This document shows, piece by piece, positions 1 through 64,000 of a DNA stretch of 64,000 nucleotides. The notes under the pieces were generated by a model. The model did not search any database, was not told the DNA's origin, and saw only the letters and a program-made list of their open reading frames with translations. Numbering within the stretch: the stretch's first letter is position 1; the number at the start of each line of letters is the position of its first letter. Source of the stretch: an uncultured Atopobium sp. (GTDB lineage: Bacteria; Actinomycetota; Coriobacteriia; Coriobacteriales; Atopobiaceae); assembly GCA_963509815.1 (NCBI GenBank), contig CAUPCM010000005.1, forward strand, positions 149 to 64,148, written 5' to 3'. The position numbers and the translations under genes were made by a program.

Positions 1-1358
1 GCTAGTCGAGCACTTACCTGTTTAACAGCAACAATAAACACATCAAGCGCTGCATCAAGCTCTTCCAACGTTGGGTAACTTGGCGCAATTCTGATATTAG
101 TATCAAAAGGATCTTTACCGGCTGGCCATGTAGCTCCTGCAGGTGTCATGGTAACACCCAGTTCATTGGCGCGAGAAACAATTGCGCGTGCAGAGCCAAC
201 AGGACCATCAAACGAGACAAAGTAGCCGCCCTTAGGATGAGACCAGGTTGCAACGCTTAAATCTCCCAGGCCTTCCTGCAATTTGCGTTCAACCAGTTCA
301 AAGCGTGGTCGAAGCAGCTCGGCATGCTTTTGCATATGAGCTTCAATGCCTTGAGTGTCTTTGAGAAAACGTACATGCGCTAACTGAGAGATTTTCTCGG
401 GAGAAACTCGAGCAACCTTGAAAGCGCTCTGGATTTCTTTAATGTCCGCAGGGCTTGCGGCAACCCATGCCATGCCTGAGCTTGGGAAGGTTACCTTTGC
501 CGTTGAAGCAAAAGCAATTACCAGATTCTTTTGAGCGCCTTCTGCAGCAACCTCTGAAAGTGCATCAAAGATATTTAAGAGCTGAAGAGCCTCAGATTCT
601 GGTACAAAGGCGTGAATTGCATAGGCGTTATCCCAGAAGATTCTAAAGTCAGGAGTTGCAGGTTTAAGGTTTGCAAACGCACGGACAACCTCGTCTGAAT
701 AGGTGATACCGGTAGGGTTTGCAAAACGTGGAACGCACCAAATTCCCTTAACAGAGCTGTCGTTTTCAACAAGCTCCTTGACCACGTCCATATTGGGTCC
801 GTCATCGGTCATAGGTACTGCAACGTTTTCAAAGCCGTAATGCTGTGTAATAGCAAAATGACGGTCATAGCCTGGAGCAGGGCACAGGAACTTGAGCGTG
901 GTACCCTGAGCCTTTGCAGCCGCCATCTGCTCAGCCCAAGAAGGCTGACCGGCAAGACCGTGGGTCACAGCATGAGAAATAATGTCATGCATAAGGTTAA
1001 GGCTAGAAGAGCCATTTACAATGACCTGATCAGCTGGTACACCTGTGAGCTCCGCGGCAAAGACTCGCGCAGAAGGAAGGCCCCAGGGGTCCCCGTAGTT
1101 GTCCGCAAAAGAGCCGCCGTCAGTCAGGTCAGAAGTGGAGTTCAGCTCATCAAGCATAGGCTTAGACAGTGCCGTCTGCGCAGGGCTTGGCTTTCCACGA
1201 GCCATATCAAGCTTGAGGTTTTTCTCGCCAAGTGCACGAGCTTCTTGTCCAATAAGCTCAAGGGCCTGGTTAAGCTCAGCGTCGCTCATCTTCTGATAAG
1301 CGTTTTGCTCAGAGGTTGATTTTGGCTGGAACAGCTCGCGAGAAACTAGCTCAAACAT
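1..1358 (-). CDS. PLP-dependent aminotransferase (class I/II fold, aspartate-aminotransferase-like); the C-terminal end runs off the window
   Basis: The minus-strand frame is open from the ATG at 1358-1356 to position 1. It is absent from the ORF track because no stop lies in the window. My translation reads MFELVSRELFQPKSTSEQNAYQKMSDAELNQALELIGQEARALGEKNLKLDMARGKPSPAQTALSKPMLDEL..., which is typical of the LDM(A/T)RGKPS aminotransferase family. The + strand ORFs 840..1319 and 1099..1296 are shadow frames. Confidence 0.7.
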   Translation of the reverse strand, partial: MFELVSRELFQPKSTSEQNAYQKMSDAELNQALELIGQEARALGEKNLKLDMARGKPSPAQTALSKPMLDELNSTSDLTDGGSFADNYGDPWGLPSARVFAAELTGVPADQVIVNGSSSLNLMHDIISHAVTHGLAGQPSWAEQMAAAKAQGTTLKFLCPAPGYDRHFAITQHYGFENVAVPMTDDGPNMDVVKELVENDSSVKGIWCVPRFANPTGITYSDEVVRAFANLKPATPDFRIFWDNAYAIHAFVPESEALQLLNIFDALSEVAAEGAQKNLVIAFASTAKVTFPSSGMAWVAASPADIKEIQSAFKVARVSPEKISQLAHVRFLKDTQGIEAHMQKHAELLRPRFELVERKLQEGLGDLSVATWSHPKGGYFVSFDGPVGSARAIVSRANELGVTMTPAGATWPAGKDPFDTNIRIAPSYPTLEELDAALDVFIVAVKQVSARL

Positions 1359-1430
1359 GACACTCCCCTTTTCGGTCTCTGCGTGATACAAAGTATAGGT
1401 GATTTGAAAATCGACGCGACAAGGAGAATC

Positions 1431-1700
1431 ATGGCAAATTCTGCACAGCCTGGCATGCGCTCGGAGGCATATGGCGAGCTCCAGCACCTTGTTGACAACC
1501 TTTATAAGCACAAACCGTCGGGCACGGTCACTAAGGTTGACGTGCTGATTCAAGCCGAAGTGGACGATCTTGAAGAAGATTTGCAAGAAGTTATTGAGTT
1601 GATTCCCTCTGGCACATATGTCCGTGCTCGCCTCTGCGATCAGATTAACTCAATTGTTACGGCGCATGGTTGGGGCTTTACTTACGGCACCGTCGAATAA
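1431..1700 (+). CDS. small hypothetical protein (possibly DUF2795-like)
   Basis: The ORF is 1383..1700. The internal ATG at 1431 is preceded by AAGGAG 5 nt upstream. The pattern ...VDVLIQAEVDDLEEDLQEVIELIPSGTYVRARLCDQINSIV loosely resembles the DUF2795 helix pattern. Confidence 0.5.
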   Translation: MANSAQPGMRSEAYGELQHLVDNLYKHKPSGTVTKVDVLIQAEVDDLEEDLQEVIELIPSGTYVRARLCDQINSIVTAHGWGFTYGTVE

Positions 1701-1778
1701 CCATAGCTTATTGATTTTATATAAGTGATAAAATTGCATGTATAAGGCGGTCTTTTTCTCACAAGTTGGAGGCTCGTC

Positions 1779-2063
1779 ATGTATGACTCTTGGAAAGATT
1801 TTTTCATTAGCATCTTTAATAGAGGTATATTCTTTGATACTTCTACTCCAACAGCTCATCTTATTAATAAGATAGTCAATATTTGTTTGCTTCTTATATG
1901 GCTATTCACCATTGTCTCGATGTGTCTCTCTCCTGCAGGACAAGATGCCTCAATAGGCGGAGTAAATATTCTACGCGCCAGTTTTTTAATAACTTCTGCG
2001 TATTATTTTGTGGGGCTCTGCATTTTAATAGTCAAGAATAGAAAGAGTCGTACGTCTCATTAG
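1779..2063 (+). CDS. small hypothetical membrane protein (two predicted TM helices)
   Basis: 94-aa ORF with GGAGG 7 nt upstream of the ATG and two hydrophobic stretches. It lies in an AT-rich islet and I recognise no family. Confidence 0.4.
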   Translation: MYDSWKDFFISIFNRGIFFDTSTPTAHLINKIVNICLLLIWLFTIVSMCLSPAGQDASIGGVNILRASFLITSAYYFVGLCILIVKNRKSRTSH

Positions 2064-2069
2064 ATTTTT

Positions 2070-3437
2070 TTACTCGCTGTTTTCCCGCATACTGTTCTTG
2101 CGATGCTTATAGAACTCTGCGAGGTGTACAAAGAGTAGGCCCAAAATTGCAGAAGCAAACGATGCGGCGAGGACAGCTACCTTAGCTGCAAGTATCTCCC
2201 CTGCATCGGGGAATGCAAGATTAGAGATAAGAATTGACATGGTAAAGCCAAGGCCGCCCATAAGACCAACAGCAGTAATCTGAATCCAGTCAACTTGTGC
2301 AGGAAGCTTGCAAATCTTACATTTGACCAGCAACAACGTTACAAAAATAATTCCTAGTGGCTTACCAAGAACGGCACCTAAGAAAACGCCATGTGCAATA
2401 GTGCTGCTTAGTAGAGCACCAAAATCTGCTCCCACGAGCGTAATCTGTGCGTTTACAAAGGCAAAAATAGGCAGAACAACAAAGTTTACAAAGACAGAAA
2501 TATAGTGCTCAACACGCTGAAGCGGTGGAGTTACGTGATGCATGACCTGCTCGATAGAGTTGGCACCATGGGTAAAGTCATGCTGACCTAAAACGTGATG
2601 CTCGTCATCGTAGTGATCATCAAGCTCACGAGCGCGTCTTGAAAGCCAGCTTCCCAGCTTACTCAAGCGAACATCAGAGTGAGATGGCAAGAAGAAGGCA
2701 AGAAGGACGCCCGAAAGGGTAGCGTGAATTCCTGAGTGGTACATGCAGACCCAAAGAACCAAACCAACAAGCAAATAAGGGCCGGAAGAATAAATCTTTA
2801 AGCGATTCATTCCCCATAGAATAACAAGAACACCAAGAGAAGCTGCTAACCAGGCAATATTTGGCGTCTGGCCATAAAAGAGCGCGATAACCACAATTGC
2901 CAGGATATCGTCAGCAATAGCAAGTGTCTGGAAGAACACCTTAGTCTGTGGGCTAATTCTGTTGCCCAACAGCGACATGACACCCAGCGCAAACGCAATA
3001 TCGGTTGCAATTGGCGTTGCCCATCCATGAGGAGCAGTACTTGCATTGAGCGCCAGATAAATGAGGGCAGGAACTGCGACACCGCCGACAGCAGCAAGCA
3101 TAGGGAGCATTGCTTGTCTTGGCTTTCTAAGCTGGCCAACAGTTACTTCATATTTGAGCTCGATGCCTACCAGCAAGAAGAAAATTGCCATAAGGAAGTC
3201 ATTCACAAAGGTCTCTAGAGCCATATGTGCATGAATCATTCCAAGCGAGAAACTCATTTGGACTTCAAGAATTTCTCGAACCACCTCATGAGCAGGTGAA
3301 TTGGCAACTACAAGTGCAATAAGAGCCGCAAGCACCATGACTGCTGCTGCAATAGTGCTGTTAGAGGTAATTCTCTTTAGAGAAGAGCGCTGGCTAATTC
3401 TTCTTACTACAACGGGCTCTCTATAAATACTAGACAT
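2070..3437 (-). CDS. nhaA: Na+/H+ antiporter NhaA
   Basis: 455-aa polytopic protein with NhaA hallmarks: FFLLVGIELKYE, PIATDIAFALGV and AIADDILAIVVIALFY. Confidence 0.9.
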   Translation of the reverse strand: MSSIYREPVVVRRISQRSSLKRITSNSTIAAAVMVLAALIALVVANSPAHEVVREILEVQMSFSLGMIHAHMALETFVNDFLMAIFFLLVGIELKYEVTVGQLRKPRQAMLPMLAAVGGVAVPALIYLALNASTAPHGWATPIATDIAFALGVMSLLGNRISPQTKVFFQTLAIADDILAIVVIALFYGQTPNIAWLAASLGVLVILWGMNRLKIYSSGPYLLVGLVLWVCMYHSGIHATLSGVLLAFFLPSHSDVRLSKLGSWLSRRARELDDHYDDEHHVLGQHDFTHGANSIEQVMHHVTPPLQRVEHYISVFVNFVVLPIFAFVNAQITLVGADFGALLSSTIAHGVFLGAVLGKPLGIIFVTLLLVKCKICKLPAQVDWIQITAVGLMGGLGFTMSILISNLAFPDAGEILAAKVAVLAASFASAILGLLFVHLAEFYKHRKNSMRENSE

Positions 3438-3641
3438 TATCTGCCGTTCTCTCTTTATCTAAATGGTATTGACCGTTAGCTATGCAAGTTTTTCTCGATT
3501 TATATGCCTAGTGTACCGTCTACCTACCGTTGAGGGCAACTTGTCATATCTCAAAAAAACGGGGTATATCTCTATGTAAAATGTGGGTAATAGAAAGTCA
3601 ACGTTTAGCTACTTGTAGCACGTATATATTTGGAGCGGATA

Positions 3642-4499
3642 ATGGACACTAAGCGAATTGCCATCATCACAGACTCAGGAACTAATGTCCCACCTGATTT
3701 TGTTGCTGAACACAATATTCGTATCACCCCACTTCGCATTAACTATTCTGACGGCTCTTCCTATGAGTCTGGTATTACCATCACGCCAGCTGAGCTTGTT
3801 GCTCGCTTTGAAGAAGAGGTTCCAAAGACTTCGCTTCCTTCTCCTGAGGGCATTAAGGCTGCCTTTGATGATGCAAAAGCAGCAGGGTACGAGGGTGCTG
3901 TTTACGTTGCTATCTCTTCTGGACTTTCCGCTACCTGCGATACTGCTCGCATGATTGCAGAGTCCATTACAGACTTCCCCATTTATGTTGTTGATACCAA
4001 AAACATTGGTATTGCTTCTGGCCTTATTGTTATTGAGGCTCAACGTCTTATTGATCAGGGTCTTTCTCTTGAGGAGATTGGCGCCAAACTTGATCAGGCA
4101 TCTCTGAACACACGTGTATACTTCTCTGTTCCAAGCCTTGAGTACCTGCGTAAGGGCGGCCGCATTTCTGAGGCAATTTATCGTATTGGCTCTATGCTTA
4201 ACATCAAACCCGTTCTTACCTGTGACGAAAATGGTAAATACACCATTGCAAAGAAGACTCGCGGTTGGCAGAAGTCTCTTGCAGGACAGATTGCTCTAGG
4301 AGCAGCCTTTGCTCAGCAATTTGACCACGTTCATGTGGGCATTTGCTGCTCTGCTCCTAATATCATTTACTCCGAAATGGAGGCCATGATTAAAGAGGCG
4401 ATCCCTAATGTCACCGACTTTAGGTATGTCGAGGCAGGCTCGGACCTTGTTGTCCATACTGGACCAGGCCTTGTTGGCTATGCTGTATTTGGCTACTAA
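3642..4499 (+). CDS. DegV family fatty-acid-binding protein
   Basis: MDTKRIAIITDSGTNVP..., SGLSATCDTA and HTGPGLVGYAVFGY are typical DegV motifs. The ATG at 3642 has GGAG upstream; the ORF track starts at a TTG at 3630. Confidence 0.9.
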   Translation: MDTKRIAIITDSGTNVPPDFVAEHNIRITPLRINYSDGSSYESGITITPAELVARFEEEVPKTSLPSPEGIKAAFDDAKAAGYEGAVYVAISSGLSATCDTARMIAESITDFPIYVVDTKNIGIASGLIVIEAQRLIDQGLSLEEIGAKLDQASLNTRVYFSVPSLEYLRKGGRISEAIYRIGSMLNIKPVLTCDENGKYTIAKKTRGWQKSLAGQIALGAAFAQQFDHVHVGICCSAPNIIYSEMEAMIKEAIPNVTDFRYVEAGSDLVVHTGPGLVGYAVFGY

Positions 4500-4524
4500 A
4501 AGTTAATTGCCTCATGCAACTAAG

Positions 4525-4556
4525 AACAGCCGTCTACTCAGGCGGCTGTTTTCTTG
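4525..4556 (+). terminator. intrinsic terminator after the degV-like gene
   Basis: aacagccg-tctactcagg-cggctgtt followed by ttttctt, 26 nt after the stop codon. Confidence 0.55.
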
Positions 4557-4570
4557 TAGAGAGTATGTGT

Positions 4571-4590
4571 GGCGAGAAGATCTTCTCGCC
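4571..4590. repeat. perfect 20-bp palindrome GGCGAGAAGA/TCTTCTCGCC (a member of the GGCGAGAA hairpin family)
   Basis: ggcgagaagatcttctcgcc read directly. It lies between the convergent degV-like and rnhA genes and has no T-run. Confidence 0.8.
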
Positions 4591-4604
4591 CTACGCTTCT
4601 GGGG

Positions 4605-5117
4605 TTACAGCAATGGCTGGTCAGCGAAGAAACCATGGTCGTCAAGAAGATTGGAGCCGTCAGCAGCTTCAGTTGCCAGCTGATCGCAGCGCTCGTTAAG
4701 CGGATGACCCGCGTGACCCTTAACCCACTTGAAGCTCACCTCATGGTCTTCCATAGCAGCAAGGAGGCGCTTCCAAAGGTCTACGTTTTTGACCGGCTCT
4801 TTAGAAGCCGTCTTCCAGCCTTTTCTAATCCATCCCGAGACCCATTTTTGATTAAACGCATCAACTACGTACTTGGAATCGGAATAGAGCTCTACCTGAC
4901 AGGGGCGCTTAAGGGCCTCAAGTGCAACAATGACGCCAAGGAGCTCCATACGGTTATTCGTAGTGGTTTTATAACCCTGACTGAACTCTTTTGTATGCTG
5001 CTGGCCGGAGGGATCGGTGTACAGAAGCACTGCCCCATAGCCACCAGGACCAGGGTTTCCTCGAGACGCACCGTCTGTATAGACTGTGACGTGCATATAT
5101 GAGGTTGCAGCCTCCAT
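4605..5117 (-). CDS. rnhA: ribonuclease HI
   Basis: [45 protein letters not shown] and [16 protein letters not shown] match the RNase H catalytic core. It lies directly downstream of polA. Confidence 0.92.
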
Positions 5118-5151
5118 ACCAAATCTCCTCTAGAACGTACGTTGAACGTGC

Positions 5152-7890
5152 CTACTTTGCCTCAGCCCAATTGGAACCATAGCTGACATCGGCAATCAGA
5201 GGAACACGCAGGGTAACAACGTCTTCCATGGTCTCTTTTACCAGTGCAGAAACTGTCTCAATCTCTGACTTTGGAACTTCCAAGTCAAGTTCGTCGTGAA
5301 TCTGAAGAATCAGCTTTGATGCAAGACCCTCATCACGCAGGCGTTTCTCGACATTAATCATTGCAATTTTGATAATGTCTGCGGCACTTCCCTGCATAGG
5401 GTGATTCATAGCAGTGCGCTCGCCAAAGGCAATTAGCTGACGATTTGACTGGTTAAACTCTCTAATGTGGCGCTTACGGCCGTACATGGTAACCGCATAA
5501 CCAGTCTCGTGAGCGGTGCGGACGGAATCATCCAGATAGGCACGAACGCCAGGATAGGCGTCAAAGTAGCGGTCAATCATCTCTTGCGCTTCCTTGCGGG
5601 AAATCTTCAGAGACGTTGCCAGACCAAAGGCCTGCTGACCATAGACAATGCCAAAGTTAACTGCCTTAGCGCGACTGCGAAGTGCTGGGGTAACCTCTTC
5701 AACAGGTACACCAAAGACGCGTGCAGCTGTTGCTGCATGGAAGTCAGCACCAGAGTTAAATGCTGCTACCAGGTGCTCGTCAGCAGAGAGGTGCGCGAGC
5801 AGGCGAAGCTCAATCTGGGAGTAGTCGCAGGCGAGAAAAACGCTGCCCTCGGGAACGGTAAAGGCCGTGCGGACACGATGTCCCAGCTCAGAACGGGTAG
5901 GAATGTTCTGCAGGTTTGGATCGGAGCTGGAAAGCCTGCCTGTTGCAGCTACGGTCTGATTGAATGTGGTGTGGATACGCTTATCGCCACGAATAAGCGC
6001 AGGAAGCGCATCAAGATAGGTTGATTTAATCTTGGCGCGCTCACGATATTCAAGGACGTCAGCAACAATCTGGTACTCCTGCGCCAACTCTCCCAGAACC
6101 TTTGCATTGGTGGAGTAAAAACCAGTGCGCGTCTTTTTGAGACCATAGGTTGGAAGTTTAAGCACGTCAAACAAGATATGCGAAAGCTGGCTTGGAGAAT
6201 CCAAGTTGAAATCTTCACCTGCGGTCTGGTGAATGCTTGCCACGCGCTGCGCTATATCTTCCGCTAGCTGAGCAGACTGCTGAGCAAGTTTTTGAGGATC
6301 AACGTAGAGACCACGACGCTCCATCGCAGCAAGTACAGGCAAAAGCTGCATCTCAAGCGCAGCAAACAGCTCATATGAGCCATCATCTTCAAGTTTTTTA
6401 GTCAGTACAGGAACAAGGTTTCTTGCAGCTACTGCCCTTAATGCTGCTGCAGGAATATCGTCTGTAGGCTCAGGAAGCTCAGAGCCAAAGTACAGTTCAA
6501 CCAAGCCATTAATATCAAAACTTGAACGATCTGACTCAAGCAGATACGCGGCAACGCCCGTATCAAAGAGTCGGTCAGAATCAATAGTTTCAATATCCAT
6601 CTTCTGTGGCTCGGACGAATCAACAGGGCTTACCTCATGAAGCAGCGCCTTGACATCGTCTGCAGCAACACGGGCTTCTCGCAAAATACGCAAGAGTGCT
6701 GCGGTGGCGTTTTCTCCCTCAAACTTAAGAAGTGCCTTTTCTGTAGACACCCAAAGTGTGCGAGAAAGGCTAAAGAGTGCTCCAGCGTCCGCCGCAGAAT
6801 CCTGGGCAACGCCAATCCACTCCTGGTTCTCAAGAGCAGCGGTCAGAGCAGCAGATGCGTCTCCTGCCTGCAGATACTCTGACGGAATAGGAAGCGCAGG
6901 TGTAGCAGATGCGGTTTGTGCAACTGCGCCAGCAGCAGAGCCACCGGCCATGCGAGCAAGCCTTGAGGTCATGCCCGTAAAGCCCAAAGCCGAGAAAGCC
7001 TTGACCACGTCATTTGGATCAAACGTTGGGAACTGAGCATCTTCCAGGTTGATATCAAGCGGCGCATCAGTGCGAATAGTAGCAACCTTACGGGAGAGCA
7101 GCGCGTCATCAATATGAGCGCGAAGGTTTTCTCCCACCTTGCCCTTGACCTCGTCAGCGTGAGCAATGACCTGGTCAAGCGAGCCATACTCCACAATCAG
7201 AGCAGCAGCTTTCTTGGGGCCAATTCCAGGAACGCCCGGAATGTTGTCGGAAGAATCTCCCTTAAGACCATAGAAATCTGGGACAAGCTCTGGCGTAATA
7301 CCAGCGTAGAGATCTGCCACAGTCTCTGGCGTCATAATTGAGACGTCAGAAACGCCTTTGCGCGTAGAAACAATCTTGACGTTTTCTGTGGAGAGCTGGT
7401 ACATATCACGGTCGCCCGTGAAGAGCAGCATTTGATACCCCTCTGCCTCGCCGCGACGAGCAAGGGTACCCAAGATATCGTCGCCCTCCCAGCCTTCAAG
7501 CTGGCAGACAGGAACATCAAGTGTCTTGAGCAGCTCTTTGACTATGGGAAACTGTGCGTGCAAAGCGGGGTCCATAGGAGGACGCTGAGCCTTGTACTGA
7601 GGCAACATATCAATGCGAACCTGTGGCTTGCCCTTATCAAAGGCACAAATGACACCATCTGGCGAGAAGGACTCAACAAGCTTGATAAACATGTTGAAGA
7701 AGCCAAAGAGCGCTCCGGTTGGCGTGCCATCTGGTGCTGCCATAGGCTGACGGATTGCATGGAATGCTCGATGCATAAGTGAATTTCCGTCAATAACGGC
7801 AATGGTTCTACGTGGTTTAGCTGCACCTTCTTTGGTTGATGCGGCCTCATTTTGATCTGTAGTATCAACTGGCATAGTAGTATCAGACAT
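5152..7890 (-). CDS. polA: DNA polymerase I
   Basis: 912 aa. It has an N-terminal 5'-nuclease domain (IDGNSLMHRAFHA, GDRDMYQL, GVPGIGPKKAA) and C-terminal family A polymerase motifs (DYSQIELRLLAH, RSRAKAVNFGIVYG, QIHDELDLEV). Confidence 0.97.
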   Translation of the reverse strand: MSDTTMPVDTTDQNEAASTKEGAAKPRRTIAVIDGNSLMHRAFHAIRQPMAAPDGTPTGALFGFFNMFIKLVESFSPDGVICAFDKGKPQVRIDMLPQYKAQRPPMDPALHAQFPIVKELLKTLDVPVCQLEGWEGDDILGTLARRGEAEGYQMLLFTGDRDMYQLSTENVKIVSTRKGVSDVSIMTPETVADLYAGITPELVPDFYGLKGDSSDNIPGVPGIGPKKAAALIVEYGSLDQVIAHADEVKGKVGENLRAHIDDALLSRKVATIRTDAPLDINLEDAQFPTFDPNDVVKAFSALGFTGMTSRLARMAGGSAAGAVAQTASATPALPIPSEYLQAGDASAALTAALENQEWIGVAQDSAADAGALFSLSRTLWVSTEKALLKFEGENATAALLRILREARVAADDVKALLHEVSPVDSSEPQKMDIETIDSDRLFDTGVAAYLLESDRSSFDINGLVELYFGSELPEPTDDIPAAALRAVAARNLVPVLTKKLEDDGSYELFAALEMQLLPVLAAMERRGLYVDPQKLAQQSAQLAEDIAQRVASIHQTAGEDFNLDSPSQLSHILFDVLKLPTYGLKKTRTGFYSTNAKVLGELAQEYQIVADVLEYRERAKIKSTYLDALPALIRGDKRIHTTFNQTVAATGRLSSSDPNLQNIPTRSELGHRVRTAFTVPEGSVFLACDYSQIELRLLAHLSADEHLVAAFNSGADFHAATAARVFGVPVEEVTPALRSRAKAVNFGIVYGQQAFGLATSLKISRKEAQEMIDRYFDAYPGVRAYLDDSVRTAHETGYAVTMYGRKRHIREFNQSNRQLIAFGERTAMNHPMQGSAADIIKIAMINVEKRLRDEGLASKLILQIHDELDLEVPKSEIETVSALVKETMEDVVTLRVPLIADVSYGSNWAEAK

Positions 7891-8137
7891 ACCTGCTCCT
7901 CTTAGTTTTGTGTGCTTCTATTGTACTAAGACTTCTTCCGCTTATGCGCGCCAGAGCCCACGGAAACAAAGCCCACATCTCTTCTGACGGCGGCTAAAAT
8001 TTTTTGTAATCGTTATGTTTCTGTTCGCATCCTCGACACTCTGACTCTGCCAAACGTGCGAAAATAACAACCAACATAACGTGCCCAGCACGCGAGAAAA
8101 CAGACTAACTGCCAGCATTTACCCACAAGGAGGGGCT

Positions 8138-10231
8138 GTGGCTCACGACAAAGTTTCTCAAGAATTTGGCTCACTTCTCTTTACCGACGCAGATATGCAA
8201 GAACGTCTGCCAAGGCCAACGTACAAGAAACTTCGTAGTGTCATCCAGGACGGCAAGCCACTTGACCTCGACATTGCAAACGAGGTTGCGCATGCCATGA
8301 AAGAGTGGGCACTTGAAAAGGGTGCTACTCACTTCACACACTGGTTCCAACCTCTCACAGGTATTACTTCCGAGAAGCACGACAGCTTTATGACTCCTCA
8401 GGGAAACGGCACTATTTTAATGTCCTTCTCGGGAAAAGAGCTGGTACAGGGCGAGCCTGACGCATCAAGCTTCCCTTCTGGTGGCCTGCGTGCCACGTTT
8501 GAGGCTCGTGGCTACACGGTTTGGGATCCCGCAAGCCCAACCTTCATCAAAGACGAAGTCCTCTGTATTCCAACTGCATTTATTTCATACACTGGAGAAG
8601 CTCTGGATAAGCGCACTCCTCTGCTTCGTTCCCAGGTTGCCCTAGAGAAGCAGGCCAAGCGCGTTCTTGCACTCTTTGGACAAGAGCCTTCTCGCGTTGT
8701 CACAAACATTGGTCCTGAGCAGGAGTACTTCCTTATCAAAGAGGAAGACTTTGAGCAGCGTCCTGATCTTATCCTTTGTGGCCGTACCCTCTTTGGTTGC
8801 GAGCCAAGCAAGGGTCAGGAACTTGACGAGCACTACTTTGGCGCTATTCGTCCAACCGTCAACAACTTCATGAAAGAGCTTGATGACGAACTCTGGAAGC
8901 TGGGCATTCCTGCAAAGACCAAGCATAACGAGGTTGCTCCTTGCCAGCATGAGCTTGCACCTGTATTTGAGCAGGGAGCACTTGCTATTGACAACAACCT
9001 TCTAACCATGGAGAAGCTTAAGCTTCTTGCTCCTCACCACGGCCTTGCCTGCCTTGAGCACGAGAAGCCCTTTGAGTACGTCAATGGCTCCGGTAAGCAC
9101 GACAACTGGTCACTCTCCGCAGATAACGAGAACCTGCTTGAACCTGGCGATAAGCCTGGCGAGAACCTCCGCTTCCTAGTCTTCCTTGCGTGCCTTGTAG
9201 CCGCTGTTGACTCTCATGCAGACCTTCTGCGCATGTCGGTTGCATCTGCTGGAAACGATCACCGTCTTGGCGCAAACGAGGCTCCACCAGCGATTGTCTC
9301 AGTCTTTTTGGGTGCTGCGCTTTCTGTAATTGTTGATGACCTCATCACTGGCTCTGATGTTCACGGTGCAAAGCGCACTCGTATGGATCTTGGCGTACCA
9401 ACACTTCCTGCAGTTCTTAGGGACAACACGGATAGAAACCGTACCAGCCCCTTTGCGTTTACTGGTAACAAGTTTGAGTTCCGTATGTGCGGCAGCCAGC
9501 AGAACCTCTCTGATCCTAACGTCATTTTGAACACCATTGTTGCCGAGCAGTGTGACCGCTTTGCAAACGATCTTGAAGACGCTTCTGAGGAGAACTTTAC
9601 CAAGGAAGCTTTGAGGTGGGTTATTGATACCTTCAAAGCTCACGAGCGCATCCTCTTTGAAGGCAATGGCTACTCAGGCGATTGGGAGAAACTTGCCGAA
9701 GAGCGCGGCCTTCCAAACCTCCGCACCACCCCTGAGGCGCTTCCTGCAATGGTTGCTCCAGAGAACATTAAGCTCTTTGAGCGCTACGGTGTTCTTTCCC
9801 AGGCAGAAGCACAAGCTCGCTACGTTGCAAAGGCAGAGCAATACGCTAAGGTTCTCAACATTGAGGCTCGTACCATGCTGTATATGACGCGCCACATGTA
9901 TCTGCCTGCCCTCTTTACCTACTCAAGTGATGTTGCCTCTTCAGTTGCTGCTAAGCAGGCTATTGGTATCAAGAGCGCTGCAGAAACAGAGATTGTTGAG
10001 AAGCTCACCGCAGGTATTGACGAGATTTACGCAGCTACCAACAGCCTTGATAAGATCAATACCACAGCTCACCAGATGAAGGATCAGCCTCAGGAGCAGT
10101 GCGAATACTACTGCAATGAAGTTCTTCCGGCTATGGCCCGCCTCCGCAGTGCTGTTGACTCTATGGAGCTCATCTGCGGACACGACTGGTGGCCAGTACC
10201 TAGCTACAACAAGATGCTCTTCTACGTCTAA
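8138..10231 (+). CDS. glnN: glutamine synthetase type III
   Basis: About 700 aa, with a GSIII-type N-terminus ([31 protein letters not shown]) and core ([10 protein letters not shown]). The ORF track starts at 8081. I prefer the GTG at 8138 because AAGGAGG lies 5 nt upstream. Confidence 0.88.
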
Positions 10232-10250
10232 TTCTTCATCAGAGCTTCTT

Positions 10251-10274
10251 GGCGAGAAAATCGGTCTTCTCGCC
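10251..10274. repeat. GGCGAGAA-N8-TTCTCGCC hairpin (GGCGAGAA family)
   Basis: ggcgagaa aatcggtc ttctcgcc, 20 nt after the glnN stop and upstream of the true terminator. Confidence 0.75.
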
Positions 10275-10291
10275 ACTTCACCTATAAAGCA

Positions 10292-10321
10292 AAACGGCTC
10301 AGGTTACCTGGGCCGTTTTTT
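10292..10321. terminator. bidirectional intrinsic terminator between glnN and the convergent SBP gene
   Basis: aaaacggctcagg-ttac-cctgggccgtttttt. There is a run of A before the stem and a run of T after it. Confidence 0.7.
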
Positions 10322-10351
10322 GGTGTCCAAATGCTTAACGTTTAGAAAGAA

Positions 10352-11638
10352 CTATGCGTTGGCCAACTTACTGTAGGTAGAGTGGACGTCTTCAAGCTTG
10401 ATGAGATTGCCTTCTGCATCGGTTGGAGCAGGAGCTATTTGCATTGATTCACTTACTGCTGTCAAATTCAGACGATCTGCATACCAAGGCGTTGGTGTTC
10501 CCTCAATAACTGGCGAGAAGAACGAGTCCATTTCTCCCATGTGTTCAGCAGAATCTCGCTTAGTAATAAATTCCTGCCATAAATACGCTGAATACGTATG
10601 TTTTGACCCCTGACATACAAATGACCTTATCGTAGAGAAATAAGAAGTGCCTGGCAGAATAACTGAAAGATTATCAAAATCATCTTTAGTAATTGCCCTA
10701 TACGCAGCGCTCAGCGGACAAACACAAGCCCTGTACCTGCCAAATCCTGTGTCTCTAATAGCTTGATAAGTACTCTCAGAAAATGCGTCAACATTTTCAA
10801 AGAGACTTTGGATAATTTGAGCCCCTTTATCCAGTCCATACTGACCTAAAAAGAGCGATTCAAACTTCTTTCCCGCATACGTAAGTGTGGGGTCAGGAAT
10901 AACATACCTTCCACGCAGGCCATCTGTAAGAAGATCGGTCCATTCGCGTGGACGCTGAATCTTTTTCTCGTTAAGGCGTTCTTGATTTACCAGTAAAACC
11001 AATGGATCTGCAGCGTAGGCATACCAGTGTCCGTTGGCGTCAAAAAACTCAGGGCGCACGTACTGGTCTGTTGAAGAAGCTTCAAACGGTTGACAATATG
11101 CGGAAGTCTCAAAATTTTGCATGAGAGCTTCGCTTGCCAAGAAAATGACATCGGGTTTCTCAAAACCCCAATCAGTGTCAGATTTAGTATCAGCAGTTTC
11201 AGACTCCGTGCTCTTATCAGAAACGTATGTTTGCTTAATAAACTCCTGAATTTCTTCCTCTGTTGCCTCACCCACCGTAACAGGCAGAGAAAACATTCTT
11301 GAATATGTTTCTACCAGGGGCTTTACCGCTTCTTTCGAGGTGCAAAGCAGGTTAAGAGAGCCTTCTCGCTGTGCAAGTTGAATGAGTGCTCGAGCGTAGC
11401 CAGGAACCTTTGAGTTAGGACGTGGTGGAAGGAGCTCGTTTTGAACGTAGGAAATTCCGGGGGTCAAAAAATTGACTACCGAAGTAATCACGGGAACTGC
11501 AATTGCTGAACCAGCCAAAAGCAAAAAAGAAGTTCGTGTAACAGAAGTGGCAGTTGGTGGAGTGATCTTCTCGTCAGGGTCTTTTGGTCCAAAAGTTTTA
11601 TGCATCTTCTGGCGCAGACTATCTGGGATAAACTTCAC
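10352..11638 (-). CDS. membrane-anchored extracellular solute-binding protein (ABC-type, Fe3+/polyamine/thiamine-like SBP fold), orphan
   Basis: 428 aa. A charged N-terminus is followed by one TM helix (FLLLAGSAIAVPVITSVV) and then an SBP-like domain (DVIFLASEALMQNF..., WYAYAADPLVLLVNQE). No permease or ATPase gene is adjacent. Confidence 0.55.
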   Translation of the reverse strand: MKFIPDSLRQKMHKTFGPKDPDEKITPPTATSVTRTSFLLLAGSAIAVPVITSVVNFLTPGISYVQNELLPPRPNSKVPGYARALIQLAQREGSLNLLCTSKEAVKPLVETYSRMFSLPVTVGEATEEEIQEFIKQTYVSDKSTESETADTKSDTDWGFEKPDVIFLASEALMQNFETSAYCQPFEASSTDQYVRPEFFDANGHWYAYAADPLVLLVNQERLNEKKIQRPREWTDLLTDGLRGRYVIPDPTLTYAGKKFESLFLGQYGLDKGAQIIQSLFENVDAFSESTYQAIRDTGFGRYRACVCPLSAAYRAITKDDFDNLSVILPGTSYFSTIRSFVCQGSKHTYSAYLWQEFITKRDSAEHMGEMDSFFSPVIEGTPTPWYADRLNLTAVSESMQIAPAPTDAEGNLIKLEDVHSTYSKLANA

Positions 11639-11682
11639 GCTACCTCCTTACCTGCTACATAATCTGTCTGGTCAAACAGATT

Positions 11683-12261
11683 TTATCCAAAAAAGGCTTT
11701 TAGTCCAATCAGGATAAGTACTACACCGCCAACCATCTCGGCACGGTCACCCAAAAGCGAGCCGAGTTTTTTACCAATAAACAATGCAATAGTGCAGAGG
11801 ATAGCGGTAATTATTCCAAAGAGTGCCGAGGCAACCAAAATGTCTACACTATATGCCCTAAAACTTACACCAACAGCAAATGCATCGATTGCTGTAGCAA
11901 CAGCTTGAAAGAGCAACTTTCCATAAGAGAGCGTCGTAGCACTTTGCAGGGCTTCTTCCTCATCTTCTTCAGAAGCATCTTCTTTGAGCGCCTTATAGCC
12001 GCTGTACAGCATGTTTGAACCAATGAAGCCAAGAATAACCAACGAGACAATACCTGCGTACTTCTCAATCAACTCTGCTGCAATGCCACCAACAAAATAA
12101 CCGGCAAGAGGCATGCCAAACTGAAAGAGACCAAAGAAAAGTGGCATACGCATAAGACGAGAAAACCTATGGTCATCAAAGGCAAAGGTGTTAGAGATAG
12201 TGACAGAGAACGCATCTGTTGCAAGCGCCACACCCAGCATTAAAATTTCAAGTAGACCCAT
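11683..12261 (-). CDS. mntP: manganese efflux pump MntP
   Basis: 192 aa. MGLLEILMLGVALATDAFSVTISN and a second AVATAIDAFAVGVS repeat match the MntP/YebN family architecture. Confidence 0.88.
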   Translation of the reverse strand: MGLLEILMLGVALATDAFSVTISNTFAFDDHRFSRLMRMPLFFGLFQFGMPLAGYFVGGIAAELIEKYAGIVSLVILGFIGSNMLYSGYKALKEDASEEDEEEALQSATTLSYGKLLFQAVATAIDAFAVGVSFRAYSVDILVASALFGIITAILCTIALFIGKKLGSLLGDRAEMVGGVVLILIGLKAFFG

Positions 12262-12366
12262 GTGTCAGTTCCCAGGTATCATTAAATCTTGTAACACGAA
12301 GGAGAAATTTTAACGCCTGTAAGCTGTTTTAGGCTACTCTTATATTGAAAAACTACGAGGAGTCTT

Positions 12367-13332
12367 ATGCCTGCTTTAATAACCCACTATCTGTTTGGCG
12401 CAGAGGTGGTTCATGATTTACCACAAGAGCTTGTTGCAACTGATGCAGAGGTCAATGCATTCCTGCTTGGAAACCAGGGTCCTGATCCCTTCCTAGCACG
12501 TCATCTTGCCTGGCCAAACCACTCGCTTGCCTGCAATAGACTACATCGTCGTATGCATGCAGGTCATATTGTTGACGCATTTCTTTCTATTCGTGATGGT
12601 GTTTCTCGCCTACCGCAGAACGACATGCCCGCTGGTCGTGCGTTTGCGCTTGGCCTCTTGGCTCACTACGCCCTGGATAGAATTGTCCATCCGTTTGTGT
12701 ATTCCCAGCAAGATGCACTGATTGAGGCGGAGCCATCTCTCAAAAATGCCTATAGAGAGCTCCATCCTATTATCGAAACGGATTTGGATTCATATCTTCT
12801 TTGGCACATGCGCCACACTACCGTTGAGACGTTTCCACCAGCTGAGGTGCTTGAAGCTGTTGAATCCACCAAACACGTTGGTGGCGCGCTCTTCTCGCAA
12901 GTAGCGCTTCAGGTCTTTGACCTTAATGTTGGTGTTGGTGAGTACGAGAAGGCCCTTCAGGATTATGCTCGCATCTACCATACTGTAGAGCGCACTGATC
13001 CTAAGTACACCACCAAGCTTCCTGACGTTTTGTATAAAACCGAGAAGTTCATGCGTCCTTCAAACAATTCATACGTTGCCGCAATGGCTCATCGTATTGT
13101 TAAGACTGAAGACTTCCCTACGGCAAACCTCAAGCATCTACCTTGGAAAGAGCCTTACACAGGAGAGATCAAGACTGAAAGCATTCTTGATCTTATGGAT
13201 GAAGCTCGAGAGTTCTACAAAGAGCTGGTTCAGGCAACTATTTTGGGTCAGAGGATTACCCTAGAAGAGCTGGTTGACGGCATCAATTACATGGGTAAGC
13301 CTGTTGTAGAAATGGTTGATGACGAGGACTAA
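12367..13332 (+). CDS. zinc-dependent phospholipase C family-like protein
   Basis: 321 aa beginning MPALITHYLFG, with His-rich motifs (GLLAHYALDRIVHPFVY) typical of this family of uncharacterised hydrolases. Confidence 0.6.
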   Translation: MPALITHYLFGAEVVHDLPQELVATDAEVNAFLLGNQGPDPFLARHLAWPNHSLACNRLHRRMHAGHIVDAFLSIRDGVSRLPQNDMPAGRAFALGLLAHYALDRIVHPFVYSQQDALIEAEPSLKNAYRELHPIIETDLDSYLLWHMRHTTVETFPPAEVLEAVESTKHVGGALFSQVALQVFDLNVGVGEYEKALQDYARIYHTVERTDPKYTTKLPDVLYKTEKFMRPSNNSYVAAMAHRIVKTEDFPTANLKHLPWKEPYTGEIKTESILDLMDEAREFYKELVQATILGQRITLEELVDGINYMGKPVVEMVDDED

Positions 13333-13381
13333 CTCGCAACAAAATACAAATGCGTTGAGCATTCAAACACGTAAGAGAAAA

Positions 13382-13866
13382 GCGGCTACTTGTGAACTGC
13401 CTCCCATTTCTTGGACACGAGAAATGGGAGGCAGTTCAAAACACACCTAAGTCAGATAATCTGTTAAAAAGACGTATACATGACGCAGAAATTACCACAA
13501 TCATGCAGATTATCGTCATTAGGTGTGTAAAATGCCCGCATCTGAGCAGAATATCTGACTTAGGTGTGTTCCGTAGATACAGAATTTATCGATAGTTAAA
13601 TTCCTTATATTTGCCTATTCATGTTCAAGCATATTAGGTTAAGTTTATGCATAGAAATGTATATCAAGCGGTGCAACCACCTAGCTTTCTGGCTATCTTG
13701 ATTAGGAACATGTAGATTCTTCGGCAGAACCTACCAAAGCTGCGCTATTTTGTGCGCCAGGCCTAAAAGCCGACGCTAACACGCTGCAGAATCATAATCA
13801 CCCGCATATGAACTGCCTCCCATTTCTTGGACATAAGAAATGGGAGGCAGTTCACTTGGTAGCCGC
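13382..13866. repeat. 485-bp non-coding element bounded by inverted repeats of about 56 bp, each containing its own 17-bp-stem hairpin (candidate MITE-like element)
   Basis: The left end 13382-13437 reads gcggctacttgtGAACTGCCTCCCATTTCttggacacgaGAAATGGGAGGCAGTTC. The right end 13810-13866 reads GAACTGCCTCCCATTTCttggacataaGAAATGGGAGGCAGTTCacttggtagccgc. An internal perfect 18-bp inverted repeat pairs acacacctaagtcagata (13441-13458) with tatctgacttaggtgtgt (13552-13569). I see no credible ORF inside. Confidence 0.6.
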
Positions 13867-13931
13867 CTTATTACTAACGCTTATCTGCAAACTGATGCAT
13901 GCTGTAGAAATGCATGCTGAAGAAGCTAGTT

Positions 13932-14300
13932 TTACAGAAGTGCTTCTTCCCATGCAGGCTCTTTAAATCCAAGAAGAATGGTATTGCCTGCAACAACCAA
14001 TGGGCGCTTGACCAGCATACCCGTGGTAGCAAGCAAATTATAGGCGTCACTATCGCTCATACCTGCATCAAGCTGCTCCTTGATGTTATTATCGCGATAT
14101 ACCATACCTGAAGTGTTGAAGAACTTTCTGATAGAAAGACCGCTCAGTTTGTGCCATTCAGCAAGCTCTTCTGCAGTTGGATTCTCCTCTTTAATATCAC
14201 GCAAAGTATAAGAAACACCATGCTCATCAAGCCATTTGAGGGCTCTCTTACACGTAGTGCAGCGAGAATAACAAAGAACCAAAATGTTTTTATCTACCAT
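13932..14300 (-). CDS. ArsC/Spx/MgsR family protein (arsenate-reductase-like thioredoxin fold)
   Basis: 122 aa. LCYSRCTTCKRALKWLDEHGVSY..., FFNTSG and LVKRPLVV are typical of the family. Confidence 0.8.
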   Translation of the reverse strand: MVDKNILVLCYSRCTTCKRALKWLDEHGVSYTLRDIKEENPTAEELAEWHKLSGLSIRKFFNTSGMVYRDNNIKEQLDAGMSDSDAYNLLATTGMLVKRPLVVAGNTILLGFKEPAWEEALL

Positions 14301-14321
14301 GACTGTTTCCTCTTGGATAGA

Positions 14322-14504
14322 TTATCGATTGCATAAGCGCAAACTATTTTGAGTAGAAAGCAATCCTAAAATCAATATTCCTAGAGATATACCATAGAGC
14401 ATACCAACAAATAGATCATTAACGTTTGATGCCACACTCAGGATGATTGCTAAAATCAAAAACATCATTCCAAGAGAAACATACTTACTTTTTAGTAGGT
14501 TCAT
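14322..14504 (-). CDS. small hypothetical membrane protein
   Basis: 60 aa with two hydrophobic helices. AAGGAG lies 8 nt upstream of the ATG, and the stop is 21 nt before the ArsC-like gene. Confidence 0.45.
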   Translation of the reverse strand: MNLLKSKYVSLGMMFLILAIILSVASNVNDLFVGMLYGISLGILILGLLSTQNSLRLCNR

Positions 14505-14574
14505 TTTTTCGTCTCCTTTTTACTGATAGTAACAAGGTAATATACATCACTACTTTGTTACTGAACATGCACAT

Positions 14575-16746
<2,172 letters not shown>

Positions 16747-19700
16747 TTATTTGCGTCCTCTTAAGGTTCTACCAAGAGCCTTAAGGGCTTCTCGACGTGC
16801 GCTGCCATAAGGTGCAATGGGGTCAATAATCTTGCGCAGAGGGCTTGCATCAGAAAGCGCGCGCTCGTGGAACTCTGTGACGTCGGAGTCATTTCTGGCG
16901 CCTGGCACCATATCCTGAATAATGACCTCGTAGAACGGAGTATTGCGCGCGTACTTCCAGAAATAAGAAGCCAAATCACAGCTGGCGTTCTGCCAAGGCT
17001 TAATAGCACCAGCAAAGTGAACAATCTTTGGAGCACGACGTGCTGCTTGATAATCATCAAAAACGCTGTTTGGCGCCATTGGATAGAGTTTCTCGGCACG
17101 GCCAAAAATGTTGTGTGTAACGTTCCAGTCAGCTGGTAGATAGACAACACGACCCTGGCACTCGCTGTTCAGAATATCTTGATCGTTGTAGATAAAGATT
17201 GGATTGGATGCAATGCGCAACCACTCTGGAACAGTGTGATAACGGCGCAGCTCAGCAGTATTGAAGACCATAACTCCTGCCTGGAAGTAGGCATAAGGAT
17301 TCTTAAGATTAAGGACGTCAAGGCTGTACTTCATGCGGTCTCCACCGCGAACGTTAAGGTTTGCCAGATAATCAATATCAAGCGTTGCGGCAATAAAATT
17401 GTTGCCCATTCTTACATCATACAGTTCAGCAACATTACCGTTAACCACAAGGTCAGAGTCAAGATAGACAACCTTATCGTAAGCAGAAAGAATGTCTTGA
17501 GCCAAGAAACGGAAGTATGTCTCAACACTAATATGAGCATTATTAGTGTCTAGCTTGTAATCTTTGACCATACGCCACACGTTATAGAACGTAATACGAG
17601 CATTCTTATAGCGCGAGAAGTACTTCTTGACCAACTCCTGCTTTGAGCCGCCAATATTGGTGTTAAGGACAACCACGTCGTAGAAGCGGTCAGGATCAGC
17701 GTTTTCAAGCATTGAACCCATAGCGCAGGTAAGAATTGGAACGTAGTTGTTGTCTGCTGCAAAGACAACAGGAACAACGTTCTGGCTTGCAATCTCAGGC
17801 TTCTCTTCAAAGAGAGGAATGAACTTCTGACGAGGCTCTGGATTGGTAAAGTGAATGCACTGGAGCTCTTTTACCTTCCAGTTTTTGCCCTCTGTACGCA
17901 ACATATGCATACGCCAGATATTAAAGAGGCGCTCAGTCAGATGACCTGGGGTTCTTAGGGCCTCTTTGCTATAAGTGGACATATCAGTACGGGCAGTCCA
18001 CTCGTCAACAAGTGGGAACACCCATGCTGCATAGCGATCAAAGAGCTCTTTACGCATGATATACATGTTGCAGAAGCACTGCTGATGACCATTGAGAAAA
18101 GCGTTTACGTCCTCTGCATACTCTGGATGTCGCTCAACGATAAGCGCAGCCATGGTATCCATATCCTTTGGATGGAGTAGCGGAGCGGAATGGTACTGCT
18201 CAAGAGGTGTATTAGCGCTTCCAGGGAATTTGCTAATATCCTTTACCCCAGTGGTAATGAGGTCATAGCCCTCAATGCACTGAGCAATGGTCTGATCATC
18301 AAGACCATATTTCTTGATGGCATCCTCATCAATGAAGTCATCCATAACCTCACCAAACGGATTTTCTGGATAAACCGTATCGGAAAAGTTGAAGTAGCGA
18401 CGATAATGACCAAAGCCAACATAGCGAACATTGGTGATGTTCTTCCATGCCCAATACTGTGTAGTCATCTCACAGTACATGGGGTTTTTCTCGGTAATGG
18501 TATCGCCCTCATCGTCATGGAGCATATACGTAAAGCGATTGGTCTTCTGGCCTGGTCCTACCTGGATAGGCTGAAGGTAGTTACTTGCAGGAACATCAAC
18601 ATCTTTGTGAGAAGTAATCAGAATGCGAATAGGCTGCTGCTCAAACATCTTTACCATGTGCTTTCTCTCTAGATATTCCATGTGCTCATCGGCAAACTGT
18701 TTCATGCGAACTGCCCTATCAAACGACAGTCCCTCATCCTGATGCATGAGAGCGGCATATTTCTTTGCATATGTCCTATAGCGATATGCATCGCTGTCTT
18801 CTGGAAGCTCTGTACCAGTGGCAATGGCCTCGTATGCTTTATCTCTTACAAAGCGATAGAGCTCTCGAGCAGCTACTGATGGTCCAAAGAGAATGGCAAA
18901 CGGCTCAAGGGCTGCCTCTTGATCTTCAGGAGCAAGACGAGACTTCCAGTCTCCAATCAAAAGCTCCATCAGTTTGTGCTTCATACCTTCAAAAGACCTC
19001 ACGTAAGCAGCATTGTCTGCTTTGCCAATATAAAGCTCTGTCTGTTCAATATTGTCTAAGAACTGATAACAGAACTCACCAAACTTATCTAAAGAAATGC
19101 GAGAAGCTCCTGTTACACCAATACCAAAGTGGTAGAGAAGACCTCTGCAGGATTCAAATCCATCAGCAGACTGAGCCTTATCGGAAAGAACAAATACCTC
19201 ATAGGCATCTTCTGCTCTTACTAGACGCTCTGAAGTCATCTCTGCAAAAGCAGAACGGAAAAGCTCTCCACGATATAGACGCTGTGTAGTACGCCAATCA
19301 ATCTTCTGGCCATAACCTTCATCGTAGATAGCACAAAGGACTTCTTCACCCTGTGTTAAGTGGGACTGCTGGTTGATGAAGTTACCAAAGCCTTCTGCCT
19401 CAGCTTCACTTACACCATTTTCTGGAATAACAGTAATGCCCAGATGAAGAATATCAACAGGGTTCTGATCAATACGAGCAACTACCTGCTCAAGAAAATC
19501 AGGAGTAACCTCATCATCACCGTCTAGGCAAAAGACCCACTCGCCTTTTGTATGAGCTGCAGCAGTTTTACGTGCAAGATGAAGTCCCTGGTTAGTTGCA
19601 TGAGTAACAACTTTGAACCTTTTGTCATCCCCTACTGCCGTAACGATTTTCTCTGGAGTGGAATCTGTTGAGGCGTCATCAACAATAATTGCTTCAAAAT

Positions 19701-19791
19701 CACCAAACGTCTGATTCTTTACGCTTTGAATACAACGCCCAATGTACGATTCGATGTTGTATGCAGGAATTACAAAAGAAACCTTAGGCAT
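16747..19791 (-). CDS. three-domain glycosyltransferase: N-terminal GT2, central DUF4422-like, C-terminal GT8
   Basis: 1014 aa. GT2 domain: VSFVIPAYNIESYIGRCIQSVKNQTFGDFEAIIVDDASTD. DUF4422-like domain: IRILITSHKD...YCEMTTQYWAWKN...GFGHYRRYF. GT8 domain: VPVVFAADNNYVPIL...VVYLDSDLVVNGNVAELY...YFQAGVMVFN. Confidence 0.8.
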   Translation of the reverse strand: MPKVSFVIPAYNIESYIGRCIQSVKNQTFGDFEAIIVDDASTDSTPEKIVTAVGDDKRFKVVTHATNQGLHLARKTAAAHTKGEWVFCLDGDDEVTPDFLEQVVARIDQNPVDILHLGITVIPENGVSEAEAEGFGNFINQQSHLTQGEEVLCAIYDEGYGQKIDWRTTQRLYRGELFRSAFAEMTSERLVRAEDAYEVFVLSDKAQSADGFESCRGLLYHFGIGVTGASRISLDKFGEFCYQFLDNIEQTELYIGKADNAAYVRSFEGMKHKLMELLIGDWKSRLAPEDQEAALEPFAILFGPSVAARELYRFVRDKAYEAIATGTELPEDSDAYRYRTYAKKYAALMHQDEGLSFDRAVRMKQFADEHMEYLERKHMVKMFEQQPIRILITSHKDVDVPASNYLQPIQVGPGQKTNRFTYMLHDDEGDTITEKNPMYCEMTTQYWAWKNITNVRYVGFGHYRRYFNFSDTVYPENPFGEVMDDFIDEDAIKKYGLDDQTIAQCIEGYDLITTGVKDISKFPGSANTPLEQYHSAPLLHPKDMDTMAALIVERHPEYAEDVNAFLNGHQQCFCNMYIMRKELFDRYAAWVFPLVDEWTARTDMSTYSKEALRTPGHLTERLFNIWRMHMLRTEGKNWKVKELQCIHFTNPEPRQKFIPLFEEKPEIASQNVVPVVFAADNNYVPILTCAMGSMLENADPDRFYDVVVLNTNIGGSKQELVKKYFSRYKNARITFYNVWRMVKDYKLDTNNAHISVETYFRFLAQDILSAYDKVVYLDSDLVVNGNVAELYDVRMGNNFIAATLDIDYLANLNVRGGDRMKYSLDVLNLKNPYAYFQAGVMVFNTAELRRYHTVPEWLRIASNPIFIYNDQDILNSECQGRVVYLPADWNVTHNIFGRAEKLYPMAPNSVFDDYQAARRAPKIVHFAGAIKPWQNASCDLASYFWKYARNTPFYEVIIQDMVPGARNDSDVTEFHERALSDASPLRKIIDPIAPYGSARREALKALGRTLRGRK

Positions 19792-19871
19792 ACCAACTCC
19801 TTATAAATAAGCAATCTCAACTATCTTCTATCTTATCTAAAATGTGCCTCTCTTGGGCGTGCAAAAGATGT

Positions 19872-22800
19872 CTACTCGACGCTCTTCAAGCTCTCCACCA
19901 TATCAATATTTTTGAGTTTTGGCCGCATGGCAACATACACTAACAGCGAGAAAACAAGCGTAAGTCCAAAGGCAAACCAATAACTTGGTGCATGGATAGC
20001 TCGACCAAACATAACAAGATCAATCTCAGCAGTTTGGACTACAAATCCCTCAAGATACGTTCCTAGAACAAGTCCAAAGAGTGCTCCAAAGACGGCTAGT
20101 AACGCAATTTCTCTAAAGACATAGGCATCAACTTCATGGCGCGTAAATCCAAGAACTTTGAGGCTGGCAATCTCTCTAATACGTTCTTCAATATTGATAT
20201 TAGTGAGGTTATACAAGACGATAAAAGCCAACAGAGCTGCGGCCACAATAAGAATGGCTACCACGCGATTAACTACGGCAAGTGATTCTTTGTAGGTATG
20301 AATAGCCTCATTGACATCATCTACTGTTGCAACTCCTGCCTGGTTAATAAGCTTTTCTCCAAACGCATCTCTTGTTGTTTGATTCTCGGGAAGCGTTGCA
20401 TACCAGCCATCCGTGGCGTCATCTTGAATGCCCAGGGAATGCCATGCAGAAGGTCCCACATATAGATACGACCCAACGTAATTCTCGGCAACTCCTGTAA
20501 TAGTAAGCGTGCTTGGCTCACCTGAAGCGTTTCCAATTCTGTCTTGAGCATAGACCTGAATGGTATCTCCCACACCTACACCAAGCCGTTTTGCAAGCTT
20601 CTCTGTAATTACTACCGAGTCTTCTCCAAGCTCTATTGCTTGACCAGAAAGGCGATTACGCAGGGTTACTAAACCGGTGAGGTCTTGAAGAGAATTGCTG
20701 GTCATAATAGTTGTTCTTGTCAGCGAGCCTGCCTTTTGTGTAGGTGACTCAAGAAGAACATTTTCTCTTGTTATGCGATGAATATTTGTGGCGCCCACTT
20801 GATTGAGCTGTGCATTAATCTGATCAGCTTCTTCCTCAGAAACATCGGAGGTCATTCCCACAATGTAGTCATAATGCGAGATAGCTGGCCATTGGTTATC
20901 AATGATGTCGCTAATAGAATCTCTAAGGCCAAAAGCCACTAATAAGAGTGCGGTACATCCAGCAATTCCCACCAGCGTCATAATCAAGCGTCGCTTATAG
21001 CGGACAAGGTTTCTGATTGTAACTTTCCACGAGAAAGACAATCTGGACCATAGAGGCTTAACGCGCTCAAGCAAAATCTTTGAGCCCGCTTTTGGAGCTT
21101 TTGGAAGCATGAGGCTAGAAGGCTCTTCTTTCAGTGAGGATAAGACGGCAGCCGTGGTTGAAAGAAGCGTGATGCCTATACCAGAAAGTCCTGAAAGTAG
21201 TGCACTATCTAGCTGAATAGGGTAAGGAGCTCCCCCATTTGGGATGGTGTAAATAGACCCGTAAGCAGAGACAATAACGCCTGGCAGCACCTGACTTAAA
21301 CACGCTATGCCAATAACAGCACCTAAAAGCGAAGCAGACAAGGCATATAGCAGGTACTTTGCCGCAATCTGAACAGTTGAGTAGCCAAGCGCCTTATGAA
21401 CGCCAATAAGCGTGCGCTCTTCAGATACCATGCGCGTCATGCTGGTAAGTGACACCAAAGCAGCCACCAAGAAGAACATCAGCGGGAACACATTGGCAAT
21501 ATCGTTGATACGCTCAGAGTCCGCTTGATACGCTGCAATGCCAATCTCTTTTGTGCGATCAAGTATATACACATCGGGCTCTTTGAGCTCGTCAATTTTC
21601 TTTTGAGCTTCATCAATTTTTGCCTGACCATCAGCAAGTTGCTTCTCAACCTCAGCGCGTTGCTCCTCAAGACTCCGTCTTCCCTCATTAGTCTGAGCTT
21701 CTGCACTTTGGAGGGCTGTTTGACCTGCGCTCAGGCGACTAAGCGACGCAGCAAGTTTTTCTTGAGCCGCAGCTAACTGATCTGCGGTAGCACTTCTCGC
21801 CTCACTCAAATCCTGACGCGCCTGAGCCACTTGTGACTCTGCCTCATGTAGTTGAGCCGTACGCTGATCTAGCTCTTCTCGCGCTGCTGCTAAAGCCTGC
21901 TGCTGGGAAGCCAGCTCTGCCTCCGCAGCGCTAATCTGCGCCTGTGTGGCGAGAAGAGCGTCCGCTTGCGAGGTTGGTAGACCTAAAGCACTGAGCTGCT
22001 GCTGTGCTTCTTCTAGTGTAGAAGCCGTAATTCCTTGCGCAGCAAGTCCCGAAAGAAACGCATCTCTACCCGCTTCAAACGCACTCTTTTGCTGTGTAAA
22101 CGTTGCTTGTCCTGCATTAAAAGCGGCAAGGCCAGCCTGATACTGAGCCTCTCCTGCACTAAGCTCAGCTGTTCCCTGGGCTATCTGAGCCTCTGAAGCT
22201 GCAATCTGAGCTTCCGCATGGGCAAATTGCTGCTCAGCACGGTAGCGCGAAGCAGTAAGCTGCTGACGTCCTGCATCATATTGGCGCTGACCATCAGCCA
22301 GCTTTTGCTGCTGAGCGGAAATCTGTGCCTCTGCATCGTCCAGCTTCTTCTGGGCATCCCCTAGTTTATCTGCGGCCTCTTGTCTTGATTGCTCCAGCTT
22401 TTGACGAGCCTCATCAACCTGTGCTTGCGCGTCATCTTTGAGCTCTTGCAAACGAAGAGCAGCAAGTGACGGATTCATCTGTGCAATGCGTTCTGCAACG
22501 CTATCAACTGCACTCTGATACGCCGATGAGCCGCTCTTATACCTGGTAGCACCCTGAACCGTCAAATACACTTCGGTATAAGGGTCATCGTCTGCAAAAG
22601 CATCTTCAGTGACATACACAAACTGCTGCACAATGCCATTGCCTAACGATGTGGTGCCAAAATTGCTTACATACGGATAGGTTGGCGCATTTACAAAACC
22701 AACAACCGTGTACGAGCCGCCCTTTAAATGAACGCCGTTTGAAGTATCTGGCAGCTCAATCTGTTGACCAAGGCTGATATCAGCACGTTTCTTGGGATCA

Positions 22801-23204
22801 GCGCTCATTACGCACTCGTTAGGCCCTTGAGGAAGCCTTCCCTCAACAACTATTGGCTGGTTAAGCTCACCGGGTCTAAAAGAACTCACACGAGCAGTAG
22901 ATTGCGATGACGTCAACGTAGCCATAACGTCTACCGTGCGAGAAGGCATAACCGCCTCAACGCCCTCAACTGATGCAAGGGCGGAAACGTCCTTCTCGCT
23001 TAATCCAAGTGTTGAGATGACGCGAAGGTCATAAAGATGCTGGTTTGCGTAAAACGTATGAGCCGCTTCTTGCATGTCAGGGCTTGCCATTTTGAGTCCC
23101 GCAAAGAAGCCGCAGCCCAACGCCACAATTCCTGCAATTGCAAGAAATCTGGCGAGAGACCCTTTGATGGTCCGAGTAATCTCGGTGAAAAGAGCGTGGG
23201 GCAT
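19872..23204 (-). CDS. ABC transporter permease with duplicated FtsX domains (MacB-like) and a large coiled-coil ectodomain
   Basis: About 1110 aa. The order is a TM helix, an ectodomain containing about 295 aa of Ala/Gln-rich coiled coil (aa ~250-545), three TM helices, one TM helix, a second ectodomain, and three TM helices. The ATG at 23204 lies 2 nt after the ATPase stop; a GTG at 23213 is the alternative start. Confidence 0.85.
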   Translation of the reverse strand: MPHALFTEITRTIKGSLARFLAIAGIVALGCGFFAGLKMASPDMQEAAHTFYANQHLYDLRVISTLGLSEKDVSALASVEGVEAVMPSRTVDVMATLTSSQSTARVSSFRPGELNQPIVVEGRLPQGPNECVMSADPKKRADISLGQQIELPDTSNGVHLKGGSYTVVGFVNAPTYPYVSNFGTTSLGNGIVQQFVYVTEDAFADDDPYTEVYLTVQGATRYKSGSSAYQSAVDSVAERIAQMNPSLAALRLQELKDDAQAQVDEARQKLEQSRQEAADKLGDAQKKLDDAEAQISAQQQKLADGQRQYDAGRQQLTASRYRAEQQFAHAEAQIAASEAQIAQGTAELSAGEAQYQAGLAAFNAGQATFTQQKSAFEAGRDAFLSGLAAQGITASTLEEAQQQLSALGLPTSQADALLATQAQISAAEAELASQQQALAAAREELDQRTAQLHEAESQVAQARQDLSEARSATADQLAAAQEKLAASLSRLSAGQTALQSAEAQTNEGRRSLEEQRAEVEKQLADGQAKIDEAQKKIDELKEPDVYILDRTKEIGIAAYQADSERINDIANVFPLMFFLVAALVSLTSMTRMVSEERTLIGVHKALGYSTVQIAAKYLLYALSASLLGAVIGIACLSQVLPGVIVSAYGSIYTIPNGGAPYPIQLDSALLSGLSGIGITLLSTTAAVLSSLKEEPSSLMLPKAPKAGSKILLERVKPLWSRLSFSWKVTIRNLVRYKRRLIMTLVGIAGCTALLLVAFGLRDSISDIIDNQWPAISHYDYIVGMTSDVSEEEADQINAQLNQVGATNIHRITRENVLLESPTQKAGSLTRTTIMTSNSLQDLTGLVTLRNRLSGQAIELGEDSVVITEKLAKRLGVGVGDTIQVYAQDRIGNASGEPSTLTITGVAENYVGSYLYVGPSAWHSLGIQDDATDGWYATLPENQTTRDAFGEKLINQAGVATVDDVNEAIHTYKESLAVVNRVVAILIVAAALLAFIVLYNLTNINIEERIREIASLKVLGFTRHEVDAYVFREIALLAVFGALFGLVLGTYLEGFVVQTAEIDLVMFGRAIHAPSYWFAFGLTLVFSLLVYVAMRPKLKNIDMVESLKSVE

Positions 23205-23206
23205 AA

Positions 23207-23908
23207 CTACCACTCAACGGTAAGTGCGTCAGCTGGGTGCTGATTAATTTCTACCGATTGAGCCTGACCCTCTTTAACGTGAATTACCCTATCGGCAATT
23301 TGAGTGAACGCAAAGTTGTGCGTAACAATAGCCACGGTCTTGTGCTGTTCTTTGCACATATCCTGCAAGAGCTTAAGAATTTGCTTTCCTGTTTTATAAT
23401 CCAGCGCACCTGTTGGCTCATCGCAAAGCAAAAGACGCGGGTTCTTTGCCAAAGCACGCGCAATAGAAACACGTTGCTGTTCTCCACCAGAGAGTTGAGC
23501 TGGGAAGTTATCCATACGATGCACAAGGCCAACAGCTCGAAGTGCATCTTCTGGCTGCATGGGGTCAAGACAAATCTGAGAAGCAAGCTCAACGTTTTCT
23601 TTTGCAGTGAGATTAGGAACAAGATTGTAAAACTGGAAAACAAAGCCGATGTCGTGACGGCGATAGAGCGTTCTTTCTTTTTCTGAAAGCCCGCCAATTT
23701 CTTTTCCGTCTAAATAAATAGACCCGGAGGTACAGGTATCCATACCTCCGAGCATATTTAAGACAGTTGTTTTACCGGCACCTGATGGGCCAACAATTAC
23801 GCAAAGCTCGCCCTCTTCTATGGAGAAATTCATGTCATGGACAGCGTGCACCTTGACGGAGCCCATGGTATACGTCTTTGTTACCTCTTTAAATTCAACA
23901 AAAGACAT
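23207..23908 (-). CDS. ABC transporter ATP-binding protein (MacB/LolD-type)
   Basis: Walker [10 protein letters not shown], signature [15 protein letters not shown], Walker [13 protein letters not shown]. Confidence 0.95.
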
Positions 23909-23960
23909 ACGTTTCTCCTATGAAAAGAATCCTCCAAACAAGAAGAGAGTGCGTGAACAG

Positions 23961-24593
23961 CTACTCCTGTGGAGCCTCAGGTGCTGCTGGAGCTGCTGGA
24001 GCTGCAGGAGCTACTGTTGCCTCAGGTGCAACGGCTGTGACGGTTGCTTCTGGAGCAGGTGCTGCCGTAGCCTCTGCAGTTACGGGAACTACAGGAGCAA
24101 CCTCTGCGCCCTCAGTTGCAAGAGGCATTGGAGTAACAACAACCTCTTCCTCCTCAAGATCAGCCTGACGCTGGTCAAACTCTTTTTTGGCACGAACCCA
24201 AATGAGAAGTGCAAGAAGAGCGGTAAAGAGCAGGAAGGTAACAATCATGACGTTAAGAATAAGGGTGGTGAAGTTCACTGCTTGGCTGATAGAAATCATC
24301 ACAGAGAGCTCTGTAAGTGCGGAAGTTAAACCAACTACAGAGAGAATGGAAAGACCCCACCTAAGACGAGGACGGAAGCCCCTCAAAAGACCTGAAACCG
24401 CAGCAAAAAGGTAGCACAGGAAAATAATGTAGGTAATACGTGCAAGCATCAGAGAAATAGGGTTTGTCTGACGAGTTGCAAAGTTAAATACCGTATGGAA
24501 ATAGCTGAGATACTGAACAGGTGCAACAAAATCAATGACAATAAAAATGAGAGCCGCAATTGCTGGGATGACAATTTTTGCTTTGGGGTTCAT
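23961..24593 (-). CDS. hypothetical polytopic membrane protein with a C-terminal Ala/Pro/Thr/Glu/Val-rich low-complexity tail
   Basis: 210 aa, about 5 hydrophobic helices, then ...VVVTPMPLATEGAEVAPVVPVTAEATAAPAPEATVTAVAPEATVAPAAPAAPAAPEAPQE. It is the first gene of the ABC cluster. Confidence 0.6.
   Translation of the reverse strand: MNPKAKIVIPAIAALIFIVIDFVAPVQYLSYFHTVFNFATRQTNPISLMLARITYIIFLCYLFAAVSGLLRGFRPRLRWGLSILSVVGLTSALTELSVMISISQAVNFTTLILNVMIVTFLLFTALLALLIWVRAKKEFDQRQADLEEEEVVVTPMPLATEGAEVAPVVPVTAEATAAPAPEATVTAVAPEATVAPAAPAAPAAPEAPQE
23983..24012. repeat. in-frame 9-bp tandem repeat (gctgctgga x about 3.3) encoding PAAPAAPAAP
   Basis: gctgctgga gctgctgga gctgcagga gct, read directly. 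Confidence 0.8.
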
Positions 24594-24642
24594 GAAACCT
24601 CCTCGATTTCTTTATACGACCTGTCTATTTTATCGTATAAAC

Positions 24643-24864
24643 CTATGACCAGTGTGGTAAGTCATGAAAGTCTTTTATATGGTCTTGAGCTTCCTGTTCT
24701 CTTTCTGCCAAGGCTTCTCGTAAACCTTTCAGTGCATCAAAAGGCATAAATATTTTTGCCCTATTTGCTCGCGACATACGAGGGTGTCCGTAATGCATCT
24801 GAGCTGCAAACGCATCCTCTTTTGCGGTGGCTTCCGCTGGCGAGAAACCCTGTTTAGGCCTCAT
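24643..24864 (-). CDS. YolD-like protein (small partner of Y-family polymerases)
   Basis: The ATG at 24864 has GGAG 9 nt upstream and overlaps the polymerase stop by 11 nt. The motif KIFMPFDALKGLREAL fits the YolD-like family, as does the position directly after a UmuC/UvrX-like gene. The ORF track extends to 24966. Confidence 0.65.
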   Translation of the reverse strand: MRPKQGFSPAEATAKEDAFAAQMHYGHPRMSRANRAKIFMPFDALKGLREALAEREQEAQDHIKDFHDLPHWS

Positions 24865-26197
24865 TGGTTTCTTCTCCACTACGGTGTCCTCCAATCTGAG
24901 CATTTCTCTGACGTGCCGTTGCTTCGGGGAGCAAGTCCATAGCTTTGAGCAAGGAGTTCTTACCAAACTTCTTCTTTATGGCATTGATAGTATCTTGACG
25001 CTGGCGCTCTCTTTCTAAAACGGTGTTGTCCTGGAAAAGCGATGTCTGAATACCCGAGCCCGTTTCTTCTTGAGTGTTTCCGAAGGTAAGGCCCACGCGA
25101 TGCACACTTTCTGTAGGTAGTACGCGCTCGTCAAAGAAAGACAAAACTTCTGCCATAAGCTCATCTCTAGAGTTAGTAGGATAAGAGAGCTTCTTAGTAC
25201 CGCTACTGGAAGGAATATGTCTTCTCCAGCTCCTATAATCTCCTGTTTGCCTCAGCTCTTCCATCTGGCTCTCTGTTGCCGAGTAGCCAATATAGATACC
25301 AATAGAAGAGCAAACGAGCTTTTGTGTTACAAGCTCTAAGGACAGCGCCTCAACCATCTCTTTAAAGATAAGACGAGCACCCTCTGTATCTCTGTTGTGA
25401 TCAAAGACCTGTGCCGTTGAGACAGAATGACTTTGAGACTTATAGGCCTTAATATCTGCAATAGTAGTTGGTTCAATACCCCACGCATGATCAATAAGAA
25501 TTTCTGCATCAACGCCAAATTCTTTATACAAAGGCTCTGTAGGAGCCATGGCAAGCTGCGCCATGGTGTGAATATTCATTGCCGCAAGACGCTTTTGAAT
25601 ACCTGCACCAATATGCCAAAAATCAGCCAAAGGTTTATGGTTCCAAAGTTTAAGCTTGTACGACTCTTCATCAAGCTCACCAAAGAAGTTGGGGCTGTGC
25701 TTTGCCGTAATATCAAGCGCAATTTTTGCGAGATACAAGTTTGGGCCCAAACCACAGGTAGCAGGAATACCCGTAGTTTTTGCTACGTCTGCACGGATTT
25801 TCTCGCCTAGCTCTCTTGCCGTGCATCCATAAAGCGATAAGTACGGTGTTACATCAATAAATGCCTCGTCAATGGAGTAGACATGGATGTCTTCTGGGGC
25901 AATGTATTTGAGGTACACCGAATAGACATCTGCAGAGCGCTCCACATACAAAGCCATGCGGGGAGGCGCCACCTCGTACGTAAGATTTTTGGGAATCTCA
26001 AAAACACGACAACGTCCAGGAACACCCAACGCACGAAGCGCCGGTGAAACCGCCAAACAAATTGTCTTTTCTGTCCTGGTAAGATCAGCCACAACAAGCT
26101 TGGCCTTCATGGGATCAAGGCCTCGCTCAACACACTCAACCGATGCGTAGAAACTCTTTAGGTCAATAACCAGGTACTGTTTTTGAGAAGGTGCCAT
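24854..26197 (-). CDS. Y-family DNA polymerase (UmuC/ImpB/UvrX-like)
   Basis: 447 aa. DLKSFYASVECVERGLDP and YSIDEAFIDVT are Y-family catalytic motifs. Confidence 0.88.
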   Translation of the reverse strand: MAPSQKQYLVIDLKSFYASVECVERGLDPMKAKLVVADLTRTEKTICLAVSPALRALGVPGRCRVFEIPKNLTYEVAPPRMALYVERSADVYSVYLKYIAPEDIHVYSIDEAFIDVTPYLSLYGCTARELGEKIRADVAKTTGIPATCGLGPNLYLAKIALDITAKHSPNFFGELDEESYKLKLWNHKPLADFWHIGAGIQKRLAAMNIHTMAQLAMAPTEPLYKEFGVDAEILIDHAWGIEPTTIADIKAYKSQSHSVSTAQVFDHNRDTEGARLIFKEMVEALSLELVTQKLVCSSIGIYIGYSATESQMEELRQTGDYRSWRRHIPSSSGTKKLSYPTNSRDELMAEVLSFFDERVLPTESVHRVGLTFGNTQEETGSGIQTSLFQDNTVLERERQRQDTINAIKKKFGKNSLLKAMDLLPEATARQRNAQIGGHRSGEETNEA

Positions 26198-26200
26198 GGC

Positions 26201-26773
26201 CTAAATAAGCACAATACCTTGAGAAACTTTTTCTGCCACGTCATTACCTACAAGATAACGGACAATCTCTAGGCCAAACTTAAGAGCGGTTCCTGCACCT
26301 TGGCTGGTAATGAAAGAGCCATCAACACAAACCGCATCTTGCGAAAGATTGGCGCCATTCTCTGAGAGAAAATACTGGAAACCTGGGTTGGAAGTGGCCT
26401 TCTTACCCGTAAGTAATCCGCGCTTAGCATAAATTGAAGGAGCTGCACAAATTGCGGCAAGCGCGCGACCATCTGCTGCAAACGCATCAACTGCCTGCAT
26501 AAGTGGCTCACAAGCCTCAAGATTAGTGGTTCCGGGAAGACCACCAGGAAGCACCAACATGCTGTAATCATCAAACGAAACCTGACTGAGCAGCTTGTCT
26601 GTTAAAAAGGTAACCTGATGAGAAGAAGTCACACTCAAAGAATCAGATATAGACACTTTGTCACAGGGAATACCTGCACGATACAGGACATCAACAACGC
26701 TCAGTCCCTCAATCTCTTCACAACCATCAGCAAAAAAGACAGCAACGCGCTTGTCAGTATATGGTGTAAACAT
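26201..26773 (-). CDS. DJ-1/PfpI/ThiJ family protein
   Basis: VAVFFADGCEEIE, LVLPGG and AAICAAPS (nucleophile elbow). The ATG at 26773 has GAAGGGAG upstream. The longer track ORF would overlap the upstream terminator hairpin. Confidence 0.85.
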   Translation of the reverse strand: MFTPYTDKRVAVFFADGCEEIEGLSVVDVLYRAGIPCDKVSISDSLSVTSSHQVTFLTDKLLSQVSFDDYSMLVLPGGLPGTTNLEACEPLMQAVDAFAADGRALAAICAAPSIYAKRGLLTGKKATSNPGFQYFLSENGANLSQDAVCVDGSFITSQGAGTALKFGLEIVRYLVGNDVAEKVSQGIVLI

Positions 26774-26821
26774 CTGACTCCCTTCTCGACTAAAATTAGT
26801 ACAAGTGTACGCCTTTTTACA

Positions 26822-26860
26822 CAAAAATGGACACTCAAGTTTGTACTTGAGTGTCCAAAA
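26822..26860 (-). terminator. intrinsic terminator after the PTS EIIA gene (symmetric, potentially bidirectional)
   Basis: ggacactcaagt-ttgt-acttgagtgtcc is a perfect 12-bp stem flanked by A and T runs. Confidence 0.7.
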
Positions 26861-26923
26861 TTTTACCCAGTTAAACTGTTGCAGAAAGTACCTGCCAAGC
26901 CCTCTATAACCTGGCGAGAAACC

Positions 26924-27382
26924 CTACTCCTCGTTAATGCCCTCGTTAATAGCCTGAGCGATAGCTTCCTGATCATTAGAGCCACGAAGGAAGGACTTAA
27001 ACTCATCTCTCATCAGAAGAACAGCGGTCTTAGAAAGAAGCTTGATGTGAGTGGTGCCAGCCTCTCCATCTGGGACAAGCAGTGCAATAGCAACATCAAC
27101 GGGCTTCTCGTCAAAAGAAGGCCACTCAAGAGGGGTGTTGTTCTTGAAGACAAAGACAGCTGCGTCCTTGATAGCCGCGTCTTTTGCGTGAGGAACTGCA
27201 AAGCCGTCAGTCATGCCGGTCTCACCCATCTCCTCGCGAGCTAGGAAAGCGTTGTAAACAGCGTCTGCATTATCAGTTACGCCAGCCTCCTGAGCCTTAT
27301 TGGCAATAAAACGCAGGACATCATTACGGCTCGCTGCGTTCTGGTTTACAAAAACATTGTCTGCCTTAACAAAACCGCTCAT
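26924..27382 (-). CDS. PTS EIIA component, fructose/mannitol (type 2, PtsN-like) family, orphan
   Basis: 152 aa. GMTDGFAVPHAK carries the phosphorylatable His, and ALLVPDGEAGTTHIKLL is also typical. No EIIB or EIIC gene is nearby. Confidence 0.85.
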   Translation of the reverse strand: MSGFVKADNVFVNQNAASRNDVLRFIANKAQEAGVTDNADAVYNAFLAREEMGETGMTDGFAVPHAKDAAIKDAAVFVFKNNTPLEWPSFDEKPVDVAIALLVPDGEAGTTHIKLLSKTAVLLMRDEFKSFLRGSNDQEAIAQAINEGINEE

Positions 27383-27475
27383 GAATCTTCCTTCCGTATG
27401 TTTGAGCTTTGTGGCTCAGTAACTTCGTATGTAGTAATAATACCCGCAATGAAACAAAATTTGCCTTGAAAAACT

Positions 27476-28669
27476 TTACTTTAGAGCCATCCTCAGAATC
27501 TGCTGAACATCTGCTGTTTTAAGTTGCATAAAGTTGCCTGCATGGTCTCCACCGCGAGCGTCAATAGTGCCCTCAGCCATCTGAAGAATATCCTCTTCAG
27601 AAGGGGCAACTCCAAGCTCAGCAAGGGAGGTTGGCATACCAATTGCATGACACCACTGATTCCACGCCTCAATTCCTGCAAGGCCTGTAACGACAGGATT
27701 ATGGAAGTTGTTTTGAACTCCAAAAACATTGACGGCAAACTGCGCAAAGCGCTCTGGATCTTGGACCATAACGTAGCGGGCCCAACTTGCCCAAATAGCC
27801 GTGAGTCCAGCACCATGAGCTACGTCATACTTTGCACTGAGCTCATGCTCAATTGCATGAGAGGCAAAATCGCTTACGCGACCTGTACCGGTAAGTCCGC
27901 AGTGAGAAAGCGATGAGGCCCAGAGCAAATCTGCTCGTGCAGCATAGTTTTCTGGTTCTTTAATGGCAACCAGAACAGCTTCTTTTACGGTACGCAAGAG
28001 TCCCTCGGCAAGCTCGTCGGTGAGTGCCACGTCCTTCTCGAGCGTAAAGTAGCGCTCCATGGTGTGCATCATGATATCTGCGCCCGTTGATGCTGTCTGA
28101 TAAGCGCTCACAGAGTAAGTGAGCTCTGGATTCATGATGGCAAAGCAAGGACGACCGCACTGATGGTGATAAGAACGTTTAAGCACGCGACCATCGGCCA
28201 GCGTAATGTTCATGACAGAAGAATCTGAGGTCTCAGAGCCAGTTCCTGCGATAGTGGAGATGACACCAATAGGAGCTGCCTTTGAAACACTGACCTTATG
28301 CAAATAGAGGTCTTCAAGAGAAACATCATTGGCTAAGCCGTATGCAATAGCCTTAGCAGAATCCATGACAGATCCGCCACCGATAGCCAAAATGAAGTCA
28401 ACACCCTCGCGTTTACCCAGCTCTACAGCTTCTTCTGCAAGCTCTAAACGAGGGTTAGGAACAACTCCACCACAGTCAACATACGTAATTCCGGCATCGC
28501 TTAAAAGCTGGTGAATCTGGTCAAGCAAGCCGCTCTTTACCACATGATTGCCACCAAAATGCACTAGCACCTTGCTGCCTCCGTGAGCAGAGACAAGCTC
28601 TGCCGCACGAAGCTGAGTATCTTTTCCAAAAACCACCTGAGTAGGTACAACGTACTCAAAATTAACCAT
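27476..28669 (-). CDS. iron-containing alcohol dehydrogenase (butanol dehydrogenase/YqhD-like)
   Basis: 397 aa. AIGGGSVMDSAKAIA, the GTGSE motif and HAIEHELSAKYDVAHGAGL metal ligands. Confidence 0.9.
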   Translation of the reverse strand: MVNFEYVVPTQVVFGKDTQLRAAELVSAHGGSKVLVHFGGNHVVKSGLLDQIHQLLSDAGITYVDCGGVVPNPRLELAEEAVELGKREGVDFILAIGGGSVMDSAKAIAYGLANDVSLEDLYLHKVSVSKAAPIGVISTIAGTGSETSDSSVMNITLADGRVLKRSYHHQCGRPCFAIMNPELTYSVSAYQTASTGADIMMHTMERYFTLEKDVALTDELAEGLLRTVKEAVLVAIKEPENYAARADLLWASSLSHCGLTGTGRVSDFASHAIEHELSAKYDVAHGAGLTAIWASWARYVMVQDPERFAQFAVNVFGVQNNFHNPVVTGLAGIEAWNQWCHAIGMPTSLAELGVAPSEEDILQMAEGTIDARGGDHAGNFMQLKTADVQQILRMALK

Positions 28670-28704
28670 AACTAAAGACCTTTCTTACCTACTCGAGCAA
28701 CATC

Positions 28705-29589
28705 TTAAGCGCGAGGTTCTTCTCCCCACCAGAATGTTGCAACAGTTCCAGGACCAGTATGAACACCAATAGTTGCGCCAATGGTAAAGATGTTGATATC
28801 ACCGGTCTGTGGAAGCTTTTCTTGAATAAGCTCTTTGACAGCCTGAGCATCAGAGGCGCACTCAGAGTTAGAGATAAACACTTTACGTGTGTAAGAACTG
28901 CCCTGCTCTACAGTTTGAGTCATAATCTCGACAACGCGAGCAATTGCCTTCTTTTTGCCACGCGCCTTCTCTTTAACAGCCAAAGAACCGTCGGCCTCGA
29001 TATCCATAACAGGACAAATGTTAAGCATGCCGCCAAGCAGGCCAGCGGTCTTGGAAATGCGACCACCACGGACAAAGAAGGTCAAGTCTGTTGAGAAGAA
29101 CCATCCATACACACGGTGACGAGCCTCTTTAGCCCATGCAACTGCCTCGTCAAAAGACAGGCCCTCGTCGCGCTTATCGGCAAGACCGTCTACCAAGAGA
29201 CCATAGCCAGAAGATGCCTGCAAAGAGTCAACGACCTCAATCTTTCTGTCTGGGAACTCCTGCTCAATTTCTACCTTTGCCTGGCAAGCAGACTCATACG
29301 TTCCAGAAACGCCAGAACTCAACGAAACATGAAGAACGTCTTTGCCCTCCTCAAGGAAAGGACGCCAGAAAGCCATGTACTCACCAATTGATACCTGTGA
29401 AGTACGGCACTCAGCGCCTGCAAGCATCTTTTTATAGAGGTCAGCTGGTGAATTAGTGCGACCAAAGTCATCCTTGCACTGAACACCATCAAGCTCGTAG
29501 TTGAAATATACGTATTTCACATCACGTGACTGAAGGTACTTCTCACTTACATCGGCCGTAGAGCAACAGGTCAGAACGTAGTTGGACAT
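28705..29589 (-). CDS. DegV family fatty-acid-binding protein (second copy)
   Basis: SLSSGVSGTYESA and HTGPGTVATFWWG. The ATG at 29589 has AAGGAG upstream; the track ORF starts at 29631. Confidence 0.88.
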   Translation of the reverse strand: MSNYVLTCCSTADVSEKYLQSRDVKYVYFNYELDGVQCKDDFGRTNSPADLYKKMLAGAECRTSQVSIGEYMAFWRPFLEEGKDVLHVSLSSGVSGTYESACQAKVEIEQEFPDRKIEVVDSLQASSGYGLLVDGLADKRDEGLSFDEAVAWAKEARHRVYGWFFSTDLTFFVRGGRISKTAGLLGGMLNICPVMDIEADGSLAVKEKARGKKKAIARVVEIMTQTVEQGSSYTRKVFISNSECASDAQAVKELIQEKLPQTGDINIFTIGATIGVHTGPGTVATFWWGEEPRA

Positions 29590-29790
29590 ACGAGTCTCCT
29601 TGAAATATCTTCTTGCATAAAACAATCGCACACACTTATTTTTCTTGCAGATGTGAGTATACTTCTAATCTCATTTTTATGCTGCTTGTGGGGCGCTTCA
29701 AGTGCAAAATCACGTATACTTGCACGCGTTTGATTTTCTCAAATCACTACCTATACCTTAACTTTTACCTTCGACGGGAATGGATAGCGC

Positions 29791-30738
29791 GTGGCATCAT
29801 CAGATCTTTCTACTAGAAACTCTTCCGGACTCACACTAGATACTTCTTCTACGCTTGTATGGAAGTTTGCCCTTCTTATCTGCGCGCTTATCTGGGGTGG
29901 GTCATTTGTTGTTATCAAGGATGCAATTAGTTACATCTCGGCAGCCTGGCTTATGACCTTACGTTTTGTTATTGCTGTAGGTATTGTTGCCATCATCTTT
30001 AGAAAAAATCTCAAAGAGCACTTAGATTTCACGCATATCAAATACGGTGTGCTTTTAGGTGTTCTCAACGGTTTAGGATACCTGTTCCAAAACATGGCAC
30101 TTGCCTATACAACCGCTGGTAAAGCAGCCTTTATTGCATCAATTTATTGCGCGATGATCCCGTTTGTAAACTGGCTCATTGCCAAGAAAAAGCCTCATGG
30201 AACCAGTATTTTTGCAGCCTTTTTATGCGTGGCTGGCATTGGCCTTATCTCGCTGGGCACTGATTTCTCGTTCTCGTTTGGCTTGGGCGAGCAGATGACA
30301 TTGCTCTCAGCCATTATTTTTGCTTTTGACTTTGTGCTTATTGCCGAGCTTGCTCACAAATACGACATCATCACGCTTACGGTGGTGCAGCTTGGCGTGA
30401 GTGCTCTTCCCTGCCTTGTCTACGCCCTTTGCTTTGAGACCGTTCCTCAGTTTGCGACATTGTCCACAAATGCCTGGCTTGCCCTGGCCTACATCACTCT
30501 CATTGCTACCGCACTGACCGGTGTTTTGCAGAATCGTGCGCAGAAGTCAGTTGCTCCTGTTCAGGCTTCACTGATTATCTCTCTGGACAGTATTTTTGCA
30601 GCAGTTTTTGGCGTCATCTTCCTTGCCGAGGTTATTACCCCCACAATCTTCCTGGGCTTTATTGTTATCTTTGTTGCAATCTTTATCAGCGAGGTTGGCG
30701 AGAAACCCGCAGAGCCCCAAACCGCTTCAGAAAGCTAA
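29791..30738 (+). CDS. DMT superfamily (EamA-like) transporter
   Basis: 315 aa, 10 hydrophobic helices in two EamA-like halves. The GTG start is uncertain. Confidence 0.75.
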   Translation: MASSDLSTRNSSGLTLDTSSTLVWKFALLICALIWGGSFVVIKDAISYISAAWLMTLRFVIAVGIVAIIFRKNLKEHLDFTHIKYGVLLGVLNGLGYLFQNMALAYTTAGKAAFIASIYCAMIPFVNWLIAKKKPHGTSIFAAFLCVAGIGLISLGTDFSFSFGLGEQMTLLSAIIFAFDFVLIAELAHKYDIITLTVVQLGVSALPCLVYALCFETVPQFATLSTNAWLALAYITLIATALTGVLQNRAQKSVAPVQASLIISLDSIFAAVFGVIFLAEVITPTIFLGFIVIFVAIFISEVGEKPAEPQTASES

Positions 30739-30763
30739 GGCTCTCTCCATAAAACGTACCTAA

Positions 30764-30792
30764 GAAAAAAGCCCGCAGACGCGGGCTTTTTA
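30764..30792. terminator. bidirectional intrinsic terminator between the DMT gene and nrdG
   Basis: aaaaaagcccgc-agac-gcgggctttttat. Confidence 0.8.
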
Positions 30793-30808
30793 TTGCGATA
30801 AGCAGCTT

Positions 30809-31351
30809 TTACATCTCACGAGAACTCAGCATAGGTCCGTCGGACCAAAGGGTAATCTCTCCTGAGGTCAGTGTTTTAGGAACATCAATAAGACGCTGGT
30901 TGGAAGAGCCTCTAAAACGCAAGGTAATATCGTGGAGACTCTGAACCCATGGACCGTCCACCAGTACATCAATACAAGACAGAATGCGGTCAGTGTACTC
31001 TGTGTGCCACTTTCCCTCGGTCAGCTGATCCCAGGTGTGACCCGAATACATCCAAATGCTCTTTTGTGGGTAGGTAGCTCTGACCTTCTCGACAAACTCA
31101 ACAAGACCTTCTTGGTTTTCTGGCTCAAAAGGCTCTCCACCAAGAATGGAAAGACCGTTGATATAGACAGGTGCAAGAGAGTCAATAATCTCTTGCTCAA
31201 CTTCTGGAGTAAACTCTCCGCCGCTCTTGAAATCCCACGCCTCGTAATTAAAGCAGCCTTCACAGTGCAGACGGCAGCCTGAAACAAACAGAGTTGTTCT
31301 TACGCCAACACCATTTGCAATATCTGAAAACTTAATATTTGAATAGTTCAT
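30809..31351 (-). CDS. nrdG: anaerobic ribonucleoside-triphosphate reductase activating protein
   Basis: MNYSNIKFSDIANGVGVRTTLFVSGCRLHCEGCFN is the radical-SAM CxxxCxxC cluster typical of NrdG. It lies downstream of nrdD. Confidence 0.93.
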   Translation of the reverse strand: MNYSNIKFSDIANGVGVRTTLFVSGCRLHCEGCFNYEAWDFKSGGEFTPEVEQEIIDSLAPVYINGLSILGGEPFEPENQEGLVEFVEKVRATYPQKSIWMYSGHTWDQLTEGKWHTEYTDRILSCIDVLVDGPWVQSLHDITLRFRGSSNQRLIDVPKTLTSGEITLWSDGPMLSSREM

Positions 31352-31408
31352 ACATAACCTTTGATGGGTAACTTCCACATATTGTGGATGTTACCTGATA
31401 GAGATAAT

Positions 31409-31448
31409 AAAAACGAGCAGAAGGGCCAAGGCGCTCTTCTGCTCGTTT
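31409..31448 (-). terminator. terminator or attenuator hairpin between nrdD and nrdG
   Basis: On the minus strand: aaacgagcagaag-agcgccttggcc-cttctgctcgttttt. Confidence 0.6.
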
Positions 31449-31464
31449 GTCTAGTACTTAAAAC

Positions 31465-33687
31465 TTAGAGGTGAAGGACGCGGTCCTTGATCTCCTGGGT
31501 ACGGCCCTGGTTCCAGAACTGGGTACCAATGTAGCCGCAGGTACGACGAGCAACATTCATCTTGGTCTGGTCACGGTTGCCGCAGTGTGGGCACTCCCAA
31601 ACCAGCTTACCGTCCTCCTCGACAATATGAATCTCACCGTCATAACCGCACTCCTGGCAGAAGTCAGACTTGGTGTTGAGCTCTGCGTACATGATGTGGT
31701 CGTAGATGAACTGCATAACGCTGAGAACAGCCTCGATGTTGTCCTGCATATTAGGAACCTCAACGTAAGAGATTGCTCCACCTGGGGAAAGACGCTGGAA
31801 CTCAGACTCAAACTGAAGCTTCTGGAATGCGTCAATCTCTTCTGCAACGTGGACGTGGTAGCTGTTGGTGATGTAGCCCTTATCAGTGATGCCAGGGATA
31901 ACACCAAAGCGACGCTGAAGTGCCTTAGCAAACTTGTAGGTAGTGGACTCAAGAGGGGTTCCGTAGAGGGAGTAATCGATATCCTCTGCTTCCTTCCACT
32001 CGGTGCACTTATCGTTCATGTGCTGCATAACCTGGAGAGCAAATGGAGTTGCCTCTTTATCGGTGTGGCTGTGACCAGTCATAGCCTTAACACACTCGTA
32101 CAGACCTGCATAACCAAGGGAGATGGTGGAGTATCCGCCGTAAAGCAGAGGATCGATAACCTCACCCTTGTCCAGACGAGCAAGTGCGCCGTACTGCCAA
32201 AGGATAGGAGCAGCGTCAGACAGAGTGCCCTTCAGACGATCGTGGCGAGCACGAAGTGCGCGGTGGCAAAGCTCAAGACGCTCATCAAAGATCTTCCAGA
32301 ACTTGTCCATATCGCGACCAGCAGAAAGAGCAACATCAGGAAGGTTGATGGTTACAACACCCTGGTTGAAGCGGCCATAGTACTTAGGCTTGTTTGGCTC
32401 ATAGTTCTTAGCGCGAGCAACGTTGTTGAAGCCATTGCCAGAACGGTCTGGAGTCAGGAAGGAACGGCAGCCCATGCACGTAAAGGTATCGCCCTCGCCT
32501 TCCTTCTCGCCCTTAGAAAGCTTGTACTCCTTCATCTTCTTCTCAGAGATGTAGTCAGGAACAAGGCGGCGAGCGGTGCACTTTGCAGCCATCTGAGTGA
32601 GGTAGTAGTACTTGGAATCCTCGTAAACGTTGTCCTCTTCAAGAACGTAGATGAGCTTAGGGAATGCAGGAGTAATCCAGACACCCTCCTCGTTCTTTAC
32701 GCCCTGATAACGCTGACGGAGCATCTCCTCAATGATGAGTGCAAGGTCCTGCTTCTCCTGCTCATTCTTTGCCTCGTTGAGGTACATGAAGACAGTAATG
32801 AAAGGAGCCTGGCCGTTGGTGGTCATCAAAGTGACAACCTGGTACTGAATGGTCTGAACGCCACGAGAAACCTCATCACGAAGGCGCTTCTCAACCATCT
32901 CGTTGAGCTGCTCAGCAGAGAGCTCAACACCGACGGAGTTCATCTCCTCCATAACGGTCTTGCGAATCTTCTTACGAGAGACATCAACAAAAGGAGCAAG
33001 GTGAGCCAAGGAGATGGACTGACCACCGTACTGGCAGGATGCTACCTGAGCAATGATCTGAGTTGCAATGTTGCATGCAGTGGAGAAGCTGTGTGGGCGC
33101 TCAATCAGAGTACCGGAGATAACAGTGCCGTTCTGCAGCATGTCATCAAGGTTGATGAGGTCACAGTTGTGCATGTGCTGTGCAAAGTAATCGGAATCGT
33201 GGAAGTGGATGAGACCCTCGTTGTGAGCAGCAACAATGTCCTCTGGAAGGAGCTCACGCTGAACGAGGTCCTTAGAAACCTCGCCAGCCATGTAGTCACG
33301 CTGAACGGAAACAACGGTAGGGTTCTTGTTGGAGTTCTCCTGCTTGACTTCCTCGTTGTTGCACTCAATCAGAGACAGAATCTTGTCATCGGTGGTGTTC
33401 TTGTGACGCTTCTGGTTCTGGATGTAGCGGTAAATGATGTACTTACGAGCAACCTCAAAGCGGTCAAGAGCCATGAGCTGATCCTCGACAAGGTCCTGGA
33501 CCTCCTCGACGGTAACGGTGTGTCCAGCCTTCTCACACTCATCGGTAACGTTGAGGGAAGCAAACTGAATCTCACGCTCAGTCAGGCGCTGATCCTCAGG
33601 AACCTCTGCGTTAGCCTTAGCGATTGCGTTAACAATCTTCTCTACCTCGAAGGTGACCTCTGAGCCATTGCGCTTGATAATCTTCAT
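31465..33687 (-). CDS. nrdD: anaerobic ribonucleoside-triphosphate reductase (class III)
   Basis: N-terminal ATP-cone (MKIIKRNGSEVTFEVEKI), C-terminal Zn site CQECGYDGE...CPHCGN and the glycyl-radical motif RRTCGYIG. The ATG at 33687 has AAGGAG upstream. Confidence 0.96.
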   Translation of the reverse strand: MKIIKRNGSEVTFEVEKIVNAIAKANAEVPEDQRLTEREIQFASLNVTDECEKAGHTVTVEEVQDLVEDQLMALDRFEVARKYIIYRYIQNQKRHKNTTDDKILSLIECNNEEVKQENSNKNPTVVSVQRDYMAGEVSKDLVQRELLPEDIVAAHNEGLIHFHDSDYFAQHMHNCDLINLDDMLQNGTVISGTLIERPHSFSTACNIATQIIAQVASCQYGGQSISLAHLAPFVDVSRKKIRKTVMEEMNSVGVELSAEQLNEMVEKRLRDEVSRGVQTIQYQVVTLMTTNGQAPFITVFMYLNEAKNEQEKQDLALIIEEMLRQRYQGVKNEEGVWITPAFPKLIYVLEEDNVYEDSKYYYLTQMAAKCTARRLVPDYISEKKMKEYKLSKGEKEGEGDTFTCMGCRSFLTPDRSGNGFNNVARAKNYEPNKPKYYGRFNQGVVTINLPDVALSAGRDMDKFWKIFDERLELCHRALRARHDRLKGTLSDAAPILWQYGALARLDKGEVIDPLLYGGYSTISLGYAGLYECVKAMTGHSHTDKEATPFALQVMQHMNDKCTEWKEAEDIDYSLYGTPLESTTYKFAKALQRRFGVIPGITDKGYITNSYHVHVAEEIDAFQKLQFESEFQRLSPGGAISYVEVPNMQDNIEAVLSVMQFIYDHIMYAELNTKSDFCQECGYDGEIHIVEEDGKLVWECPHCGNRDQTKMNVARRTCGYIGTQFWNQGRTQEIKDRVLHL

Positions 33688-33820
33688 GTGCAAACTCCTT
33701 GAACAAACGTTGGTGAAAGCAACGCTTTCATGCGTGTTTAATTGGATTATCACTGCGGTTCCTAAGCTTTTGCCTAAGCGAAGTGGTTGGGAACCCGCTT
33801 GTGTGATGGGAACTACTATG

Positions 33821-33836
33821 CCACAACTTATAGTGT
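33821..33836 (-). promoter_or_regulatory. NrdR box 1 (candidate)
   Basis: The minus strand reads ACACTATAAGTTGTGG, which matches 13 of 16 positions of the published NrdR-box consensus acaCwAtATaTwGtgt. Confidence 0.6.
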
Positions 33837-33852
33837 TTGGGTTCGAGAACTA

Positions 33853-33868
33853 TAACAATATATTGTGA
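33853..33868 (-). promoter_or_regulatory. NrdR box 2 (candidate)
   Basis: The minus strand reads TCACAATATATTGTTA (13 of 16 positions; the core ACAATATATTGT is a perfect palindrome). It is 32 bp centre-to-centre from box 1, the usual tandem spacing. Confidence 0.65.
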
Positions 33869-34074
33869 AATTTCCACACGAATACAAAATTATGTATTGA
33901 CACGTTGCGGCAACCAATATCTCTGCAGGTAGAAAATTAGCTAGAAAATTCGCTAATTACAAAATTTATTAATGGTCAAAAAATAATTCGATTTTTTGTA
34001 AGTAGGCATTCGTCGCCTTTCACAAATGCGCCACAATTCGCCCTTCGGTGCTCACTTTTGTTGAGCATTAGGCA

Positions 34075-34102
34075 ACAAAAAAGCCGACACAAAATGTCGG
34101 CT
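34075..34102 (-). terminator. intrinsic terminator after the GT2 gene
   Basis: On the minus strand: agccgaca-tttt-gtgtcggct followed by tttttgttg. Confidence 0.7.
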
Positions 34103-34109
34103 CTGAGTC

Positions 34110-35099
34110 TTACTCAAGTGGAGGCTGCGGACGCCAGGTTGCATCTTTATAGATAAGGCGTGCATCTTTCCAGCCCTTAATAAGGCGAGAAAGACCAGAC
34201 GAGAAGTGCGCTCTATCTACCAAAATGAGTCGAATAATCTCTTTTGCAAAGGTCAGCGCAGTGCCAACGCCAAAGAGCACAGGATTGTAATCACCATGAA
34301 CCTGGAAGTAACGAGCAATATAGCCGCGGTTACGTGTGATGTAATAGCGCGTCATATCAGAAGTTGAATTAAGCTGGCGCACAGAACCAATGCTCTGACC
34401 AGGAACTTCTCGACATCTTGAAAGAACAAAGTCTGGAATCAAAATAGGCTGCGTTACCTTGCTGGCCAAATAGCCGTACAGAGCATCGTCCCAGTAGATA
34501 AAGAAACGCGCATCAGGCAGGCCAATCTTCTGCACTACAGAGCGCTTAAAGCAGGCGCCCTCAAAGCACATCACATTGCACTTGCGGTACGCAACACCAT
34601 CAAAACCGGCCTTTGCCAGCGGATTATAGATGCCCAAAGCGGTACTAAAACGATACTGCCAGAAGAAAGGACCACCATCAAAGTCGTAGCGCTGGCCCTG
34701 GATGACCTCAGCCTTGTCTGACCATGCGTCAAGCTTATCAAGACCGTCAGGCAGTACGGCTACGTCATCGTCCATAACCCAGAACCACTCAGCGCCCAGC
34801 TCATAGCCTACGCGCACACCCTCAGAGAAGCCGCCGGAACCGCCGGTGTTTTGCTCCATAGGCACATAGCACACGCGATTGGTTCCTCCGTGAACATCAG
34901 GATCTGTAGTGGTTTCTCCCCACAAGGTTTTGACCTTCTCGGAAAAGTCAGACACAAGTGAGGCTGTTTCGGGGGAGTTCTCGTTATCCACAACAATGAT
35001 GCGCCATGGTGCCTGCGTAAGCTGCGTAATGGAATTGAGCAGGTTAGAGAGCAGTTCCTGGCGTTTGAAGGTAACTATAACAAGAGCAGTGCGCTTCAT
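34110..35099 (-). CDS. glycosyltransferase family 2
   Basis: ALVIVTFKRQELLSNLLNSITQLTQAPWRIIVVDNENS and WVMDDDVAVLPDG (DxD region). Confidence 0.85.
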   Translation of the reverse strand: MKRTALVIVTFKRQELLSNLLNSITQLTQAPWRIIVVDNENSPETASLVSDFSEKVKTLWGETTTDPDVHGGTNRVCYVPMEQNTGGSGGFSEGVRVGYELGAEWFWVMDDDVAVLPDGLDKLDAWSDKAEVIQGQRYDFDGGPFFWQYRFSTALGIYNPLAKAGFDGVAYRKCNVMCFEGACFKRSVVQKIGLPDARFFIYWDDALYGYLASKVTQPILIPDFVLSRCREVPGQSIGSVRQLNSTSDMTRYYITRNRGYIARYFQVHGDYNPVLFGVGTALTFAKEIIRLILVDRAHFSSGLSRLIKGWKDARLIYKDATWRPQPPLE

Positions 35100-35172
35100 A
35101 TTTCCCCAAAATGTGACTTCATGAGTGGGTTAGTGCCTCTATAGTATAGAGCAGCAAACAAAAGGAGTTTAG

Positions 35173-36339
35173 ATGAGTCACACGCAAAACCACCAACCCT
35201 TGGTTTCTCTTGTTGTGCCTATATATAACGTTGCGGACTATCTGGAGCAGTGTCTGGCAAGCATTCAATCGCAGAGCTACACCAACCTGGAGATTATCTG
35301 CTTAAACGATGGCTCAACTGACTCGTCTTTAGCTCTTTTGGAAGCTTACGCTGCCCGTGATGGACGCCTTGTCATCATAGACAAAGAAAACGAAGGCTAC
35401 GGAAAAACATGTAATCGTGGTATTTCCGCAGCTCATGGCACATGGGTAGGAATTGTTGAGCCTGACGATTACCTTGAGCCAACTATGGTTCAAGAACTTG
35501 TTGATCTTATCCAAGCAAACGGCGGAGAAGACCAGGTAGATATTGCGCGCTCAGCCTATTGGCGCGTGTTTGACAATCAGAAAAACGGTCGAGCAGGAGT
35601 AAAAGCACAGGTAAAGAATGGCGCTGGTCTTACCGAGCGCAGGATTCCCTGCGCTTATAAGGGCCGCGTCAAGCCCAAGCAGCAGCCTTGTTCTGTTGAC
35701 CAGATGGCTCAGCTTCTGTTGCATCACCCCGCCATTTGGACAGCACTCTATCGCAAAGAATTCTTGACCCAGAACAACATCAGCTTCAAAGAAGTCCCTG
35801 GTGCAGGCTGGGTAGACAACCCCTTCCTTATTGCCTCACATTGCTGTGGAGCCCGCTTGGTGTACACAGACTCAGCGCTTTACAACTATCGCGAGAATGG
35901 CTATGCAGAAGCCGCCACCTTTGCGCAGCGTCAGCCCAAAATTCCGCTTGAGCGTTGGAATGACATGATGGATGTTGTGGACGCACGCAACATCACCTCA
36001 GACGTAGTGCTCAACGCGCTCACGCTGCGCGGCATCAACTACGCACTGCTTACAAAAGACGCACTTATCTGGCGAGAAGAACATGATGATGCAGGTCAGA
36101 TTGACTCAGAAGTGCGCGATCTTCTCGCCAAGAGCTTTGAGCGCATGGACGCAAAGCGCGTGTTTGAAAACCCTGCAATCTCGAGCACCGGTAAGGCACT
36201 CTTTGCGCAGGTACGCGGTATTGCTTTGCCTAAAGATGACAAGTTTTCCCGCTATGCATATCTAGCCAAAGAGGGATTCTTCCGCGTCAAAAATGACGGC
36301 ATAGCACAGACGTTTAAATCGCTCATGGACAGGCGTTAA
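35173..36339 (+). CDS. glycosyltransferase family 2
   Basis: VSLVVPIYNVADYLEQCLASIQSQSYTNLEIICLNDGSTDSS and IVEPDDYLEP. Confidence 0.88.
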   Translation: MSHTQNHQPLVSLVVPIYNVADYLEQCLASIQSQSYTNLEIICLNDGSTDSSLALLEAYAARDGRLVIIDKENEGYGKTCNRGISAAHGTWVGIVEPDDYLEPTMVQELVDLIQANGGEDQVDIARSAYWRVFDNQKNGRAGVKAQVKNGAGLTERRIPCAYKGRVKPKQQPCSVDQMAQLLLHHPAIWTALYRKEFLTQNNISFKEVPGAGWVDNPFLIASHCCGARLVYTDSALYNYRENGYAEAATFAQRQPKIPLERWNDMMDVVDARNITSDVVLNALTLRGINYALLTKDALIWREEHDDAGQIDSEVRDLLAKSFERMDAKRVFENPAISSTGKALFAQVRGIALPKDDKFSRYAYLAKEGFFRVKNDGIAQTFKSLMDRR

Positions 36340-36389
36340 AGCCGGCGACATCAAGCGGTCAAATACCGGCCAATCTTACACAAAGTTAC

Positions 36390-37430
36390 TTACGCAAGTG
36401 GTATGCGCATAAAGCGTGCGTACCATACAGCTCTTCGTGCATAGGCATAGCGTGCCTGCACTGTGGTAGACAAAATGGCACCAAGCAAAGCGCGAGCAAC
36501 CAATCGCGGAGAAGTTGCTTCAGTAACAATAAGATGAGCTACAGGATTAGAAAGAATCTTAACAATCAGATTTTCTTTTTCCTCATGGCTAAGCTGGGAT
36601 TCTCCGTTAAAAACGGGATACATGTTTTTAAGAAGCTTGCTGATCAGATAACGACTAATCAACTTTTGAACTTTCTTGGAGTTTGCAAAGCCAAGATGCT
36701 TGGCAAGAGCACCAAGTGCCTGACGCTCTTGGGTAAGTTTATCCATAGCGGCAGTAATAGTTTCTTCTTTCTTAGAAGAATCTGCTGGTACATCAACAAA
36801 AATTGCTTTTGGGGCGTACGTAACATGTTTTGCAATCTCAAAGCAATAGCCAACAAAATTGCACTCGCCATCAGTTTCTGGCTCATGCTTAATCTCGGTC
36901 AGAATACGTGTTGAGCACAGCTTTCCGCTCATAGACGTCAAATAAGGAAGCTGCGATTCCTCAAATACCTGCAACAATGTAGAGGCTTTTGCACCAAAAG
37001 CTTTTTTGCATTCCATAGGCGCATTGGCGGTTTTCATGTGCGCAATAACAATATCTGCTGCTTTAGGTGAACCAACAGGACCCAAAGCGGTAGCTGCAGA
37101 ATAAAGCTCCTGTAAAACGTGGGAATTAAACCTATAAGAAGGCTCAGTGGTAAGCGTATAGGCTCCGCGAGCACGACCCTGAGCAATCTCAAGTGCAACA
37201 AAATGGCTAATGCCCGATTGGCACAAGACATCTAAACGAGGCTCTTGATTGGCAAGGTTATCTAACATGCGAGCAATCTGGGGATCGGAACTGTTGTCAA
37301 CGATGATGAGCTCCCAATGAGGGTATGTCTGCTCTTGAAGTTGCCTAATTACCGTTCTAATAGCATCAGCATCATTATCAGCGGCCATGAGAACTGAAAT
37401 CATATGTGGATTGTATGAGCGCTCGTGCAT
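36390..37430 (-). CDS. glycosyltransferase family 2-like protein (divergent)
   Basis: The N-terminus ISVLMAADNDADAIRTVIRQLQEQTYPHWELIIVDNSSD fits a GT2 fold. I recognise nothing in the C-terminal half. The start is either 37430 or 37403. Confidence 0.6.
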   Translation of the reverse strand: MHERSYNPHMISVLMAADNDADAIRTVIRQLQEQTYPHWELIIVDNSSDPQIARMLDNLANQEPRLDVLCQSGISHFVALEIAQGRARGAYTLTTEPSYRFNSHVLQELYSAATALGPVGSPKAADIVIAHMKTANAPMECKKAFGAKASTLLQVFEESQLPYLTSMSGKLCSTRILTEIKHEPETDGECNFVGYCFEIAKHVTYAPKAIFVDVPADSSKKEETITAAMDKLTQERQALGALAKHLGFANSKKVQKLISRYLISKLLKNMYPVFNGESQLSHEEKENLIVKILSNPVAHLIVTEATSPRLVARALLGAILSTTVQARYAYARRAVWYARFMRIPLA

Positions 37431-37602
37431 TCCACATCCCCCAAACTGGTCCTAAATTTTAGATACCAGTTTACCTATAAAAAGTGAATTAAAAAGACAT
37501 TTTTATTCTATCAAAATCTCTCCACATAACGTGTTTAACTGCTATTATGTGGACATCTGACCTGTTTTGTAGGAGCGGCGCTACACACAACGCCCATAAC
37601 GT

Positions 37603-38367
37603 CTATACGAGCATGCCAACAAGCTTTCCTAAGGCCGTAGCGTCAACGGTAGTGCCACTTGAGCCTTCAACAACAGGAGCTTCATCATGCTCAAGATTAG
37701 ACACGCCAATTGGCTGCACAATCTCTACAAGCTCAAGAAGCTGATTGGGCTTCATATCGGTAATCATTGAAGACAACAAACTAGAAGCATTGCTTACCAG
37801 TGAACGAGCGCCCGAACCAGAAAGTGCCGAGATTTTCTCCCACACATCATCTGTGGCAATGATAACGTGCGTAATCTTGATGTTGGTGACAGAAGCAAGT
37901 GCGCTAACAAAAGCGCTCTGACCGTCATCTTTGTAAATATCTGCCAGTGTTTTAGCGTTTGAGTCTACTTCTGCATACACATCAGTAGGAATAGACACTA
38001 TATGGCCGGTTCCCTGCGTGCGATCAATGACCAAAAGCTGTACAGACTGAAGCGTCGACTCCCCTGCCTTAAGCGAATTTGTGCTGATAACGGCATAGGT
38101 AAGAAAGTCATCATCAGATTGTGTAGTGCCATCCGGATTGCCTGAAACACTTTGGCTCTTTACAGCCTTGTTAAGCCCATGATCTCCCAAGTGAGACTCA
38201 AGCTGCGCGCGATCCCAAAGAGTTACAACAACAATGCCTACAAGAACAGCAACAATGGCAACAACAGCAAGGCCAATCACGTTGGTATAGGGATTCTCAC
38301 GCGGAACATCGCTGCGCTCAAATCTTTCTCTTTTCCTAAACATACTGGCTCCCTGCCTACTGTTCAT
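37603..38367 (-). CDS. membrane-anchored protein, possibly a degenerate LytR-CpsA-Psr (LCP)-like domain
   Basis: One TM helix (VIGLAVVAIVAVLVGIVVV), then QLLVIDRTQGTGHIVSIPTDVYAEV...LADIYKDDG. This loosely follows the LCP pattern LLV.D...ISIPRD..V...IN.AY..GG. Confidence 0.4.
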   Translation of the reverse strand: MNSRQGASMFRKRERFERSDVPRENPYTNVIGLAVVAIVAVLVGIVVVTLWDRAQLESHLGDHGLNKAVKSQSVSGNPDGTTQSDDDFLTYAVISTNSLKAGESTLQSVQLLVIDRTQGTGHIVSIPTDVYAEVDSNAKTLADIYKDDGQSAFVSALASVTNIKITHVIIATDDVWEKISALSGSGARSLVSNASSLLSSMITDMKPNQLLELVEIVQPIGVSNLEHDEAPVVEGSSGTTVDATALGKLVGMLV

Positions 38368-38540
38368 CAGTTCTGCAAGAGCTCCTAAAAAAGACGCTCT
38401 CTTCTATGATGCTATTTCTTTGCGAGGGAAACCACCGCACACAATACAAGTGGTAGAAAAGACTTCGTAAACGGCGCGAGAAGACCGATGGAGCTGGATT
38501 GGCACACAGAAACTACGACGCAATCAAGGAACCGAAAGCG

Positions 38541-39437
38541 CTACCAGGGTTGCAAAACACCCTCTGGATAGCGAACGCTCACAAACGTGAGGCCCTGAGC
38601 AGGTGCACAACTGCCAGCAGCAATTCTATTCTGAGCAGCTAGAACCTCGTCGATCCACTCAACAGGCCTGTGACCTCGGCCAATCTCAACCAGTGTGCCC
38701 ACAATCGTGCGCACCATGTTATGCAAGAAGGCGTTACCCGTAATATCAACTGCAATGAGTTTCTCGCCAGCCTCTTCAATTTCTTCAACGGTAAGGCGCT
38801 CCACAAAACGATGCGTTGGCTTACCCTCGGCAGAAATTGCCTTGCAGAAGCTCTTGAAATCGTGCTCTCCCACCAGCGCCTGCGCCGCCTTGTCCATAAG
38901 CTCTGCGTCCAAGTGACCGTTGTACCACCACACGTGGTCCCAGCCCAGCACGGGACGAGCGCTATCTGCACAAATGCGATAGCGGTACGAGCGAGCCTGG
39001 GCATCAAAGCGTGCCGAGAAACCCTGTGGGGCACGGAAGAGTTGTCGGATAGAGATGTCATCGTCGGTCAGAGCGGTGAGCGAGCGGACGAGTTTCTCGC
39101 CAGACAGCGCCAGCTCAGCACCGTACACAGGAAAGCTCACGTACTGGGCCTGGGCGTGCACGCCGGCGTCGGTTCTGCCCGCGCAGGTGAGCTCGACCTC
39201 TCTGCGCAAAACGGTCTCAAGCGCGCGGCGAAGGTCGCCTGCCACGGTGCGCTGGGTGGGTTGCTCGGCAAAGCCGCAGAATGCAGCGCCGCGATAACCT
39301 AGCTGGATGACAAGTGTAGCTTCAGACTCAGCAGAGGCGTCAGCGAGAGTCTCAGCAGCTGATAGCCCAGCAGAAGACTCCTCGGATGCATAAACGCTGC
39401 AGTTTGATGCATTGTTCTGTGACGTTTCTGAGTTCAT
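38541..39437 (-). CDS. truA: tRNA pseudouridine(38-40) synthase TruA
   Basis: LGYRGAAFCGFAEQP, the catalytic GRTDAGVHA, and NAFLHNMVRTIVGTL. The ATG at 39437 has GGGAG upstream. The gene sits in the conserved position after the ecf genes. Confidence 0.93.
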   Translation of the reverse strand: MNSETSQNNASNCSVYASEESSAGLSAAETLADASAESEATLVIQLGYRGAAFCGFAEQPTQRTVAGDLRRALETVLRREVELTCAGRTDAGVHAQAQYVSFPVYGAELALSGEKLVRSLTALTDDDISIRQLFRAPQGFSARFDAQARSYRYRICADSARPVLGWDHVWWYNGHLDAELMDKAAQALVGEHDFKSFCKAISAEGKPTHRFVERLTVEEIEEAGEKLIAVDITGNAFLHNMVRTIVGTLVEIGRGHRPVEWIDEVLAAQNRIAAGSCAPAQGLTFVSVRYPEGVLQPW

Positions 39438-39525
39438 GAAGCTCCCTGAAAAAGACTTTTGGCACAACAAAGTGATTGTATCGTAGGCTCAAAGAAAGCG
39501 CACACTACGCGACAACAAACGCCAG

Positions 39526-39582
39526 CGCTACAACGTTGCAAGACCGCTACAGCATTGTTGGACCACTACAGCGTTACAAGAC
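39526..39582. repeat. three tandem 19-bp repeats at the ecfT 3' end and the ecfT-truA spacer
   Basis: cgctacaacgttgcaagac / cgctacagcattgttggac / cactacagcgttacaagac, read directly. A weaker fourth copy lies upstream at about 39501-39520. Confidence 0.7.
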
Positions 39583-40363
39583 CAAAGCACACGGCAGTCC
39601 AGAGCAGAAGCACAACCCAGTCTACAAGCTGCATTTTTGCGGAAATGCGTGTACGTTTTGCGGCGCCAAGACAGCGATCCGTCATAGTTTGCGCCATCTG
39701 ATCAGCTCGTTGAAAGAGCGATACGGTGAGCGGCACCAGAAGCGTAAACCATTTTTTGATTCGCTCAACAATACTGCCTGATTCAAAATTAAACCCTCGA
39801 GCCCTTTGAGCTGACCTAATTCTGTCGAGTTCTTCTAAGGTAAGCGGAATTGCCCTCAGCGCAATTGAAAGCACAATGCTCAAACCATCAACGTCAACAC
39901 GAATAAGGCGCAGAGGCAGCAACAGTACAGAAAAGCCATCAGCAAGCTGCGTAGGTGTAGTTGTTGATGCTACTGATAAAACCAGTGCTAAGGCAAGCAA
40001 CACGCGGGCAATAGCCACGGTGCTTCTGTAAAATCCCGCCACAGAAAGACCAACTGATCCGGAGAAAATGATATCGGGATGTCCAATAAACACCAGCGTA
40101 TTGGCTACAAATGATATAAGCAAAATGAATGCCGCAGGCTTTGCTACGCGCAAAAACTCTGGCAAGCTTACACGAGCACTCCACAAAAGGCTTACGCAAA
40201 TCAAAGCAAATACCACAAAAGCGAGTGGTTCTTGTACTAAGAAGAGAGCAACAATACCCACAAAAGTGGCAACGATTTTTGTCTGCGCTGTCAATGAAGC
40301 AAGCGAGAAGTGCTTAAGCAGAGCACAGGGGCACTTAGACATGGCAGGCCTCCAAAAGCTCAT
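39566..40363 (-). CDS. ecfT: energy-coupling factor transporter transmembrane protein EcfT
   Basis: Polytopic protein with the EcfT-type ARG motifs (IALRAIPLTLEELDRIRSAQRARG). It follows ecfA. An alternative ATG at 40342 would overlap the ecfA stop (ATGTCTAA). Confidence 0.88.
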   Translation of the reverse strand: MSFWRPAMSKCPCALLKHFSLASLTAQTKIVATFVGIVALFLVQEPLAFVVFALICVSLLWSARVSLPEFLRVAKPAAFILLISFVANTLVFIGHPDIIFSGSVGLSVAGFYRSTVAIARVLLALALVLSVASTTTPTQLADGFSVLLLPLRLIRVDVDGLSIVLSIALRAIPLTLEELDRIRSAQRARGFNFESGSIVERIKKWFTLLVPLTVSLFQRADQMAQTMTDRCLGAAKRTRISAKMQLVDWVVLLLWTAVCFGLVTL

Positions 40364-42047
40364 GCAATACGCTTACAAACAGTGGGCAATCAAGCTGCGC
40401 AGCCTCGTAAATCTCTGGGGTTGTCTGTGCTTCTTGCACATTGACGTCTGCAACAACACAGCCCTTCTCGAGAAACACTACTCTGTCAGCAAAAGGAAGC
40501 CATTCGCTTACATCATGGGTGATTGCAAGAACCGCTTTGCCCTCGTTTGCCAGCTCGCGAGCAAGATGCAGCACCTGCGAGCGCGCCTCGCCATCAAGTC
40601 CAGACGTTGCCTCATCAAACACCACCGCGTACGTTGCGCAGGCCAGTGTTCCTGCAAGCGCCGCGCGACGAGCCTGGCCACCAGAAAGCGTCAACGGAGA
40701 CGCATCCATGACCTGCTGGTCAAGCCCCACACGTGCTGCCGCATACGCGACAAGCGCTTCAACATCGTCTGGCGAGAAACCCTTGTTAGTTGGACCAAAC
40801 GCAATATCTTCAGCAACACTTTGGGCAAAAAGTTGATCCTGAGGACGCTGAAAACACATGCCGACATCTCCAGGACGCACCAGTCGCGCATCGATTGTTG
40901 CGTGCCCGGTATCAGCCTCTATGAGGCCAGCGGCTATGCGGGCGCAGGTTGTTTTTCCAGAGCCAGAAGCGCCTACCAGAACAACAAGCTCCCCTGTGGC
41001 AGATAGTGTTACGTCATGCAGAACGGGCCTGTCAAACGCGTGAGACACGCCACAAACTACCAGCTCGTGTTCCTCGCCAAGAGCTTGAATTCCGTCATAG
41101 TTGCTTGCTCGCACCACCTTAAGGGCACGCTGATACACAAGGGTATCCAAAGCATCAAACGCAAGGTTGTTCTGAACAAGAAACGCAACAAACTTTGATG
41201 CGTTAAAAGGCACATCAAACTCATAGCCAGCCTGTGCAGCAACATGCGCTGTTGCTGTGAGTGCATCATCGAAACCAGCGTTTGCGATTGCGTTTGCATC
41301 CAAGAGAAACTCTGTGGGAGTTCCCGACCAAACTAGCTGGCCTTTCTCCAAAACAAGAACCCGGTCAGCCCCGGGAAGAGACTCAAATGAATGAGAAATC
41401 TCAAGCACACCCATCCCGTTTGCAACAAGGGTATTTACCAGGTTAGAAAGGTGATTTCTGAATCGAGTATCAAGCTGCGCAAACGCCTCATCAAGCACCA
41501 GATAACGTGGTTGCACTGAAAGCGCTGCTGCAATAGAAACAAGCTGCTGTTGGCCTCCAGAAAGCGTATGGGTAGGCGCATCAATCAAATCGGCAATGCC
41601 ACAAAGCTCCAGTGTTTGAGTAACGCGAGAAACTATCTCTTCTTTTGGCAAACCAAGATTAGCAGGGCTAAAGGCAACTTCATCAAAGACAGTTGCACAA
41701 ACAAGCTGCGCTGTTGGATCTTGACGAACCATTCCCACAACGGAAGAAATCTGAGTAGACGGCACTACAGCAACTGAATTACCGTCTACTAAAACCTCTC
41801 CGGATAGAGGAAAAAGTGATGCATTACAAAGATTTGCAAGCGTTGACTTGCCTGAACCATTGTGGCCAAGCACAACTGTTCTAGAGCCCGGCTTTAGGGT
41901 AAATGAAACGTTATCAAGGGTTAGTGCCATTGGGTGCGGAGATTGGCCCTCAGTGGCTCCTATGGCATCTTTAGAAGCAGAGTCAGTCAAAGATTGTGCT
42001 GCAGCTGACGTACCGTATGCGAAAGATACGTTTTTGAACTCAATCAT
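40335..42047 (-). CDS. ecfA: fused ECF transporter ATPase (EcfA1-EcfA2 in one polypeptide)
   Basis: 570 aa with two complete ABC cassettes: GHNGSGKST/LSGGQQQ/LVLDEAFAQLD and GASGSGKTT/LSGGQARR/VVFDEATSGLD. Confidence 0.9.
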   Translation of the reverse strand: MIEFKNVSFAYGTSAAAQSLTDSASKDAIGATEGQSPHPMALTLDNVSFTLKPGSRTVVLGHNGSGKSTLANLCNASLFPLSGEVLVDGNSVAVVPSTQISSVVGMVRQDPTAQLVCATVFDEVAFSPANLGLPKEEIVSRVTQTLELCGIADLIDAPTHTLSGGQQQLVSIAAALSVQPRYLVLDEAFAQLDTRFRNHLSNLVNTLVANGMGVLEISHSFESLPGADRVLVLEKGQLVWSGTPTEFLLDANAIANAGFDDALTATAHVAAQAGYEFDVPFNASKFVAFLVQNNLAFDALDTLVYQRALKVVRASNYDGIQALGEEHELVVCGVSHAFDRPVLHDVTLSATGELVVLVGASGSGKTTCARIAAGLIEADTGHATIDARLVRPGDVGMCFQRPQDQLFAQSVAEDIAFGPTNKGFSPDDVEALVAYAAARVGLDQQVMDASPLTLSGGQARRAALAGTLACATYAVVFDEATSGLDGEARSQVLHLARELANEGKAVLAITHDVSEWLPFADRVVFLEKGCVVADVNVQEAQTTPEIYEAAQLDCPLFVSVLHELLEACHV

Positions 42048-42066
42048 GACAACCCTCCTTCATTTG

Positions 42067-42100
42067 AAAAAGAGGTCCCAGCAAAAAGCCAGGACCTCTT
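42067..42100 (-). terminator. intrinsic terminator after rplQ, abutting the ecfA RBS
   Basis: On the minus strand: aagaggtcctgg-ctttttg-ctgggacctct followed by ttttc. ecfA starts about 20 nt downstream. Confidence 0.65.
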
Positions 42101-42120
42101 CGGATTCACTTTGACAGAAG

Positions 42121-42606
42121 TTACTCTGCAGCCTCTTCGGTCTGCTCGGTCTCCTCTGCTGGAGCCTCGGTCTCCTCTTCCTTTACAGGAGCAGGAGCAA
42201 CCTTGGTAGCCTTAGCCTTCTTGTTAGAAGCCTTTGGCTGAACTGGCTCGGTAACGAGCTCAAGGATAACAACCTCAGAAGCATCGCCCTTACGAGGACC
42301 AAGCTTCATGATACGGGTGTAGCCGCCGTTGCGGTCAGCCCACATACCCTGAGCAGCCTTGTCAAATACCTCACGGACAAGCTCTGCGTTACCAACCTTG
42401 GCCATAGCAAGACGACGAGCGTGAAGGTCGCCGCGCTTTGCCCAAGTGATGACCTTGTCGACCTCGCCGCGAACTGCCTTAGCGCGGACGTCAAGAGTCT
42501 TAATACGATCGTTAGTGAAAAGGGCTTGGATCAGGCTCTTCTTGATGGCCTTGGTGTGGCTAGCATCAGTACCAAGCTTCATGCCCCTCTTCTTATTGTG
42601 CCTCAT
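42121..42606 (-). CDS. rplQ: 50S ribosomal protein L17 (with a Lys/Glu/Ala-rich C-terminal extension)
   Basis: MRHNKKRGMKLGTDASHTKA... and operon position after rpoA. Confidence 0.96.
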   Translation of the reverse strand: MRHNKKRGMKLGTDASHTKAIKKSLIQALFTNDRIKTLDVRAKAVRGEVDKVITWAKRGDLHARRLAMAKVGNAELVREVFDKAAQGMWADRNGGYTRIMKLGPRKGDASEVVILELVTEPVQPKASNKKAKATKVAPAPVKEEETEAPAEETEQTEEAAE

Positions 42607-42639
42607 AATTTACATTCTCCTATGCGTGACAAGGCGCGA

Positions 42640-43581
42640 CTAAGCCTTAAGGGACAGGCCCATGCTCTCGAGCTTTTCCTTGACTTCTTCAATAGACTTA
42701 ACACCAAAGTTTCTGATGTTGAGAAGATCGTTCTCAGAGAAATCAACGAGCTGACGGACAGAGTGAATTCCTGCACGCTTGAGGCAGTTGTAAGAACGGA
42801 CGGAAAGGTCCAAATCCTCAACCTGCTTCTCAAGCTCGGAATCGTCCTCGACGTCTGCCTTAGCAAAAATCGAAGCCTCTTCCTGAGTCTCGTCAAAATC
42901 AGTAAGTCCCATGAATGCGCTCATGTGCTGGTTAATGATGTTTGCAGCCTCAACGACAGCCTCGCGAGGGCTGATTGCACCATTGGTCTCAACCTCAAGC
43001 ACCAGACGATCATAGTCGGTGTGACGGCCAACACGGCAAGGCTCAACAGCCTTAGCGCAGCGGCGAACTGGCGAGAAGATCGAGTCAACGTGAATGAATC
43101 CAATTGGATCGCTCTCACGCTCGTTATCCTCACCGGAAACATAACCGCGACCATTACCAAGGCGAAGTCTCATGGAAAGATGAGCTCCCTCAGCAAGAGT
43201 GCAAATGTGCTGAGCTGGGTTAACCAGCTCGTAGCCCATAGGAACATCAAGATCAGCACCAGAGACTTTGCAAGGACCATCAACAGAGATGGAAGCCTCA
43301 GCCTCATCAGAGTTGTTGGTGTTGCGGAAAACTAGGCCCTTAACGTTCAGAACGATGTCAGTAACGTCCTCATAGACGCCTTCAACCGTAGTGAACTCAT
43401 GCTGAACGCCATCAATCTGGATGGCCTCAACCGCAGCTCCCTCAAGAGAGGAAAGCAGTACGCGGCGGAGGGAGTTGCCAAGCGTGTCACCATAGCCACG
43501 CTCAAGCGGCTCTACGCTCACACGAGCGACGTTTGCGCCGATTTCATCTACCGACACGTTTGGTCGGATAAATTCGGACAT
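42640..43581 (-). CDS. rpoA: DNA-directed RNA polymerase subunit alpha
   Basis: MSEFIRPNVSV...GNSLRRVLLSSLEGAA...SVRSYNCLKRAGI. The ATG at 43581 has GGAGG upstream. Confidence 0.97.
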   Translation of the reverse strand: MSEFIRPNVSVDEIGANVARVSVEPLERGYGDTLGNSLRRVLLSSLEGAAVEAIQIDGVQHEFTTVEGVYEDVTDIVLNVKGLVFRNTNNSDEAEASISVDGPCKVSGADLDVPMGYELVNPAQHICTLAEGAHLSMRLRLGNGRGYVSGEDNERESDPIGFIHVDSIFSPVRRCAKAVEPCRVGRHTDYDRLVLEVETNGAISPREAVVEAANIINQHMSAFMGLTDFDETQEEASIFAKADVEDDSELEKQVEDLDLSVRSYNCLKRAGIHSVRQLVDFSENDLLNIRNFGVKSIEEVKEKLESMGLSLKA

Positions 43582-43605
43582 TGCTACCTCCAAAACGGGT
43601 CGGGC

Positions 43606-44199
43606 TTACTTGGAGTAGAGCTCGACGATCAGCTGTGCGTCAATCTCAAGGTCGATCTGATCGCGGGTTGGAAGCTGAAGAACAGTGCCCTGCAGCTTCT
43701 CAATGTCAACCTCAAGCCATGCAGGAACTGCCATGTGCTCGGAGGAAATGAGAGCTTCCTTGATTGGAAGAAGATCCTTTGCCTTGGAAGCAACAGCGAT
43801 AACATCGCCGCTCTTTACGCGATAAGAAGGAATGTCAACGCGCTGACCGTTAACGGTAATGTGACCGTGACGGACAGTCTGACGAGCCTCTTTACGTGTA
43901 CGAGCAAAGCCAAGGCGGAAGATGACGTTATCAAGACGAGTCTCAAGGATGCTCATCAGGTTGTCACCAGTAATGCCTGGGTTCTTCTTAGCCATCTCAT
44001 AGTAACCGTGGAACTGGTTCTCAAGGACGCCGTAAATGAACTTAGCCTTCTGCTTCTCACGGAGCTGCATACCGTACTCGCTCTCCTGGCGACGACGGCG
44101 ACGTGGCTCACGGTTAGAAGTCTTATTGATCCCCATCACAACGGGATCGATGCCAAGCTGACGACATCTTTTAAGGACCGGGGTCCTATCAATTGCCAT
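43606..44199 (-). CDS. rpsD: 30S ribosomal protein S4
   Basis: MAIDRTPVLKRCRQLG...YGMQLREKQK...RLDNVIFRLGFA. Confidence 0.97.
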   Translation of the reverse strand: MAIDRTPVLKRCRQLGIDPVVMGINKTSNREPRRRRRQESEYGMQLREKQKAKFIYGVLENQFHGYYEMAKKNPGITGDNLMSILETRLDNVIFRLGFARTRKEARQTVRHGHITVNGQRVDIPSYRVKSGDVIAVASKAKDLLPIKEALISSEHMAVPAWLEVDIEKLQGTVLQLPTRDQIDLEIDAQLIVELYSK

Positions 44200-44216
44200 T
44201 TGCTTGTCCTTTCGTG

Positions 44217-44618
44217 CTAGTTGCGACGGCGCTTTTTAGGACGGCAGCCGTTGTGTGCAATAGGTGTCTTATCCTGAATACCCGAAACCTCGAGGCCTGC
44301 TGCCTGAAGGGAACGGATTGCGGTCTCGCGACCAGAGCCTGGGCCCTTAACAAAAACAGCTACCTTGTGGAGACCGTGCTCCATTGCTGCCTTTGCTGCT
44401 GCCTCTGCTGCAAGCTGTGCAGCAAAAGGAGTGGACTTACGAGAGCCCTTGAAGCCGACGGTACCACCGGACTGCCAGGAAATTACATTACCCTGGGGAT
44501 CGGAAATAGAGACAATCGTGTTATTGAATGTGCTCTTGATGTGGGCCTGGCCCACTGCAATGTTTTTACGCTCGGAGCGGCGGACGCGTGTAGTGCGAGC
44601 GTTCTTTTTCTGTGCCAT
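44217..44618 (-). CDS. rpsK: 30S ribosomal protein S11
   Basis: [26 protein letters not shown]...[14 protein letters not shown]. Confidence 0.97.
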
Positions 44619-44632
44619 TAGCTACTCCTCGC

Positions 44633-45001
44633 CTACTTCTTCTTGCCGCCCACCTGACGCTTCTTACCCTTACGAGTACGAGCGTTAGTGTGGGTACGCT
44701 GACCGTGGACAGGGAGGCCCTTGCGGTGACGGAGGCCGCGGTAGCAGCCAATCTCCATCAGGCGGGCAACATTTTGACGCACCTCGCGGCGAAGATCGCC
44801 CTCGGTGGTGTAATTTGCGTCAATAAAGTCACGAATCTTGGTGACTTCTTCCTCTGTGAGGTCCTTGACGCGAGTATTTACATCGATACCAGTCTCGTTG
44901 CAAATCTTGGTTGCACGAGTCTGACCAATGCCGTAAAGATAGGTGAGTCCGACCTCAACACGCTTATCGCGTGGCAGGTCGACGCCGTTAATACGGGCCA
45001 A
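44633..45001 (-). CDS. rpsM: 30S ribosomal protein S13
   Basis: [26 protein letters not shown]. Confidence 0.97.
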
Positions 45002-45016
45002 CTTGGTGCTCCTTCC

Positions 45017-45130
45017 TTAGCCCTGACGCTGCTTGTGGCGCGGGTTCTCGCAAATCACGTAAACCTTACCGTGGCGACGGATGACTTTGCACTTGTCGCA
45101 CATCTTCTTTACCGAAGGACGTACCTTCAT
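45017..45130 (-). CDS. rpmJ: 50S ribosomal protein L36
   Basis: Not in the ORF track because it is under 60 aa. My translation is [37 protein letters not shown], with an AGGAAG-type RBS upstream. Confidence 0.93.
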
Positions 45131-45276
45131 GTGTCTTCCTTTCGGTTCTGCTGATACGAACTATATACTCGCCCAGCCGCTGGCGTGAAATACCGACTGT
45201 ACTTACGTACATATGCCCTTGCAACCTGCGCAAAGACACAGATAGCCTCATGCATAACACAAGGCTTTTGCATTAC

Positions 45277-45495
45277 TTACTTATAACGGTAGGTAATGCG
45301 ACCCCTGGTAAGATCGTAAGGAGAAATCTCTACTACAACCTTGTCACCAGGGAGAATTCGAATATAGTTCATTCGAATCTTACCTGAGATGGTGCAAAGG
45401 ATGGTCTTGCCGTTCTCTAACTCAACGTTAAACATAGCGTTTGGCAGGGGTTCTAGTACCTTGCCTTCAAGCTCAATCGCGTCTTGTTTAGCCAA
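45277..45495 (-). CDS. infA: translation initiation factor IF-1
   Basis: [28 protein letters not shown]...RGRITYRYK. It appears to use a TTG start with GAGAGGA upstream. Confidence 0.95.
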
Positions 45496-45608
45496 CTTTC
45501 ATCCTCTCGACACATCGACAGCGGTTATCAATAATACATAAAAATGTGCCACTCGTCTATCACTTATTTTTTCAACACAATTAGATAGCGAGAAGAACAA
45601 TGTATGTG

Positions 45609-46397
45609 TTATTCAAGACCGCCTTGCATCTCGCACCATGGACCAACTTCATCTTCTGAAACGATAACGGGACCATCGGCAGTAATAGCAACCGTGTTCT
45701 CATAATGTGCTGATGGCAGGCCATCATCTGTAACAACGGTCCAACCATTTTCAAGAACGGTGCAATCGTAGGTACCCATAGCAATCATAGGCTCAATTGC
45801 AATTACCATTCCCTCACGAAGAACAATGCCGTTGCCTGCACGACCATAGTTTCTGACCTCTGGATCCTCGTGAAGATTGCGGCCAATACCATGACCAACA
45901 AAATCACGAATGACGCCATAGCCATTATCCTCAGCAAGTTTCTGAACTGCATGTCCAACATCGCCAAGGCGAGCACCAGGAACAGCAGCTGCAATACCTG
46001 CCTTAAGGCAATCGCGGGTAACCTCGCAAAGTGCCTGGGTTTTCTCGTCAACTGTTCCGCAGTAGAACGTCCAAGCGTTATCTCCTGCCCAACCGTTAAC
46101 GGTAGCACCCGTGTCAATGGTCAGAATATCGCCATCTTGCAAAATGACGTTAGCTGATGGAATACCGTGAACAATCTGCTCGTTAATAGAAGAGCAAACA
46201 GATCCAGGGAATCCACCGTAGCCCTTAAAGGTAGGGGTTCCGCCATGAAGTCTAATAAAAGCTTCAACAGCACGGTCAATCTCGAGCGTTGAAACACCAG
46301 GTCTAATCATGGATCCAGCACGGCGAAGAGCTGCCTTAGAAAGGGCGCCCGACACCTTCATTGCCTCGATTTGTTCAGGTGTTTTTATCGTAATCAT
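45609..46397 (-). CDS. map: type I methionine aminopeptidase
   Basis: VCSSINEQIVHGIP, IDTGATVNGWAGDNA, FVGHGIGRNLHE and IEPMI metal ligands. Confidence 0.96.
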   Translation of the reverse strand: MITIKTPEQIEAMKVSGALSKAALRRAGSMIRPGVSTLEIDRAVEAFIRLHGGTPTFKGYGGFPGSVCSSINEQIVHGIPSANVILQDGDILTIDTGATVNGWAGDNAWTFYCGTVDEKTQALCEVTRDCLKAGIAAAVPGARLGDVGHAVQKLAEDNGYGVIRDFVGHGIGRNLHEDPEVRNYGRAGNGIVLREGMVIAIEPMIAMGTYDCTVLENGWTVVTDDGLPSAHYENTVAITADGPVIVSEDEVGPWCEMQGGLE

Positions 46398-47020
46398 AGT
46401 GAGAGGAGTGTCTTTACGTCGGCGAATACCTCGTCAACAGGACGATCTCCGTTGACCTCCTTCAGAATTCCATGACCCTTGTAGTACTCAATCAAAGGAG
46501 AAGTCTGGTTCTCGTATACATCAAGACGCTTACGAATTGTCTCTGGCTTATCGTCATCACGCTGATACATCTCACCAGAGCAATTTGGGCAAGTCTCTGT
46601 ACCAGCAGGTGCAGTATAACCACACTCTTTGCACGTACGGCGAGAAGAAAGACGCTCAACAATAACCTCTGGCTCAACAGCAACAAGCAGAGCTGCATCA
46701 AGCTTGAGGCCCATATTCTGAAGCTCAAAATCAAGGGTTACTGCCTGAGCGGTGTTGCGTGGGAAGCCATCAAGAATAAAACCAGCCTTTGCATCGTCTG
46801 CAGAAAGGCGCTCTTTTACCAGGTCAATGACAAGCTGATCTGGAACAAGCTGACCAGCATCCATATACTCTTTAGCCTTAACGCCAAGCTCAGACTGAGC
46901 TTTAACAGCAGCACGAAGAAGGTCACCGGTTGAGATGTGAGCAAGTCCATACTCTGCAACGAGCTTCTGAGCCTGTGTACCCTTGCCAGCGCCAGGTGCG
47001 CCGAGAAGAACAATGTTCAT
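46394..47020 (-). CDS. adk: adenylate kinase
   Basis: MNIVLLGAPGAGKGTQA, GFILDGFPRN and a Zn-lid CKECGY...CPNCSG. The ATG at 47020 has AAGGAAGG upstream. Confidence 0.96.
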   Translation of the reverse strand: MNIVLLGAPGAGKGTQAQKLVAEYGLAHISTGDLLRAAVKAQSELGVKAKEYMDAGQLVPDQLVIDLVKERLSADDAKAGFILDGFPRNTAQAVTLDFELQNMGLKLDAALLVAVEPEVIVERLSSRRTCKECGYTAPAGTETCPNCSGEMYQRDDDKPETIRKRLDVYENQTSPLIEYYKGHGILKEVNGDRPVDEVFADVKTLLSL

Positions 47021-47035
47021 GCTTCGCCTTCCTTT

Positions 47036-47069
47036 CAAATAATAAAAGGGGCCTGTTTCCAGGCCCCTT
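47036..47069 (-). terminator. terminator-like hairpin between secY and adk
   Basis: On the minus strand: aaaggggcctg-gaaa-caggccccttt (11-bp stem) followed by tattatttg. adk starts about 16 nt further on. Confidence 0.65.
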
Positions 47070-47087
47070 TATGCTACGTATTAAGAA

Positions 47088-48368
47088 CTACTTAAAGAAG
47101 CCCTCATAGTTGTGCATCTTAAGGTGGGACTCAATGGAAGAGAGTGTATCCATTGCAACACCGACCATAATGAGGACGGAGGTTCCACCAAACGCCTGTA
47201 TCAACGAATCGCCTGTGAACCAGAAAATAATGGTTGGGACGATTGCAAGAACTGCCATAAAGATAGCACCGGGAAGGGTAACTCTGTCAATAACAGTCTT
47301 GATATACGTTGAAGTAGCAGTACCTGGACGAACACCAGGAATAAAGCCACCCTGCTTCTTAAGCTGGTCTGCTGTCTCCTCTGGATTGAACACCATTGAG
47401 GTGTAGAAGTATGCAAAGAAGACAATGAACATAACTGAGAGAACCCAGTTAACCCATCCAGAAGAAAGTGAAGTAGCAAGATTTTGAATCCACTCTACTC
47501 CTGGGAAGAACACAGCAACCTGAGCAGGAAGATACAGGATTGCAGATGCAAAGATGATTGGTACAACGCCTGCAGTGTTTACCTTAATTGGAAGGTACGT
47601 TGACTGACCACCCATCATACGACGACCAACAACGCGCTTGGCATAGTTGATAGGAATACGACGCTGACCACGCTCAATGTAAACAATGAGCGGAATAATA
47701 GCGAGCATAACCACAACAGTAACAACGGTAAGAACAATGTTTCCACGAGTAGCTACTGAAGAAATAAGGGCTGTTGGAAGTCCAGCCATGATGTTTGCAA
47801 AGATGATAAGACTCATTCCGTTGCCAACACCCTGCTGGGTAATAACCTCACCGAGCCACATAATAATGATGGCACCAACTAGCATGGTAAAGACTACCAG
47901 GAAGTTTTCAAGTGCCTCAGGCACGCCCTCCATAGATGCAAAAGATACACCATAGCTCTTAAACAAGAACAGGTAACCAACTGCATTGAGCAGAGCTAGG
48001 CCAACCGTAAGATAACGCGTGTACTGCGTAATCTTACGCTGGCCGCTCTCACCATCTTTAGCAAGCTCGCCAAGAGATGGAATAACGGACTGCATCATCT
48101 GGAAGATGATCTGAGCCGTAATGTAAGGCATGATGCCCAGACTGAAAACAGACATGCGAGAAAGAGCGCCACCCGAAAATAGGTTAAGCACGGCCATTGC
48201 GCCATTCTTAGCAAGACCATTCTGATAAACAGAAAGCATCTGCTGGAATGGAGCACCGGGCACAGGAAGATACGCACCAAAACGGTACAGAAGAAGAATC
48301 AGTACCGTAAGGAGAATCTTTCCCCTTAGTTCCGGAACACGAAATGCGTTGGCGATTCCTTTACTCAC
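47088..48368 (-). CDS. secY: preprotein translocase subunit SecY
   Basis: 426 aa, 10 TM helices, with LFSGGALSRMSVFSLGIMPYITAQII and operon position after rplO. Confidence 0.97.
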   Translation of the reverse strand: MSKGIANAFRVPELRGKILLTVLILLLYRFGAYLPVPGAPFQQMLSVYQNGLAKNGAMAVLNLFSGGALSRMSVFSLGIMPYITAQIIFQMMQSVIPSLGELAKDGESGQRKITQYTRYLTVGLALLNAVGYLFLFKSYGVSFASMEGVPEALENFLVVFTMLVGAIIIMWLGEVITQQGVGNGMSLIIFANIMAGLPTALISSVATRGNIVLTVVTVVVMLAIIPLIVYIERGQRRIPINYAKRVVGRRMMGGQSTYLPIKVNTAGVVPIIFASAILYLPAQVAVFFPGVEWIQNLATSLSSGWVNWVLSVMFIVFFAYFYTSMVFNPEETADQLKKQGGFIPGVRPGTATSTYIKTVIDRVTLPGAIFMAVLAIVPTIIFWFTGDSLIQAFGGTSVLIMVGVAMDTLSSIESHLKMHNYEGFFK

Positions 48369-48814
48369 TACTCGGCCTCAACCTTTCCACCGGCCGCCTC
48401 GATCTTAGCCTTTGCAGAGGCGGAAACCTTATCGACCTTAACAGTGAGCTTCTTAGAAAGCTCGCCATCACCCAGAACCTTGACTGGGATGAAGTTGTAC
48501 TTGATAACTCCCTTAGCAACCAGAGCCTCTGCGTCTACGGTCTCGCCGTCTGCAAAGAGTGCATTCAGACGAGCAACGTTGACTGGAGCGTACTCAACAC
48601 GGTTGTGGTTAGTGAAACCAGGAAGCTTAGGAAGACGCATAGCCAGTGGCTGCTGTCCACCCTCGAAGCCAGCGCCCTTGCCGCCACCAGAGCGGGAGAG
48701 CTGACCATTCATACCGCGGCCGGCAAAAGTACCATTGCCTGAAGAATTACCGCGACCTACGCGCTTACGATTTTTGCGCGAACCCACTGCGGGGCGAAGA
48801 TCATTGAGCTGCAT
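48368..48814 (-). CDS. rplO: 50S ribosomal protein L15
   Basis: [22 protein letters not shown]. Confidence 0.96.
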
Positions 48815-48825
48815 TATTACTACCT

Positions 48826-49011
48826 CTAGTTCTCTTCAACCTCGACAAGGTGCTTAACCTTGAAGATCATTCCACGAATGCTTGGGTTGTCAGGCTGCTC
48901 GACGGTATCGCCGATCTTGTGGAGGCCGAGGGCCTTCACCGTAGCAGTCTGGTCCTTCTTGACGCCTGCAACAGCGCCACGGACAAGCTTGATGCTAAGG
49001 TTCTTAGCCAT
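48826..49011 (-). CDS. rpmD: 50S ribosomal protein L30
   Basis: [31 protein letters not shown]. Confidence 0.95.
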
Positions 49012-49013
49012 CG

Positions 49014-49535
49014 TTAGTTCTCCTTTCCGACGAACATATCGCCGACGGTTAGGCCACGACGCTCAGCTGCTTCTTCTGGGCTGGAAAGCTCCTTCAGACC
49101 CTCAGCTGCTGCCTTAATCATGTTCAGAGCGTTGTCGGTACCAAGGGACTTAGAAAGTACATTGGTGATACCTGCAAGCTCGAAGAGTGGACGAATAGGA
49201 CCGCCAGCAATAACACCAGTACCCTCGAATGCAGGCTTAATAAGAACAGAACCTGCACCGTAGTGACCAGTGACTGCGTGTGGTACGGAACCAGTCTCGG
49301 TCAGTGGGACCTTGAACATGTTCCTCTTTGCGTCCTCGACGCCCTTCTGAATTGCCAGAGGTACCTCAGCGGAACGACCCTGGCCAATACCAACGTTACC
49401 CTTACCGTCGCCAACGACTACCAGAGCAACGAGTGACATACGTCGGCCACCCTTAACGGTCTTGGAAACGCGGTGAATATAAACGACGCGCTCCTGAAGA
49501 TCCGTATCCTGCTGGCGCTTACGATCACGTGCCAT
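49014..49535 (-). CDS. rpsE: 30S ribosomal protein S5
   Basis: [35 protein letters not shown]. Confidence 0.97.
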
Positions 49536-49544
49536 TGAATCCTC

Positions 49545-49913
49545 CTAGAACTTCAGGCCCGCGTTGCGGGCGCCATCTGCCAAAGCCTTGACGCGGCCGT
49601 GATAGAGACGGCCACCACGGTCAAAAGTGACCTCAGTGACGTTCTTCTCGGCAGCGCGCTTACCGATAAGCTCACCTACGAACTCAGCTGCCTCCTTGTT
49701 GGAGCCAACCTTGCCAGTAGAACGGAACTCTGGGTCAAGCGTAGAGGCAGAGCAGAGAGTTCTTCCAGAAGCGTCGTCAATAAGCTGTGCATAAATGTTT
49801 GCGTTTGTGCGGTGAACTGCAAGACGCGGACGCTCAGGTGTACCAAAGACCTTGGCACGTACGCGGCGCTTGCGGCGTTCAAGACCCGCCTTTTTCGCCT
49901 GCTGCTTGTTCAT
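49545..49913 (-). CDS. rplR: 50S ribosomal protein L18
   Basis: [20 protein letters not shown]...[20 protein letters not shown]. Confidence 0.97.
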
Positions 49914-49981
49914 TCCTTCTCCTTAGAGACATGCCATCACCTAACGGGGTGATGGTCTTTTAGCCTAAAAGTAGGGTTGCT

Positions 49982-50518
49982 TTACTTAGCAGCCTTACCG
50001 AGCTTCCTGCGGATGTGCTCACCTTCGTAGTGAATGCCCTTGCCCTTGTAAGGCTCTGGTGGACGCTTCATACGAATCTCAGCTGCAACCTGGCCGACCT
50101 TCTCCTTAGAAATACCCTTAACGGTAAGGTGAGTGTTATCAGGTACCTCAAAGCTAATGCCCTCAGGTGCAACATAGAGAACTGGGTGAGAATAACCAAG
50201 GGAAAGGTCAAGATCCTTGCCCTTAAGTGCTACACGGTAACCAACGCCGGTGAGCTCGAGCTTCTTCTCGAAGCCCTCAGAGACACCAACAACCATGTTG
50301 TGGATAAGGGTACGGACAAGACCCTGCTGAGCATTGGACTCAGAGGACTCGTCAACGCGAGTAACGAGAATCTCCTCGCCCTCCTGAGCGATAGCAACCA
50401 GCTCAGAGAAAGTACGAGTCAGCTCGCCCTTAGAACCCTTAACGGTAACGGTGGTGTTATCAACTGTCACAGTGACTCCAGCAGGAATCTGGACAGGCTT
50501 CTTACCAATACGAGACAC
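49982..50518 (-). CDS. rplF: 50S ribosomal protein L6
   Basis: MSRIGKKPVQIPAGVTVTV...GVGYRV...PPEPYKGKGI. Confidence 0.97.
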   Translation of the reverse strand: MSRIGKKPVQIPAGVTVTVDNTTVTVKGSKGELTRTFSELVAIAQEGEEILVTRVDESSESNAQQGLVRTLIHNMVVGVSEGFEKKLELTGVGYRVALKGKDLDLSLGYSHPVLYVAPEGISFEVPDNTHLTVKGISKEKVGQVAAEIRMKRPPEPYKGKGIHYEGEHIRRKLGKAAK

Positions 50519-50545
50519 GGCTGTCTCCTTTCATTCCTGTCAGAT

Positions 50546-50944
50546 TTACCAAACGTAAGCGATGACCTCGCCGCCAACGCCAGCCTTGCGAGCGTCGCGG
50601 TCGCACATCATGCCCTTAGAAGTGGAAACCACTGCAGTACCAAGACCACCAAGAACGCGTGGAAGCTTCTCAGCGGTGGAGTAAATGCGCAGACCAGGCT
50701 TGGAAATGCGACGGATGCCGCGGATAACCTTAGCGCGCTTCTTACCATACTTAAGGGTGATGTGAAGAGTCTTCTGAGGCTTAGTATCCTCAACGGTGTA
50801 ACCCTCGACATAGCCCTCTTCGGTGATGACGCGAGCAATCTCAACGAGCACCTTGCTCGATGGCATGGATACGGAATCCTTGCCAGCTGAGTTTGCGTTA
50901 CGAATACGCGTCAGCATGTCTGAAATGGGATCGGTAATTTTCAT
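50546..50944 (-). CDS. rpsH: 30S ribosomal protein S8
   Basis: [17 protein letters not shown]...GGEVIAYVW. Confidence 0.97.
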
Positions 50945-51033
50945 TTGATCCTTCTCCTTCGTTAATGATGAAACTGCGTGTCTGGTTCATCTACACCCGT
51001 GGCGCAGATGCCTTGACGCCAGAGCCCTGAGTC

Positions 51034-51219
51034 CTACCAGCTTGCCTTGCGGACACCAGGAAGCTCGCCCTTGCTCGCTAGCTCACGGAAGCACACACGG
51101 CACAGACCAAACTTGCGATAAACGGAGTGGGGACGTCCACAACGCTGGCAACGGTTCTGTGTGCGCGTAGAGTACTTCGGCTCACGCGAGGCTTTGACGA
51201 TCATCGAAGTCTTAGCCAC
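51034..51219 (-). CDS. rpsZ: 30S ribosomal protein S14, type Z (zinc-ribbon form)
   Basis: (V)[60 protein letters not shown], 61 aa. GTG start at 51219 with AAGGAGG upstream; the track ORF extends to 51270. Confidence 0.93.
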
Positions 51220-51344
51220 AAATCCTCCTTCAAAATGCAACTTGGCGAACGCCAAGATGACTTCAAACAATAGTGCTGGTGACGTTTGTCACCCGGCATC
51301 GAAGATGCCAACAGGAATGCGCTTAATTTAAGCGCAGGTAAAAG

Positions 51345-51905
51345 TTAGTCCTGCTTGAATGGGAAGTGGAAGGCGTCGAGAAGTGCCTTACCCTCCTCGT
51401 TGGTGTTAGCAGTGGTGACAATGGTGATGTCCATACCGCGGGTGTGGTCCATCTTGTCAAAGTCAATCTCTGGGAAGATGAGCTGCTCGGTTACGCCCAT
51501 GGAGAAGTTACCACGGCCGTCGAAGCTCTTAGCAGAGATACCACGGAAGTCGCGGATACGAGGAATTGCAACTGCGATCAGACGATCCAGGAACTCCCAC
51601 ATACGATCGCCACGAAGGGTAACTTTAGCGCCGATTGGCATACCCTGGCGAAGCTTAAAGGTTGCGATAGACTTGCGAGCGTGTGTAACAAGTGGCTGCT
51701 GACCAGTAATGGTACGGAGGTCGTTTACAGCGCCGTCAATTGCCTTAGCGTCTGTAGCTGCCTCGCCAACACCCATGTTGACAACGATCTTCTCAAACTT
51801 AGGAATCTGGTTAACGTTGGTGTAACCAAATTTCTCCTTCAGAGCATCACGCACGGATGCGTAGTAAAGCTCTTTAAGGCGAGGTGTGTACTTCTCGTCT
51901 GCCAT
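51345..51905 (-). CDS. rplE: 50S ribosomal protein L5
   Basis: [42 protein letters not shown]. Confidence 0.97.
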
Positions 51906-52125
51906 GGTTTCTCCTTAACTCTTGGGGTTTTAAGTGCGGGGATCGCCTCGCACCTCCTAGTTTGGCGAACTAGGAGCCATCTGCATCCTCGAGACATACG
52001 TGTCCCATAGAAAGACGCAATGAACAATATTAGACCTTATTGAGCAAAAATGGGACGAGAATTTAAAGCTAGCTGATATTTTTTCATGTCATCACACGAC
52101 TTACACAACACCGCACTTCTCGCCC

Positions 52126-52162
52126 AAAAAGAAAACCCCGCTATCTGACGATAACGGGGTTT
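52126..52162 (-). terminator. strong intrinsic-terminator hairpin between rplX and rplE
   Basis: On the minus strand: aaaccccgtta-tcgtcaga-tagcggggttt followed by tcttttt, 46 nt after the rplX stop. Confidence 0.7.
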
Positions 52163-52207
52163 GAAGTAGCTCTTAGATGTTTCTACAAAGCGAGAAACAC
52201 GGGTAAC

Positions 52208-52525
52208 TTAGAGCTCAGCGCCTGACTTCTTGGAGACGCGGACCTTAGTGCCGTCCTCCTTGATCAGGTAGCCAACACGGGTTGGCTTGTCGGTCTTAGG
52301 GTCGATAAGAGCAACATTGGAAGCGTCGATTGCTGCCTCTGCCTCAACGATGCCACCCTGCTGGTTAGCTGCGTTAGGCTTGACATGGCGCTTTGCAATT
52401 GCAACGCCCTCAACGACAACCTTGTTCTTCTCTGGATATACGCGAAGTACCTCGCCGCGCTTACCCTTGTCCTTACCAGTGAGGACCTCGACCTTGTCGC
52501 CCTTCTTGATCTTCATCTTAGGCAT
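52208..52525 (-). CDS. rplX: 50S ribosomal protein L24
   Basis: [36 protein letters not shown] lies upstream. Confidence 0.96.
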
Positions 52526-52536
52526 GTCGTTCCTCC

Positions 52537-52905
52537 TTAAAGGGTCTCAGGTGCAAGTGAGACAATCTTCATGTACTTGTGGTCGCGCAGCTCGCGAGCG
52601 ACTGGTCCAAAGATACGAGTACCCTTGGGCTCACCCTCTTTGTTAACAAGAACGCATGCGTTCTGGTCAAAGCGGATGTAGCTACCGTCCTTGCGACGGG
52701 TGTCCTTAGCGGTACGAACGATGACGCAGCGAACAATGTCGCCCTTCTTCACCGAACCACCTGGAGTAGCCTCCTGGACAGCGCCAATGATGACGTCGGC
52801 AAGGCCGGCGTAACGACGCTTGGAGCCACCAAGGACCTTGACGCACTTTACGCGCCTTGCGCCGCTGTTGTCAGCGACGTTGAGAATGGTCTCCATCTGA
52901 ATCAT
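52537..52905 (-). CDS. rplN: 50S ribosomal protein L14
   Basis: [27 protein letters not shown]. Confidence 0.97.
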
Positions 52906-53015
52906 GTGACGTTCCTCCGGAACCTAATTTCTTAGAGGTGCGCGTATTTGCGCACATGAGAAATAATGATAGATACAAAACTAGGTTGAGCTAAAAGCTG
53001 TTTCCTAGGTGCTAA

Positions 53016-53282
53016 TTACTTAGCGCGCTCAACGATCTCTGCGAGACGCCAACGCTTGGTCTTGGAAAGAGGACGAGTCTCCATGACGCGGACGGTATCG
53101 CCCAGACCAGCCTCGTTGTTCTCATCGTGAACGTGAAGCTTCTTGCCGATGGTCATCATCTTGCCATACTTAGGGTGGTGCTTACGGTAAGTGATCTCTA
53201 CCGTAATCGTCTTCTCGCCAGAGATGGAGACGACGAGTCCGGTACGAACCTTACGCGCATTTCTGCTTTCGGTCTCTGCCAT
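53016..53282 (-). CDS. rpsQ: 30S ribosomal protein S17
   Basis: [31 protein letters not shown]. Confidence 0.96.
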
Positions 53283-53299
53283 AACTTATCTCCTGCGAT

Positions 53300-53515
53300 C
53301 TAGTTCTGCTCTGCGGATGCTTCCGCAGCAATTTGACGGGTGCGCATCTCGGTCTGAACGCGAGCAATGTCACGCTTAACAGCCTTGACGCGAGCGGTGT
53401 TGTCCAGCTGGCTGGTTGCCATCTGGAAACGAAGATTAAAGAGCTCTGCGCGGCCTTCCTCGAGTTTCTTAGCGAGGTCTGCATCGCTCATAGCCTTGAT
53501 TTCGGTGTACTTCAT
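53300..53515 (-). CDS. rpmC: 50S ribosomal protein L29
   Basis: LEEGRAELFNLRFQMATSQLDNTARVKAVKRDIARV. Confidence 0.95.
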   Translation of the reverse strand: MKYTEIKAMSDADLAKKLEEGRAELFNLRFQMATSQLDNTARVKAVKRDIARVQTEMRTRQIAAEASAEQN

Positions 53516-53940
53516 TAGTTCTCACCGTCCTGATCGGCCTTGGAGACAATCTTGGTCTTGATTGGAAGCTTGTGCTGAGCAAGACGGAGAGCCTCACGAG
53601 CAACTTCCTCTGGTACGCCATCAATCTCAAACATGATACGACCAGGCTTAACAACTGCTACCCACTCTTCTGGGTTACCCTTACCGGAACCCATGCGAGT
53701 CTCTGCAGGCTTCTTAGTGATTGGCTTATCTGGGAAGATAGTAATCCAAACCTTACCGCCACGCTTCATCTCACGGGTGAGAGCAATACGAGCAGCCTCA
53801 ATCTGGCGGTTAGTAATCCAGTGAGCCTCCTCTGCACGGATGCCCCAGGAACCAAAATGCAGCTGGGTATTACCCTTTGCCTGGCCCTTCATGGAACCGC
53901 GCTGTACCTTACGGTGCAATACACGCTTTGGAGCAAGCAT
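53515..53940 (-). CDS. rplP: 50S ribosomal protein L16
   Basis: [19 protein letters not shown]...[12 protein letters not shown]. Confidence 0.97.
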
Positions 53941-54650
53941 TAACGGCCCCTCCTCTCATTGCGAGCACGACGAGGACGAGCGGAGCCCTCAAGAGCTGGA
54001 TTAGGTGTTTGCTGTCCAGGCATCTTCTCGCCGAAGTAAATCCAAACCTTGATACCAACAGCACCCATGGTAGTACGGCCTGTTGCAGTACCATAGCCGA
54101 TTGCAGCACGAAGGGTGTGCAGAGGCACGCGACCCTCACGGTACCACTCACGGCGGCCCATCTCAGCGCCGTTCAGACGACCAGAGCACTGGATACGAAT
54201 ACCCTTAGCGCCAGCCTTACGAGCGGACTGAACAGCCTTACGCATAGCACGACGGAAAGCGACACGCTGCTCGAGCTGCTCTGCGATGGACTGAGCAACG
54301 AGGTTTGCGTCAAGCTCAGGACGCTTAACCTCAACAACATCAACGTTGACCTGACCCTTGCCGACCTTAGCAACACGCTCAAGATCTGCACGGAGGCCGT
54401 CAATCTCTGCACCCTTCTTGCCAATGACAATACCAGGACGTGCGGAGAAAATAGTTACCTTGACCTTATCGCCAGCGCGCTCGATGTCAATGCGAGCAAC
54501 AGCTGCCTTCTCAAGGCGCTTCTCAAGATACTTGCGGATAGCAAGATCGTTGCCGAGCTGCTCGGCGTAGTCCTTATCGGCGTACCAACGAGAACGCCAG
54601 CTCTCGGTTACACCAAGACGGAAGCCTGTAGGCTGTACTTTCTGACCCAT
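53940..54650 (-). CDS. rpsC: 30S ribosomal protein S3
   Basis: [24 protein letters not shown]...[23 protein letters not shown]. Confidence 0.97.
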
Positions 54651-54652
54651 TC

Positions 54653-55015
54653 CTACGCCTCCTTTCGAGGTGCAACGACAACGGTAATGTGGCTCATGCG
54701 CTTGTTAATGCGGGAAGCCGAACCCTTTGCACGAGGGCGAATACGCTTAAGCGTTGGGCCTTCGTCAACAAAAGCGGTCTTGACTACCAGGTTGTTAGCG
54801 CGGAGACCATTGTTGTTCTCGGCGTTAGCAACTGCGGAGCGCAGAACCTTAGCAACATCAGTAGCGGCAGCGCGAGTCGAGAACTGAAGAACCTCAAGGG
54901 CCTTCTCGACAGACTTACCGCGGACAAGCGCGACAACTGCGCGAGCCTTACGAGGAGCAACGCGAACATACTTAGCTGTTGCGCGAACCTCAATAGAATC
55001 GGTGTTCTTAGCCAT
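54653..55015 (-). CDS. rplV: 50S ribosomal protein L22
   Basis: [29 protein letters not shown]. Confidence 0.96.
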
Positions 55016-55029
55016 TTACTACACTCCCC

Positions 55030-55290
55030 CTATTTGGCCTTGTGACCGCGGAAGGTACGGGATGGGGAGAACTCGCCCAACTTGTGACCAACCATGGACT
55101 CGGTGACGTACACAGGTACATGCTTACGACCATCGTGAACAGCGATGGTGTGACCGACCATCTCAGGGAAGATGGTTGAGGAACGTGACCAAGTCTTGAT
55201 AACGTCCTTCTTGCCAGCCTCGTTCATTGCAGCGACACGCGCAAGGAGGCGAGTCTCCACAAAGGGGCCTTTTTTGAGACTTCTGCTCAT
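55030..55290 (-). CDS. rpsS: 30S ribosomal protein S19
   Basis: [16 protein letters not shown]...[19 protein letters not shown]. Confidence 0.97.
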
Positions 55291-55311
55291 TTATCTACTC
55301 CTACTCGTGTC

Positions 55312-56148
55312 TTACTTGGACTTACGACGGCGAATGATCAGGCGGTTAGAAGCCTTCTTCGGGTCGCGGGTCTTATAACCCTTGGTTGGCTTACCCCATG
55401 GGGTGACGGAAGGACGACCAGAAGTGTGGTTCTTACCTTCACCACCGCCGTGTGGGTGATCAACAGGGTTCATGACAGTACCACGGACGGTAGGACGGAC
55501 GCCTGCCCAACGGGAACGACCAGCCTTACCAACAACAATGTTGGAGTGCTCAGCGTTACCAACCTCGCCGATGGTTGCACGGCAGGTCAGAAGAACACGA
55601 CGGAGCTCGGAGGAAGGCATACGCAGAACTGCATAGCCGTTGTCCTTACCCATGAGCTGGACGGAAGTACCAGCAGCACGTGCCATTGCAGCACCCTTGC
55701 CAGGCTGGAACTCAACTGCGTGAACAAGAGTACCTACTGGAATCTGCTCAAGAGTGGTGCAGTTACCAGGCTTGATGTCGATGTCCTTGGTACCAGAAAG
55801 AACGGTGTCACCGACGCTCAGGCCCTCTGGGCAAAGGATGTATGCCTTTGCGCCGTCTGCATAGTGCAGAAGAGCAATACGAGCGGAACGGTTAGGATCG
55901 TACTCAACAGTAGCGACCTTAGCTGGGATGTCATCCTTGCGACGCTTGAAGTCGATACGACGGTACTGGCGCTTGTGGCCACCACCCTGGTGACGGGTAG
56001 TGATGCGACCATTGTTGTTGCGGCCAGCCTTCTTTGGCAGAGGCTCGAGAAGGGACTTCTCGGGCTTATCAGTTGTAATCTCAGCAAAGTCTGAGATTGT
56101 CTGGAAGCGCCTGCCTGCGCTTGTTGGCTTTAGATGCCTAACTGCCAT
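55312..56148 (-). CDS. rplB: 50S ribosomal protein L2
   Basis: [16 protein letters not shown]...[17 protein letters not shown]. Confidence 0.98.
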
Positions 56149-56286
56149 AAACAGTATCCCTTTCTTCTCCGTTGGCTAGCCCGCTTAAGGGAAAGTCGAG
56201 CTAACACCGGATTACCACGGTACCGCGCGTATCTACTATGCGCGGCATACGAACCCGTACCTCAAAAGAGGCACGGGAGAAAAACC

Positions 56287-56586
56287 TTACTCAGCAGAGT
56301 TATTACCGAAGATCTCGATAGTCTCACCAGCAGCGAGGGTAACAATAGCCTTCTTCCACTGGCGGGTCTTGCCTGCCTGCTGATAACGTACACGCTTGTT
56401 CTTTGGCTTAACAGAAAGTGTGTTTACCTTGGTGACGTGTACAGAGAAGAGCTTCTCTACAGCTGCAGCAATCTCTTCTTTACCTGCGTTACGAGCAACC
56501 TCAAAAGTGTACTTGCCCTGCTCCATCAGATCGAAAGCACGCTCTGAAACGATAGGACGAATGATGACCTCATAAGGAGAGTTCAT
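56287..56586 (-). CDS. rplW: 50S ribosomal protein L23
   Basis: VIIRPIVSERAFDLMEQGKYTFEVARNAGKEEI. Confidence 0.95.
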   Translation of the reverse strand: MNSPYEVIIRPIVSERAFDLMEQGKYTFEVARNAGKEEIAAAVEKLFSVHVTKVNTLSVKPKNKRVRYQQAGKTRQWKKAIVTLAAGETIEIFGNNSAE

Positions 56587-57212
56587 TATGCGAGCACCTC
56601 CCCAAGCTGCTTAGCGACATCAGCGGACATAACAAGTGCGCCGTTGTCGATCAGGAAACGAGTAGTAACCTCAGAAACACCAAAGATTGAAACCTTAGGA
56701 AGGTTACGGAAAGAGAGGTAAGTGTTGACGTCGTCGTCTGGGACGATGACGGTAACGCGCTTACCCTCAATACCGAGGTTCTGAAGTGCAGCCTTTGCCT
56801 GCTTGGTGGAAGGCTGAGCAAACTCGAGAGAGTCAACGAGGACAAGCTCGGAGTCTGCAACCTTGCCGGAGAGGACGGACCTCATAGCAAGCTTGACCAT
56901 CTTGTTGTTAATACGACGTGCGTGGGAACGAGGGGTAGGTCCAAAGATGACGCCACCACCAGTCCACTGACCAGCACGAATAGAACCCTGGCGAGCACGA
57001 CCAGTACCCTTCTGACGGTAAGGCTTAACGCCACCGCCGGATACCTCGTGACGGTTCTTTGTAGAGTGGGTACCCTGACGTGCGGATGCGTCCTGGCAGA
57101 CTACAACCTGGTGCACAACAGGGATGTTTGGCTCAATGCCATAGACGTCAGAGGAGAGCTCGGCGTCGCCGACCTTCTTTCCCTCTACGTTCTTAATCTC
57201 ATACTTGGACAT
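56586..57212 (-). CDS. rplD: 50S ribosomal protein L4
   Basis: VHQVVVCQDASARQGTHSTKNRHEVSGGGVKPYRQKGTGRARQGS. Confidence 0.97.
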   Translation of the reverse strand: MSKYEIKNVEGKKVGDAELSSDVYGIEPNIPVVHQVVVCQDASARQGTHSTKNRHEVSGGGVKPYRQKGTGRARQGSIRAGQWTGGGVIFGPTPRSHARRINNKMVKLAMRSVLSGKVADSELVLVDSLEFAQPSTKQAKAALQNLGIEGKRVTVIVPDDDVNTYLSFRNLPKVSIFGVSEVTTRFLIDNGALVMSADVAKQLGEVLA

Positions 57213-57251
57213 GTTGTCTCCTTGTTAGCCTAAGTGTTTGCCTAAAGGCCC

Positions 57252-57872
57252 TTAGGCCATGCGGACCTGGACGAGGGCATTCTTGCCGCCAGGAACAGCA
57301 CCCTTGATAAGCATGAGGTTCTGCTCAGCATCAACGCGGACAAGCTTAAGGTTCTTGACCGTAACGCGCTCTGCGCCCATGTGACCATACATGTGAAGGC
57401 CCTTACGAACGCGTGCAGGGTATGCGCACTGACCAATGGAACCTGGACGACGCTGGTTACGAGAACCGTGAGTCATTGGACCGCGAGAGAAGTTCCAGCG
57501 CTTAACGGTACCCTGGAAACCCTTACCCTTAGAAGTGCCTGTTACGTCAACAGCGGTGACCTCGGAGAAGTCAGCAACTGTGACAACATCGCCGGTCTTG
57601 TGCTCAGAAGCATCCTCAACGCGGACCTCGCGGAGGTAACGCATTGGCTCGACGCCCTGTGCCTTGAAGTGACCAGCCATTGGCTTGTTGACATGCTTCT
57701 CAGAGATGTCGCCGAAGCCAATCTGTACGGCATTGTAGCCGTCCGTCTCAACAGTCTTTACCTGTGAAACGGTGCAGGGGCCAGCAAGAACGACGGTAAC
57801 AGGAACGACGTTGTCGTTCTCGTCCCATACCTGGGTCATGCCCAGCTTGCGGCCGAGGATGGTATTAACCAT
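57252..57872 (-). CDS. rplC: 50S ribosomal protein L3
   Basis: MVNTILGRKLGMTQVWDENDNVVPVTVV...KGKGFQG. The ATG at 57872 has an AGGAAAGAG RBS; the track ORF extends to 57941. Confidence 0.96.
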   Translation of the reverse strand: MVNTILGRKLGMTQVWDENDNVVPVTVVLAGPCTVSQVKTVETDGYNAVQIGFGDISEKHVNKPMAGHFKAQGVEPMRYLREVRVEDASEHKTGDVVTVADFSEVTAVDVTGTSKGKGFQGTVKRWNFSRGPMTHGSRNQRRPGSIGQCAYPARVRKGLHMYGHMGAERVTVKNLKLVRVDAEQNLMLIKGAVPGGKNALVQVRMA

Positions 57873-58078
57873 GCTCTTTCCTAACCTTCGGTGGTCATGG
57901 GACCTTGAGAGCACATCGGGTACTCTTCCCCAGCGGACCACGTCCTGTACATACTGCCTTTAGACATAATTGTCCTGTTTGAGCAGCCCGTCTACTTTAC
58001 ACTCATTTTTGACAAGAAACAAGCCTAAAATCTCTAAAAGATGAACGCTTTGTGAAGAGCGTTTGATACCTTCTAGCT

Positions 58079-58098
58079 GCGAGATCTTTCTTCTCGCC
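58079..58098. repeat. GCGAGA-N7-TCTCGC(C) hairpin (GGCGAGAA family)
   Basis: gcgagatctttcttctcgcc. The TTCTCGCC at 58091-58098 can also pair with GGCGAGAA at 58139-58146. Confidence 0.65.
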
Positions 58099-58136
58099 TA
58101 TTTTGCGAGGTCAAACCGCTGACCCGGGCGTATCCA

Positions 58137-58150
58137 TTGGCGAGAAACCC
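58137..58150. repeat. left arm of the perfect 14-bp inverted repeat flanking the phosphatase gene (TTGGCGAGAAACCC)
   Basis: ttggcgagaaaccc at 58137-58150. Its exact reverse complement gggtttctcgccaa lies at 58870-58883. Confidence 0.85.
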
Positions 58151-58288
58151 TAATAATTTTGAAAGATTTTTCTGAAAAAATTTGTCGGAACAATCCGCGG
58201 AAACGACTCTGCCAAAATCAGGATGCCAAGATTACTTTGCAAAACTAAGCACCTAACGCTAAGTAAAATGGTAACTAAGCAACTAAAA

Positions 58289-58825
58289 CTAGGCAGCTAT
58301 AAGTTTCTTGAACAATGCTTCACAACCCTCAGTGACATCCTCATACGTCAGGTCAAAATTGCCCGAATACCACGGATCCGCGATATCGCGAGGCTTCTCT
58401 GTCCAGTCAAGAAGCAACAAAACCTTTCCAAGCGGATCATCCTTAAGCATACGCATCATGTTGCGCAGGTTGTTGTGATCCATACCAATGAGGTAATCAA
58501 ACTCCTCATAATCTGCGCGAGTCATCTGCCTGGCGCGATGATTGCCGCAATAGATCCCCTCTTGCTGCAGTTTTCTACGCGTGCGAGGGTCCACAGGATT
58601 GCCGATCTCTTCTGTGGATGTTGCGGCTGAGTCAATGAAGAATGAATCTGCCAGACCGTTTTTCTCGACAAGGTCTTGCATGACATATTGCGCCATTGTT
58701 GACCTGCAAATATTTCCGTGACACACAAAGAGGATCTTGGTCACGTGGGAGTTCTCCGGGCGGCCGGTGTTCATCTGGTTGCTTATATTCAGCTGGCTAC
58801 TTGCGTTCTGCTGGTTATGCTTCAT
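58289..58825 (-). CDS. low-molecular-weight protein tyrosine phosphatase (LMW-PTP)
   Basis: P-loop ILFVCHGNICRST (CxGNxCRS) and Asp-loop DIADPWY. The ATG at 58825 has AGGAGAAAAG upstream; the track ORF extends to 58933. The gene sits between rpsJ and rplC. Confidence 0.88.
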   Translation of the reverse strand: MKHNQQNASSQLNISNQMNTGRPENSHVTKILFVCHGNICRSTMAQYVMQDLVEKNGLADSFFIDSAATSTEEIGNPVDPRTRRKLQQEGIYCGNHRARQMTRADYEEFDYLIGMDHNNLRNMMRMLKDDPLGKVLLLLDWTEKPRDIADPWYSGNFDLTYEDVTEGCEALFKKLIAA

Positions 58826-58869
58826 CTTTTCTCCTGCGCTTTGTGCGAGTATTTGCTTTCTAATTCTAC

Positions 58870-58883
58870 GGGTTTCTCGCCAA
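58870..58883. repeat. right arm of the 14-bp inverted repeat flanking the phosphatase gene
   Basis: gggtttctcgccaa, 45 nt upstream of the proposed phosphatase start. Confidence 0.85.
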
Positions 58884-58936
58884 GTGCAGGTGCGGGCATT
58901 CAGCTCTTTCATCACGCTGAATTTATCGCTCACCTA

Positions 58937-59128
58937 ATCCAAAACCTGCGCAGTTATGTGTGTGATACTGGCTATTGTAGATTTTTGGAGCTCGATTAAT
59001 CCAAAAGCGCATTAATTATGTGTCGAGAAACCCGATTTTGATCCAAAACCCACCTAATTATGTGCCTTTCCGCACATAATTGCCTCACTTTTGGATTAGG
59101 CGGACACATAATTACCCAGGTTTTGGAT
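58937..59128. repeat. array of five copies of the bipartite motif ATCCAAAA-N9-TTATGTG (three direct, then two inverted)
   Basis: Forward copies lie at 58937-58960, 58999-59022 and 59041-59064. Inverted copies (CACATAA-N9-TTTTGGAT) lie at 59073-59096 and 59105-59128. Both boxes are perfect in all five copies and the spacer is always 9 nt. Confidence 0.9.
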
Positions 59129-59250
59129 CAATCGACCCTGAAAAATCTACGAAGTGGCGCCACGCAGGCGGGCGCGGGTCTATGCGAGACCTCGCGAACT
59201 TACGCGGTCCTTCGCACGTGATTCGTGCATGCTTCTATGTCCATCCACGC

Positions 59251-59286
59251 AAAAACCCTCCCACGCGGAGATGCGCAGGAGGGTTT
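59251..59286 (-). terminator. intrinsic terminator immediately after rpsJ
   Basis: On the minus strand: aaaccctcc-(16-nt loop)-ggagggttt followed by ttgcg, starting 24 nt after the rpsJ stop. Confidence 0.65.
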
Positions 59287-59309
59287 GCACGTTGGATTAA
59301 GCCGTATGC

Positions 59310-59618
59310 TTAGAGCTTGATCTCGATATCGACACCAGCTGGAAGGTCGAGACGCATAAGCGAATCAACGGTAGAAGCGCTTGGGTCGAGAATATCGATG
59401 AGACGCTTGTGAGTGCGCATCTCGAACTGATCACGGGAATCCTTATCCTTGTGTGGTGAGCGGATAACGGTGTAAAGGTTGCGCTCGGTTGGCAGAGGGA
59501 TAGGACCGGAAACACGCGCACCTGTCTTCTGTGCGGTGTCAACAATCAGCTTAGCGGACTGATCAATGACCTCGTGATCATAGCCCTTGAGGCGAATCCT
59601 GATCTTCTGGCTTGACAC
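59310..59618 (-). CDS. rpsJ: 30S ribosomal protein S10
   Basis: (V)[44 protein letters not shown]... The GTG at 59618 has GGAGGT 7 nt upstream and gives the canonical 102 aa; the track ORF starts at 59633. Confidence 0.95.
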
Positions 59619-59661
59619 TTTGGGTACCTCCATAAATGAGCTAGAGCTCGTGGTCGTTTAC

Positions 59662-61758
59662 TTAGGATGCAGAGCCGCCGTTTTTGGCGACAATCTCTTC
59701 GCGTACAGCGTTAGGAACGGGCTCGTAAGAATCGAACTGCATGGTGTAGCTCGCGCGGCCCTGGGTCTGGGAACGAAGGTCGGTTGCGTAACCGAACATC
59801 TCACCAAGAGGCACCTTAGCGCGGATGACCTTGGCGTCCATACGATCGTCCATACCCTCAATCTTGCCACGACGGGAAGAAAGGTTGCCCATAACGTCGC
59901 CCATGTACTGCTCAGGTGTCTCAACCTCAACAGACTCAACTGGCTCGAGAAGGACTGGGTTAGACTTCTTGAGAGCATCCTTAATTGCCATAGAACCAGC
60001 AATCTTGAATGCTGCCTCGGAGGAGTCGACCTCGTGGTAAGAACCGTCAACAAGAGTGACCTTGATGTCGACTACTGGGTAACCAGCAATGACACCGTTC
60101 TCAAGAGCCTCACGAATGCCCTTATCGATAGATGGGATGTACTCCTTAGGAATAACACCACCGACGATAGCGTTGACAAACTCGTAACCCTTGCCCTCTT
60201 CCTGTGGCTCAAGGTCAATGACTGCGTGGCCATACTGACCCTTACCACCGGACTGACGGACAAACTTGCCCTCAGCGTGGCTTACTGCCTTACCAGCAGT
60301 CTCGCGGTAAGCAACCTGTGGCTTACCAACGTTGCAGTCAACCTTAAACTCACGACGGAGACGGTCAACAATAATCTCAAGATGAAGCTCGCCCATACCA
60401 GCAATGATGGTCTGGCCGGTCTCGTGATCAGTGTGAACCTGGAAGGTTGGGTCCTCTTCAGCCAGCTTAGAAAGGCCGATGGACATCTTCTCCTGCTCAG
60501 CCTTGGTCTTTGGCTCAACAGCAACGTCGATAACAGGATCTGCGAAGCTGATGGACTCAAGGATGATTGGGTTCTTCTCGTCACAAAGGGTGTCGCCAGT
60601 AGTGGTGTTCTTCAAACCAACGCATGCAACGATGTCGCCTGCGGAGCACTCATCACGGTCAACACGGTCGTTTGCGTTCATCTCAAGGATGCGGCCAAAG
60701 CGCTCACGGTTGTCCTTGACGGAGTTGTAGACGTAAGAACCTGCCTCAGCCTGACCAGAGTAAACACGAATGTAGGTAAGCTTACCAACATAAGGGTCAG
60801 TCATGATCTTGAATGCAAGAGCGGAGAATGGCTCCTTAACATCTGCGTGACGGACAGCCTCATCACCCTTAGGAGTGACGCCATCAATCTCTGGAACATC
60901 CAGAGGGCTTGGAAGGAAGTCGATGACTGCGTCCAGAAGCTCCTGGATACCCTTGTTCTTGTAAGCGGAACCAACAAAGACAGGGTTAATCTCACCAGCA
61001 AGGACGCCAGCACGAAGAGCACCCTTAAGGGTCTCAACGTCAACCTCTTCACCCTCGAGAACAGCCATCATGAGCTCCTCAGAGAAGTCAGAAGCTGCCT
61101 CAAGAAGCTCTTCACGCTTCTCAGCTGCAATCTCTACAAACTCAGCAGGAATCTCGTCGAGTGGCTCAGGGTAAATCATGCCCTTTGCATCCTCTTTGAA
61201 GTCCCATGCAGTGTTGGTGACAAGGTCGATAAGACCCCAGAAGTTGGACTCAGCGCCCATTGGGACCTGAGCTGCAATTGCGTTTGCGCCAAGGCGGTCA
61301 CGCATGGTCTGGATTGCACGGAAGAAGTCTGCGCCTACGCGGTCAAACTTGTTGATGAATGCAATACGAGGTACGCCGTACTTGGTTGCCTGACGCCAAA
61401 CGGTCTCGGACTGTGGCTGAACGCCTGCAACTGCATCGAAGACTGCAACTGCGCCGTCCAGAACACGAAGAGAACGCTCAACCTCAGCGGTAAAGTCAAC
61501 GTGGCCTGGGGTGTCGATGATCTGGATGACGTGGTCTTTCCAGAAGCAAGTGGTAGCTGCGGAAGTAATGGTTACACCGCGCTCCTGCTCCTGAACCATC
61601 CAGTCCATGGTTGCTGCACCGTCGTGGACCTCACCAATCTTGTGGGTCTTACCGGTGTAGTAAAGAATACGCTCCGTAGTGGTGGTCTTACCAGCATCGA
61701 TGTGAGCCATGATGCCGATGTTGCGGAGGTCTTTAAGATTGTACTTAGTCTTAGCCAT
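59662..61758 (-). CDS. fusA: elongation factor G
   Basis: [36 protein letters not shown] and a 698-aa five-domain architecture. Confidence 0.98.
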
Positions 61759-61782
61759 TTGTTTGCTACTCCTGAATTCCGA

Positions 61783-62253
61783 CTAGAAGCGGTAGTGGGA
61801 GAAGGCGCGGTTGGCCTCAGCCATCTTGTACAGGTCCTCGCGGCGCTTGACAGATGCACCTACGCCGTTAGTTGCGTCGATGATCTCGTTTGCAAGACGC
61901 TCTGCCATGGTCTTCTCTTTACGGCTACGGCTGAAAGTGACCATCCAGCGGATAGCAAGAGTAGTTGCACGACGGGAGTTGACCTCCATTGGGACCTGGT
62001 ACGTAGCGCCACCAACACGCTTAGGCTTAACCTCAAGTGTTGGGCGAATGTTATCCATAGCCTTCTTGAAGACAGTGAGGGCATCCTCACCAGTCTTCTC
62101 TGCGACGATGTCAAATGCACCGTAGACAATGCGCTCTGCGGTTGCTTTCTTGCCGTCGAGAAGGACCTTGTTAATGAGCTGGGTTACCAGACGATTGTTG
62201 TAGACGGCGTCAGGCATAACCTCACGACGTACTGCTGCTGCGCGACGCGGCAT
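61783..62253 (-). CDS. rpsG: 30S ribosomal protein S7
   Basis: [36 protein letters not shown]. Confidence 0.97.
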
Positions 62254-62291
62254 ATTAATCTCCTAAGAACTAGTTCGAGTAGTGGACGTGA

Positions 62292-62663
62292 TTACTTAGC
62301 ACGCTTAGTGCCGTAACGGGAACGGCCCTGAGCACGATTCTGAACTGCTGCGCAGTCGAATGCACCGCGAACAACCTTGTAACGAACACCAGGAAGGTCA
62401 CGGACACGGCCGCCACGAACCAGAACAATGGAGTGCTCCTGGAGGTTGTGGCCCTCACCAGGAATGTAAGCGGTTACCTCAATGCCATTAACAAGACGAA
62501 CACGAGCAACCTTACGGAGTGCTGAGTTAGGCTTCTTTGGCGTAGTGGTGAAAACGCGGGTGCAAACACCACGCTTCTGTGGGTTGTGCTGAAGAGCGGC
62601 GTTCTTGGACTTTGACTTGACGCTCACGCGGCCCTTACGTACGAGCTGGTTAATAGTAGGCAA
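62292..62663 (-). CDS. rpsL: 30S ribosomal protein S12
   Basis: (L)[19 protein letters not shown]...[12 protein letters not shown]...[17 protein letters not shown] start at 62663 with AAGGAG 6 nt upstream gives the canonical 123 aa; the track ORF extends to 62720. Confidence 0.95.
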
Positions 62664-62752
62664 GATCTTCTCCTTCTTATACCTATCTACCTGCAGTTTT
62701 ACATATTCGAAAGGCGACACAGCACTGTCCCCTTGGAATTACGCAGGGAAGT

Positions 62753-62781
62753 ACTTTACGCTGATGAAAGCCACATGTCAA
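62753..62781 (-). promoter_or_regulatory. sigma-70-type promoter of the str operon (candidate)
   Basis: On the minus strand: TTGACA (62781-62776), a 17-nt spacer, then TAAAGT (62758-62753), about 90 nt upstream of the rpsL start. Confidence 0.55.
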
Positions 62782-62918
62782 CAAGCCACTGTGCCGGGCG
62801 TATCTATACTTCATAGAAATTACACGATGAGACAAGCATTAGTTTTAGACGAAGGAGTCTTTGTTTTCAAAAACTATAAATTTGGCGAGAAATACCTTGG
62901 TTAAGGACGACTCTAAAC

Positions 62919-63407
62919 TTAAGAGACTAACCTCAAAACAGCAATTACTTCTTCGCCATCTTTCTCGCCCGTCTCAACAAATCCGTATGAACGATAGAGA
63001 TCTCGCGCAACCTTATTGTTGGGTTCATAGGAAAGCCAACAAAACTCTGCTTTTCCGCAGGGAAAGGTGCGTATAAATTCCAACGCAAGCATGAGCGCTT
63101 CTTTACCGTATCCCCTACCTTGAAATTTTGCATCAATCATCAGGCGGCGAAGATCGTAATTATTTTGAGCTATTGCTGGAGCGTCATCCCAGCTGCTATC
63201 TGTACCAAACCCAATCATCAAAAAACCTACCGGCACGCCATCATGGTATATGCCGAAAGGAAAAATCTGGGCGTTTTCTGCCTTGGCTATATAGGCTTCG
63301 ATAAGACTTACCTCATTTCCAGCAACAAAACTTTGCTGGTCCTCGGACACCTTGAGCTTAAGAATGTCCCACACGTTTCTTCCGTTTATGTGCTGAAGAT
63401 TCACCAT
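62919..63407 (-). CDS. GNAT family N-acetyltransferase (diamine/spermidine acetyltransferase-like)
   Basis: 162 aa. LRRLMIDAKFQGRGYGKEAL (acetyl-CoA binding Q/RxxGxG/A) and ARDLYRSYGF. Confidence 0.85.
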   Translation of the reverse strand: MVNLQHINGRNVWDILKLKVSEDQQSFVAGNEVSLIEAYIAKAENAQIFPFGIYHDGVPVGFLMIGFGTDSSWDDAPAIAQNNYDLRRLMIDAKFQGRGYGKEALMLALEFIRTFPCGKAEFCWLSYEPNNKVARDLYRSYGFVETGEKDGEEVIAVLRLVS

Positions 63408-63466
63408 AAGGTATCAATCAAAAGTTCATTGCTTGTTGATATAAAAAGCGACAAACTTCTACTGTC

Positions 63467-63835
63467 CTAGTGCTGATGTGCAGCATGAGCAAGGCCGACG
63501 CTAATAAGCGTAATGACGTGATCATCTGCAAGAGAATAAATGACACGACGACCATCTCGTTTTGCAGTTACCAAACCGCGGTCACGTAAAAGACGAAGCT
63601 GGTGAGATGTAGCAGACTGAGAAACAGAAAGAAGCTCCTGCAGCTCAGTTACGCTTTTCTCGCCCAAAAGAAGAGCTCCCAAAATCTGAAAACGTGTAAA
63701 GTCAGAAAGCGCATCATAGATTTGAGTGGCATCGTAGACGATATCGTCGTTAGTGAGAAACTCATGCAGTTTTTCTTCAGTAACGCACTCGCAGATAGCG
63801 TGTGTATGCTCGCACTCGTGAGAATGGTCAGTCAT
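63467..63835 (-). CDS. ArsR/SmtB family metal-responsive transcriptional regulator
   Basis: His/Cys-rich N-terminus MTDHSHECEHTHAICEC, the wHTH ALSDFTRFQILGALLLGEKSVTELQELLSVSQSATSHQLRLLR, and a C-terminal HAAHQH. Confidence 0.88.
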   Translation of the reverse strand: MTDHSHECEHTHAICECVTEEKLHEFLTNDDIVYDATQIYDALSDFTRFQILGALLLGEKSVTELQELLSVSQSATSHQLRLLRDRGLVTAKRDGRRVIYSLADDHVITLISVGLAHAAHQH

Positions 63836-63943
63836 GGTAGTTCCTACTCTTTACAACACAAAGCTCCGCTTACACGGACTTCTCGCTAAATATTGTTTGT
63901 AACGCACCTTAGTATATACCGACTCCGCGTCGCGGGAGCCTAT

Positions 63944-63980
63944 AAAAAGAGGACTCCAGCTAACGGCTGAAGTCCTCTTC
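63944..63980 (-). terminator. intrinsic terminator for a minus-strand gene lying beyond the window end
   Basis: On the minus strand: aagaggact-tcagccgttagctgg-agtcctctt followed by tttat. Confidence 0.5.
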
Positions 63981-64000
63981 TGTATCGGATTCAATATCCG

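Follow-up and report, generated by a model that had tools for sequence, protein, structure and literature searches.

In the window, as we call the whole 64-kb stretch of DNA analysed here, a gene for a low-molecular-weight protein-tyrosine phosphatase (LMW-PTP, hereafter PTP) lies between the ribosomal protein genes rpsJ and rplC, flanked by a perfect 14-bp inverted repeat. An earlier note on this DNA proposed that an insert had split the S10 operon at this point and that the repeat gave the insert a cassette-like frame. The locus thus raises the question of how a signalling phosphatase came to lie in the ribosomal superoperon, and of what the repeat stands for. The comparison with related loci removes the apparent oddity: this is an ordinary lineage-specific insertion, an old one, in a family-wide hot spot, and not a cassette. 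As a whole, the explanation that we consider probable is that Lancefieldella filled the spacer between two transcription units with the PTP gene, the two arms of the repeat being independently conserved copies of an over-represented word. A literature search found no description of this gene arrangement, of the rplC leader or of the phosphatase.

Gene order between rpsJ and rplC in the window and in relatives

The order in the window is rpsJ, a strong terminator, a variable spacer, the PTP gene, a 416-nt gap and rplC. The rpsJ gene (S10; 59310-59633, minus strand; Pfam Ribosomal_S10, 2e-39) is separated by 28 nt from the end of fusA upstream and is the final gene of an rpsL-rpsG-fusA-rpsJ unit. 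The rplC gene (L3; 57252-57872, minus strand; Pfam Ribosomal_L3) opens an rplC-rplD-rplW-rplB... unit, and its product shows 100% amino-acid identity across the Lancefieldella loci. The PTP gene (58289-58825, minus strand) was confirmed to lie between them on the same strand, and the coordinates given in the earlier note all proved correct.

The first of these units would end at a strong intrinsic terminator. The hairpin downstream of rpsJ (59247-59291, minus strand), already pointed out in the earlier note, has a stable 14-bp G+C-rich stem, a 6-nt loop and a UUUUU run directly after it, as predicted for a Rho-independent terminator. Its folding energy is -31.1 kcal/mol (z = -5.2; 0 of 200 shuffled sequences fold as well), and it is kept in 52 related loci.

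The spacer that follows differs from species to species. A G+C-rich stretch (59151-59246, minus strand) is unalignable between species and is a tandem-repeat region in relatives, with 4.5 copies of a 22-nt unit in locus L025. Next to it lies a type-A repeat array (58937-59150, minus strand), in which the five motif sites described previously were recovered: five ATCCAAAA-N7-AATTATGTG sites, two oriented one way and three the other, were found, compared with 0.01 expected. Four of the five are within a 174-nt palindromic element (58977-59150), the inverted-repeat arms of which are 48 nt long and match at 79%. Apart from the window, only L001, L021, L047 and L057 have the type-A array, different arrays being found there in other species, and viral contigs gave only single chance matches to the motif. 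MITEs, pneumococcal BOX elements and Neisseria Correia elements are small palindromic or modular repeat elements. Like these, the spacer arrays have a modular build, in which repeated units end in an inverted pair; closely related species may have or lack a given array, and copy numbers differ. Unlike these, no further copy was found within the 64-kb window and no target duplication was identified; and unlike random MITE insertions, three unrelated types of array unit are found at one position, all with a period of about 31 nt.

The history of the junction was followed in 58 loci of Lancefieldella and 'Atopobium sp.' (L001-L057 and L059; GTDB species representatives), referred to here as the Lancefieldella loci. 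The PTP gene adjoins rpsJ and/or rplC in all 58, on both sides in 46 and on one side in the 12 located on cut contigs; neither a PTP-less locus nor a second PTP location was found among them. By contrast, the PTP homologues of Atopobium minutum and A. deltae are located after EamA-uppP (EamA-BacA), outside the ribosomal cluster, which supports the earlier suggestion of an insertion event. Environmental Coriobacteriia have fusA-rpsJ, then a structured spacer of 120-128 nt, then rplC. Parafannyhessea has 741 gene-free nt between rpsJ and rplC, and in one other lineage a glycerol kinase gene precedes rplC. Other Atopobiaceae carry at the same site a Zn-ribbon protein, HAD and histidine phosphatases, a 5.2-kb glycosyltransferase block, an IS256-type transposase (L037) or GmrSD. 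Three different phosphatases are thus found at the site, in two lineages.

By synteny, the PTP arrangement is genus-wide but other Atopobiaceae and environmental Coriobacteriia are arranged otherwise. The proposal that the insert caused the operon split is not supported, since environmental Coriobacteriia also have rpsJ joined to fusA and a structured spacer before rplC, and since other Atopobiaceae have different genes or none there. The rpsJ/rplC split is older than the arrival of the phosphatase, and PTP at this junction is an old genus-wide insertion in a spacer that has taken up different genes across the family. In the explanation that we favour, the separation into two units would hold throughout the Coriobacteriia sampled; Atopobiaceae would have undergone repeated independent insertions upstream of the rplC promoter and leader hairpin, with a different cargo each time; and in the Lancefieldella ancestor this cargo would have been the LMW-PTP gene, since kept functional under purifying selection. 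The conserved leader and promoter would then mark a site where unrelated genes accumulate.

The phosphatase gene

The PTP gene encodes 178 amino acids and matches the Pfam LMWPc domain over its full length (positions 1-144 of 144, E = 4.5e-34). The P-loop near the N-terminus of the domain reads VCHGNICRST, in agreement with C-X5-R-(S/T), and the general-acid loop, IADPWYSGNF, contains DP(Y/W)Y. The P-loop carries an Ile (CHGNICRS), which would favour the Tyr type; we take Ile rather than Thr to separate the PTP type from YwlE-type arginine phosphatases. The best relatives in the PDB are LMW-PTPs (2gi4 and YfkJ, 1e-30 to 1e-28). The CX5R(S/T) P-loop, the DP(W/Y)Y loop and the full-length LMWPc domain are shared with Bacillus subtilis YfkJ, Campylobacter jejuni Cj1258 (2gi4) and Escherichia coli Wzb. 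Unlike these three, the window PTP has a variable, Q/N/S-rich N-terminal extension of about 28 residues and is located between ribosomal operons, BY-kinase or capsule genes being absent nearby; unlike Wzb/Etp, it scores far under the NCBIfam equivalog cut-offs (45 versus 243 bits). The PTP gene is under purifying selection, with a dN/dS of 0.05 over 48 species. Its base composition, which the earlier note had advised comparing with that of the genome, is typical of the window (GC 0.49, GC3 0.59).

A Shine-Dalgarno (SD) sequence, AGGAG (58831-58835, minus strand), is present upstream of the gene. Farther upstream, about 37 nt from the ATG, lies a -10-like box, TAGAAT (58863-58868, minus strand), which is invariant in the 58 loci having the region, window included, and is accompanied by no conserved -35 box; it is a putative PTP promoter. 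After the PTP stop comes a variable, poorly conserved A+T-rich segment (58161-58288, minus strand), which is TTAG-rich and contains a 30-nt duplication. The direct repeat reported there was found (AACTAAGCA twice), and so was the cluster of stop triplets at 58243-58292, except that the TAA/TAG count is 8 and not 7. No terminator was detected behind PTP (fold z = -0.46). With a conserved -10-like box of its own and no terminator downstream, PTP is probably transcribed through into the rplC leader. Throughout this work, what is said about promoters, read-through behind PTP and terminator efficiency is predicted from the sequence.

A move of PTP from an EamA-uppP-ptp locus, which would have left the exact 14-mer found at the EamA gene of the window (30695), was ruled out: this EamA is dissimilar to the Atopobium EamA, and uppP is absent from the window.

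Putative promoter and leader of the rplC operon

The gap upstream of rplC was initially described as a 415-nt AT-rich leader. This length is nearly right (416 nt), but the gap is only 56% A+T overall, its G+C content by segment being 37%, 42% and 53%. Within it, the second unit (rplC-rplD-rplW-rplB...) would start at its own promoter and have a 5'UTR of about 115 nt with a covarying hairpin. The candidate promoter (57994-58022, minus strand) consists of a -35 box TTGTTT (58022-58017), a spacing of 17 nt and a -10 box TAAAGT (57999-57994). It had been put forward as weak evidence that rplC onward is transcribed separately, and the proposal gains strength as TTGTTT-17-TAAAGT can be aligned with the footprint TTGTGA-17-TAAACT-AGACAGGCTGC, which is family-wide. 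In the form TTGTGA-17-TA(A/G)A(C/G)T-AGACAGGCTGC, this footprint is found in about 13 Atopobiaceae lineages among those shown, with unrelated spacer sequences; it differs in L091, L093, L156 and L171 among others. Farther upstream, a GATACGCCCGG box (58124-58134, minus strand) is one of three copies in the window, compared with 0.31 expected. All three are on the sense strand, upstream of rpsL (62794), rplC (58124) and rplB (56223), and the box is also present upstream of rplC in L088 and L089.

The 5'UTR of rplC is predicted to contain a three-helix RNA hairpin (57891-57941, minus strand), with P1 GUGGUC/GACCAC, P2 UGGGG/UCCCA and a variable P3. About 10 nt separate its end from the SD of rplC, an SD-like AGGAAAGAG being located on the 3' side of the hairpin (57874-57882, minus strand). 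The window hairpin has a score of 88 bits with a covariance model (R1). In the hairpin alignment, which was fitted to model R1, 93.9% of cells are paired, compared with 78% in shuffles and 32-52% when the alignment is slid. Nine of the 18 pairs change on both sides, namely all seven P3 pairs and two P1 pairs; the invariance of P2 is uninformative because this helix was fixed by the search pattern. The hairpin is conserved across the class, in environmental Coriobacteriia as well as in Atopobiaceae of the gut and mouth. Support for it is entirely comparative: the minimum-energy fold of the window leader alone is not the hairpin, and single-sequence folding is not significant. Matches to the hairpin pattern without rplC (in marine contigs and elsewhere) were discarded as unrelated and, where checked, lay inside a long protein-coding ORF. 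Scanning with Rfam (57000-60000 with E values of up to 1, and the whole window at the gathering score) gave nothing relevant, and no tRNA or rRNA was found in the window. What stays fixed to rplC is the family-wide promoter footprint together with the covarying hairpin.

The E. coli S10 operon has a leader controlled by L4. A covarying structure upstream of a ribosomal protein gene and near the ribosome-binding site (RBS), as found here, is what is expected of a ribosomal-protein leader, and a feedback element of this kind is most likely what the hairpin represents. Like the E. coli S10 leader and those in the catalogue of ribosomal-leader RNAs of Eckert and Weinberg (2020; PMC7247131), it is a structured RNA directly upstream of the first ribosomal protein gene and adjoining the RBS, and like the catalogued leaders it is backed by covariation. 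No rplC leader of Coriobacteriia or Actinobacteria is present in that catalogue. Unlike the E. coli S10 leader, the hairpin lies upstream of rplC and not of rpsJ, which belongs to the preceding unit; its sequence and structure match no Rfam family. It is a candidate for a new ribosomal-protein leader RNA, extending from gut and oral Atopobiaceae through environmental Coriobacteriia.

The 14-bp inverted repeat and the word GCGAGAA

The inverted repeat reported around PTP is present: TTGGCGAGAAACCC occurs at 58137-58150 (plus strand) and at 58870-58883 (minus strand), and the match, perfect over 14 nt, extends to 22 nt at 86%. Among 5000 random regions matched in composition, only 21 (0.4%) hold a perfect inverted repeat of at least 14 nt. 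This rarity favours a mobile cassette, that is, a PTP unit ended by the repeats and brought in, or still movable, by a transposase or recombinase; so does the IS256-type transposase of L037, an example of mobile DNA accepted by the spacer. However, the 14-mer is common in the window, with 20 copies having at most two mismatches (0.46 expected), mostly at unrelated genes, and six copies of a long form, YTGGCGAGAAACCC; chance alone would place two of these six copies in inverted orientation within 750 bp in 16% of cases. The repeat is thus a window-wide over-represented word and not a pair of element-specific ends. In addition, no target-site duplication was found at the repeat ends (flanks CTGCAC and TGGATA), no transposase or integrase ORF is present within 57873-59309, and base composition is native. 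The unit occupies the same position in the 58 Lancefieldella loci, both arms being in place in essentially all species, and the downstream arm belongs to the upstream region conserved with rplC. The cassette is largely refuted, and we give it almost no credence.

The upstream arm (TTGGCGAGAAACCC in gene sense; 58870-58883, minus strand) stands out as a conserved island, the spacer around it being unalignable, and abuts the PTP -10-like box. It is exact in 36 of 58 loci and has at most one mismatch in 54, and its core plus the box, CGAGAAACCCGTAGAAT, is unchanged in 52. The downstream arm (GGGTTTCTCGCCAA in gene sense; 58137-58150, plus strand) lies where the conserved region upstream of rplC begins, at its distal edge, and abuts the GATACGCCCGG box; it is exact in 49 of 57 loci. 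A long-range RNA stem, in which the arms would pair over 14 bp in a read-through transcript and enclose the PTP mRNA as an RNase III-type site or a stabilizing clamp, would suit the position of both arms on the transcribed strand in complementary sense, the lack of a terminator after PTP and the retention of the arms in most species. Nevertheless, the arms are perfectly complementary in only 29 of 55 species; in the other 26, one arm has changed without compensation (for example, TTAGCG, ATGGCG and TTGGTG). The arms therefore vary independently, and compensatory changes are absent. Moreover, the upstream arm lies between the -31 kcal/mol terminator and the putative PTP -10 box, so that few transcripts should contain it, and elsewhere in the window single copies of the word are conserved. 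Such a stem is very improbable. A local hairpin of the downstream arm with GGCGAGAAG (58091-58101) was also rejected, its partner varying (GGGGAG, GGTGAG, GGAGAG) without compensation. In conclusion, the 14-bp repeat is neither a cassette boundary nor an RNA stem; the arms are most likely recognized as double-stranded DNA by some factor.

No other 7-mer is as frequent in the window as the core word, GCGAGAA, which has 61 copies in 64 kb (about 1 per kb; 35 on the plus strand and 26 on the minus strand), all word statistics being those of this one 64-kb window. It occurs in coding sequences in all frames and both orientations, is 3-fold enriched in intergenic DNA, and forms close inverted pairs after genes (4571/4583 and 10251/10267). 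In two Atopobium sensu stricto loci its density is about 0.12 per kb (one copy per 8.4-kb locus). A role as a generic promoter element, or as the -35 box of a sigma-70 promoter, was rejected, because 9 nt separate it from TAGAAT and no -10 box accompanies other copies. Nor is it confined to ribosomal-protein promoters, because other copies flank dinB-like, PTS EIIA, DJ-1, EamA and GNAT genes. Its presence inside genes is unusual for an operator.

If a single DNA-binding factor acted at both arms and upstream of rpsL, it could co-regulate PTP with the ribosomal protein operons, possibly by looping the 720-bp segment, a form of the coupling between phosphatase expression and ribosome synthesis evoked in the earlier note. 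Both arms are conserved islands, the upstream one abutting the PTP -10 box and the downstream one directly beside GATACGCCCGG; at rpsL the word and GATACGCCCGG also co-occur, the word lying about 75 nt upstream of the box, and another lineage has two other phosphatases at the same site. On the other hand, the word is equally common inside and after unrelated genes (dinB-like, PTS EIIA, EamA, GNAT), the arms are oppositely oriented relative to their genes, and no candidate regulator was identified. We regard this particular form of regulatory coupling as unlikely; the deliberate coupling of the earlier note, taken more broadly, may or may not occur. Some joint role of the arms (looping or co-regulation) may nonetheless exist, since both are conserved in position across the genus.

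At the other extreme, the arms could have no local function and be two instances of a window-wide signal spread and maintained independently of PTP, for example as a sequence of the DNA-uptake type or through some other drive. The density of GCGAGAA without strand bias, its distribution over coding frames and intergenic DNA, the inverted pairs after genes, its low density in Atopobium sensu stricto and the 16% expectation for such a pair all agree with this. Against it, the word counts come from 64 kb only, competence and sequence-biased uptake are, to our knowledge, undocumented for this group, and the arms, which adjoin promoter-like boxes, are conserved in position to an extreme degree, which points to a local role. 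The absence of any local function appears unlikely.

DNA uptake sequences are known in Neisseriaceae (DUS) and Pasteurellaceae (USS). As in these families, the word is the most frequent oligomer, occurs about once per kb, equally on both strands, in genes and between them, and is often found in close inverted pairs after genes. It differs in belonging to another phylum and in having a core of only 7-9 nt, and these statistics are those of 64 kb. We know of no sequence-specific DNA uptake in this phylum. That the word is a genus-specific, genome-wide signal of the DNA-uptake type, one copy of which came to serve as a protein-binding site in each of the control regions of PTP and rplC, is an improbable reading; if true, this would be the first such word in a Gram-positive actinobacterium. 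The strong over-representation of the word in Lancefieldella is in any case a by-product worth keeping. A degenerate copy, GTGTCGAGAAACCC (59020-59033, plus strand), lies inside the type-A array, where the one-mismatch match noticed previously (59022-59033) was confirmed.

The phosphatase gene and its genomic neighbours

All genes of the region (rpsL, rpsG, fusA, rpsJ, the LMW protein-tyrosine phosphatase gene or PTP, rplC, rplD and onward) are carried by the minus strand. PTP (58289-58825), which gives a full-length Pfam match, lies between rpsJ (59310-59633), itself preceded by fusA, and rplC (57252-57872). PTP, the 14-bp inverted repeat that flanks it, a degenerate third copy of this repeat and a five-site array were all found where the earlier note had placed them. 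Behind the PTP stop codon the direct repeat of AACTAAGCA is present in two copies as described, and the TAA/TAG triplets number eight, not seven.

A search with PTP as protein query, run on a single representative genome for each species, recovered 58 Lancefieldella/'Atopobium sp.' loci. PTP adjoins rpsJ and/or rplC in all 58; both neighbours were seen in 46, the other 12 being cut at a contig end. In Atopobium minutum (75% identity) and A. deltae (66%), the homologue lies outside the ribosomal cluster, behind EamA and uppP/BacA. This difference in synteny argues that PTP entered this site by insertion or relocation in the Lancefieldella ancestor and has been retained since, in agreement with the insertion first proposed. 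The rpsJ-PTP-rplC order is an ordinary, previously undescribed, lineage-specific insertion. Two loci carry further genes between rpsJ and PTP: an IS256/Mutator-family transposase in L037 (2446-3678, minus strand) and a split GmrSD restriction gene in L054 (1932-3822, plus strand), where both the upstream arm of the inverted repeat and the usual N-terminal extension of PTP are absent.

The protein is a standard LMW-PTP (CHGNICRS P-loop, DPWY loop, solved relatives at 1e-30), and the GC content of its gene (0.49; GC3 0.59) is typical of the window. Across the Lancefieldella loci the PTP core has a dN/dS of 0.05 and a dS of 0.65, far above the dS of its neighbours (rplC 0.016, rpsJ 0.04); ribosomal proteins are 99-100% identical and PTP 81-95%. 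PTP is a working gene of ordinary divergence between extremely constrained neighbours. The 16- to 40-fold difference in synonymous divergence between adjacent genes (fusA, rpsJ and rplC compared with PTP, L001-L059) could result from strong codon selection or from cross-species homogenising recombination of the ribosomal cluster. Homologues of 60-73% identity were also observed on contigs labelled Lachnospiraceae, Prevotella, Alistipes, Bulleidia and Lentisphaerae (L060-L080); they are as close to PTP as those of Atopobium sensu stricto (66-75%), which points to horizontal spread of the subfamily or to mis-binning of the contigs.

The inverted-repeat arms and an over-represented word

The inverted repeat taken alone is improbable, being present in 21 of 5000 random regions. 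Its 14-mer, with up to two mismatches, occurs 20 times in the window (0.46 expected), and the long form YTGGCGAGAAACCC six times; with six such copies, chance alone yields an inverted pair no more than 750 bp apart in 16% of cases. The core, GCGAGAA (consensus yTGGCGAGAArnnC), is the top 7-mer of the window, with 61 copies (0.95 per kb; examples at 4571/4583, 10251/10267, 24837, 26911, 30695, 40769 and 62882) and no strand bias (35 plus, 26 minus). Within genes this word is found in both orientations and all frames. It is enriched in intergenic DNA, which makes up about 12% of the sequence and holds 13 of the 34 copies of GGCGAGAA. The word often directly follows a stop codon or forms closely spaced inverted pairs behind genes. 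The two Atopobium sensu stricto loci, of 8.4 kb, each contain a single GCGAGAA, about 0.12 per kb.

In 36 of 58 loci the upstream arm (58870-58883, minus strand) has no mismatch, and the same holds for the downstream arm (58137-58150, plus strand) in 49 of 57; both hold position across species. They are perfectly complementary in only 29 of 55 species; none of the other 26 shows a compensating change, and the sequence that could pair locally with the downstream arm drifts in the same uncompensated way. No target duplication, recombinase or empty site was found at the PTP loci. The arms are therefore neither an RNA stem, since they change independently, nor the ends of a cassette, and the cassette-like frame initially suggested is rejected, the arms being copies of a common word. 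Each arm is conserved individually, as a sequence, and the simplest reading is that the word is recognised on DNA by a putative factor. An invariant TAGAAT is fused to the upstream arm (CGAGAAACCCGTAGAAT), some 37 nt ahead of the PTP start; it is likely the -10 box of PTP, with no conserved -35.

A long-standing boundary between rpsJ and rplC

A 14-bp G+C-rich hairpin followed by a U-run (-31.1 kcal/mol, z = -5.2) lies 3' of rpsJ, and this terminator hairpin is kept in 52 related loci. Right behind it, L025 carries a 22-nt tandem repeat (3535-3632; 4.5 copies, 97% matches), whose window counterpart is a degenerate single version, the G+C-rich 59151-59246.

Upstream of rplC, about 13 of the Atopobiaceae lineages shown share the footprint TTGTGA-17 nt-TA(A/G)A(C/G)T-AGACAGGCTGC, the spacers being unrelated in sequence; L091, L093, L156 and L171 deviate. 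The putative rplC promoter noticed earlier (TTGTTT 58022-58017, 17 nt, TAAAGT 57999-57994, minus strand) is the window version of this footprint, which supports the proposal that rplC is transcribed separately.

The rplC leader contains a three-helix hairpin (57941-57891, minus strand) that ends about 10 nt before the Shine-Dalgarno sequence and is conserved from Atopobiaceae to environmental Coriobacteriia (window, L088-L172). Its consensus is G[U/C][G/A]GUC CGC UGGGG A [variable stem-loop] ... UCCCA U GAC[C/U][A/G]C. In an alignment of 29-32 distinct sequences, finally fitted to the model and with the middle helix fixed by the search pattern, the outer helix shows exchanges of UA to CG in 13 sequences and of GC to AU in 2, all 7 pairs of the inner variable helix covary, and 93.9% of cells are paired, versus 78% when shuffled and 32-52% with partners slid. 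The hairpin matches no Rfam family, and a 2020 catalogue of ribosomal leaders has no rplC leader for this group. We infer that it serves ribosomal-protein feedback, controlling translation of rplC and of the genes coupled to it. Between the putative transcription start and the three-helix motif there is another hairpin that covaries (GCUGC...GCAGC, about 57950-57986).

Parafannyhessea has a gene-free stretch of 741 nt between fusA-rpsJ and rplC; in another Atopobiaceae lineage a glycerol kinase gene precedes rplC, and rpsJ was not found within 3.5 kb upstream. Further junctions taken from a metagenome scan have spacers of 275, 402, 687, 852-884, about 1050-1100, 1612-1720 and 5240 nt. Their cargo varies with the lineage: a Zn-ribbon membrane protein, a HAD hydrolase with a histidine phosphatase, a glycosyltransferase with a large membrane protein, or an antisense ORF (Atopobiaceae loci L096, L109, L121, L129, L149 and L154, and the L146 spacer). 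Environmental relatives, whose rplC is 55-63% identical (nearest named protein from 'Coriobacteriia bacterium'), have a compact fusA-rpsJ, 120-128 nt, rplC order. Spacers without PTP, varied cargo and this compact order argue that the operon split is older than the PTP insert, and that the junction is a long-standing boundary turned insertion hot spot in Atopobiaceae. The two further phosphatases (HAD-type and histidine-phosphatase-type) in one lineage indicate that phosphatases landed here independently in two lineages.

Transcription from the rpsL promoter would stop after rpsJ, with an efficiency that is predicted from the terminator, and PTP would be read from its own weak promoter. The 3' side of PTP has no terminator (fold z -0.46), so some PTP transcripts probably run on into the rplC leader. 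Most rplC-operon transcripts would begin at the conserved promoter and include the hairpin, through which regulation is presumed. The features that merit further study are the conserved hairpin of the rplC leader, the junction's behaviour as a hot spot, and the over-represented word.

Promoter-associated boxes and spacer arrays

Adjoining the downstream arm is GATACGCCCGG, present three times in the window against 0.31 expected. All three copies, each followed by nnCAGnGG, precede ribosomal-protein genes: rpsL, rplC and rplB (62794-62804, 58124-58134 and 56223-56233, all minus strand). The rpsL copy is just upstream of a TTGACA-17-TAAAGT promoter. In other Atopobiaceae the rplC promoter has the related ACGCCCGG as its spacer, so the distal copy in the window could be either a relic or a second promoter module.

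Just upstream of the PTP promoter region, in the rpsJ-PTP spacer, three unrelated types of repeat array occupy one position in different Lancefieldella species (window, L001, L004, L006, L009, L013, L025, L028, L046). Type A, that of the window (58937-59150), consists of ATCCAAAA-N7-AATTATGTG sites spaced 32, 32, 42 and 62 nt; the units of type B are CAAAGAATCTGTGGATTTGCC, repeating every 30-31 nt, and those of type C CCATGTCTGAG...TTTGCC, repeating every 31 nt. No further array copy was found elsewhere in the 64-kb window. Copy number varies, and at the end of each array two inverted units form a perfect hairpin; in L001 and L028 two of the types occur together. The arrays may serve protein binding or may be small modular repeat elements. 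In types A and B, one half-site agrees with a DnaA box at 7 of 9 positions, possibly by coincidence.

Follow-up and report, generated by a model that had tools for sequence, protein, structure and literature searches.

A five-site array between rpsJ and rplC of an Atopobium sp. is one copy of a dispersed, non-coding palindromic repeat

The rpsJ-rplC locus and its bipartite sites

The window, a 64,000 bp stretch of a contig from an uncultured Atopobium sp., carries rpsJ, which encodes ribosomal protein S10 (59310..59633), and rplC, which encodes ribosomal protein L3 (57252..57872), both on the reverse strand. Between them, on the same strand, is a gene for an LMW phosphotyrosine phosphatase (58289..58825; Pfam LMWPc, E = 3.6e-34), which starts with an ATG at 58825 and is present at the same place in all related loci. 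An intrinsic-terminator-like hairpin with a T-run is found just past rpsJ (59253..59286, reverse strand) and is kept in all strains. Upstream of the phosphatase gene, also on the reverse strand, is the element CACTTGGCGAGAAACCC-G-TAGAAT (58863..58886), in which a promoter-like -10 hexamer follows a 13-mer that occurs genome-wide. The sequence common to all strains begins at this element.

Five copies of the bipartite motif ATCCAAAA-N9-TTATGTG had been recognized in this spacer by the initial annotation. A pattern search that allowed two mismatches returned exactly these five in the window, each with 0 mismatches, compared with 0.07 expected by chance, and five or more sites were found in 0 of 100 shuffles. 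Sites A (59105..59128) and B (59073..59096) are on the reverse strand and have the spacers CCTGGGTAA and GTGAGGCAA, respectively; sites C (59041..59064) and D (58999..59022) are on the forward strand with the spacers CCCACCTAA and GCGCATTAA, as is the outlying site E (58937..58960). Half-sites are nearly missing from the window elsewhere: five of the six occurrences of ATCCAAAA and all four of AATTATGTG are inside the array. The offsets of 62, 42 and 32 bp proposed earlier are correct, the complete series being 62, 42, 32 and 32 bp. Also as described, the two central sites, B and C, meet head-to-head and form a perfect hairpin of 10-11 bp with a 6-nt loop (59055..59082).

Two further features are of lower certainty or wider occurrence. 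A possible degenerate sixth site, Z (59215..59238, reverse strand), reads ATAGAAGC-N9-TCACGTG and agrees at 9 of 15 box positions; this is a weak reading of the window sequence, and an intact Z is present in other copies of the repeat described below. Between sites C and D is a linker motif, CGGGTTTCTCGACA (reverse complement TGTCGAGAAACCCG; 59020..59033, reverse strand), a variant of CGAGAA[AG][AC][AC]CG. The latter is also found in arrays of more distant systems and is over-represented genome-wide.

We know of no convincing match between these sites and NrdR, LexA or CRP boxes. DnaA boxes were considered and dropped, as was a CRISPR reading, the array being without unique spacers.

The T1 repeat and its dispersal

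Together, the five sites make up the interior of a single conserved non-coding repeat, termed T1, a point missed in the initial annotation. The long form of T1 spans 58934..59155 on the reverse strand, as defined by BLAST, nhmmer and alignments, and from rpsJ to the phosphatase gene the sites follow in the order A, B, C, D, E, with the orientation changing between B and C. When the window was compared with non-orthologous loci by BLAST, the only repeated DNA was that from ~58931 to 59155, and its edges are sharp. An nhmmer profile built from 31 copies gave a single match in the window (58928-59169, E = 1.6e-80), and no second T1 copy that might define a regulon was found there.

At the center of T1 is a palindromic core, GTAGATTTTT...AAAAATCTAC (58975..59150), whose inverted arms of 48 nt each (58977-59024 and 59103-59150) are 79% complementary. 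As the second and fifth sites by coordinate, D and A, are within these arms, the array forms one large imperfect palindrome. Site E is beyond the core; short-form copies stop at the core limits and have either no site E or a cut-down one. The core folds into a single long hairpin (z = -8.6 as DNA, -5.6 as RNA), and its mean column identity exceeds 90%. The sequence GTAG at the core edge is not constant, with ATAG, GCGG, GCAG and GTAA also occurring. A full T1 copy is ~255 bp and has six 24-bp sites with start-to-start offsets of Z-62-A-32-B-32-C-42-D-62-E; it is palindromic from site Z through site E, with Z, A and B facing C, D and E, and its outer termini are 5'-TGATCC...GGATCA-3'. The window copy retains sites A to E, and the offsets of 32, 32, 42 and 62 bp are repeated across T1 copies.

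The view of the boxes as recognition sites is borne out by the alignment of 31 copies, in which they are the best-conserved positions and their spacing is invariant. The boxes reach an identity of 98.9%, the spacers 88%, the remaining core positions 91% and the flanks 49% (boxes against spacers, p ~4e-7; boxes against other core positions, p ~1e-6). The variability of the spacers, which had been read as a signature of protein binding, stands only in part. Spacers are unlike between the sites of one element, but the spacer of a given site is largely kept between element copies and thus provides no evidence of relaxed constraint.

Additional phased clusters were sought in related genomes, a check proposed at the outset with the expectation that success would favor a regulon or a mobile-element end, and many were found in Atopobium and Lancefieldella. 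At least 46 T1 copies were recovered; they form 15 flank clusters and represent ~11-15 different flanking contexts. The search covered genomes of 185,579 species, and copy numbers are lower bounds. Among the matches listed, those with multiple sites are restricted to Atopobium/Lancefieldella, and single-site matches in other taxa occur at about the chance rate. At least 3-4 T1 loci and at least 4-5 copies were seen per genome; one 1.5-Mb contig carries copies near 56, 141, 440 and 1,330 kb. The copies, which belong to genomes of the Lancefieldella (Atopobium) parvula group, are intergenic, with neighboring genes that are convergent, divergent or co-directional. The T1 pattern has no match in plasmids and phages, and a search of viral contigs with the 15-base pattern gave no multi-site match among the matches listed and single matches at chance level.

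In many species-level genomes T1 copies occupy orthologous sites, some of which hold truncated or internally deleted copies. Copies within one genome are never identical (80-93% identity), and orthologous copies are no closer than paralogous ones (similarity 0.90 and 0.89, respectively); these figures therefore give no sign of recent mobility. The box conservation could alternatively stem from gene conversion.

The content of the rpsJ-phosphatase spacer varies between strains with identical S10 protein and can be T1, T2, T3, T2+T1 or T2+T3. T2 and T3 are sibling arrays of tandem ~31-bp units closed by an inverted copy, and T1 and T2 also form a 414-bp composite that occurs repeatedly. The spacer is thus a swap site for sibling arrays. 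The terminator-like hairpin past rpsJ is outside T1.

A nuclease-like gene and its flanking arrays

An open reading frame of 337-339 amino acids is found between two complete, inverted T1 copies at locus L030, as well as in L255-L260, which are six independent metagenome contigs, always in the order T1 (reverse), open reading frame, T1 (forward). Where the flanks are readable, the T1-flanked gene is at one chromosomal locus only, with ADH and Na/H-exchanger genes as neighbors. Of the ~25 Atopobium genomes that the T1 scan retrieved, only two were seen to carry it. As most T1-carrying genomes thus seem to be without the 337-aa gene, ongoing selection of the boxes by its product is hard to explain. 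The retrieved T2 and T3 arrays have no homologue of the gene beside them. The sole recurring flanking paralogue is an XRE-type membrane protein that is near arrays in two contexts; it was considered as a partner and judged coincidental.

The 337-aa protein belongs to a large family, for which a search at E <= 1e-3 gave at least 2,944 clusters, defined at 50% identity. The invariant residues of the family are E188, D233, Y252, G254, H257, D264 and R267; in the 337-aa protein P232-D233 and an EY-G-H block are conserved beside E188. Searches of Pfam, NCBIfam and PDB sequences with this protein returned nothing significant. Matches to REase_MTES_1575 and DUF2726 are below the Pfam cut-offs, and a match to mREase_II, a family with no curated cut-off, is weak. 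An AlphaFold model (pLDDT 80.6, from a 23-sequence alignment) has PD-(D/E)xK nucleases among its top Foldseek matches, including VRR-NUC (probability 0.91), cap-snatching endonucleases, FAN1 and I-Bth0305I; all Foldseek E-values are >0.01, and those of the top PD-(D/E)xK nuclease matches are >= 0.08. On the weak evidence of these motifs and sub-threshold matches, the C-terminal half of the protein may resemble a PD-(D/E)xK (restriction-endonuclease-like) nuclease. No account of T1-type repeats or of the 337-aa protein family was found in the literature.

Distant homologues of the protein (24-32% identity) have bipartite-site arrays of their own. This is the case for all four homologues examined, and spacings of ~30-31, 41-42 or 62-63 bp recur in the arrays of three of them. 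L263 displays eight sites, four on each side of the gene, with spacings of 30-31 and 42 bp (0.01 expected); L265 has 13 sites, with four forward and three reverse upstream and three of each orientation downstream (spacings of 62-63, 41, 35, 62 and 41 bp); L266 has 17 on both sides of the gene, spaced by 42 and 62 bp; and in L261 units spaced by 30 bp are at both ends of the contig. With all four homologues carrying their own arrays on both sides, a coincidental association of gene and array is very unlikely. Judged by sequence comparison, protein and array appear to change together across taxa.

Interpretation and related systems

The array at the rpsJ-phosphatase spacer is probably a solo, gene-less T1 copy of a selfish element tied to the nuclease-like gene. 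Its sites are most likely recognized by a protein that acts in trans and is not a regulator of the S10 operon, and the 337-aa family is the best candidate for that protein. The repeat family, its architecture and dispersal, the conservation of the boxes and the association of gene and array are observed; we infer that a protein of this family binds the 24-bp sites and cuts or recombines DNA, and that the arrays might thereby spread or be exchanged. On this view the copy described here would be a passenger, carried along in a spacer prone to recombination in which the sibling arrays T2 and T3 replace one another between strains. Among earlier suggestions, that of multi-site mobile-element ends placed head-to-head comes nearest to the evidence, with the modification that the partner is likely a nuclease-like protein and not a classical transposase.

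A broader proposal can be put forward only tentatively. T1 and its siblings may represent the DNA half of a hitherto undescribed class of selfish element, consisting of a ~340-aa gene whose product has an N-terminal domain of unassigned fold followed by a PD-(D/E)xK nuclease domain at the C-terminus, and of two flanking palindromic arrays (spacings of ~31, 42 and 62 bp) that co-evolve with the protein. Gene-less solo arrays would be shed from it, would build up in intergenic DNA and would drive cassette-like exchange at hot spots, the rpsJ-rplC spacer among them, and the CGAGAA[AG][AC][AC]CG motif might be the cleavage site. If this is true, a system for mobility or recombination would exist whose nuclease fold no bacterial transposase acting alone is known to use. 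If the protein does bind and cut the arrays, a nuclease fold would be added to the few repeat-seeding systems, such as RAYT/REP, and the hypervariability of the rpsJ-rplC spacer and of other intergenic regions in a common oral bacterium would be accounted for. The hypervariability between strains also bears on strain typing and on assembly, as many contigs break at these arrays. In addition, a widespread family without a Pfam model is now tied to a recognizable DNA grammar, and its function thereby becomes testable.

REPtrons and TIRtrons consist of REP/REPIN or TIR repeats together with a RAYT/TIRYT tyrosine transposase gene (PMC3116915, PMC3733652). The T1 system resembles them in several respects. 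A single gene is found between inverted copies of a repeat whose gene-less copies are scattered over intergenic DNA, there are several repeat families per genome, the repeat units are palindromic and do not display target site duplications, and repeat and protein appear to vary together over taxa. It differs in that the flanked gene does not encode an IS200/IS605-like Y1 (HUH) transposase but a PD-(D/E)xK-like protein without a Pfam hit. The repeat differs as well. REP sequences are palindromic hairpins of 20-40 bp that end in a conserved GTAG and occur in tens to hundreds of copies, whereas T1 spans 220-255 bp and comprises five or six 24-bp sites that are not themselves palindromic; its GTAG is only loosely present, and at least 4-5 copies per genome were seen, not hundreds.

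Mosaic intergenic repeats such as the E. coli BIMEs and the pneumococcal BOX elements provide another parallel. Here too modules (T1, T2, T3 and the 13-mer) adjoin in varying combinations; the ~31-bp tandem units of T2 and T3 end in an inverted copy, and the 414-bp T1+T2 unit is repeated. The sequences are unrelated, however, and the bipartite phased grammar and dedicated candidate protein set T1 apart. I-Bth0305I (PDB 3r3p), a Vsr-like PD-(D/E)xK homing endonuclease, is a selfish nuclease gene linked to a long specific DNA target, and its weak resemblance to the C-terminal domain of the 337-aa protein ranks 18th in Foldseek, far from significance. It recognizes a single homing site, whereas T1 arrays are predicted to contain repeated binding sites, and the 337-aa gene has no intron or intein context.

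A less probable reading is that the arrays are binding sites maintained by the host for an architectural or regulatory protein, as REP and BIME sequences are bound by host proteins. The 337-aa family might itself be the regulator, with gene-side arrays as autoregulatory operators and solo arrays as further chromosomal sites. This is consistent with boxes that are the most conserved part of the element, with copies at orthologous positions in many species-level genomes, and with a spacing that sets the direct copies on one helix face. The family also looks old, without identical copies in a genome, and target site duplications are absent. On the other hand, orthologous sites include truncated or internally deleted copies and the rpsJ spacer arrays are entirely different between strains, neither of which fits an indispensable site. 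Some copies are flanked by convergent genes and others precede a gene, most array-bearing genomes seem to lack the candidate protein, and the conserved nuclease-type catalytic residues point to an enzyme.

It is improbable that T1 is an ordinary MITE, i.e., the fused multi-site ends of an unrecovered Mu-, Tn7- or IS21-like DDE transposon, with the 337-aa gene present by coincidental insertion. T1 does share traits with MITEs and with such ends: it is short, non-coding and multi-copy with sharp borders (~220-255 bp) and terminal inverted repeats, many copies are partly deleted and apparently decaying, and the outer termini of full copies are TG/CA, which is typical of the DDE superfamily. The halves are inverted, each with three phased sites of ~24 bp in the same orientation, arranged as a terminal site, a gap and then two sites, which resembles Mu attL and the left end of Tn7; several sites of ~22-24 bp per inverted end characterize Mu and Tn7. 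Yet the ends of five full-length T1 copies from different contexts display no target site duplication, where Mu/Tn7 ends would have one of 5 bp, and no DDE, HUH, serine or tyrosine transposase was found near T1 copies in 46 loci and 117 scanned stretches. There is no match in plasmids or phages and no multi-site match among the viral-contig matches listed, and the only associated gene sits between whole palindromic copies, not half-elements. The arrays on both sides of all four homologues examined likewise argue against coincidence.

That the element acts as RNA is very unlikely. A long hairpin in the rpsJ read-through transcript or the phosphatase leader would in that case serve as a terminator, processing site or stabilizer; a single long hairpin is indeed predicted on the transcribed strand (-79.5 kcal/mol, z = -5.6), and RNA-hairpin side effects of REP and BOX elements are known (PMC3733652). 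However, there is no Rfam match at the gathering score or at E <= 1, and the 53 predicted pairs gave 1 compensatory, 30 broken and 29 one-sided cells, with no covariation and with pairing lost as often as it is retained. Boxes are better conserved than the other paired positions of the hairpin (98.9% versus 93.9%, p = 1.7e-4), and site E is outside the hairpin. Copies are present in both orientations relative to their neighbors, as scored with an ORF heuristic that also picks up spurious antisense ORFs, and at this locus a conserved terminator is already upstream of the array with a promoter-like element downstream of it.

The earlier suggestions of a locus-specific operator for the phosphatase/rplC operon or of an iteron or centromere-like site can hardly be upheld: although the array lies between the terminator and the promoter-like element on the upstream side of the phosphatase gene, and its three direct repeats on one helix face, with inverted copies after them and a gene beyond, recall the iteron arrays of theta plasmids, T1 recurs in ~11-15 unrelated intergenic contexts, convergent genes included, and in many chromosomal copies with no plasmid match; it has no fixed position relative to a promoter, truncated and deleted copies occur at orthologous sites, and at the rpsJ locus unrelated arrays substitute in strains with identical S10; the window has no other copy to define a regulon; and the neighbors are rpsJ, the phosphatase gene and rplC, with no adjoining rep, par or regulator gene and not one site set per replicon. 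As one gene-less copy of a dispersed repeat, the array is therefore not a control region of the ribosomal operon. For that operon the outcome is deflationary, the array being a passenger repeat and not the mark of a new ribosomal-gene regulator.

An array of phased sites

A pattern search of the 64-kb window for ATCCAAAA-N9-TTATGTG yields exactly five matches, all perfect and all within 58937-59128; three are on the plus strand and two on the minus strand. The chance expectation is 0.07, and the five sites described in the initial annotation are thus confirmed; in the window, half-sites are nearly restricted to the array. The surrounding genes are all on the minus strand. In order, rpsL, rpsG, fusA and rpsJ (59310-59633) come first, then a hairpin and T-run resembling a terminator (59253-59286); after the array follow the gene for a low-molecular-weight phosphotyrosine phosphatase (58289-58825) and rplC. 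The end of fusA and the start of rpsJ are separated by 28 bp (59634-59661), so no tuf separates the str cluster from the S10 cluster here. Sites 2 and 5 fall within inverted arms of 48 nt, the apex between which is made up of sites 3 and 4, so that the array constitutes one long imperfect palindrome. It is predicted to fold into a single hairpin (DNA z = -8.6, RNA z = -5.6).

T1, a lineage-specific dispersed repeat

The array is a copy of T1, a lineage-specific dispersed palindromic repeat built of phased bipartite sites. Further phased clusters, proposed in the initial annotation as a check in related genomes, were found in a scan for ATCCAAAA-N7-AATTATGTG that covered one genome per species in 185,579 species. 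Among the matches listed, those with multiple sites come solely from Atopobium and Lancefieldella genomes, where the site offsets of 32, 32, 42 and 62 bp are repeated, and other taxa show single sites only, at about the chance rate. Aligned T1 copies form one conserved element with unrelated flanks, and the repeated DNA in the window spans ∼58931 to 59155. The short form is a 176-bp core (58975-59150 in the window), and the long form is the core plus site E. In full copies the site order is Z-62-A-32-B-32-C-42-D-62-E, with Z as the sixth site, and a degenerate Z may be present in the window at 59215-59238. A profile search detected at least 46 copies in 15 flank clusters, scattered along the chromosome, with one copy in the window; plasmid and phage collections contained nothing similar to T1. 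The arrays border on G+C-rich short degenerate repeats, e.g., CACGTGCGAAGGACC and GCACCCGCACGTCCGC (window 59156-59240; comparison locus L014, 2150-2260 and 3290-3360), a stretch that forms the Z-A spacer in copies with an intact Z site.

Over 31 distinct T1 copies, identity is 98.9% in the boxes, 91% in the other core positions, 88% in the spacers and 49% in the flanks, and the boxes are more conserved than the hairpin's remaining paired positions. A spacer at a given site is largely conserved from copy to copy, and the variable spacer of the initial annotation therefore proves to be a feature within the element, a matter of differences between its sites. The hairpin shows no covariation (53 pairs gave 1 compensatory, 30 broken and 29 one-sided cells), Rfam has no match for T1, and target-site duplications are absent from five full copies. 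Within one genome, T1 copies share 80-93% identity, and orthologues resemble each other no more than paralogues do, so the family is either old or being homogenised; there was no sign of recent movement in the copies compared.

Exchange of array families at the rpsJ-phosphatase spacer

The phosphatase gene is found between rpsJ and rplC in all ten metagenome loci that encode an identical S10 protein. T1 is not constant at this junction: only two of the ten carry it, and the rest hold a different array at that position. Two sibling families were found, T2 with the motif GCCTGAWWW-N3/4-CAAAGAATCTGT (loci L002-L009 and L253) and T3 with GCC[TG]G...CCA[TA]GTCTGA (L005 and L249-L252), both consisting of three direct copies ∼31 bp apart and one inverted copy. 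Further strains have T3 alone or T2 with T3 at the spacer, and one genome, which shares 97.5-98% identity with the window, has T2 with T1. An upstream terminator and a downstream motif, TTGGCGAGAAACCC-G-TAGAAT, are constant around the spacer. T2 and T3 are also dispersed, often adjoining T1, and a T1+T2 composite of 414 bp is repeated in one genome, the similarity reaching from site E of T1 as far as the T2 site that lies outermost. The spacer is a swap site, and the sibling families exchange at hot spots. This replacement, together with truncated and internally deleted T1 copies at orthologous sites, argues against the earlier proposal of an S10-operon operator. The underlying notion of a protein-binding array is reasonable, but nothing about the array is specific to this operon. 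T2 and T3 also cluster with T1 and tandem 20-bp units GCACCTGGCGAGAAACCC (including L014, 2930-3300).

Two exact 14-bp copies of GGGTTTCTCGCCAA, at 58137-58150 (minus strand) and 58870-58883 (plus strand), form an inverted repeat around the phosphatase gene. The pair is also present in most related strains and may be a trace of the entry of the phosphatase cassette into the rpsJ-rplC junction. The closest relatives of the phosphatase outside the Atopobium group are ∼70% identical, the few with a source name being from Clostridia, and its first 30 residues are rich in Q/N and differ from strain to strain; the gene may have been horizontally acquired. The region upstream of rpsL also varies among identical-S10 strains (window 62800-64000; L001-L010, positions 1-900). 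Depending on the strain, it holds an ArsR-type regulator (alone or together with a GNAT acetyltransferase), an Rce1-like protease, HypA, or rpoC and then an ArsR-type regulator.

A candidate partner protein

In comparison locus L030, an open reading frame of 337 amino acids (2202-3215) is situated between two complete inverted T1 copies; as read in L030 alone, its last codons overlap a Z-like sequence on the right-hand side. Its close relatives, several hundred member sequences at 85-100% identity, are on short contigs. The six contigs fetched for one such relative (L255-L260; 337-339 amino acids) all have the array E D C B A Z, an AT-rich upstream region, the open reading frame, then A B C D E. 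The T1-flanked gene is at a single chromosomal locus wherever flanks are readable and is present in a minority of genomes. The 337-339-amino-acid frame with its two T1 copies is found on many very short metagenome contigs, as are most of its relatives, a sign that the flanking arrays may regularly interrupt assembly.

Pfam and NCBIfam have no match for the protein. At E <= 1e-3, a filter-free search gave at least 2,944 clusters, for the most part of full-length proteins of about 320-370 amino acids; invariant residues are E188, P232-D233, Y252, G254, H257, D264 and R267. These residues weakly suggest a PD-(D/E)xK nuclease of the Vsr/DUF559 type. Matches to REase_MTES_1575 and DUF2726 are sub-threshold, and there is a weak match to mREase_II, a model without a curated cut-off. 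The AlphaFold model is of good confidence (pLDDT 80.6, pTM 0.84); its best structural matches are mostly PD-(D/E)xK-fold nucleases, none significant. No match was obtained for the N-terminal half of the protein.

All four distant relatives examined (24-32% identity, source organisms 41-72% G+C) are flanked by arrays of their own. Eight ATCAGACAAG[TC]CC sites (0.01 expected by chance), at spacings of 30-31 and 42 bp, surround the gene in L263, four to a side, with one head-to-head pair 6 nt apart. L265 has 13 CGTTGC-N7-GGGGTTRTGGCA sites, four forward and three reverse upstream and three of each downstream, spaced 62-63/41/35/62/41 bp. L266 has 17 GTTGMGG-N7-G.C.GGGGCACG sites, distributed over the two sides at spacings of 42/62 bp, and L261 has units at both contig ends with 30-bp spacing only. 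Spacings of ∼30-31, 41-42 or 62-63 bp recur, as in T1, in three of the four, in arrays of unrelated sequence. The gene family is consistently bracketed by phased-site arrays, and in these relatives protein and array change together. In L265 (583-1809) and L266 (513-1904) the homologue is just downstream of a JetD_C-domain (Wadjet-like) gene, with an additional array upstream of that gene in L266; this neighbourhood may simply reflect related hosts.

On the proposed reading, the 337-amino-acid protein would bind the 24-bp sites and cut or recombine DNA, and solo arrays such as that in the window would be gene-less derivatives. The array merits follow-up as a probable solo member of a repeat system with a linked candidate nuclease gene, a system that appears not to have been previously described. 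The closest analogue is the REPtron (RAYT with REP/REPIN; PMC3116915, PMC3733652), but protein fold, unit size and copy number all differ. When tested, MITE, REP, Mu/Tn7 end, iteron and operator each fail some defining feature.

The motif CGAGAA[AG][AC][AC]CG is present in or beside the arrays of T1, L265 and L266, and it is strongly over-represented in these genomes, with 2-5 matches per locus versus any match in two of ∼150 unrelated control loci. In Atopobium loci and in those of the distant homologues the motif is enriched ∼100-fold. A related 13-mer, GGGTTTCTCGCCA[AG], has 36 matches in the window at <= 3 mismatches (5.2 expected), six of them exact: 24837-24850, 26911-26924, 30695-30708, 40769-40782 and 58137-58150 on the minus strand and 58870-58883 on the plus strand. 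A near copy is at 59020-59033 (minus strand). The 13-mer is found within genes and intergenically, with unrelated flanks, and may serve as an uptake signal, be a target of a nuclease or represent a solitary half-site. Between convergent genes, one inverted pair (10249-10276) makes a hairpin resembling a terminator, as do Neisseria uptake sequences.
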